DNA of 29,934 nt from NCBI GenBank assembly GCA_038883715.1, contig JAVZLS010000015.1, positions 1 to 29,934 on the forward strand, given 5' to 3'. This document shows positions 1 to 29,934 of the stretch, one piece after another. Under the pieces are notes generated by a model. That model did no database searches, had not been told where the DNA came from, and worked only from the letters and a program-made list of their open reading frames with translations. The translations under genes were made by a program, and so were the position numbers. The stretch comes from Candidatus Bathyarchaeia archaeon. GTDB lineage: Archaea; Thermoproteota; Bathyarchaeia; Bathyarchaeales; Bathycorpusculaceae. Every line of letters begins with the position of its first letter. The first letter of the stretch is position 1.

Positions 1-57
1 CGCCAAAAGTATGCCTTGACCGCCAACGCCGGCAAGAACAATGTTAAACTCCTTCAT
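1..57 (-). CDS. iorB: Indolepyruvate:ferredoxin oxidoreductase beta subunit, N-terminus (runs off window edge)
   Basis: Not in the ORF track. The minus strand reads MKEFNIVLAGVGGQGILLA, with the GVGGQG motif of IorB, directly after the iorA stop. An alternative in-frame ATG is at 69. Confidence 0.85.
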   Translation of the reverse strand, partial: MKEFNIVLAGVGGQGILLA

Positions 58-71
58 TCCGCGTGTCATCC

Positions 72-1949
72 TCACACTTGTTTTGCTGGTTCTATGGCTT
101 TGTATGGGCAAACATGGGCGCATAAACTGCAGCCCACACAGATATTTTCGCTTATAGCTACAGCCTTATCATCTTTAAGGACTATTGCTGGGCAACCTAA
201 CAACTTTATGCACGCCATGCAGTTTGTACATTTCTCATTTATCCTAAAAGGCACAATTTCTAAGCCTTTGCGTCTCTTCTCTCTGGCAAGCATTAGAGCA
301 CATGGCGCCCTAAAAATGATAAGGGAGGTTTCGGGGAACTGTAAAGCCTCTTTTAGGATTTTCTCGGCTTCTCCAACATCGAAGGGGTCAACGACTCTTA
401 CAAATTTTACTCCACAACCCTCTGCAACCTTCTCGATTGCTATGGGTTCTGTTGGTGTTTGCATGCCCGTCATTCCGGTTCCTGGATGCGGTTGGTGTCC
501 AGTCATTGCTGTTGTTAGGTTGTCTAAAACCGCGACCACAAGCCTATGTCTATTGTAAACGGCGTTTAGAAGCCTTGGAATCCCAGCGTGAAAGAAGGTT
601 GAGTCCCCAATTATTGCAATAGTATTCGTCCCGGTCGTCTTGCTTATACCTTGGGCTGTTCCTATTCCGGCACCCATGCAGACGAGGATGTCGCCAATTT
701 TTAGGGGTGGAGCTATTCCTAAGGCGTAACAGCCAATGTCCGTTGGATATATTGCCCCTTCGCCGGCAACCCTCTTCATGACGTAGAAGGAAGCTCTGTG
801 GGGGCATCCGGCACACAAGATTGGAGGTCTAGGCGGAATTCCTTTGGAGACTTCGTTGTAGCGTTTGGCTAAACTTTCAAATTCTATTGGAATTTTTCTG
901 CCGGTTATTGTGGCTAGTCCCTTCAAAACTTGGCTTGTGGAAAGTTCACCAGACCTTGGAAAATACCGCTTACCAAAAACCTCTGTTAAGGGGGCATGGT
1001 CCTTTGCAATAGCCTTAACATGAAGCTCAAGGTAGGGTTCAAGCTCCTCAACAACTACGACTTTGCTGTGCTCTTTCAAGAATTTTCCAATCATCTTTTC
1101 CGGAAGCGGATGGGTCATCCCAAGCTTTAAGACGTCAACATCTAAGCCTAAAATTCCGGCGGCTTCAACCGCGTAGTTGCAGGCTGAGCTTGACGAGATT
1201 ATGCCGTATTCCTTGTCTTTCCCTCCAGGATTTATTGTGTTGTATGGAGAGTTTTCTGTTATTTCCTTCGCCCTTTCCATCTGCTGTAAAAGGATGTCGT
1301 GTCTTGGTCTTGCGTTGGCTGGAACCATGACCAAACGTTTAACATCTCGGATAAATTCGCCCTTCAAACTAGGCTTTGCCAGTTTTCCAAGGGTGACTGG
1401 CGCCCTTGTGTGGCTTACGCGAGTGGTTGTCCGCATTATAACTGGAAGCTCAAGTTTTTCCGAAATCTCAATGGCATAAGCCACCATGTCCTTTGCTTCT
1501 TGTGGGTTTGATGGTTCAAGGCATGGTAGATTGGAAAGCAGAGCGTATAGTCGGCTGTCTTGTTCGTTCTGTGAACTGTAACATTCTGGGTCATCGGCAG
1601 CCACGATAACTAATCCGCCCCTGACACCGGTGTAAGCCAAAGTCATTAACGCGTCTGCAGCCACATTTAAGCCCACATGCTTCATGGCTGCAAGGGCCCT
1701 AACTCCACAGTTGGCAGCCCCACCAGCCACTTCAACAGCAACAATTTCGTTGACAGAATATTCCATGTAAACGCCAGCCTCTTGGGCTATGGCGGAAACC
1801 GTATCGCCGATTTCGGAGGCTGGCGTCCCAGGGTAAGTGGTGACAACACCTATGCCCGATTCCAGCACCCCGCGGGCGATAGCCTCATTACCAAGTAATA
1901 GAACACGCTTTCCAGGTTCATCCTTCAATAATATGTGGGGGTCTGGCAT
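72..1949 (-). CDS. iorA: Indolepyruvate:ferredoxin oxidoreductase alpha subunit
   Basis: Motifs LLGNEAIARG, YPGTPASE, MKHVGLNVAAD, CAGCPHR, DIGCY and TPP-binding GDSTFFH, plus two C-terminal 4Fe-4S motifs. ATG 1949 follows GGAG; the ORF is open to TTG 1964. Confidence 0.95.
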   Translation of the reverse strand: MPDPHILLKDEPGKRVLLLGNEAIARGVLESGIGVVTTYPGTPASEIGDTVSAIAQEAGVYMEYSVNEIVAVEVAGGAANCGVRALAAMKHVGLNVAADALMTLAYTGVRGGLVIVAADDPECYSSQNEQDSRLYALLSNLPCLEPSNPQEAKDMVAYAIEISEKLELPVIMRTTTRVSHTRAPVTLGKLAKPSLKGEFIRDVKRLVMVPANARPRHDILLQQMERAKEITENSPYNTINPGGKDKEYGIISSSSACNYAVEAAGILGLDVDVLKLGMTHPLPEKMIGKFLKEHSKVVVVEELEPYLELHVKAIAKDHAPLTEVFGKRYFPRSGELSTSQVLKGLATITGRKIPIEFESLAKRYNEVSKGIPPRPPILCAGCPHRASFYVMKRVAGEGAIYPTDIGCYALGIAPPLKIGDILVCMGAGIGTAQGISKTTGTNTIAIIGDSTFFHAGIPRLLNAVYNRHRLVVAVLDNLTTAMTGHQPHPGTGMTGMQTPTEPIAIEKVAEGCGVKFVRVVDPFDVGEAEKILKEALQFPETSLIIFRAPCALMLAREKRRKGLEIVPFRINEKCTNCMACIKLLGCPAIVLKDDKAVAISENICVGCSLCAHVCPYKAIEPAKQV

Positions 1950-2076
1950 TAGCGCCTTCTCCAACAGTTAGAGAACCCATTAGCCTTACGCTTTCAGATA
2001 TAACTTTTGGTGAACTTAAAACGTTGCAAACATAACAAAAACAAGGGAATAAAGGGGAAATAATGTTTACAACACT

Positions 2077-2859
2077 TTATTTACCCTTAAACACGGGTTT
2101 TCTCTTTTCAATGAAGGCTGAGACGCCCTCTTGGAGGTCTTCTGTTGAGGCTACAACGCCGAAGCCCTCCCTTTCCAAGGCTATTGCAGCGTCAAGGCTT
2201 ATTTCAGCACCTTTATTTATCAAGGCTTTAGCCACTTTAAGGGCTACTGGAGCCTTTTGGGCAAGTTCTAGGGCGAATTGGCGAACCGCCTCCCTAAACT
2301 TTTCCTGCGAAACAACCATGTTCACAAGCCCGAGCTGTTCGGCAGTTTTTGCATCAATCATTTTCCCTGTGAAAATCAGCTCCTTAGCTTTTGTCGTGCC
2401 AATTAAGCGTGTCAATCTTTGGGTTCCACCCCATCCCGGAATCAGGCCTATGTTTATTTCTGTTTGCCCCATCCTAGCATTTTCAGAAGCGATGCGAAGG
2501 TCACATGCCATTGCAACCTCTAAGCCTCCGCCTAGCGCGTATCCGTTTATAGCGGCTATGACTGGCTTTTCAAGATTTTCTAGGGCTGAACAGAGCTTTT
2601 CGCCCATCTGGGAGAGTTCCCGTGCTTTTAGGGCGTTCATCCCCTTCATGGCTTTTATGTCAGCGCCAGCAGAAAACGCCTTTTCGCCGGCGCCGGTCAA
2701 AACGACAACCCGCACATTTTCATCAGCCCGCACATCATCAAGGGCTTGCATAATTTCGCTGACCACTTCGGCGTTGAAGGCGTTTAGTGCCTCTGGCCTG
2801 TTTATCGTTATTGTGGCTATGCCCTCGCTTTTCTCGTACATAATGTACTTAAACTCCAA
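2077..2859 (-). CDS. crt: Enoyl-CoA hydratase / crotonase
   Basis: Crotonase motifs FSAGADI, GYALGGGLE and EINIGLIPGWGGTQRL. Confidence 0.93.
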   Translation of the reverse strand: MEFKYIMYEKSEGIATITINRPEALNAFNAEVVSEIMQALDDVRADENVRVVVLTGAGEKAFSAGADIKAMKGMNALKARELSQMGEKLCSALENLEKPVIAAINGYALGGGLEVAMACDLRIASENARMGQTEINIGLIPGWGGTQRLTRLIGTTKAKELIFTGKMIDAKTAEQLGLVNMVVSQEKFREAVRQFALELAQKAPVALKVAKALINKGAEISLDAAIALEREGFGVVASTEDLQEGVSAFIEKRKPVFKGK

Positions 2860-2883
2860 TTGCGCCTATCCTCCCTTTTTCAA

Positions 2884-3750
2884 TTATTTCTGCGCCCAAT
2901 CATAGAAGCCTTTGCCAGTTTTTCTTCCCAGCAGGTTGGCCTTAACCATCTGCTTCAATCCCGGATGCGGGTGAAACTTTGGGTCAAGCTCCCTTTCAAG
3001 AACCTCTGCTATGGCTAAAGTTGTATCCGCGCCAATGTAGTCTAACAGCATTAGAGGCCCCATAGGCCAGTTCAGTCCAAGCTTAATAGCCTTGTCAATG
3101 TCGTCTCTGTCCGCCACACCCTCCCAGTAGAGGGCCACAGCCTCATTCAAAGCTGGTATCAATATGCGGTTAACAATGAAGCCCGGACAATCTTTCTTGA
3201 CCAGAACTGTTTCTTTTTGCATTTTATGAGCGACGTCCAAAACTGTCTGCACAGTCTCATCTGAGGTTTTGGCGCCCCTTATCACTTCCACAAGTTTCAT
3301 TAACTGCGGCGGGTTAAAGAAGTGCATCCCACAAACCTTTTCTGGGCGCTTTGTTGCTGAGCCGAGTTCTGTTATGCTTATGGAAGAGGTGTTTGAGGCT
3401 ATTATGGTGTGGGGAGGTGCCAACGCATCCACTTCGCGGAAAGTTGCCTTTTTCAGTTCAACGTTTTCTGGAATAGCCTCGATGACTAAGTCGGCTTCTG
3501 AAACAGCCTCCCGCAAATCTGTTGTTGGATGTATCCTAGCCAAGGTTTCGTTTAAATCCGCCTCTGTTATCTGCCCTTTACTGAGGAATTTCTGAAGGCT
3601 GTTGCGGATCATGTTCATGCCGTTGTCCAAAAACTTCTGCTCAATATCCCGCAGGTAAACCTCGTACTTGCCAACTTGGGCAGCCACCTGCGCAATGCCG
3701 TGACCCATCAAACCAGCGCCTAGAACGGCTATCCTTTTAACTTCAACCAA
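2884..3750 (-). CDS. hbd: 3-hydroxyacyl-CoA (3-hydroxybutyryl-CoA) dehydrogenase
   Basis: Rossmann motif GAGLMGHG, plus SNTSS, GMHFFNP, PGFIVNR and GRKTGKGFY. Confidence 0.93.
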   Translation of the reverse strand: MVEVKRIAVLGAGLMGHGIAQVAAQVGKYEVYLRDIEQKFLDNGMNMIRNSLQKFLSKGQITEADLNETLARIHPTTDLREAVSEADLVIEAIPENVELKKATFREVDALAPPHTIIASNTSSISITELGSATKRPEKVCGMHFFNPPQLMKLVEVIRGAKTSDETVQTVLDVAHKMQKETVLVKKDCPGFIVNRILIPALNEAVALYWEGVADRDDIDKAIKLGLNWPMGPLMLLDYIGADTTLAIAEVLERELDPKFHPHPGLKQMVKANLLGRKTGKGFYDWAQK

Positions 3751-3857
3751 ACTTGTTCACCATCCAAGATAGAAGACTAAATTGTTATGAAGACTGTTAA
3801 AAGATTTTCCAGCTCCTTACATTTCCAAAGCATGCCAAGTGCTAAGCTAATGAAACA

Positions 3858-4751
3858 TCAAGTATTCTTTGTTTTGAGCACCATGGCTGCGCTTAAAAGA
3901 ATAAGTCCAACACCCACATAGCGGATTTGAGAAATGTACTGTTGGAGAAGCAGCACCGCCCAAAGATTGTGCAGCAGAGGGTCTAAAAGCAAAATTGTTC
4001 CCTCAGTTGTCGGCGGAACCTCGCTTGGCTTTACATAATTCAATAAGCCGTAGGGAAGAGCCGTGCTAAATGAGGCAAACAAAACTAATAGGGCTAGTTG
4101 ATAAGAGTTTGGCAATACAAACCCTATTAAACCAGTGTTTTTCGTGAAAAAGCTTAGAATCATTCCTAAAAACAGCGAAGACGGCGCCGCAAATAAAAAT
4201 GTGTTAAATAAGCCTTGAAGGGGCGTGTAATCTGCTTTCCTCATCCTTTTTATATAAAGGTAGACAGAGTAGAAGAAGCCGCCGAGCAGGGCGAATCCTA
4301 AGCCACCAACGTTGAGGCTTGGAAGTGGCTCCGTGACCACCCCACTTACAAGAAAGACTCCGACCACCCCCATGGCTATTGCCACAATCTTCTTTGAAGT
4401 CATCTTCTCTTTTCGAGAAACGGTAGCCAAAATTGCTGTGAAGAAAGGCTGCATGTAGATCAAGGCTGTGGCGACTGCTATGGGGCATCCAAACACAATT
4501 GAGGACAGACCTGAAAACAAGAAGCCCGAAAAAACCAAGCCGGATAAGGCGAAGTATTGCAGGTCCTCTTTTTTTAGTTTGAATTTACCTCTAATTAGCA
4601 CGAAAATTAACGGAAGAGCCAATGTTATGCGGGAGAAAGCTTGCTGCAGACTTGAGACTCCAGCGTTTTTAAGAAGAGTTGAAAGAACAAGGATGAAGCT
4701 GAAACAGAAGCACACTAGAATTAGTAGGGCATGGCTTCTTGTGAAACCCAC
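3858..4751 (-). CDS. EamA/DMT family transporter
   Basis: 297 aa with about 10 hydrophobic segments and a two-repeat DMT pattern (ATALIYMQPFFTAIL..KEK). Confidence 0.8.
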   Translation of the reverse strand: MGFTRSHALLILVCFCFSFILVLSTLLKNAGVSSLQQAFSRITLALPLIFVLIRGKFKLKKEDLQYFALSGLVFSGFLFSGLSSIVFGCPIAVATALIYMQPFFTAILATVSRKEKMTSKKIVAIAMGVVGVFLVSGVVTEPLPSLNVGGLGFALLGGFFYSVYLYIKRMRKADYTPLQGLFNTFLFAAPSSLFLGMILSFFTKNTGLIGFVLPNSYQLALLVLFASFSTALPYGLLNYVKPSEVPPTTEGTILLLDPLLHNLWAVLLLQQYISQIRYVGVGLILLSAAMVLKTKNT

Positions 4752-4793
4752 TTACGCTTTTCTCCGCATTAGCAAAGCGCTGTGGCGGTTTCC

Positions 4794-5960
4794 CTAATAG
4801 GATTTTGGCAGTCCCAAGACATGTTGCCCTATGAAGGCTAAGGCCATTTGATGCGTAACCGGAGCCAGCCTAATGAGGTTTATTTCTCGCCACCACCTTT
4901 CCACGTCGTATTCCACGGCATAGCCGTATCCGCCAAAGGTCTGCATTGCATGGTAAACCGCCATAGTTCCAGCTTCAACGGCTGCTACTTTGGCCATGTT
5001 GGCTTCCGCCCCACATTCTTGTCCGCGGTCATAGAGCCATGCAGCCTTATAGTTTAGGAGTCTCGCAGCCTCGATTTTTGCCTTGGCTTCGGCTAGTGGG
5101 AACTGTATGGCTTGATGCGCCCCTATGGGCGCGTCGAAAACTCTTCTTTCTTTTGCGTATTCAACAGCCTTTTTGATGGCTAGTAGTCCTAAGCCGCATG
5201 CCGCCGCTGAAAAGGACATGCGCTCCGGGTTAAGCGTATCCAAAAGCAGGTACCAGCCCTTCTCGGGTTCGCCTAAAACATTTTCCTGTGGAACCCGTAG
5301 GTCACTTATGTAAACCTCAAAGGTTTTTGAGTAATTTATTCCATGCTTCTCGATGGGGATTATTTCAACGGCTGGATTTGGCAAATCCACAAGGAAAAGC
5401 GTCAAGCCCAAGGTTCTTTTGGGCGCTTTATCAATTGGTGTCGTTCTAGTGACTAGAAGCATCCCTTTGGCTCTGTCCGCCCCAGATATGAAGATTTTCT
5501 GACCGTTAATCACGTATTCGCCATTTTGCTTAACAGCCATGGTTTTAATGTTTAGAGTGTTTGTCCCGGCATCCGGTTCTGTTAGGGCTAGGCAGAACTC
5601 CATCCCCTTTGCAATTTTTGGCAAGTACTTCTCTTTTTGGGCTTCGTTGCCGTGCTTCACTATGGATAGGCCGCCGAAAACCGCTGAAAGGCACAGAAAC
5701 CATTCTCCAGCAAGCCCACAGCCCTCTGAAACTAGGGTTTCCATGGCCAGCAGCATTTCGAACATGCCCATTCCGCTTCCGCCATACTTTTCCGGGATAA
5801 CTATGCCTGGGAAACCCGCGTCAACAAGGCTTTTCCAAAAGTCTTCTGGAAACTCGTGTTTCCGGTCTTTTTCACGCCAATATTCTGGGCCATAGTCTCG
5901 GGCAATTTCAGTGGCTGTTTCAACTATCATTTTCTGTTCCGAGGTTAATTCAAAATCCAT
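4794..5960 (-). CDS. Acyl-CoA dehydrogenase
   Basis: Motifs LTEPDAGT, INGQKIFIS, LNPER, R.VF..PI..HQAIQ and GGYGY. Confidence 0.95.
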   Translation of the reverse strand: MDFELTSEQKMIVETATEIARDYGPEYWREKDRKHEFPEDFWKSLVDAGFPGIVIPEKYGGSGMGMFEMLLAMETLVSEGCGLAGEWFLCLSAVFGGLSIVKHGNEAQKEKYLPKIAKGMEFCLALTEPDAGTNTLNIKTMAVKQNGEYVINGQKIFISGADRAKGMLLVTRTTPIDKAPKRTLGLTLFLVDLPNPAVEIIPIEKHGINYSKTFEVYISDLRVPQENVLGEPEKGWYLLLDTLNPERMSFSAAACGLGLLAIKKAVEYAKERRVFDAPIGAHQAIQFPLAEAKAKIEAARLLNYKAAWLYDRGQECGAEANMAKVAAVEAGTMAVYHAMQTFGGYGYAVEYDVERWWREINLIRLAPVTHQMALAFIGQHVLGLPKSY

Positions 5961-6052
5961 GATATCACAACCAGTCTCACATTTTCCAGAAGTCGCTATA
6001 AAATGCTTTCCTAGAGGAAATGCAAAACAAATTGAAAAAGAAGGGTTTACGC

Positions 6053-6862
6053 CTATTTACCTTGTCCGGGTCTTGGTATGTAAATTCCGTGGGGGTCTAT
6101 GGCCCTTAAAATGGTTAGTTCTTCATATGTTGGCGGCTCTGTTGTTGGCACATGCTCCGGTATAATCAAGTCGAATCCCGTGTTTTCCATAATCTCTTGC
6201 AGAGTAACTCCTGGATGGATGGTGGCAAGTCTAATCCTCTTTGTTTCTGGGTCAAAGTCCATTTGGCAGAGGTTTGTAACCACGAGGGATGGCCCACCGC
6301 CCAGCAAGCCAGCCTTTTCTCTTGCTCCTGGGCCGTCCAAGTAGCCTGGACTTGTTAGGTAGTCGAGTTTCTTCACCATTTTCCGCTTTTCATGGGTCAT
6401 TATTATGACGATGCGTTTTGCTGATGAGACTATGTCGTTTCCGCCGCCGCTCCCTGGAAGCCGCACTGTTGGGTGTTTGAAGTCGCCTATATATGTGGTG
6501 TTTATGTTTCCATACTCGTCTATTTGGGCGGCTCCCACAAAGCCAACATCTACGTGTCCGCCTTGAAGAAGAAGTCCCAACGTTTCGATTAGGCCTATGG
6601 CTGCTGAAGCCCTATAACCAAGCCTAGAGTCGGCTATTGATAGGGCTATGTCTATGGCGTTTGAGTCTATGAAGCCAGCCTCATAAACTATTTTGGCCTT
6701 GGGCGCATGGGTTCTTTTTGCAAGCATCGCGGCTATCATGGGCAAGCCTGTTCCAACGAAAACTACTTCGCCATTTTTTATGGCCCTGGCTCCACAAACT
6801 GCCATAAGCTCGAGAGTTGTGAACTCGCCAGGTTTTGCATAATTCTTCTTTTCCATAGGCAT
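6053..6862 (-). CDS. Family I CoA-transferase beta subunit (GctB-like)
   Basis: Motifs VFVGTGLP, YEAG (catalytic Glu position), GAAQIDEYGNIN and RLPGSGGGND. Confidence 0.88.
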   Translation of the reverse strand: MPMEKKNYAKPGEFTTLELMAVCGARAIKNGEVVFVGTGLPMIAAMLAKRTHAPKAKIVYEAGFIDSNAIDIALSIADSRLGYRASAAIGLIETLGLLLQGGHVDVGFVGAAQIDEYGNINTTYIGDFKHPTVRLPGSGGGNDIVSSAKRIVIIMTHEKRKMVKKLDYLTSPGYLDGPGAREKAGLLGGGPSLVVTNLCQMDFDPETKRIRLATIHPGVTLQEIMENTGFDLIIPEHVPTTEPPTYEELTILRAIDPHGIYIPRPGQGK

Positions 6863-6867
6863 CTCCC

Positions 6868-7779
6868 CTAGTATGGGAAGGGTTTTTTGGCTCTAAGCTT
6901 TAGGAGGCGTTCCATACCTATCTTCTTGAGGAACTCCATGTGGTCCTCAACTCCAGTGATGTATTCTTCGCAGTATTTTTGCCATCCCTCCTCTGTTTTG
7001 CACTGCTGGTAGTACATACGCACATGTTCCATGTCATAGTCGTAGTAGTTGTAAACCATCATCGGGTATGCTCCCCACGGGCATTCCACAACGTAGTCCA
7101 CGTAAATGTTTGGAATCGCCGTCTGGTCTGGTTGTGAACGTATGAATTCTGTGTCAACTATTTCTTCGGCTAAAACAATCACTTTTTTGCCAGCCCTCGC
7201 GCCCTCCACGTCCTCGCCTTTAATGCCGTCTATTTGGGCGTTGCCTTCCCTATCCACACGGGAGACATGCACAATGCTGAAGTCTGGACGCACAGACGGC
7301 ACAAGCACAACCTTCTCGCCTGTGAAGGGGCAAGTTATAACTTCAGCCTTTTTAGGTCTGAATTTTGTTTTTGTAAGAAGGTCTGTTCCAAGCATGCTTT
7401 TCAAGGGCATGAATGGGACTCCAAGCGCCCCGCCAAGAAAGCGCAGAGCCATGGCCAAATTCGTATAATCTTCAATTTGAACAGTTCCTTCGCGTATTCT
7501 CCGCTGGATGTTTGGAGCCAACCCTATGCCCTCTATTGCGAAAAAGGCTAGTTCAAAGTGGGAAACCACGTATGCCCCCGCAAGTATGTCAATGTCCATC
7601 TCTGAACCACATGTGTAAATTGTTAGGTTTCGCTTTTTCTGCCTCACAAGCTCGTGGGCGAAAGCCATTGGCGGTCTCTGAAAGCCGAAGCCTCCCCAGA
7701 AGAGATGCGCCCCATCAGGAATTAGTTTCGCCGCCTCTTTAAGGGTTATCCGCTTATCCTCCACCGGCGCCTCCACCAA
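6868..7779 (-). CDS. Family I CoA-transferase alpha subunit (GctA-like)
   Basis: Motifs GGFGFQRPPMAF, LRFLGGALGVPFMP and CPFTGEKVVLVP..PD...VH. The start is uncertain: the ORF is open to 7812, but the GAGGTG RBS favours about 7779. Confidence 0.88.
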   Translation of the reverse strand: MVEAPVEDKRITLKEAAKLIPDGAHLFWGGFGFQRPPMAFAHELVRQKKRNLTIYTCGSEMDIDILAGAYVVSHFELAFFAIEGIGLAPNIQRRIREGTVQIEDYTNLAMALRFLGGALGVPFMPLKSMLGTDLLTKTKFRPKKAEVITCPFTGEKVVLVPSVRPDFSIVHVSRVDREGNAQIDGIKGEDVEGARAGKKVIVLAEEIVDTEFIRSQPDQTAIPNIYVDYVVECPWGAYPMMVYNYYDYDMEHVRMYYQQCKTEEGWQKYCEEYITGVEDHMEFLKKIGMERLLKLRAKKPFPY

Positions 7780-7836
7780 CAAAGACACCTCTAATACTAT
7801 TTTATGTTCCAAATTTAAATCTTCGAAGACTTCGAT

Positions 7837-8382
7837 TTAAAGTTCTAGAGGAACACCATAGGATTCTTTGAAGAATATTTCGTTGAAGGCTTTTCTAGGT
7901 CTTGCTGGAGGTTCTTCGTCTGGAACACCTATTGGAAGCAACGCTATGACGGCTAAATCCTCTGGAACTTTAAGAATCTTTTTAACCTCTTCTTCGTTGA
8001 AGGCCCCAATCCAACATGTTCCGTATCCAAGAGCTGTCGCTGCTAAAACCATATGCTCAACCGCGATCATGGGATCTTGCTTGTACGGTATTCTGGTTGC
8101 GGATAGCGTGTATGGAAGCTTTGTAGGCGATGCCTTAGGGTCTCCTAATGCAACAATAATTACATCAGCATCCGCCATAAACATCTGATTGTTTGAAGCG
8201 GCGGCCAACACCTTCTTCGTTTCTATTTCTCTTACAACTATAAAGTACCATGGCTGACGATTTCCGCCAGAAGGTGCTAGGCGTCCAGCTTCAAGAATTT
8301 TTCTTAAATCTTCTTTAGGTATCGGGATAGGCTTAAACTTTCTTACGCTTCTCCGTTTCTCTATGACCTCGAACAAATCCAT
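7837..8382 (-). CDS. Nitroreductase family protein
   Basis: Motifs RRSVRKF, APSGGNRQPWYFIVV and LGYGTCWIG. Confidence 0.92.
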   Translation of the reverse strand: MDLFEVIEKRRSVRKFKPIPIPKEDLRKILEAGRLAPSGGNRQPWYFIVVREIETKKVLAAASNNQMFMADADVIIVALGDPKASPTKLPYTLSATRIPYKQDPMIAVEHMVLAATALGYGTCWIGAFNEEEVKKILKVPEDLAVIALLPIGVPDEEPPARPRKAFNEIFFKESYGVPLEL

Positions 8383-8424
8383 AAATTCTCACTTTCAGCT
8401 TATTATCTTTTGAAATGCTGAATT

Positions 8425-8434
8425 CTTATATAAG
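8425..8434. promoter_or_regulatory. Palindromic TATA element (CTTATATAAG) between divergent genes
   Basis: Perfect 10-bp palindrome in the 100-bp divergent intergenic region; it reads as a TATA box on both strands. Confidence 0.45.
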
Positions 8435-8492
8435 TGCTTGCGAAATAACATGATGCGTTTAGTGTCCGTTTACTTGTTGGAATGTGATGCTC

Positions 8493-9824
8493 ATGCGGAA
8501 AACAATCTTCAAGAAGCTTGAGGCTCAGGGGGTTATAGCCAACTACAACCGTTTGAGGAAAAACCTCCCGCCAAGGCTTCCCGACAGAGTTTATATTTGG
8601 GATGAAACTTTACGGGAGGGTGTTGAAACTCCAACAGTTTTCTTAACTTATGTAGAGAAGGTTAAGTTGGCAAAGCTTTTGGATGAAGCTGGCGTTTCCA
8701 TCATAACTGTTGGTTTTCCAGCGCTTTCAGATGAGGAAAAGAACACTGTTAGGAGGATAGCCAACGAGGGTTTCCAGCAAGCCAGCATAGCCGCCTCCGC
8801 AAGAGCCACTAAAAGCGACGTAGACGTGTGCCTTGACTGCGGCGTTAAGGAAATAGTCATCTTCACGCCCTTCAATGGGCTTAACCTCCAGTATAGGCTT
8901 AAAATGTCAAAAGAGCAGGTCCTAAGAAACACCGTGGAGTGCATTGAATATGCCAAAAGGCACGGCGTAACCGTCAACTTTGTTTTGGAGGATGCTTCAA
9001 GAACGCCTTTGCCAGACATCCTACAAATTTTTGAAGCTGCCGTGAAGGCTGGTGCTGACAGGCTTGTGATTGCCGACACCGTTGGCTTTTTAAGACCTTT
9101 GTCTACGCGTTATCTTATTTCCCATGTGAGGGATGGACTTCAACAAGCACTAGGGAAGGATATTACACTCTCTATCCATTGCCACAACGATTTTGGATTA
9201 GCCACAGCAAACACCTTGGCAGCCGTTGAGGAGGGCGTAGCCTACGTGCACACATGCCTTGTAGGTTTCGGCGAGAGGGCTGGTGTAGCCCCCTTAGAGG
9301 AGGTTGTTGCCGCCCTAGAACTTCTATACGACATAGATACGGGCGTTGACATGAAGAAGCTTTATAGGCTTGCCCAACAAGCGGAGAAAAGCTTCGCCTT
9401 GCCAATACAGTTTCATAAGCCAATTGTTGGCGAAAACGCCTTTTCCTACGAGGTTGACGAGCACGTCGAGGGAATGCTTGCCCACCCACTGCTTTTTGAG
9501 CCTTTTCCGCCTGAAATGATTGAGAGGGAAACACAGTTCTATATAGGGAGAACTGGTGGAAGGCGCCTCGTTGAAAAGAGGCTTGAAATGGCTGGTATAA
9601 AGGCTACACCATGGCAGATTGACGAAATAGTCAGAAGGATAAGAAGCTTGCAAGAAAGCCTAGACAAGGGCGGAACACAAATGACCTTCTACCAAATCAA
9701 GAAGCTTATGAAGGAACTTCGCAGAGGCTTAACCGAGGAGGATTTCTGGCGCATAGTTGAGCAGGTTACGAGACAAAAGCCGAAAATTCCACAGCAGCCC
9801 TTGCTAGAGGCAAAAGGACCTTAA
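8493..9824 (+). CDS. Homocitrate/isopropylmalate/citramalate synthase family (DRE-TIM metallolyase), divergent
   Basis: Motifs DETLREG, ADTVG, HCHNDFGLATAN, GFGERAG and KPIVGENAF. Several other conserved positions are altered. Alternative starts at 8484 and 8487. Confidence 0.8.
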   Translation: MRKTIFKKLEAQGVIANYNRLRKNLPPRLPDRVYIWDETLREGVETPTVFLTYVEKVKLAKLLDEAGVSIITVGFPALSDEEKNTVRRIANEGFQQASIAASARATKSDVDVCLDCGVKEIVIFTPFNGLNLQYRLKMSKEQVLRNTVECIEYAKRHGVTVNFVLEDASRTPLPDILQIFEAAVKAGADRLVIADTVGFLRPLSTRYLISHVRDGLQQALGKDITLSIHCHNDFGLATANTLAAVEEGVAYVHTCLVGFGERAGVAPLEEVVAALELLYDIDTGVDMKKLYRLAQQAEKSFALPIQFHKPIVGENAFSYEVDEHVEGMLAHPLLFEPFPPEMIERETQFYIGRTGGRRLVEKRLEMAGIKATPWQIDEIVRRIRSLQESLDKGGTQMTFYQIKKLMKELRRGLTEEDFWRIVEQVTRQKPKIPQQPLLEAKGP

Positions 9825-10825
9825 GTTAAGGCTAGTTCTTCAAAAACCTTTGCTATTTCCTCCATGCTTAATGGTCTTGGATAGTTGTAGATTGGACCGC
9901 TTGGCTTTTCGTTGTAGTATGGGCGGTTGCAGTATGGGCATCCAGAAGTCTTAAAGGGCTCACCAGAACCAACAATTTGCTTCAATGCCTGTTTATCTAC
10001 GCCAAAACCTGTTATGCAACCATTTTCGTCAAAGGTCATGGCTTCAACCCTTGAAATTTTGTGGAAGATTAAATGTCTGGCCAGCTGCACCCGTCTGTAC
10101 TGTTGGATTGGAGGCTGCCCTAAACTTTCTAGAGCTGTTCCAGCGACTGGTGTAAAAGCAAAGAGGGCTGGCAAAACACCCATATCAACGCATCTTTGAA
10201 TCATCTCCACCATTTCCCTTTCAGACTCGCCTAAACCAACAATTAGGTGAGTGCTGACTTTTCCCTCCCCAAAAACTTTCACAGCCTCCTTAAGTAGCTC
10301 CAGCTGCCTCTCCATGTTGTATGGTCCGCCAGCGGAAGCACCCTTAACCTTGTCAAAAATTTCCGGAGTTGCCGCATCCAATGGTATGCCTATTCTTTCA
10401 ACGCCAGCCTCTGCCAAACGCCTTATGTTTTCTGGGCTTATGGGCTGACATGAAACAGATATTGGGACGCTCACGCGTTTGGAGATTTCCCTTGCAAATG
10501 CTTGGATATGCTCATGGACTTGTGGATAGTTTAGGGCTTGTATGCATACGCGCCTAATTCTGCCATCTTTTGCGGACGCTTCTATTCCATCGAGTACTCG
10601 TCTTGCGCTGAAGGCTGGCCACGTAACCCTTGAGAGCATGTCGGCTCTGCTGTGGCTTTTTCTTGCTTGGGGACAGAATCCGCAGTTGGCTAGGCACTTC
10701 CCACGCCTATACGTCATTAAATAGGCTGTTGTTGGTTTAGCGTCAAGCCTGCCATTAATTAGTCCTAAAACTATGGCTGAGCCTAGTGAAACACGAATCT
10801 TATTTGGAATTTTCGCGGCTGTCAA
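9821..10825 (-). CDS. lipS2: Radical SAM lipoyl synthase subunit LipS2
   Basis: CLANCGFC radical SAM motif plus C-terminal TSGCPYCNRP, matching the TxGCPxC(N/D)RP signature of Thermococcus LipS2. Confidence 0.8.
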   Translation of the reverse strand: MTAAKIPNKIRVSLGSAIVLGLINGRLDAKPTTAYLMTYRRGKCLANCGFCPQARKSHSRADMLSRVTWPAFSARRVLDGIEASAKDGRIRRVCIQALNYPQVHEHIQAFAREISKRVSVPISVSCQPISPENIRRLAEAGVERIGIPLDAATPEIFDKVKGASAGGPYNMERQLELLKEAVKVFGEGKVSTHLIVGLGESEREMVEMIQRCVDMGVLPALFAFTPVAGTALESLGQPPIQQYRRVQLARHLIFHKISRVEAMTFDENGCITGFGVDKQALKQIVGSGEPFKTSGCPYCNRPYYNEKPSGPIYNYPRPLSMEEIAKVFEELALT

Positions 10826-10935
10826 AGATTTTCACATTTTGTTAGCGTTTCAGATGTCTTTCTGCTATTGATTCTGAATTCATAAGTATTATTATCATTA
10901 TCGTTGTCAAACCATGATTTCGAGTGTGAAGAAGT

Positions 10936-11268
10936 TTGCGAAGGTCCAAGCTTGAAAACTATGAGGCTATATTGGCAGCCTTGGCCAAAAGACCCTTAAC
11001 AGTTGACAGCATAGCCTACAAAACTAACATGGACTGCACCGTTCTTGGGCAGTACTTGGAATCCTTAATGAGGAACGGGCTAGTTGTGGAGAAAATCACA
11101 GGCAAAAAGAAGCTTTACGCCATAACCGAGAGAGGCTTGTCGGTTTTTAGAACCCTAAGCTTCCAGAGGTATTTGGAGAAAATCGCCAAAACAATCAAGA
11201 CTGTTAACACTTTGGAAACAGCGCCAACTCCGACCATATCGAGCAATGAAGAAGAAAATAAAAGTTGA
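10936..11268 (+). CDS. Archaeal winged helix-turn-helix regulator
   Basis: Pattern RRSKLE...IL..L...IAYKTN...YL..L...GLV.....Y.ITERG is typical of small archaeal wHTH proteins. Confidence 0.8.
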   Translation: MRRSKLENYEAILAALAKRPLTVDSIAYKTNMDCTVLGQYLESLMRNGLVVEKITGKKKLYAITERGLSVFRTLSFQRYLEKIAKTIKTVNTLETAPTPTISSNEEENKS

Positions 11269-11326
11269 AGTTGCAGACGCCAGCGAAAGTTATTAAGGCT
11301 CTTCTAGGGCTTTAGTAGAGAGGAAA

Positions 11327-12319
11327 ATGGCACAATTCACTCCAGAAACCATTTGGCAGATGAACAAAGAAGAGTTCTCAAAACTTTTAGAAAACAACGC
11401 CTTCCGTTCTGAAAGGAGAAGCATCTGCTTTTATGCTCCAAGCTTCACATACTATAAGACGGCTTACTTCTGCTCTTCACCCAAGGATTTTCCAACAATC
11501 TCCGTGACAGGGAAGGGCTGCGCATTAAACTGTAAACACTGTGGCGGAAAAGTTCTCGAAACCATGCGTCCGGCTAGAACCCCGGAAGAGCTTTACAATT
11601 TGTGTGCAAAGCTTAAGGCAGATGGAGCCGTCGGCTGCCTAATCAGTGGCGGCTGCCTACCAGACGGTTCTGTTCCACTGGATAGGTTCACAGAAGCCAT
11701 TAGGCGGGTTAAGGCTGATTTTGGCTTGAAAATTTTTGCGCATGTCGGAATTGTGAACTATGAAAAGGCTGTAAAGCTTAAGGAAGCTTGTGTTGACGCC
11801 GCCCTAATCGATGTTATTGGGGATAATGAAACAATACGGGAAATTTACAACTTGAAAGTTACAGTTAGGGATTATGAAGACGCGTTAAAGGCGTTAAGTC
11901 AGTCCAGCTTGTGTTTCGTCCCCCACGTAATTGTTGGGCTTCATTATGGACGGCTGAAAGGGGAATTTTATGCCTTGCAGATGATTTCCAAATATAAGCC
12001 ATCAGCCCTGGTCATAATCGCTTTCATGCCCATACACGGCACAATAATGGAGAATGTGAAACCGCCAGAACCGATGGAAATAGCTAAGGTTTTAGCCACT
12101 GCAAGGGTTATGTTTCCAAAAATTCCGATAGCCTTGGGTTGCATGCGACCAAAGGGTAAGCACAGAGCAGAAACAGACACCTTAGCCATAAAAGCCGGTG
12201 CTGACGCCATAGCCTTTCCATCCGAAGACGCCATAAAATACGCCAAGGCACAAAGCTATAAGATTAGTTTTTCATCCCACTGTTGTGCGCAGATTTACGC
12301 TGACATTTTAAGGGTTTGA
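11327..12319 (+). CDS. lipS1: Radical SAM lipoyl synthase subunit LipS1
   Basis: CALNCKHC radical SAM motif plus GCMR and C-terminal CC (HCCAQ), the LipS1 signatures. Confidence 0.8.
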   Translation: MAQFTPETIWQMNKEEFSKLLENNAFRSERRSICFYAPSFTYYKTAYFCSSPKDFPTISVTGKGCALNCKHCGGKVLETMRPARTPEELYNLCAKLKADGAVGCLISGGCLPDGSVPLDRFTEAIRRVKADFGLKIFAHVGIVNYEKAVKLKEACVDAALIDVIGDNETIREIYNLKVTVRDYEDALKALSQSSLCFVPHVIVGLHYGRLKGEFYALQMISKYKPSALVIIAFMPIHGTIMENVKPPEPMEIAKVLATARVMFPKIPIALGCMRPKGKHRAETDTLAIKAGADAIAFPSEDAIKYAKAQSYKISFSSHCCAQIYADILRV

Positions 12320-12424
12320 TGCATGTATTCTGTTTATTGTTGATAAAGCATTCGTTGTTTGCAGTTTTATGGAAAGTATTAAATGTGGACGTCTTCAAAA
12401 TTTATGGTTAAGGTTGATGTGTGC

Positions 12425-12628
12425 ATGCCGAAAGTTAAGGTTGACTGGAGTAAGTGCAACGGCGACGGCGTCTGTGTTGAAATTTGTCCAGTAAATGTTT
12501 TTGAACTCAAGAAGTTGCCGGAATATCCGGACACTCAGAAGTCTGTTCCCGTTAGGGAAGGCGACTGCATAGCTTGCATGGCTTGTGTGACATCTTGCCC
12601 AACGCAAGCGATAACTGTTGAAGAGTGA
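12425..12628 (+). CDS. Dicluster ferredoxin (one CxxDxxC site)
   Basis: CNGDGVCVEICP and CIACMACVTSCP. ATG 12425 is preferred because the longer ORF starts directly at the GAAAGTATTAAA promoter-like motif. Confidence 0.9.
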   Translation: MPKVKVDWSKCNGDGVCVEICPVNVFELKKLPEYPDTQKSVPVREGDCIACMACVTSCPTQAITVEE

Positions 12629-12649
12629 AGGTGCCGCTAAAACTTGCGC

Positions 12650-12775
12650 TTGGTTCCTCCTAATGAAGAAGTATTTTCTATACTGTTTAAACCTAACCCT
12701 TTCGTAAACGTGGATTGCAGGGGCATTCTCATGCTTTTCTGAACAGAAATGAAGTAGGCATTTTTAGGATTTTCA
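12650..12775 (-). pseudogene. Relic of a GNAT acetyltransferase C-terminus
   Basis: A minus frame reads ENAPAIHVYERVRFKQYRKYFFI (12730-12662), resembling the GNAT N.PAI..YE..GF motif. There is no start codon and no upstream domain. Confidence 0.4.
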
Positions 12776-12785
12776 GTGGTTGAGG

Positions 12786-13727
12786 CTAAGTTATGTGGTT
12801 GAATGTTTCTAGGGTGAAGGCTGCTGCGGCTATGGCCATTATGAGTATGCTCCATGCTCTTGTTATTTTATGGCTTCGTCTATTCATGACAAATAGAATG
12901 AGAGTTACGATAATCATGAACGGGACTGTTGTTAAAATCTCCTGCAGCGTTACCGGGAAAGACTTTATCAGTGCGACTATTCCGAAAACCAGCGTGGCCG
13001 TTATAATGTTGTCGCCTATAACGTTGCCTATGGATATTTCTTGTTCGCCGTGGAGGGCTGCAGCCACTGAAACGGCTGTTTCTGGGATTACGCAGCCTAA
13101 AGCCATTATTGTTAGTCCCGCGTAGAAGTGGCTTAGGCCGAAAATTTCAGCCATGGCTGTGGCGCTGTAAACGAGCAGAAAAGTACCGGCTATTAGGGCG
13201 GTGCCGCCAAGAATCATTATGGCTGCTGGTTTGGAGGTGTTTTCTCTTGTTTGGTTTGTGGGGTTTTCGTTGCCGTTCCCCTTTCGTATTGAGTAGTAGA
13301 TGAAGGCTGGATAAAGTGCCAAGAAGATTAGTCCGATCCACCATGTCACTGTGCCAGTAGCCATTGTCAGCAGCATTAGTAGGGCGGCTAGGCCTATCAT
13401 GAGGAGGCATTCCTTGTTGATGGTGGAGTTTTTCATTTTGAACTCGCCGATTAAGCCGCATATGCCTATTATTAGGGGGACGTTGTAGATGTTTGAGCCT
13501 ATTATGTTGCCGAAGGCCATCTGTGAAGAGCTGAAAACGGCTGCGAAGAGTGAGCTGAAAAGTTCTGGGGCTGATGTTACGGAGGCTACGAAAACTGTTC
13601 CTACGACGACTTTATGGAGGTTTAGACTGTTGGCTAGGCGTGCGGCTGCATCCACTATCTTTTTTGAGCCGAGATAGAGGAGCAGCAGACTGGCTATGAA
13701 GGCTGCTACGCTTAATGGTAGGTTCAT
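12786..13727 (-). CDS. Ca2+/Na+ antiporter (CaCA / YrbG family)
   Basis: Alpha repeats TSAPE...GNIIGSNIYN and CVIPE...GNVIGDN; about 10 transmembrane segments. Confidence 0.9.
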   Translation of the reverse strand: MNLPLSVAAFIASLLLLYLGSKKIVDAAARLANSLNLHKVVVGTVFVASVTSAPELFSSLFAAVFSSSQMAFGNIIGSNIYNVPLIIGICGLIGEFKMKNSTINKECLLMIGLAALLMLLTMATGTVTWWIGLIFLALYPAFIYYSIRKGNGNENPTNQTRENTSKPAAIMILGGTALIAGTFLLVYSATAMAEIFGLSHFYAGLTIMALGCVIPETAVSVAAALHGEQEISIGNVIGDNIITATLVFGIVALIKSFPVTLQEILTTVPFMIIVTLILFVMNRRSHKITRAWSILIMAIAAAAFTLETFNHIT

Positions 13728-13813
13728 ATGCAATCCTTGGCATTTTTGTTATCATTTTCCCATCACACTTCAAAAACGGAGATATAAACCTATCTGGACT
13801 TTAAGCCTTATAT

Positions 13814-13855
13814 CAAGCATGAACCAAGCATGCCTTAAACAAAAACTCAAGCATG
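13814..13855. repeat. Three direct CAAGCATG repeats upstream of the antiporter promoter
   Basis: Exact copies start at 13814, 13825 and 13848. Confidence 0.7.
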
Positions 13856-13860
13856 AAATT

Positions 13861-14994
13861 TTATTGGAGTGTTGGCGGAATGAAAACCCTAAGCCTGTTC
13901 AAGGCGTTGAGCTTTTCTTTGCCTCCCAGTTTTGCGTCTTCAATAGCCCTTCTTAGGATTTGTATGGATTCATCCATGGCTTTTCTGTCCACTGGGTAGG
14001 GGACGCCGTCTTTTCCGCCATAGGCAAAGGAGTATTTCACAGGGTCTTTCCAGCTTGGCTTTTCGCCGTAAATCAGTTCTGCTATTAGGGCTAAGCCGCG
14101 GACTGTTGCGGCGCCAACGCCCTTAAAGCCTAAAAGCTCTTCGTAGTTTCTTGGTTTGAACTCGTAGACTTGTTGTAGGGCTTTCCAGTTTATGTTGGCT
14201 GGCATGGATAAAACGTCTATTGGGTAGTCTGCCCATTGGGTTTGGGCTGTTTTTGGTAGCCACTCTTCGAGGGATTTTTGGTAGGCTGGGCGTATGGACA
14301 TTATTAGGCGCATAAGCTTCTTGGGTGGCTCACATGCAAGGTCCACTGAGGCTTTTCTGCAGCCTTCGCTTTCTTTTGCCGTCATGTCTAGGGCTATTTC
14401 GCGTTTTGCATCGCCCACTATGGCGTTGTGGGGTTCCACCACAAAGTTTTTGATGTTTTCTGAAAGCCAGTGGTAGCGTCTTGCTGTTCGGTCTTGGGGG
14501 CACATGCCTTGCTGTATAACTGCCCATCGCCCATTCTCGTCTACGAAGAAGGCGTGGTGGTAGAGCTGGTAGCCAGCTTGAATGGCTGTGTTGTCAACTT
14601 TTGCGCTCATCCGGCTGGCGTACTGTAGGCTTCCTATCTTATTTTCTGAAAAACCAAACTTTTCACCCACTAACCCAATTTCAAGGGGCGTCTGCCTAGA
14701 AAATTTTCCTTTTCCGCCGCAGACCGCCACACCATGCTCTTCTGGAATTACTGCTTGCTTCAAAACTCCAGTGACGACTGTTGTTACGCCTGATGAGTGC
14801 CAGTCATAACCCAAAACACAGCCTAAAGCCTGAAACCAAAAGGGGTCTGATAGGCGTTTCAGAAACTCGCCAGTTCCATACTCGTCTATGATTATAGTTA
14901 CTATTTCTCGGGCTAGTTTTCGCATGCGGACAACTAGCCATTTTGGAGCCTTACCATAGTGGAGGGGGAGCTTAGCAACACCTGTTCTTTGCAT
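13861..14994 (-). CDS. DUF763 family protein
   Basis: Motifs LPLHYGKAPKWL, DPFWFQALGCVLGYDWHSSGVTT and FAYGGKDGVPYPVD; helix-hairpin-helix-like LLGFKGVGAATVR. Confidence 0.85.
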   Translation of the reverse strand: MQRTGVAKLPLHYGKAPKWLVVRMRKLAREIVTIIIDEYGTGEFLKRLSDPFWFQALGCVLGYDWHSSGVTTVVTGVLKQAVIPEEHGVAVCGGKGKFSRQTPLEIGLVGEKFGFSENKIGSLQYASRMSAKVDNTAIQAGYQLYHHAFFVDENGRWAVIQQGMCPQDRTARRYHWLSENIKNFVVEPHNAIVGDAKREIALDMTAKESEGCRKASVDLACEPPKKLMRLIMSIRPAYQKSLEEWLPKTAQTQWADYPIDVLSMPANINWKALQQVYEFKPRNYEELLGFKGVGAATVRGLALIAELIYGEKPSWKDPVKYSFAYGGKDGVPYPVDRKAMDESIQILRRAIEDAKLGGKEKLNALNRLRVFIPPTLQ

Positions 14995-15053
14995 TTAGCC
15001 TCTAAACCAATAAAACGCTATAGTTTTAGCCCTATTTTTACCTTGCCAAAATG

Positions 15054-15701
15054 TCAATTTTGCTGCTGGCGGCGAACTGCAAAATTGATAGCCCCTCTAT
15101 AGAATTTTAGCGAAAAGGTCACATTTGTGCTTCCTAAAAGCCACAAAACACTACCCTCTATAGTTTTTGGTCGAATGGTTATGGTTTGTTTTTGTTGATG
15201 TTTCTTTGCGGTTTTTATGATGTTGCGGATTTCTATTGCTATTATTAAGGTTGCCGGGATTATTATTAATAGTGTGAAGCCTATTGGGGTTCTTACAAAA
15301 TAGCCTAGATATCCTATGTAAGGGATTATGGCTATTACCTTTCCTATGACGTCTTGTTTTTTGACTATCCATGTGTCTGGGTCTTCGTTGGCGTCCCCTT
15401 TTGTTATGAAGCCTTGGCTTGTTATGCCTATTATTCTGTGGGTTACCGTTGTGGGATGTTCTGTTTCAACTTTGAAGCATATTATATCGCCTACCTTCAA
15501 GGTTTCTGGGTTGGCTGGTTTTATGACGACTATGCTTCCGACTGGGATGGTGGGCTCCATGCTTCCTGTATGGACCGGTTCGTAGAGGGTGTCACCCCAG
15601 AGCGAGACAGGTCTGTAGAAGACTAGGAAGATTATGAGGAATGTGGCTATGAGGGCGTATATGGCTATTTTCAGGATTTTCCTAATTTTTGGGTTTAGCA
15701 T
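15054..15701 (-). CDS. sipW: Signal peptidase I, SipW/ER type (S26B)
   Basis: TGSMEPT (catalytic Ser), VTHRI (His) and TKGDANEDPD; N- and C-terminal transmembrane segments; overlaps the upstream gene. Confidence 0.9.
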   Translation of the reverse strand: MLNPKIRKILKIAIYALIATFLIIFLVFYRPVSLWGDTLYEPVHTGSMEPTIPVGSIVVIKPANPETLKVGDIICFKVETEHPTTVTHRIIGITSQGFITKGDANEDPDTWIVKKQDVIGKVIAIIPYIGYLGYFVRTPIGFTLLIIIPATLIIAIEIRNIIKTAKKHQQKQTITIRPKTIEGSVLWLLGSTNVTFSLKFYRGAINFAVRRQQQN

Positions 15702-16261
15702 TTCATACCATCATGAGTTGGTGGAAAGCGCACTGTTATAGCTATATAGGCTGTTACTGTTAGTCCTTGATATTCGTTTCCGGCTGTGGCGGGCATCCAT
15801 ACACTGATCTGTAGTGTGACGCTGTCTTTTGGTGGAACAGCCCTCTTGCCATAAACTTTTATACCTTCTGCTAAATTGCTTAGGGTTCCGTTGTAGAGGA
15901 GGTTTGGTTTTTCTCGTCTACCTTTTCCAAGCTCTAAAATTTCTATTTGCAGTCCATCGGCTAGATGGGTGTCTCCTTCAAAAGTGGCATTGAGCATGCA
16001 AATTCGGAAGGGCAAATCTCCAACATTAATCAGTCTTAAATATTTTGTGACCTTTGGGCGTCCGGGGTAGAAGTGACCGTCCACATCTGGATGGAAAAGG
16101 GGAACTTTTGGCGAGATCTCCATGTCAAATTTAATTTTCTTCCCGAAATAAATTGTGCAAGCTGACGCTGTAGGATCATCAGAAGCTAAATTTAGGCTTA
16201 TGAATAACAAAAGGATTGTTAATAATATCAGTACGGCTTTTTTCTTATACACTTTAATCAA
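15695..16261 (-). CDS. Exported TasA/CalY-like accessory protein lacking the SipW-type N-terminus
   Basis: Basic-hydrophobic N-terminus. FYPG...KYLRLINVGDL and VWMPATAGNEYQG resemble the TasA/CalY core. Confidence 0.55.
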   Translation of the reverse strand: MIKVYKKKAVLILLTILLLFISLNLASDDPTASACTIYFGKKIKFDMEISPKVPLFHPDVDGHFYPGRPKVTKYLRLINVGDLPFRICMLNATFEGDTHLADGLQIEILELGKGRREKPNLLYNGTLSNLAEGIKVYGKRAVPPKDSVTLQISVWMPATAGNEYQGLTVTAYIAITVRFPPTHDGMKC

Positions 16262-16280
16262 TCTCCTTAGAGGGTTTTAA

Positions 16281-16300
16281 TAAAAAATGGGGATTTTAGG
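16281..16300 (-). terminator. Probable U-tract terminator/attenuator after the second TasA-like gene
   Basis: The mRNA reads CCUAAAAUCCCCAUUUUUUA between the fibre genes and the accessory gene. Confidence 0.45.
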
Positions 16301-16341
16301 CTGGTTGCAGCGGTGCAGTCTGACTTGTTATTTTTGCTCTT

Positions 16342-16944
16342 TTATGGGTTTTGAGATAGTAGAAATGTGAATGTGATGCTGAGGGTATCTGTCTGTGCTT
16401 GGTTGTCAACACCACCGTGTGTCCACCAGTCATAGAGTTCTACGACAAAGTCGACACCGCCATTAGCCTCAATTGGTTCGTTGATATCCATAAAGCTTGT
16501 TGGAAGATTTTTTATGAGCCCGTTAAAGATTATTTTATCTCCAGTGCTAATCCAGCCGTTGTGATCGTAGTCAAGGAACAGTCTCAAGTTGAGCACGTCG
16601 TCCAGTTCGCCTGTGTCAGCGCTGGTATCTCCCGCCTCTATTTCCGGCTCTGTGAGACCATTTTCTTCGCTGACAACTACGATGTTACTTATGTCTAGAT
16701 AGCCCATTATAGTACCAATGTTTTTGAGCGTTAATGAATAATGTGGCTGATTTCCAGGTCTTAGATTGTTCCAAGTGAAGGTTACTGGCACTCCGTTCTG
16801 GTCGTTTATTGTCAAGTCAAGTGAACCAGCACTGAATGTTGTTATGGTTGTTTCCGTGTCGCTGAATTGGGAGTATGTTCCCCAGCCGACTGCCAAGGCT
16901 ACTAGTCCGATTGCCAGTATTCCAACCAATATTTTCCTGTTCAT
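16342..16944 (-). CDS. TasA/CalY (camelysin, M73) family protein with SipW-type signal peptide
   Basis: MNRKIL-hydrophobic-GWGTYSQFSDTET..FSAGSLDL, NLRPG...LKNIG and the acidic ENGLTEPE...GEL motif. Confidence 0.85.
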   Translation of the reverse strand: MNRKILVGILAIGLVALAVGWGTYSQFSDTETTITTFSAGSLDLTINDQNGVPVTFTWNNLRPGNQPHYSLTLKNIGTIMGYLDISNIVVVSEENGLTEPEIEAGDTSADTGELDDVLNLRLFLDYDHNGWISTGDKIIFNGLIKNLPTSFMDINEPIEANGGVDFVVELYDWWTHGGVDNQAQTDTLSITFTFLLSQNP

Positions 16945-16983
16945 TTTTTATTCTTCCTCCTCCTTTTTACGGGAGAAGGGAGG

Positions 16984-17538
16984 CTAAGTCTGCGTCAGAC
17001 TGAACGTTATCGTAAAGCCAACAACATCGCTCTGTATAACATCGCCCACAGACTCGTCAATACTGTAATTAACTGTGAATGTGACTGAAGCGCCAGCATT
17101 CAACGGATAGTTGGCTAAGCCTCCGCTCAAGACGCCATTGGCATATCCCTCGTAAACTACAGTTCCGTCAACGGTGATTTTCAAGTATAGATTTTCAGCA
17201 AGCTCCCCATAAGGTTCCGTGTCGTCAAGCACAAGTTCTGGCTCCGTCAGCCCATTCTCATTGTCAACAAGGTTGCTAAATGATATGGAAAGTTTGCCAT
17301 TAACAGACCCGATGTTCTTTATAACCACGCTTTCGCTACCGCTGCATCCGGGCAGCAGGTCCGCTAGATCAATCTTCCAGCTTACTGGGTCATCGTCGCC
17401 GACCTTCAAGTTCAATGTTCCAGCAGTAAAAGTCGCCGTAGTCGTCTCCGTGTCGCTAAACTGGCTATAGGTTCCCCAGCCGAGAACAAAGCCAACAAGC
17501 CCAATAATGAATAGGCTTACCAATATTTTCTTGTCCAT
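16984..17538 (-). CDS. TasA/CalY (camelysin, M73) family protein with SipW-type signal peptide
   Basis: MDKKIL-hydrophobic-GWGTYSQFSDTET..FTAGTLNL, DLLPG...IKNIG and ENGLTEPE...GEL. ATG 17538 follows a GAGGTGA RBS. Confidence 0.85.
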   Translation of the reverse strand: MDKKILVSLFIIGLVGFVLGWGTYSQFSDTETTTATFTAGTLNLKVGDDDPVSWKIDLADLLPGCSGSESVVIKNIGSVNGKLSISFSNLVDNENGLTEPELVLDDTEPYGELAENLYLKITVDGTVVYEGYANGVLSGGLANYPLNAGASVTFTVNYSIDESVGDVIQSDVVGFTITFSLTQT

Positions 17539-17559
17539 TTCCGCATCACCTCTCCCTTC

Positions 17560-17718
17560 TCCTCTTTTTCGGGGACCTATCATCGCGAGACGCTTTAACG
17601 GGGGCTAATCCCCATTTTAGTCCCCCGGACGCCAGCACATTTAACGTGCCCCAGCGTCAAGGCACGGGTTAGGCCGGCCTAACCACATGGACTATTCTAA
17701 ACACCAATAGCCTAACCA
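17560..17718 (-). promoter_or_regulatory. Structured 5' leader (candidate cis-regulatory RNA) of the TasA/SipW operon
   Basis: Four consecutive hairpins (17690-17712, 17667-17684, 17628-17658, 17599-17627) with alternative pairing partners at 17589-17594 and 17571-17577. Confidence 0.55.
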
Positions 17719-17780
17719 AAATATAATGGAAAAAAGGAATTTGAAATAAGCGTTACGAAGATTTTTTCTAGAAAATTCCT

Positions 17781-18899
17781 CTAGTCAGACAAGCGTTTCC
17801 TATCGTTACATATGTGCTTGCTGCAGACCAGAAATGGAATAGTCAACAAAATGAATATTCCAAGTAGCATGAAATAGCCAAAATAATTCTCCTCGGCGAT
17901 AAGAAGAACTGTGGGCACGAGATTGACTATTCTTCCAAGCATTAAGCCCACCTCCATTAGAACTAGGATGCTTGCATAATGTTCTCGACTGAAGGAGTTT
18001 CCATAGTGGGCGAACCATGAAATGGTAAAGGCGCTTGCCAAACCAGACAAGGCGGATAAAAGCACTATCTGCTGTGGTGCGGTGGCATGCCCTATTAGGA
18101 AAAACCATACAGCGTTTAGCACAACGCCTATCACGGCGAATTCAACACGTCTCATCTTGACGTCTGAAAGCCAGTTAACCAGAAAAGTTATGGCGGAAAC
18201 CACAAGGCTTGTTAAGGCTAGGACAAAACCCATCCTGGAAGTTGTTTCAGAAATCCTGTTAATGAAAAGGGGATAAGCCAACCAATAGGCCTCGGACATA
18301 CCAAAAATTATGAAAGTTATGAAGAAAATGGAGATTCTACGCCCCCTTGGGATTAACAAACCATGAGCCTCACGTCTAAACTTCACTCGCGTAAAAAAGA
18401 TTAAAGCAGCAAAATAAAGAGCCACACACAAGCCCAGAAGAATTGGAAAACCAAAATTTTCTATGATTAAGCCGCCAACCGCTGGACCGGCAATGCTAGC
18501 AATTGATGGAATTATTATGGAGAATAGACTTACTGAACGTGCCCTGACGGTGGACTCGCTTAACCTAAACTGTAGGAGATTGAAGCTTGGCCAAAAAGTG
18601 GCTATGCCCAACCCATAAGTGACGCCCAAAACCACCGGATTTTTAACATAAATTAGAAGTGTGTAGAAAACCATTGTGAAGAGCACGCCGAAGCATATCA
18701 CCCGCTCAAAATTTCTAACAAACCTAAGCAGAGTTATGGGTAAAAGCCCAATTATCGTGAAGGTGACCAGTAGCAAAACCGCTATTTGGCTAATGCTCAG
18801 TCCAAGTGTCACGTAGTAGACTGGCAGGAACATGCTTGTCATGTTGCTGGAAAAGAAGTATATGAAGGAAGCAACCCCAAGATTTTCAAAATCTCCCAT
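17781..18899 (-). CDS. MFS transporter
   Basis: 372 aa with about 12 transmembrane segments; IAGPAVGGLI and WLSDVKMRR are MFS-like motifs. Confidence 0.8.
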   Translation of the reverse strand: MGDFENLGVASFIYFFSSNMTSMFLPVYYVTLGLSISQIAVLLLVTFTIIGLLPITLLRFVRNFERVICFGVLFTMVFYTLLIYVKNPVVLGVTYGLGIATFWPSFNLLQFRLSESTVRARSVSLFSIIIPSIASIAGPAVGGLIIENFGFPILLGLCVALYFAALIFFTRVKFRREAHGLLIPRGRRISIFFITFIIFGMSEAYWLAYPLFINRISETTSRMGFVLALTSLVVSAITFLVNWLSDVKMRRVEFAVIGVVLNAVWFFLIGHATAPQQIVLLSALSGLASAFTISWFAHYGNSFSREHYASILVLMEVGLMLGRIVNLVPTVLLIAEENYFGYFMLLGIFILLTIPFLVCSKHICNDRKRLSD

Positions 18900-18928
18900 A
18901 TGACTTGAAGCACTCTCATCGTTTGAAC

Positions 18929-19441
18929 CTATTCAAGCAGCTTACTATACCAAATGTAGGTTTGGCTCTGCTTGAAACCAAGCTTCTCCATGAAACGCAT
19001 ACCAGCCAAATTCGTGCCCTCCACGTCAACTATGGCTATTCGGGCACCCTTCTCCTTGAAACGTTTTTCCAACTCGCGGTAAAGCCTCCTTCCAACGCCC
19101 TGCCGACGCCGCATACGCTTAACACCAGCCCAAACAAAATAGCCATAAGTCCAAGGACTAAAAGGACGCCTCAAAATAGTGCCAAGGGCAAAACCAACAA
19201 TCCTCTTTGAGGCAACATCCTCAGCCACAAGGCATAGTTCCGGATCCTCCTGAAAAAGGGAAAGCAGCTCATTAACATTCCAAGTGCGATAAGTGAACTG
19301 CAACTGCGAAGGCGTAAAAATCTTCTCACTTAAACGCCAAACCTCTGGCAAATCTTCTAAGGTCATCTGCCTAACCTCAATTTCAATCCGCCATTTCTTG
19401 GCATGTTTACGCTTATGCTTTGAAACTGATTTTTTAGCCAA
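18929..19441 (-). CDS. GNAT family N-acetyltransferase
   Basis: Acetyl-CoA loop V....RRQGVGRRL and N.AG.RF.EKLGF. Confidence 0.9.
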   Translation of the reverse strand: MAKKSVSKHKRKHAKKWRIEIEVRQMTLEDLPEVWRLSEKIFTPSQLQFTYRTWNVNELLSLFQEDPELCLVAEDVASKRIVGFALGTILRRPFSPWTYGYFVWAGVKRMRRRQGVGRRLYRELEKRFKEKGARIAIVDVEGTNLAGMRFMEKLGFKQSQTYIWYSKLLE

Positions 19442-19586
19442 CTCTGCTCCTTCAAAAACTAGAATTTGAGTAGATGAGCGATATAAAACATTCCAAAAAT
19501 ATAGAGAGGCTATCGGCTATTGGCTTTTTCTGGCTCCAAAAAATGTTTTTACCCGCTGAACCCATAATCTTGAGTTTGGTGATCGA

Positions 19587-21494
19587 GTGCAGCTTTCCCC
19601 ATTGAGCGACGCTGTTAGGCGAACATGCAACATACTAAAACAAGGAGCCACAATGCAAGTTTTAGACTATGAAAAGCGTTTCTCATCACTAAAAACCTTC
19701 TACGAAAGCCTCCTCTCAAACCTAATAAAAACAGATTTCCCCACAAAAGAAGCCTACGAAACGGCAAAAGAATTCTTCGGCGCCACGTCCGTCCGCTTTG
19801 CTGGCATAGATGGAACCATGTACTCGCGTCCCCTCTTCGACCTAGTAGTCTTCTTCGGAGGAGCCTACGCCTCAACGGGAACAATAACCCTCCACGAGGA
19901 CAAACCACCAGAAGTCAAGTATGACGAGCGAACAGCCAAGCACGGCGCTGGCATATCAAGCGTGGTGCCGATTTATGTGAACGAAATTCCAGACGTGGAC
20001 CAAACATTCTTTGAGGTTTCACAACCAGACGAAGTTAGCCTTGGAAAACCCCTAACAGAAGAGTCGATAATAAACAATGCAACTGTGGCTAACTGGATAA
20101 TGACCTTCGCCGAATACTATTTGGCTTATAAGCTCGCCACAGACAACGAACAAAAGGTTCGAATAATCCTAATGGATAGAAGCCTATCCATAGAACGCGC
20201 AAGCCTCCTCTACGATACTTCGAAGCGAGCCCTATGGGAAGCAAAAAGCAACATCCTAGGCTACAAAATAGACGGAGAATCCATAGACACAAATGAACTA
20301 ACAATAGCAAGGCACTTTGTCTGCAACACGCATCTAGGCTTGCCACCACCAAGGGCAGACTACATACACCACGCCATAATAGACCTCCTAAAACGCAAAG
20401 GTTCATTGACAAAGAAGCAGATACTAGCAGAATTCGGCATAAAAGACGAAAAACGAGCGAAAAGAGTGGAGCGAAGCCTAAAAAGCCTAATAAAAAGGGG
20501 CTTCCTAAACGAGAAAAGCGAAATCTACACACTAAACAGCAAGTATGCACGGACTTGGGAAAGAATAAAAAAGCTTGTGAAAAACATAGGCGACAGATTC
20601 TTCTTCACAGAAAACCCAGAAACAGCAAACCTAATGAAAATTGTCAAAGACGGAAAAGAACACTGGCTCACAACCCTAGACATAGCCTTCTTAACACTTT
20701 TCACACTGCACATGCTAATGGAAGAATGCTGGAATAGGCGCATACTCCTAATAGGCGTCACAAAAGACACAGCAGCAAGAGACTTCAAACGCCAACTAAT
20801 CCCGATAATGGGCAACAACGACTTGCTAAACGCAAACATCACAAGCGAAGAGCTTGAAAAACTACCCAACACAGACCGCATGATCCTCCAATCAGCAAGC
20901 ATCCTAAACGCCGAAAAAATAACGCCACCATGGAGCCTAATAGAGTATGATTCAGCCTTCAGAACAATGGTGCCCGACAAACAAAAAAGGAAAGGCTACG
21001 TTTCAGGAGCCATAAAAAACAAGATAGGCTTAGAAAAAGTCTTCTTAAAAACTTACGTACAGCTAAGCCAAGCAAAAACAGACCCAATGCTACGGAGCAA
21101 CGTCCTCCTAGTAGACCGCCTCGCTTACCCAGAATACGATTACAAACCAGAAAACATCGTGGAATTTTGGAACGAACTCAGCGACGGAACAAAAGAACCA
21201 GTAGAAGTAATCCTATACATAGACAAAAACGTGCCAAATAAGCTGCAAAACCTAACCATGAACGTCTTGGTGGCCATGGCGCCGTCAAACATACCAGAAG
21301 CCTTCGGCCACAACACACCACTATTCATAGCGGACAAAATTGCCAAGTGGAACTACAGCCAATTCAAAAGAGTCGTGGACACAACAGCCGAGTGGATCCT
21401 CAATAACCATAAATTAAGAAGATTCATATTCTATATGAGCACTTTCAGAGAGAGGCGAACAGCCATTGAAGCCGCAAGGAGAGAACAAATTTAA
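19587..21494 (+). CDS. nurA: NurA-family nuclease, enlarged, with an internal winged-helix insertion
   Basis: RNase H-like NurA motifs AGIDGT, TFAEY, ILMDRSL, LIGVTKD and GHNTPLFIADKIAK; overlaps herA. Confidence 0.75.
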   Translation: MQLSPLSDAVRRTCNILKQGATMQVLDYEKRFSSLKTFYESLLSNLIKTDFPTKEAYETAKEFFGATSVRFAGIDGTMYSRPLFDLVVFFGGAYASTGTITLHEDKPPEVKYDERTAKHGAGISSVVPIYVNEIPDVDQTFFEVSQPDEVSLGKPLTEESIINNATVANWIMTFAEYYLAYKLATDNEQKVRIILMDRSLSIERASLLYDTSKRALWEAKSNILGYKIDGESIDTNELTIARHFVCNTHLGLPPPRADYIHHAIIDLLKRKGSLTKKQILAEFGIKDEKRAKRVERSLKSLIKRGFLNEKSEIYTLNSKYARTWERIKKLVKNIGDRFFFTENPETANLMKIVKDGKEHWLTTLDIAFLTLFTLHMLMEECWNRRILLIGVTKDTAARDFKRQLIPIMGNNDLLNANITSEELEKLPNTDRMILQSASILNAEKITPPWSLIEYDSAFRTMVPDKQKRKGYVSGAIKNKIGLEKVFLKTYVQLSQAKTDPMLRSNVLLVDRLAYPEYDYKPENIVEFWNELSDGTKEPVEVILYIDKNVPNKLQNLTMNVLVAMAPSNIPEAFGHNTPLFIADKIAKWNYSQFKRVVDTTAEWILNNHKLRRFIFYMSTFRERRTAIEAARREQI

Positions 21495-23352
21495 CAACCT
21501 ATGCTTCACAGATTTTGACGGAAAGTTTAGGGCTAGACTAGCCGCCGTCATGCCCCGCTTCTTCGGAGGAGCAGAAGAGTCCAAGCTGGCTGGAACAAGC
21601 GCCCGCTACAGCTGCCGAATAAAAGTGGAATACCAAAAAGACTTGATGGGCCTGTTGGAGGAAGGCATGCTCCTTGCCACAAAAAACTTCAAACAGACGC
21701 TTCTAGGCGAGGAACGCTACACGCTTATGGAAATAAGCCGAGTATGGCCCGAACACTTCGGCTTAAGAGGATTGTCGGACCATGGCTATTACCCCATGCA
21801 ATTTGAAATCATCGAGCAGTCAGAAGCGGATTGGCAGACAGACGACCGCTCCACCATGATGATTCAGATAGACGCCATACCAATAAACTATGACTTGGTT
21901 ATAGGTGGAAACTGCGACTACAAGTTTGTTAAGGGCTTCTCCTACCCGGTGGTGGGCAGTCCAGTTTACATCCTAAACGGTGAAATGATAAACCGCATGT
22001 ACAACCAAAAAATAACCGAAAAGCTCGGCGTAGACCCATCAAAAACTGTGGAAGACGCAAGGCTTGACCCTAGGCTCGGAGTTGTAAAAATGTTCCAGAC
22101 AAGCAGCACGGTAATACCCATATACGTGGATTTTGAGAAGCTTGTCCGCTACCATTTTGGAGTTTTCGCCTTTACTGGCGGCGGAAAAAGCAATCTAATG
22201 TCAAACATTTTGAGGCGAATTTTGCTCCACACAGACGACGTGAAAATTGTGGTTTTTGACATAAGCTGCGAATACATATTCCTACTCCTCGACCTTCTCG
22301 CGGACGAGAAGATTCCATCGAAGGTTATCCTCGAACATAGGATAGACTCCATTGAACAGTTCTTCAACTCCGTTGTCAAACCAAGGGAGTATGAAGCTGA
22401 CGAGAGAATAAAGTTTGGACTCAAATGCATAATGGAACAAGACAAAGTGGCATTTTACACCAGACCGAAACAGAAGATCCCAACATACGCCCAGTTCTTG
22501 GAAGAGTTAAGCGACCAACGGAAAAGCAACACGGACAAACCCCATTATTTAAACGCCATAGACAGAATCCACGACGCCATACTTGACTACATGGAGACGC
22601 ATGGGCTCAGCGAAAACCAAGAAGTAAGCGAAGACTTCGTCAAATACATAGATGGCATCTGTATAGCAACAATGGAAGAGTTCAGAGTTCATGATAAAAG
22701 CGCGTTGTACGCTTGGGCAACAACAAGAACCACCATCCTCGACCAGATAAGGAAACGCCAAGAAGAAATAAAAAAGGAGACGGGTGGACTAACAGCCGAA
22801 AAAATACGGGAACTTTTAGAAGGCGACACACGGCTCGTGTGCATTTCCATATCAGACCCAACGACAATAAAAGAACTTGTCATAACTTTAACCCACGATT
22901 TGCTTATCCGAAGAAAACGCATGTTCCAAGTGAAGCCCTACATCCTCCTAGTCTTTGATGAAGCCCAAGAGTTTATACCGGAGCTTTCTGGCGCAGCGGG
23001 CATAGAAAAGAAATGCAGCAAGCAAGTGGAAACCCTCCTCAGACAAGGACGAAAATATGGTTTAGGCGTATGTATAGCCACACAACGCATAGCCTACCTG
23101 AACACCAACGCCCTACAACAGCTCCACACATATTTTGTTGGTACGCTGCCCCGCCCATACGACCGCGCCTTGATAAGCGACACCTTCATGATAGACAAGG
23201 GCATACTCGAAAAAACATTGGAGTTCGCGCCAGGCGAGTGGCTCCTTTCAAGCTACATAGCCACAGGAATAGAAAACGTGCCCATATTCATAAAAGCAGA
23301 CAACGCAGAAAAGGAGATAGAAAAATTCCTTAAAATGCCATTTAACCATTAA
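21466..23352 (+). CDS. herA: HerA-family ATPase / DNA translocase
   Basis: Walker A HFGVFAFTGGGKSN, Walker B LLVFDEAQ, arginine finger RQGRKYG and ATQR; HAS-barrel-like N-terminus. Start codon uncertain. Confidence 0.88.
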   Translation: MKPQGENKFNNLCFTDFDGKFRARLAAVMPRFFGGAEESKLAGTSARYSCRIKVEYQKDLMGLLEEGMLLATKNFKQTLLGEERYTLMEISRVWPEHFGLRGLSDHGYYPMQFEIIEQSEADWQTDDRSTMMIQIDAIPINYDLVIGGNCDYKFVKGFSYPVVGSPVYILNGEMINRMYNQKITEKLGVDPSKTVEDARLDPRLGVVKMFQTSSTVIPIYVDFEKLVRYHFGVFAFTGGGKSNLMSNILRRILLHTDDVKIVVFDISCEYIFLLLDLLADEKIPSKVILEHRIDSIEQFFNSVVKPREYEADERIKFGLKCIMEQDKVAFYTRPKQKIPTYAQFLEELSDQRKSNTDKPHYLNAIDRIHDAILDYMETHGLSENQEVSEDFVKYIDGICIATMEEFRVHDKSALYAWATTRTTILDQIRKRQEEIKKETGGLTAEKIRELLEGDTRLVCISISDPTTIKELVITLTHDLLIRRKRMFQVKPYILLVFDEAQEFIPELSGAAGIEKKCSKQVETLLRQGRKYGLGVCIATQRIAYLNTNALQQLHTYFVGTLPRPYDRALISDTFMIDKGILEKTLEFAPGEWLLSSYIATGIENVPIFIKADNAEKEIEKFLKMPFNH

Positions 23353-23509
23353 ATCAGGATAAGAAAGTTATCCGCTAACATGGAAGACTCTGGAGAGACT
23401 GCCAAAACAAGTAATGATTAGCGATAGAAACAGGAGAAGTGTTGCAGTTTAGGCTTTGGATGAGGGTTAATTTTATTTTGCTCAATTCTCTTCATTCTTA
23501 TTGGTTGTT

Positions 23510-23950
23510 ATGTTTTCAGAAAAAGAGGCGAATTTTCTTCGATCTGAAAGAGTTGCACGGATGGCAACAATTGACCCTACGACAAAAATACCTCACGTTG
23601 TTCCTGTATGTTTTGTATTTGATGGCAAGGATATTTACACGTCGCTTTATGCAGGGAGTAAAAGACTTAGAAACGTAGAGAATGGAAGCAAGGTCGCATT
23701 ACTAATTGATAAATATGTGGAGGAAAATAACGAATGGAAAGTTCTTAGTGGGCTCTTGATATATGGTAAAATCATCATCCTAACCTTCCATAGAAACGAA
23801 AAAGAGTTTATGTATGGCTGGAAACTGCTAATACAGAAATATCCTCAATACAAGCATTGGGCAGACTCTGACCTTAAACCTAAAGACCCTGACAAAAGAA
23901 GAATAGTTAGAATGCGACCTTCAAAGATCGTCCGCTGGGGTTTCAGCTAA
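23510..23950 (+). CDS. Pyridoxamine 5'-phosphate oxidase-like (PPOX class, possibly F420-dependent) protein
   Basis: Pattern RVARMAT...PHVVPVCF...KRLRNV...VALLIDKY. Confidence 0.8.
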   Translation: MFSEKEANFLRSERVARMATIDPTTKIPHVVPVCFVFDGKDIYTSLYAGSKRLRNVENGSKVALLIDKYVEENNEWKVLSGLLIYGKIIILTFHRNEKEFMYGWKLLIQKYPQYKHWADSDLKPKDPDKRRIVRMRPSKIVRWGFS

Positions 23951-24026
23951 ATACATACATTTTTCTTCATAGCCTTTAGTAATTCAGTTGCTAACGTCCA
24001 CATTTCCTTCGAATTTTAAAGCTTAG

Positions 24027-24983
24027 CTATTCCGCATTTTTGAGGAGCTTCTGCCATCTCAAGTCCGTTATTCGCTGTATTTCGTCTATAAGCTTCTCGT
24101 ATTTCGGTGTGAACAAGTGTCTAAAGCGTCCTTGAACCGCCAAATATTCTTTTACTGGCTTTTTCTTTTGAGGAGCCATTGCTATGACCTTGCTGGGTGC
24201 TGAAAGCTGGTATTCGCCGTTTATACACTCCCAAAGTGGAAAGACACATGTTTCCACCGCTAGGCGGGAAAGCTCTATGGATTTTGATGGGTCGCTTCTC
24301 CAACCGCGGGGACATGGCGCGAAAACATGGAGGAAGGCTGGTCCCTCCACCTCTAAGCCTTTCCGCACTTTTGTTATTAGGTCCCGCCAATAGTAGGGCG
24401 ACGCCGTAGCCACATATGGGATTTCATGTGCCACCATTATTTCGGCTATTGGCTTTTTGGGCTCAAGCTTTCCTGGTATAACTTCGCCTGCTGGTGATGT
24501 GGTTGTGGATGCGCCTAGGGGTGTTCCGCCGCTTCTTTGTATGCCGGTGTTCATGTACGCCTCATTATCGTATAGCACAAAGAGGAAGTCGTGTCCTCTT
24601 TCAACCGCTCCGGAAAGGGCTTGTATGCCTATGTCGTAGGTGCCGCCGTCACCGGCTATCGCGATAATGTCTACATGCTCATACTTGATTCTTCCCTTCT
24701 TCTTCAGCATCTTTATGGCGGTTTCTATGCCAGAAGCGTTTGCTGCAGCATTCTCAAATGCTGTGTGAAGCCATGGAACAGCCCAAGAAGTGTAGGGATA
24801 AATTGTTGAGACAACTTCCATGCATCCAGTAGCCTGCGTAACAATGGTTGGTCCCCTCAAGGCTTTCATTATAAGCCTCATAACCGTTGCCGGGGCACAA
24901 CCAGCACACGCCCTATGCCCAGACATGAATAGGTCTGGCTTTTCAACTATGTCTCTAGCCGTAAACTTCCACTCACTCTGCAC
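24027..24983 (-). CDS. porB: Pyruvate/2-oxoacid:ferredoxin oxidoreductase beta subunit
   Basis: Motifs GHRACAGC, TPP-binding GDGGTYDIG...DNEAYMNTG and CPRGW. Confidence 0.92.
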   Translation of the reverse strand: MQSEWKFTARDIVEKPDLFMSGHRACAGCAPATVMRLIMKALRGPTIVTQATGCMEVVSTIYPYTSWAVPWLHTAFENAAANASGIETAIKMLKKKGRIKYEHVDIIAIAGDGGTYDIGIQALSGAVERGHDFLFVLYDNEAYMNTGIQRSGGTPLGASTTTSPAGEVIPGKLEPKKPIAEIMVAHEIPYVATASPYYWRDLITKVRKGLEVEGPAFLHVFAPCPRGWRSDPSKSIELSRLAVETCVFPLWECINGEYQLSAPSKVIAMAPQKKKPVKEYLAVQGRFRHLFTPKYEKLIDEIQRITDLRWQKLLKNAE

Positions 24984-24995
24984 ATTTTTCGCCTC

Positions 24996-26228
24996 CTACT
25001 CTCTTAAACCAACATATTTTACGGGGGTTTCAACACATTTTTTCGCCACAATCTCTTGAAGGTCCTTGTATATTTCGCGGATTTGCATGGGGCTTGTGTC
25101 CCTTCCGCCAAGTCCGTAAATGTAGTTCACAACGAACGGCTTCTTGTCCAATTCGTAAAGTGCATGGCGAACCTCGTGGAAAACAGCGCCGCCGAAACCT
25201 CCAAAACTCATGCTCTTGTCCATGACGGCTACCGCCTTAACATGTTTGAGAGCCTCTCTTATGCCGTCAACCGGCAGCGGTCTGAAAGTCCGCATTCGCA
25301 GTAGTCCAGCTTTAACGCCTTCAGCCCTCAACTCGTCCACGACGGTTTTCACTGTTCCAGCTGTTGAGCCTAGGCAGACTATGGCTATTTCAGCATCCTC
25401 AAGAAAGTATGGGTCCAGCAAGCCGTCGCCATAGCTTCTGCCACTGATTTTCGCATATTCATCATGCACTTCTCGGATGACCCTAAGCGCGTTTTTCATG
25501 GCTTCCTCCTGCTGCCTCTTAAACTCGAAATAGTAGTTTGGAAAAGCCAAAGGTCCCATAGTCATAGGGTTTTCTGGGTCCAATTTTAGAGGAGCCATCT
25601 TCTCCTCATGAGTCAGCACTAACGGAAATTGGCGTACACCGACAAACTTTTTCACAACATCGTCTGGAAGAACATTAACATTTTCTACCGAGTGGCTCAG
25701 CTGAAATCCATCGAGGCAGACCATAGCTGGTAAAAGCACTTCTGGGTGTTCAGCTATGCGGAAAGCCTGAATAACAGAGTCGTAAACCTCTTGGGCGTTT
25801 TCAGCGTAGATTTGTATCCATCCGCTGTCCCTCTGCGCCATCGTGTCGGACTGGTCTCCGTGAATGTTTATTGGCGCTGAGAGGGCTCTGTTGGCTATCG
25901 CCATAACTACTGGTGCACGGCAGCCAGAAGTAACAAAGAGCATTTCATGCATGAGCGCCAAGCCAGCAGAAGCCGAAGCTGTGAAGGTTCTAGCTCCGGT
26001 AAGCGAGGCTGCAAGGCAAGCGGTTAGGGCGCTGTGCTCAGACTCTGTGCAGACGAAGGCTGTTTCAACTTCGCCGTTGGCTACGTACTCGCTGAACCTC
26101 TCAACAATTATGGTTTGAGGCGTGATTGGGTAGGCGGCGACAACATCCACATCTGACTGCTTAACAGCGTAGGCGACAGCCTCATCCCCGTTTAAGGCTA
26201 AAGTCTTTTGTTCAACAACACTTTTCAT
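24996..26228 (-). CDS. porA: Pyruvate/2-oxoacid:ferredoxin oxidoreductase alpha subunit
   Basis: Motifs AYPITPQT, ESEHSA, NRALSAPINIH and YGLGGRD. ATG 26228 follows GAGGTG. Confidence 0.92.
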   Translation of the reverse strand: MKSVVEQKTLALNGDEAVAYAVKQSDVDVVAAYPITPQTIIVERFSEYVANGEVETAFVCTESEHSALTACLAASLTGARTFTASASAGLALMHEMLFVTSGCRAPVVMAIANRALSAPINIHGDQSDTMAQRDSGWIQIYAENAQEVYDSVIQAFRIAEHPEVLLPAMVCLDGFQLSHSVENVNVLPDDVVKKFVGVRQFPLVLTHEEKMAPLKLDPENPMTMGPLAFPNYYFEFKRQQEEAMKNALRVIREVHDEYAKISGRSYGDGLLDPYFLEDAEIAIVCLGSTAGTVKTVVDELRAEGVKAGLLRMRTFRPLPVDGIREALKHVKAVAVMDKSMSFGGFGGAVFHEVRHALYELDKKPFVVNYIYGLGGRDTSPMQIREIYKDLQEIVAKKCVETPVKYVGLRE

Positions 26229-26238
26229 TATCCACACC

Positions 26239-26517
26239 TCACTCAAGCTTCATCTCTATGGCTTTTGTTGGGCATTCGTTGGCGCATATCCCACAGCCCT
26301 TGCAGTAGTTGTAGTCAAATTCTATATCCTCCTTTTCTGACCTCCAGCGGATAGCTCCGTCGGGACAGAATATGGCGCACAACAAGCATTTTGTGCACTT
26401 CTCTAAGTCCCGAATAGGCTTGTAAGTTTTCCAGTCACCGGTCAAGAATTCCGTGTTGGGCTTCCAGCATACGGCGGCTATGGAAATTTCCTTCCAGCCT
26501 TTTTCTTGAGATGTCAT
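26239..26517 (-). CDS. porD: Pyruvate/2-oxoacid:ferredoxin oxidoreductase delta subunit
   Basis: Motifs TGDWK..P, CTKCLLCAIFCP and YCKGCGICANECP. Confidence 0.92.
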   Translation of the reverse strand: MTSQEKGWKEISIAAVCWKPNTEFLTGDWKTYKPIRDLEKCTKCLLCAIFCPDGAIRWRSEKEDIEFDYNYCKGCGICANECPTKAIEMKLE

Positions 26518-27074
26518 TCTGAACGCACCTCCTCATAGGCTTCTTTAATAACTGCGAAGTTCTTCTCAGCTATGTCGCTTCTGAAACGCTCCCGAACGGT
26601 TTTTTCAAGGCTTTGCAGACTGACAACGCCAGTTACACGGGCAACAGCCCCAAGCATGGCGGTGCTTGTTATAGGCAAGCCCAAAATCTTTATGGCAATT
26701 TCAGTCGCCGGAACGGTCCAAACCTTCCCCCTATTGTCCTTAAGCATTTTCTTAGCCTCTAACGGCTCATCCCTAAAATTGATTATTATTGTCCCATCCT
26801 CCCTTAACCCATCAGTGACCGGCACAGCCTTAACCAGCGTAGGGTCCAAAACAACAACAACATCCGGATTATAAATGGCACAATGAAGCCTAATGGGCTC
26901 TGTGCTTATTCTCGTGAAAGCTGCAACTGGAGCACCCATCCTTTCCGGACCAAACTCTGGAAAAGATTGAATGTATTTCCCCTCGTAAACGGCTGCCCTT
27001 GCGAGCAACTCACTGGCTGTCCAAGCCCCTTGACCGCCCCTGCCGTGCCATCTCACTTCTAACAATTTTTTCAA
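26514..27074 (-). CDS. porG: Pyruvate/2-oxoacid:ferredoxin oxidoreductase gamma subunit
   Basis: Motifs EVRWHGRGGQG and FPEFGPERMGAPV. Confidence 0.92.
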   Translation of the reverse strand: MKKLLEVRWHGRGGQGAWTASELLARAAVYEGKYIQSFPEFGPERMGAPVAAFTRISTEPIRLHCAIYNPDVVVVLDPTLVKAVPVTDGLREDGTIIINFRDEPLEAKKMLKDNRGKVWTVPATEIAIKILGLPITSTAMLGAVARVTGVVSLQSLEKTVRERFRSDIAEKNFAVIKEAYEEVRSE

Positions 27075-27147
27075 GGCTTAACTCTCCTATGGCTCTTTCA
27101 ACAATAGAGAAACTCCAATATACATTTTTCTAATATAGGAGCCTCTT

Positions 27148-27486
27148 TTAAGCTTGAGAAATGAAATCTTTCAAAACCTCTTTCACGGGCATTTTAAGAA
27201 GCTCCCTAATACGGTCTAAAACTATCAAGCCGCTCTTCGTAACAGAATAATATTTTATGCGCCTCCTCCCCCTTTTAGCCCATTTCCCAACTATAAGCTT
27301 GTTTTCTTCAAGCTCGTATAAGAGCGGGTAAACAACTCCAGAATGAAAGCTCCAGCCAGTTAACTTCTTCAACTCCTTAGTAACGCTGTAGCCGGACATC
27401 GGCTTTTGGCTTAAAAGCCACAAAATTATAACTCTGCTGAAGCCTCGAACAGCCGATTTAACCAGCTCGCTTTCCAAATCATCCAT
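27148..27486 (-). CDS. PadR family transcriptional regulator
   Basis: Pattern ILWLL..KPMSGY...GVVYPLLYELEE...RRIKYYSVTKSG. Confidence 0.9.
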   Translation of the reverse strand: MDDLESELVKSAVRGFSRVIILWLLSQKPMSGYSVTKELKKLTGWSFHSGVVYPLLYELEENKLIVGKWAKRGRRRIKYYSVTKSGLIVLDRIRELLKMPVKEVLKDFISQA

Positions 27487-27570
27487 CAAATCTCCGCTCT
27501 TTCGAATGCTAGGATTCTTGGGCTTAAATTACCATTGAAGGATATAAACACTATTGTGGAAAGCGGAAAA

Positions 27571-27582
27571 TTGATATATCAA
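27571..27582. promoter_or_regulatory. Palindrome TTGATATATCAA, candidate PadR operator overlapping the TATA region
   Basis: Perfect 12-bp palindrome between the divergent padR genes, about 30 bp before ATG 27612. Confidence 0.5.
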
Positions 27583-27611
27583 AAATTAAAATATTCACTA
27601 TCTGAGCATCC

Positions 27612-27950
27612 ATGGTAAAAGTAAGCAACATTTTCATGAGAAGCTTGGAGAAGCCAATAATGCTTTGGCTCTTAGCCCATAAGCCGAGATACGGATACGA
27701 ACTAATGGTGGAGTTTAGAAGGCTTACTGGGAGAAAGCTGAAGCCAAGCATAGTTTACCCGTTCCTTCATAAACTTGAGAGAGGCGGATTTGCAAGCGCG
27801 GAGTGGATTATGAAGGGAAGGAAAAGGGTGAGGCATTACTCCCTAACAAAGAGGGGAGAGGACCTCCTCCACAAAGTTAAAGAAACTTTCGGCAAACCCG
27901 TCAAACAAGTTCTCATGGACTTGATTGGGAGGGAGGAAAAAAATGGCTGA
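27612..27950 (+). CDS. PadR family transcriptional regulator
   Basis: Pattern MLWLL..KPRYGYEL...SIVYPFLHKLE...RVRHYSLTKRG. Confidence 0.9.
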   Translation: MVKVSNIFMRSLEKPIMLWLLAHKPRYGYELMVEFRRLTGRKLKPSIVYPFLHKLERGGFASAEWIMKGRKRVRHYSLTKRGEDLLHKVKETFGKPVKQVLMDLIGREEKNG

Positions 27951-29415
27951 TATAATTCTGACAGCTGACCGCACATTAATGAGCGATTACCACCACAACG
28001 AGTTTATAGGCTTTGGAACATGCGCCCCTCCAAACGTTATTCCAGACTGGCTTTACAGTTTCCTTTTCTTCCCACCCATAAAGACGAGGAAAGGCATACC
28101 GGCAGCTGCACCCTATGGCTTAAGGAAGATTGAAGCCCAGCTCTTAATTGAAGGATTCGACGTTTTAACAGTGGACCCTGACCACTTGGACAAGTATTTG
28201 GGTGAAGCTAAAGTTTTAGGAATACATGTCATGGACCCCTTTGGGCTTGGTCCAGCCTCAAGCACATTTGCATCTATTTTAAAGAAGGAGCCCTTCCTCG
28301 CCAAGCACTTCCGCAACTTGATGGCAAAACCAGAAATTAAAGAGGCGAAAAAGCGTGGACTAAAAATTATTGTTGGAGGCCCAGGCGTCTGGCAGTTCCG
28401 CTATAGAGAAAAATTCGTTAAGGATTATGGGATTGACTGCATAATCGACGGGGAAGCCGAAAAGATTATTGGAAAAATTGTGAGAGCCGCCATAAACGGA
28501 GAGGAGCTCCCACAATACTACGAGGTTAGCGTTCAAGAAACCCCAAGCTTAGAAGAGATCCCAAACATTGTAAATCCGTCCGTCAATGGTTTGGTGGAAA
28601 TCGGCCGAGGCTGTTGTAGAGGATGCAAATTCTGCAGCGTCACACTGAGACCTTTAAGATGGTATCCTGTTGAAAAAATTCTTCAGGAAATTGGCGTTAA
28701 CATTAAAAGTGGCTATGACCGAACAGCGTGCCTCCACGCAGAAGATGTCATGCTTTACGGCTCAAAGAACACAATTCCAAACGATGAAAAATTAATTGAA
28801 CTCCACGAGGCCGTTATGAAGAAGTGTGAAGGCGGCTTCAGTTGGAGCCACTGCTCACTGGCAACAGTCACAGTAAAACCGAAGCTTTTTGCAAAAGTAG
28901 CTGAAATCATACGGCAGAAGCAGCCTTGGTGGGGCGCCGAAGTAGGAATAGAAACAGGTTCACCAGAACTTGCCAAAAAAATAATGCCGGCTAAGGCTCA
29001 CCCATTCAAGCCGGAAGAATGGCCCGACGTTGTTCGCCAAGGAATGGGGCTAATGCACGATAATAAGATGGTTCCAGCATGCACACTCATCGTGGGTGTG
29101 CCGGAAGAAACAGAAGATGACCTAATAAAAACCATAGAACTTGTTGAAGATCTAAAACATGTTAGAAGCCTCATAGTGCCCCTCTTCTTCGTCCCATTGG
29201 GCAGACTAAAAAATGAGCATTGGTTTAAAGAGACGAAGATGACGAGGCTTCATGAAGAGCTCCTAGTAAAATGCTTGATACATGATTTCTACTGGATAGA
29301 CGACTTGATTGGCTTGTCCTTCGCCGAAAAATGGTATGCAAAACCAATGCGCGCCCTATACAGAATCTTCGTGAAAATCATAGAACGTAAAGCAAAAGAA
29401 AAGGGGATTTATTAG
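27943..29415 (+). CDS. B12-binding-like radical SAM protein, resembling archaeal tetraether-lipid modifying enzymes (GrsA/GrsB/Gms group)
   Basis: RGCCRGCKFC (CxxxCxxC), IIVGGPG, DGEAE and GIETGS. The N-terminal IILTADRTLMS...APYGLRKIEA is recalled from that family and was not verified by search. Confidence 0.65.
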   Translation: MADIILTADRTLMSDYHHNEFIGFGTCAPPNVIPDWLYSFLFFPPIKTRKGIPAAAPYGLRKIEAQLLIEGFDVLTVDPDHLDKYLGEAKVLGIHVMDPFGLGPASSTFASILKKEPFLAKHFRNLMAKPEIKEAKKRGLKIIVGGPGVWQFRYREKFVKDYGIDCIIDGEAEKIIGKIVRAAINGEELPQYYEVSVQETPSLEEIPNIVNPSVNGLVEIGRGCCRGCKFCSVTLRPLRWYPVEKILQEIGVNIKSGYDRTACLHAEDVMLYGSKNTIPNDEKLIELHEAVMKKCEGGFSWSHCSLATVTVKPKLFAKVAEIIRQKQPWWGAEVGIETGSPELAKKIMPAKAHPFKPEEWPDVVRQGMGLMHDNKMVPACTLIVGVPEETEDDLIKTIELVEDLKHVRSLIVPLFFVPLGRLKNEHWFKETKMTRLHEELLVKCLIHDFYWIDDLIGLSFAEKWYAKPMRALYRIFVKIIERKAKEKGIY

Positions 29416-29474
29416 AGCGGAATAAACTTAAATATGACGTTAAAACCAGAACACAAATGGACAAGCCCATGGAT

Positions 29475-29548
29475 GCCGCCGTAGCTCAGAGTGGTAGAGC
29501 GGCTGGCTGTTAACCAGTCGGTCGTCGGTTCAAGTCCGACCGGCGGCG
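29475..29548 (+). tRNA. tRNA-Asn (GTT)
   Basis: Acceptor stem GCCGCCG/CGGCGGC, anticodon loop CTGTTAA, T loop GTTCAAG. No intron; CCA is not encoded. Confidence 0.96.
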
Positions 29549-29602
29549 CTTTTTCCATGCTTTTACCGAACCGGCGTACTGGGATCTGGTTCCCAGGGGG
29601 CG

Positions 29603-29718
29603 CTATTTCCTTTTCCTGAAAAGTTTTATGCCTTCCATGTCGCAGACGTATTCAAAGCCCCCTCTATAAGCTGCCTAACTTCCTTTACTGTGAATGCTGT
29701 TTTGCAGACACGCCACTC
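29603..29718 (-). pseudogene. Frameshifted C-terminal relic of a tyrosine integrase
   Basis: EWRVCKTAFTVKEVRQLIE, then after a 1-nt shift GFEYVCDMEGIKLFRKRK-stop. The integrase assignment rests on recall of this tail in Bathyarchaeia integrases. Confidence 0.65.
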
Positions 29719-29745
29719 TAGAATCCCGGACTAAGGTACCGTATA

Positions 29746-29822
29746 TGGGGCCGAGGCCGGGATTTGAACCCGGGCGCCGGGCTCCACAGGCCCGTAGGCT
29801 TCCAGGCTACCTCACCTCGGCC
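29746..29822 (-). tRNA. tRNA-His (GTG) with encoded G-1 and CCA
   Basis: G-GCCGAGG...CCTCGGC-C-CCA, anticodon loop CTGTGGA, T loop GTTCAAA. Confidence 0.95.
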
Positions 29823-29861
29823 ACTTGGCGGTAGCCTCGACCATTTTTAATCATAGGCTTC

Positions 29862-29934
29862 CTATTTTCTTTTTCTGAAGAGCGTTGCGTCTTCATGGCG
29901 GCAAACATATTCGAGCCCAGTTGGATTAGTTTGC
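29862..29934 (-). pseudogene. Second integrase C-terminal tail, frameshifted (truncated by window edge)
   Basis: KLIQLG, then after a 1-nt shift EYVCRHEDATLFRKRK-stop; same tail motif as 29603-29718. Confidence 0.6.

Follow-up and report, generated by a model that had tools for sequence, protein, structure and literature searches.

A conserved tandem-pseudoknot leader ahead of a TasA-like operon in Bathyarchaeia: a candidate for a new archaeal RNA control element

Introduction

Does the structured RNA in front of the TasA-like/SipW operon of a Bathyarchaeia genome control that operon, and if so, by what means? Bathyarchaeia are abundant. To our knowledge, there are few or no pure cultures of them, and nothing is known about their gene regulation. 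Archaea as a whole are known to have very few riboswitch classes or other structured cis-regulatory RNAs, and we know of no structured cis-regulatory RNA that is tied to the secretome. Neither the literature searched nor Rfam 15 yielded a secretome-linked archaeal regulatory RNA.

The stretch of DNA that was analysed, called the window, has a length of 29,934 nucleotides. A preliminary description had proposed that its fibre (TasA-like) operon is preceded by a switch-like leader of four hairpins with mutually exclusive pairings, possibly a riboswitch or an attenuator. We compare this leader with its relatives in other genomes and in metagenomes. Sequence comparison places it in a widespread, conserved family of folded leaders that Bathyarchaeia share with related archaea. 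This family is well placed as a candidate for a new RNA control element of archaea. The reading that we lean towards is a cis-acting 5′-UTR element that would respond to a ligand or a protein.

Results

The core of the leader is located at 17571-17665 on the minus strand of the window, which is the mRNA strand, ahead of the TasA-like/SipW operon. Together with the hairpin H0 before it and the Shine-Dalgarno (SD) sequence after it, this segment is best explained as the 5′ untranslated leader of the operon. The features are listed here from 5′ to 3′ on the mRNA strand.

17766..17773, minus strand: palindrome TTCTAGAA, after the stop codon (17781) of the MFS gene upstream and before the TATA-like box
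17719..17726, minus strand: TATA-like box, sequence TTATATTT
17667..17684, minus strand: hairpin H0, GGUUAGG-CCGG-CCUAACC, immediately 5′ of H1 (hairpin 2 of the preliminary description)
17646..17665, minus strand: H1, a 5-bp stem of GUGCC (17665-17661) and GGCAC (17650-17646)
17658-17651, minus strand: 5′ strand of PK1, GACGCUGG, inside the H1 loop
17645-17640, minus strand: GUUAAA, after H1 and followed by a 4-nt linker
17635-17628, minus strand: 3′ strand of PK1, CUGGCGUC, abutting H2
17599..17627, minus strand: H2, CGGGGG (17627-17622) with CCCCCG (17604-17599), loop ACUAAAAUGGGGAUUAG
17613-17609, minus strand: 5′ strand of PK2, GGGGA, within the H2 loop
17594..17598, minus strand: UUAAA, whose UUA is the proposed partner of UAG (17579-17577)
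17585..17593, minus strand: short hairpin H3, GCG-UCU-CGC, variable in length and sequence across the family
17576..17584, minus strand: k-turn-like strand, with GAU bulge (17584-17582), GA (17581-17580), UAG (17579-17577) and G (17576)
17571..17575, minus strand: 3′ strand of PK2, UCCCC, partner of the loop GGGGA
17539..17570, minus strand: purine-rich spacer containing the SD sequence GGGAGAGGUGAU (17556-17545)
16984..17538, minus strand: TasA-like gene, the first of the operon, with ATG 17538-17536 as its likely start codon

The conserved fold consists of two H-type pseudoknots in tandem, H1/PK1 (unit 1) and H2/PK2 (unit 2), the variable hairpin H3 and a k-turn-like GAU-bulge/GA element. 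GUUAAA comes after each of the two stems, H1 and H2. The motif measures about 60-100 nt. The palindrome TTCTAGAA is part of the promoter region at the DNA level and not of the RNA fold; it may possibly be the binding site of a transcription factor.

We find the comparative evidence for the fold strong, while the folding of the single sequence is barely above chance. For 17560-17718 the minimum free energy is −61.4 kcal/mol (z −2.22), with 6 of 200 shuffled sequences as stable, and the entire intergenic region has z values of −2.64 (sense) and −2.43 (antisense). In the aligned family, 93.9% of 1749 cells are paired and 17 of the 25 pairs have changed on both sides. None of 500 shuffles does as well, and structures slid by 1-3 columns give only 36-50% pairing. 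It should be pointed out that the counts for H1, H2 and H3 lean towards the model, because the CM alignments were fitted to those helices. Whole-element MAFFT alignments (A1, A2) misaligned the loops and were left out of the pair counts. Counts on the 70 unique cores omit 9 of the 94 instances, which the parsing pattern missed (L094, L081, L108, L089, L051, the second hits of L055 and L123, L009 and L014). Among these, L014 (GAUGACAG) and L094 (tail CCU) are genuine variants and L009, with no gene behind it, looks degenerate; the others are weak matches or are cut by contig ends.

H1 is paired in 96.5% of cells and all five of its pairs have changed on both sides. The alignment was not fitted to PK1, of which 84.5% of the cells are paired and seven of the eight pairs have changed on both sides. 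Its cognate strands give a duplex energy of −6.35 kcal/mol, as opposed to −3.83 ± 0.27 kcal/mol for swapped partners, and none of 5000 swaps is as good; this support is present within class I and within class II. The pairing of GACGCUGG with CUGGCGUC had been described before as the outer part of a third hairpin. The pairing stands, but it forms a pseudoknot from the loop of GUGCC/GGCAC and not a hairpin stem. The inner part of that hairpin, GCACGU-UAA-AUGUGC, has already gone in genome G005, which has AAUUAC there.

H2, the fourth hairpin of the preliminary description (17627-17599), is real. It is paired in 99.6% of cells and two of its six pairs covary, the closing pair being C-G in 64 and A-U in 4 sequences and the top pair G-C in 65 and C-G in 5. 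Genomes outside the class contribute additional swaps, CCGGGG/CCCCGG and CGGAGG/CCUCCG. RNAalifold recovered H2 and an invariant CU:AG extension, and nothing else, from a MAFFT alignment of 59 unit-2 sequences; H3 was missed because the variable hairpins are misaligned there. In the further inner stem once proposed for H2, CUAA/UUAG, changes are not compensated: 9 of the 70 cores have UCAG or UGAG in place of UUAG, and 1 other has UCUAA.

The pseudoknot between the H2 loop and the tail had also been suggested earlier, and the lengths of its strands bear it out. The loop G-run and the tail C-run, which lie about 30 nt apart with H3 between H2 and the C-run, are of length 3/3 in 33 cores, 4/4 in 31, 4/3 in 4, 5/4 in 1 and 5/5 in 1, and 3/4 does not occur. 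An additional AUN in the loop is always accompanied by an additional NU in the tail. Both units thus have the loop-to-3′-strand pairing of an H-type pseudoknot, seen by covariation for PK1 and by length covariation for PK2. H3 ranges from 8 to 40 nt, with 59 distinct sequences in the 70 cores; 63 of the 70 fold better than their own shuffled mean, and all three basal pairs have changed on both sides.

Since its G.U pairs would become C-A mismatches on the other strand, the fold belongs to the mRNA strand. Such pairs are common: 24 of 76 sequences have U.G as pair 5 of H1, and in 15 of 76 H3 begins with a G.U pair. The UUAAA after H2 does not vary across the family; in its proposed pairing with UAG, 2 of 76 sequences have U-A in place of U.G. 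Being invariant, the UUA:UAG helix and the loop ACUAA are beyond the reach of covariation. We considered a pairing of the tail UAG with the loop CUA instead of UUA, but this is broken by the tail UAA of L065 and L045 and by the loop variant ACUU of L010 and L074, while UUA:UAG is broken by L169 alone. L169 (GUGAAAG) and L014 each disrupt one of the proposed pairs.

All four hairpins of the preliminary description, GACGCUG...UGGCGUC being the third, are present in the minus-strand sequence at the places it gives. Hairpin 2 (17684-17667), our H0, keeps its position: in 32 of 46 loci, the 3′ end of a hairpin, whose sequence differs between loci, lies 0-2 nt ahead of H1. Its stability speaks for it weakly (median z −0.78 in 46 loci), and we regard H0 as a frequent hairpin position with weak support. 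Hairpin 1, GGCUAUU/AAUAGUC at 17712-17706 and 17696-17690, is found in close relatives only. The usual archaeal spacing from TATA box to start is about 26 nt. From this spacing, transcription should begin near 17696 (about ±5), a start that would cut through hairpin 1.

The mutually exclusive pairings on which the idea of a switch was built show no conservation beyond close relatives. For GACGCU:AGCGUC, 1913 of 5000 partner swaps are equally good in class I, so that this alternative is not conserved there; class II retains it weakly at most (118 of 5000 swaps as good). The lack of conservation in pairings that could serve a switch counts against the responsive element favoured here.

We now consider the k-turn-like element. 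The UUA of UUAAA would pair with UAG, and its two A's are proposed to lie opposite the G and A of GA, so that GAU-GA opposite AA would make a k-turn-like bend with an A at position 2n. In this assignment H3 is the C helix and UUA:UAG the NC helix, and the A at 2n gives an A:A pair in place of A:G. The sequence GAUGAU, with the GAU bulge plus GA, is found in 54 of the 70 unique cores. A single GAU is found in the other 16, and the 3-nt bulge, and hence a true k-turn, is for this reason not universal. In the relevant passages of PMC6298567, the standard k-turn has a 3-nt bulge, after which tandem G:A and A:G pairs lie between the C and NC helices. They also report a GAU bulge plus G:A pairs in archaeal l7ae leaders, and a dependence of k-turn folding on protein when the 3b:3n pair is of Watson-Crick type. 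A k-turn with A at 2n, Kt-23 of T. solenopsae, binds L7Ae according to a passage in PMC3985660. The own genome holds 2 L7Ae-family genes. A hammerhead reading of CUGAUGA was discarded; C precedes GAU in 41 of 70 cores and the required U in 28 only, and no GAAA strand follows CUGAUGA.

TATA-like boxes lie upstream of the entire fold. By a word-list search, 23 of 45 loci have a TATA-like word 50-100 nt ahead of H1. Bearing on the palindrome TTCTAGAA, words of the TTCTAGA/TTCTATA type are present 50-170 nt upstream of H1 in 20 of 45 loci vs 55 of 1712 background windows. An RNA-library contig of 125 nt spans 17515-17635, from the coding region up into the leader. It speaks against a transcription start downstream of about 17600, with the reservation that it is one contig, from a close relative (3 differences, 1 gap) and from a library that may hold DNA. 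Run X2 covers the coding region only, up to 17538. Contig cover is absent on 17636-17780, a hole that proves nothing.

The TasA-like protein matches PF12389 (Peptidase_M73; E 2.1e-08) and, with 23.4 bits vs a cut-off of 19, the SipW-type signal peptide TIGR04088; these searches were run on 16984-17541, one codon too long at the 5′ end. A signal-peptide-like hydrophobic segment is found at the N-terminus of all 65 downstream proteins, against a crude background of 100 of 181 ORFs in the same loci, which is high because neighbouring genes likewise encode secreted or membrane proteins and the ORF set includes spurious ones. By Pfam, 17 of the 65 are Peptidase_M73/TasA, 6 Trypsin, 3 VWA and 3 Ig-like/DUF11-type, and 36 have no match.

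An SD-like word follows the fold in all 70 cores, at a median of 8 nt past the C-run, and the first start codon after it comes at a median of 19 nt past the fold. The stretch after the fold is 86% purine and 3% C. The SD is not visibly sequestered, because it lies outside the fold in this purine-rich stretch. The C-run as an anti-SD was also considered; it fits loosely in class II (UCCCC vs GGGA) and fails in class I, where the SD regions lack GGG. Archaeal termination uses oligo-U. In the 70 instances there is no run of five or more U's between fold and start codon, nor within 40 nt after the fold, and the attenuator suggested earlier is thus unlikely.

The own genome contains 1 full copy of the core by BLAST and by CM, and other genomes have 1-2 copies each. 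This disposes of the concern that the element is a genome-wide MITE-like or dispersed repeat, which would be present in many copies. Full-length relatives occur in G013 (98% identity), G005 (90%) and G010 (75%), and there are partial matches in further genera and families. Model R1 matches in 7 of 151 genomes sampled from the order; model R2 in 6 of 151 from the class and in 7 of 151 from the phylum, 4 of these outside the class. For a general regulon, carriage by about 4% of the sampled genomes with 1-2 copies per genome is unusual. A pattern scan of metagenome contigs gave at least 120 stretches. Eighty of the metagenome loci were fetched. R1 recognises 78 of them at E ≤ 0.012 and 72 at the stricter limit of E ≤ 1e-4; L104 and L121 have no CM match. 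Conservation and covariation, which the preliminary description had named among the checks on its proposal of a structured leader on the mRNA strand, are found.

It could not match the leader to a known class, and a comparison with Rfam 15 (4227 models) likewise gives no family. At gathering thresholds, the whole window gives only 2 tRNAs; at E ≤ 10, the region 17450-17850 gives 3 short sub-threshold matches, none of them relevant; and eight diverse family members give 0 matches at E ≤ 1. In the literature searched, no description of such a leader was found. On these two grounds, the leader family is so far undescribed.

Discussion

The leader has a conserved, covarying, aptamer-like fold in a 5′ UTR, one of the properties expected of a riboswitch. 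For the responsive cis-acting element that we favour, the following mechanism can be envisaged. L7Ae would probably be needed to fold the k-turn-like bend. The whole leader could then stack into one compact body ending about 8 nt before the SD, that is, inside the ribosome footprint, and this body would be the binding site of a putative trans factor. The factor might be a small molecule, as in a riboswitch, or, slightly less probably, a protein that binds RNA (L7Ae, for instance, or a regulator devoted to this task); taken singly, each of the two is rather unlikely. Binding would alter how readily the 30S subunit reaches the neighbouring SD, or how long the mRNA lasts, and the outcome would be co-regulation of genes for secreted matrix fibres, proteases and adhesin-like proteins.

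A rival that we consider doubtful is a constitutive structural leader, which would shield the mRNAs of abundant secreted proteins from 5′-to-3′ decay, or keep the SD region unpaired, with no sensing involved. Bacterial 5′ stabiliser hairpins, e.g. that of ompA, are a precedent. A single fold is conserved with no conserved alternative seen, the SD always lies outside it in the 86%-purine stretch, the start expected from the TATA box places it near the 5′ end of the mRNA, and the downstream products are structural or extracellular and plausibly highly expressed. A further copy of the core is found in an RNA-library contig with a depth of 464.7, although depth is a poor measure of expression. What a generic stabiliser does not need, however, is the near-invariance of the unpaired ACUAA, GUUAAAG and GAUGAUAG across archaeal classes, which points to specific recognition. 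The rarity and patchy occurrence of the element also tell against this rival, as many abundant mRNAs should carry a general stabiliser.

The other explanations have far lower probabilities. A self-cleaving ribozyme processing the 5′ UTR, of a new class or distantly pistol-like, is very unlikely. The fold is small and pseudoknotted with highly conserved junction nucleotides, and unit 1, with its 5-bp hairpin, pseudoknotting loop and A-rich GUUAAA linker, is reminiscent of the 5′ half of pistol. Against this, Pistol and all other Rfam ribozyme models are unmatched (E ≤ 10 for the window region, E ≤ 1 for eight loci), and there is no room for a helix like pistol P2, because the linker between GUUAAA and the PK1 strand is only 4 nt long; the RNA-library contig also crosses all of unit 2 uncut, which is weak evidence. 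It is still less likely that we are looking at elements of the DNA, with palindromes as operators of dimeric factors and GTTAAA boxes as TATA boxes of internal promoters. GGTTAGGCCGGCCTAACC is indeed a perfect DNA palindrome with BLAST matches on both strands, and GTTAAAT is TATA-like and lies about 40 nt before the ATG in short-form loci. But the helices are strand-specific through their G.U pairs, PK1 and PK2 join separate non-palindromic segments and yet covary, and the length change of H3, 8-40 nt between fixed flanks, is incompatible with a fixed promoter spacing. Starts set by GTTAAA would moreover be expected behind or inside the conserved SD or inside H2, and the RNA-library contig extends to 17635. 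Least probable of all is an independent small RNA gene, C/D-box-like or otherwise trans-acting, that merely lies upstream of the genes. In favour of it, GAUGA looks like a C box, and archaeal sRNAs typically have k-turn-like elements; however, the element invariably shares its strand with the gene that follows, it ends at a median of 8 nt before the SD with a U-run terminator between in 0 of 70, and it has neither a box D or guide architecture nor a match to an Rfam sRNA model.

Returning to the responsive cis-acting element, a tentative form of it is that the leader may be the aptamer of a new archaea-specific riboswitch class, built on a protein-assisted k-turn and switching a set of secreted genes. 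It would sense a putative nutrient or signalling molecule, and its targets would be the matrix fibres, proteases and adhesins of Bathyarchaeia and related Thermoproteota. In a bolder variant, the leader would label secretome mRNAs as an RNA tag, by which they would be targeted to the membrane or shielded from 5′ exonucleases. The small motif, the covariation-backed fold, the hundreds of natural variants and the sharp gene association make direct in vitro testing possible. The leader could reveal how these archaea control biofilm fibres and extracellular proteases, and the known RNA structures would gain from it a natural k-turn with A at 2n and an architecture of tandem pseudoknots.

Comparison with Known Systems

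The resemblance of unit 1 to pistol concerns a 5-bp hairpin whose loop takes part in a downstream pseudoknot of about 6-8 bp, followed by an A-rich linker. The leader differs in having no Rfam model match and no P2-equivalent helix, and the pistol combination of model match, P1-pseudoknot-P2-P3 layout and cleavage site was not found in it.

In the preQ1-II riboswitch, loop 3 of an H-type pseudoknot contains a hairpin, and the SD follows closely. Unit 2 has a similar architecture, with a loop that pairs with a downstream strand, an embedded extra hairpin and a position directly upstream of the ribosome-binding site. There is, however, no similarity in sequence or model, RF01054 being absent among the Rfam matches. 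In the leader, it is not the SD that serves as 3′ strand of the pseudoknot but a C-run about 8 nt ahead of it. The element is archaeal, in many cases has a second pseudoknot in tandem, and precedes genes without a link to queuosine.

The c-di-GMP-II riboswitch contains a k-turn, and k-turns in riboswitches are reportedly the subject of a published study. Like c-di-GMP-II and -I, the leader could be seen as a pseudoknotted aptamer whose downstream genes serve pili, adhesins and secreted proteases and not metabolism. It differs in its conserved nucleotides and in lacking a model match. Cyclic-dinucleotide control had been suggested for this locus from the outset, but the suggestion finds no backing: the models for c-di-GMP-I/II and c-di-AMP (ydaO) have no match in the leader, and the cyclase domains PF00990 (GGDEF) and PF02457 (DAC) have 0 matches in the own genome, where their absence is not proven because that genome is 90.3% complete.

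The archaeal l7ae leaders would have in common with ours, as far as the passages in PMC6298567 go, a 5′ UTR in which G:A-type pairs come after a GAU bulge near the SD. They would also share the Watson-Crick 3b:3n pair, which those passages state prevents protein-free folding there. In the present leader, by contrast, 2n is A and not G, which is rare but has a precedent in Kt-23 (as described in a passage of PMC3985660). Furthermore, 16 of its 70 cores are without the 3-nt bulge, the element is embedded in a far larger pseudoknotted fold, and the genes that follow encode secreted proteins and not L7Ae.

Locus and Fold of the Leader

The leader belongs to a conserved, strand-specific and pseudoknotted RNA fold that stands directly 5′ of the Shine-Dalgarno (SD) sequence in secreted-protein genes. 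It lies on the minus strand within a 242-nt intergenic gap, and consists of the hairpins H1, H2 and H3 and of two pseudoknots, PK1 and PK2, formed from the loops of H1 and H2, respectively. The features of the locus are:

17781-18899: MFS transporter gene, upstream neighbour of the gap
17766-17773: palindrome of the TTCTAGAA/TTCTATAG type, found elsewhere 50-170 nt upstream of H1
17726-17719 (-): TATA-like box TTATATTT
17665-17661 / 17650-17646 (-): H1 stem, GUGCC/GGCAC
17658-17651 with 17635-17628 (-): PK1, H1 loop GACGCUGG with CUGGCGUC; GUUAAA and a 4-nt linker in between
17627-17622 / 17604-17599 (-): H2 stem, CGGGGG/CCCCCG
directly after H2 (-): UUAAA
17593-17585 (-): H3, a small hairpin
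17584-17576 (-): GAU-GA-UAG-G
17575-17571 with 17613-17609 (-): PK2, UCCCC with H2-loop GGGGA
16984-17538 (-): TasA-like gene downstream of the gap (PF12389 and SipW-type signal-peptide model TIGR04088)
16342-16944: second TasA-like gene, after the first
15695-16261: ORF without assigned function, after the second TasA-like gene
15054-15701 (-): SipW/archaeal-type signal peptidase I (TIGR02228, 117.5 bits)

Within the GAUGAU element, 17581-17583 (-) reads ATG in frame, and a mechanical ORF call places the first codon of the TasA-like gene there, at 17583 (199 aa); the start is likely the ATG at 17538 with the SD ahead (184 aa). The window also holds a DUF763 protein (13861-14994, -), an ORF of 635 aa that matches NurA weakly (19587-21494, +; E 4.8e-4, below the cut-off), and genes for tRNA-Asn (29475-29549, +) and tRNA-His (29746-29821, -).

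The four hairpins of the preliminary description are present in the window's sequence. In the long third one, the outer stem was drawn from strands that here belong to H1 and PK1; its inner part is already gone in the related genome G005, whereas H1 and PK1 are kept there. The window's lone sequence folds barely beyond shuffled controls, with z = -2.22 for 17560-17718 (6 of 200 shuffles fold equally well). The core of 95 nt has z = -2.27, and the whole gap -2.64 on the sense versus -2.43 on the antisense strand.

Comparative Support

In an alignment of 76 sequences (A7), standard pairs occupy 93.9% of 1749 cells and two-sided changes are seen in 17 of 25 pairs, a level that 0 of 500 shuffles reach, and structures shifted by 1-3 columns pair in only 36-50%; A7 was fitted to H1, H2 and H3, so their pair counts favour the model. 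PK1, which is outside the fit, is still paired in 84.5% of cells, and 7 of its 8 pairs have two-sided changes. In an independent test in which its partners are swapped, the cognate combination has -6.35 kcal/mol versus -3.83 ± 0.27 kcal/mol for the swapped ones (0 of 5000 swaps), and this preference persists separately inside each of the two sequence classes of the element, I and II. The covariation that had been proposed as a check on the relatives' upstream regions is found, both in A7 and in the swap test.

The nucleotides of PK2 are near-constant among the 70 unique cores and its length is variable: the G-run in the loop and the C-run in the tail measure 3/3 in 33 cores, 4/4 in 31, 4/3 in 4, 5/4 and 5/5 in one each, and 3/4 in none. 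An extra AUN in the H2 loop, seen in one class of cores, is always paired with an extra NU in the tail. H2 is closed by C-G in 64 cores and by A-U in 4, and topped by G-C in 65 and by C-G in 5; outside the taxonomic class, CCGGGG/CCCCGG and CGGAGG/CCUCCG occur in addition. H3 is 8-40 nt long, with 59 distinct sequences in the 70 cores, 63 of which fold better than their own shuffled mean. Since G·U pairs are frequent, the strand is that of the downstream gene. We are highly confident that the leader is a real structured 5′-UTR element.

The junction at H3 is k-turn-like. Y-GAU-GA-UAG is present on its 3′ side in 54 of 70 cores, facing UUA-AA-G on the 5′ side, and could be drawn with H3 as the C helix, GAU as the bulge, G:A and A:A pairing non-canonically, and an NC helix of U-A, A-U and G·U; the G:Y pair closing H3 in this drawing is G-C or G·U in 59 of 70. 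The other 16 cores have a single GAU and therefore no 3-nt bulge, which counts against a strict k-turn; in them H3 is longer and contains an internal loop, UN/UNU. As the UUA:UAG helix does not vary, it gives no covariation signal; the exceptions are UAA in two sequences, which improves pairing, and loci L169 and L014, which break one pair each. Watson-Crick 3b:3n pairs are reported to prevent ion-induced k-turn folding, while L7Ae still folds such k-turns (PMC6298567), and Kt-23 of T. solenopsae is a natural L7Ae-bound k-turn with A at position 2n (PMC3985660). Two L7Ae-family genes are found in the window's own genome.

Distribution and Genes Served

Among 41 related genomes, BLAST gave full-length copies in G013 (98%), G005 (90%) and G010 (75%), and, in further genera and families, matches of 36-77 nt that are 77-89% identical, all ahead of signal-peptide genes. 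In samples of 151 genomes each, a covariance model from three near-identical copies (R1) has matches in 7 genomes for the order, and the model refined from 76 sequences (R2) in 6 for the class and in 7 for the phylum; of the last 7, 4 lie outside the class (3 of 8 in family f45, 1 of 3 in f56). From these results the family is widespread yet patchy, with 1-2 copies per genome. Metagenome contigs contain at least 120 stretches that fit a degenerate H2-core pattern, some possibly by chance. R1 confirms 78 of the 80 fetched loci at E ≤ 0.012, of which 72 reach E ≤ 1e-4, and almost every match extends along the whole model. A genome-wide repeat is not what the element is, as its own genome has one full copy and one 38-nt partial match, and R2 also finds one.

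Variants were seen as well. Locus L009 (G010:C7, 1480-1579, -) is a degenerate copy with GUGAAGG for GUUAAAG, lacking GAUGAUAG and a signal-peptide gene behind it, and is possibly a decaying leader. In a short form (L002 1512-1580, equal to G000:C12 at about 40086-40154; also L013, L016 and L123 6754-6818), a 5′ hairpin H0 is followed by GUGCC-GAGGGAG-GGCAC, GUUAAAUAUA-CCC and at once by the SD of a secreted ...FAYAHW... protein gene. It scores only 14-16 bits with R1, and resembles a single pseudoknot reduced to the minimum, similarly built from a loop GGG and a downstream CCC. At the metagenome loci L125, L063, L053 and L127 the hairpin before H1 is another GUGCC...GGCAC type with a GGGAG loop, giving three successive pseudoknot-type modules.

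Among 65 distinct downstream proteins of at least 100 aa, 17 match Peptidase_M73 (TasA/camelysin), one of them below the cut-off, 6 match Trypsin, 3 VWA and 3 Ig-like/DUF11/SdrD-type domains; 36 have no family match, and a ...FAYAHW... N-terminus is common to many of these. A strongly hydrophobic segment is present among residues 1-45 in all 65, against a crude background of 100 of 181 ORFs at the same loci.

Transcript and Function

An SD-like word follows every one of the 70 cores, at a median of 8 nt past the C-run (range 1-22), with the start codon at a median of 19 nt; the spacer is 86% purine and 3% C. Upstream of the whole fold, TATA-like boxes were recognized by eye at nearly all loci inspected, and a word list places one 50-100 nt before H1 at 23 of 45 loci; at out-of-class loci the box is 12-45 nt before the first hairpin. 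The palindromes lie upstream of the TATA-like box at 20 of 45 motif loci versus 55 of 1712 background windows; they may be bound by a transcription factor common to these genes, which would then perhaps share control at the DNA level as well. From the usual archaeal box-to-start spacing, transcription in the window would start near 17696, which would cut the first hairpin of the preliminary description. A 125-nt metatranscriptome contig of a close relative, spanning 17515-17635, joins the coding region, SD, PK2, H3, H2 and the PK1 strand; this is a contig only, and the library may contain DNA. Contigs of another RNA-library run, X3, hold other copies of the H2 core (window 17590-17629), one at a depth of 464.7; such leaders may be abundant in that community, contig depth being a poor measure.

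The leader would be a cis-acting influence on mRNA lifetime or on the initiation of translation, with the near-invariant unpaired ACUAA, GUUAAAG and GAUGAUAG as a putative recognition surface for a ligand or protein. That it is a responsive regulator is a reading we lean towards slightly. As the trigger, a small molecule is a tentative possibility and a protein a slightly less likely one. The cyclic dinucleotides suggested earlier are disfavoured, because there is neither an Rfam match nor a GGDEF or DAC domain in the window's genome as analysed (1.33 Mb, 41 contigs, 90.3% complete). The switch of the preliminary description is not borne out: when the H1 loop is paired with AAAG plus H3's 5′ arm, class I cores do not favour their cognate partners (1913 of 5000 swaps), and class II cores favour them only weakly (118 of 5000), an effect of the window's close relatives. 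An attenuator is unlikely, since no run of five or more U follows the fold in any of the 70 cores.

A constitutive stabiliser or enhancer is doubtful, being a shade less probable than a small-molecule trigger. A ribozyme is very improbable. Slightly more so is a DNA-level element. Least probable of all is a separate sRNA.

Comparison with Known Systems

No Rfam 15 family matches the leader, either in the window or in eight diverse members. Searches of openly readable full texts gave no published account among Bathyarchaeota/Bathyarchaeia riboswitches or structured RNA, nothing matching among Thermoproteota pseudoknot riboswitches, and no description under archaeal leaders of secreted proteins; for novel archaeal cis-regulatory RNA motifs, the matches listed were general motif surveys, none on Bathyarchaeia. 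A term search of a paper on archaeal TasA-like pili (PMC9245690) found no mention of promoters, UTRs or riboswitches; for the operon of the Pyrobaculum bundling pili, the paper reports no dedicated peptidase nearby. In the window, the signal peptidase I gene (15054-15701) shares an operon with the two TasA-like genes, which is the logic of the bacterial tapA-sipW-tasA operon. We regard the element as a new class among folded cis-acting mRNA leaders, which are already known as a kind.
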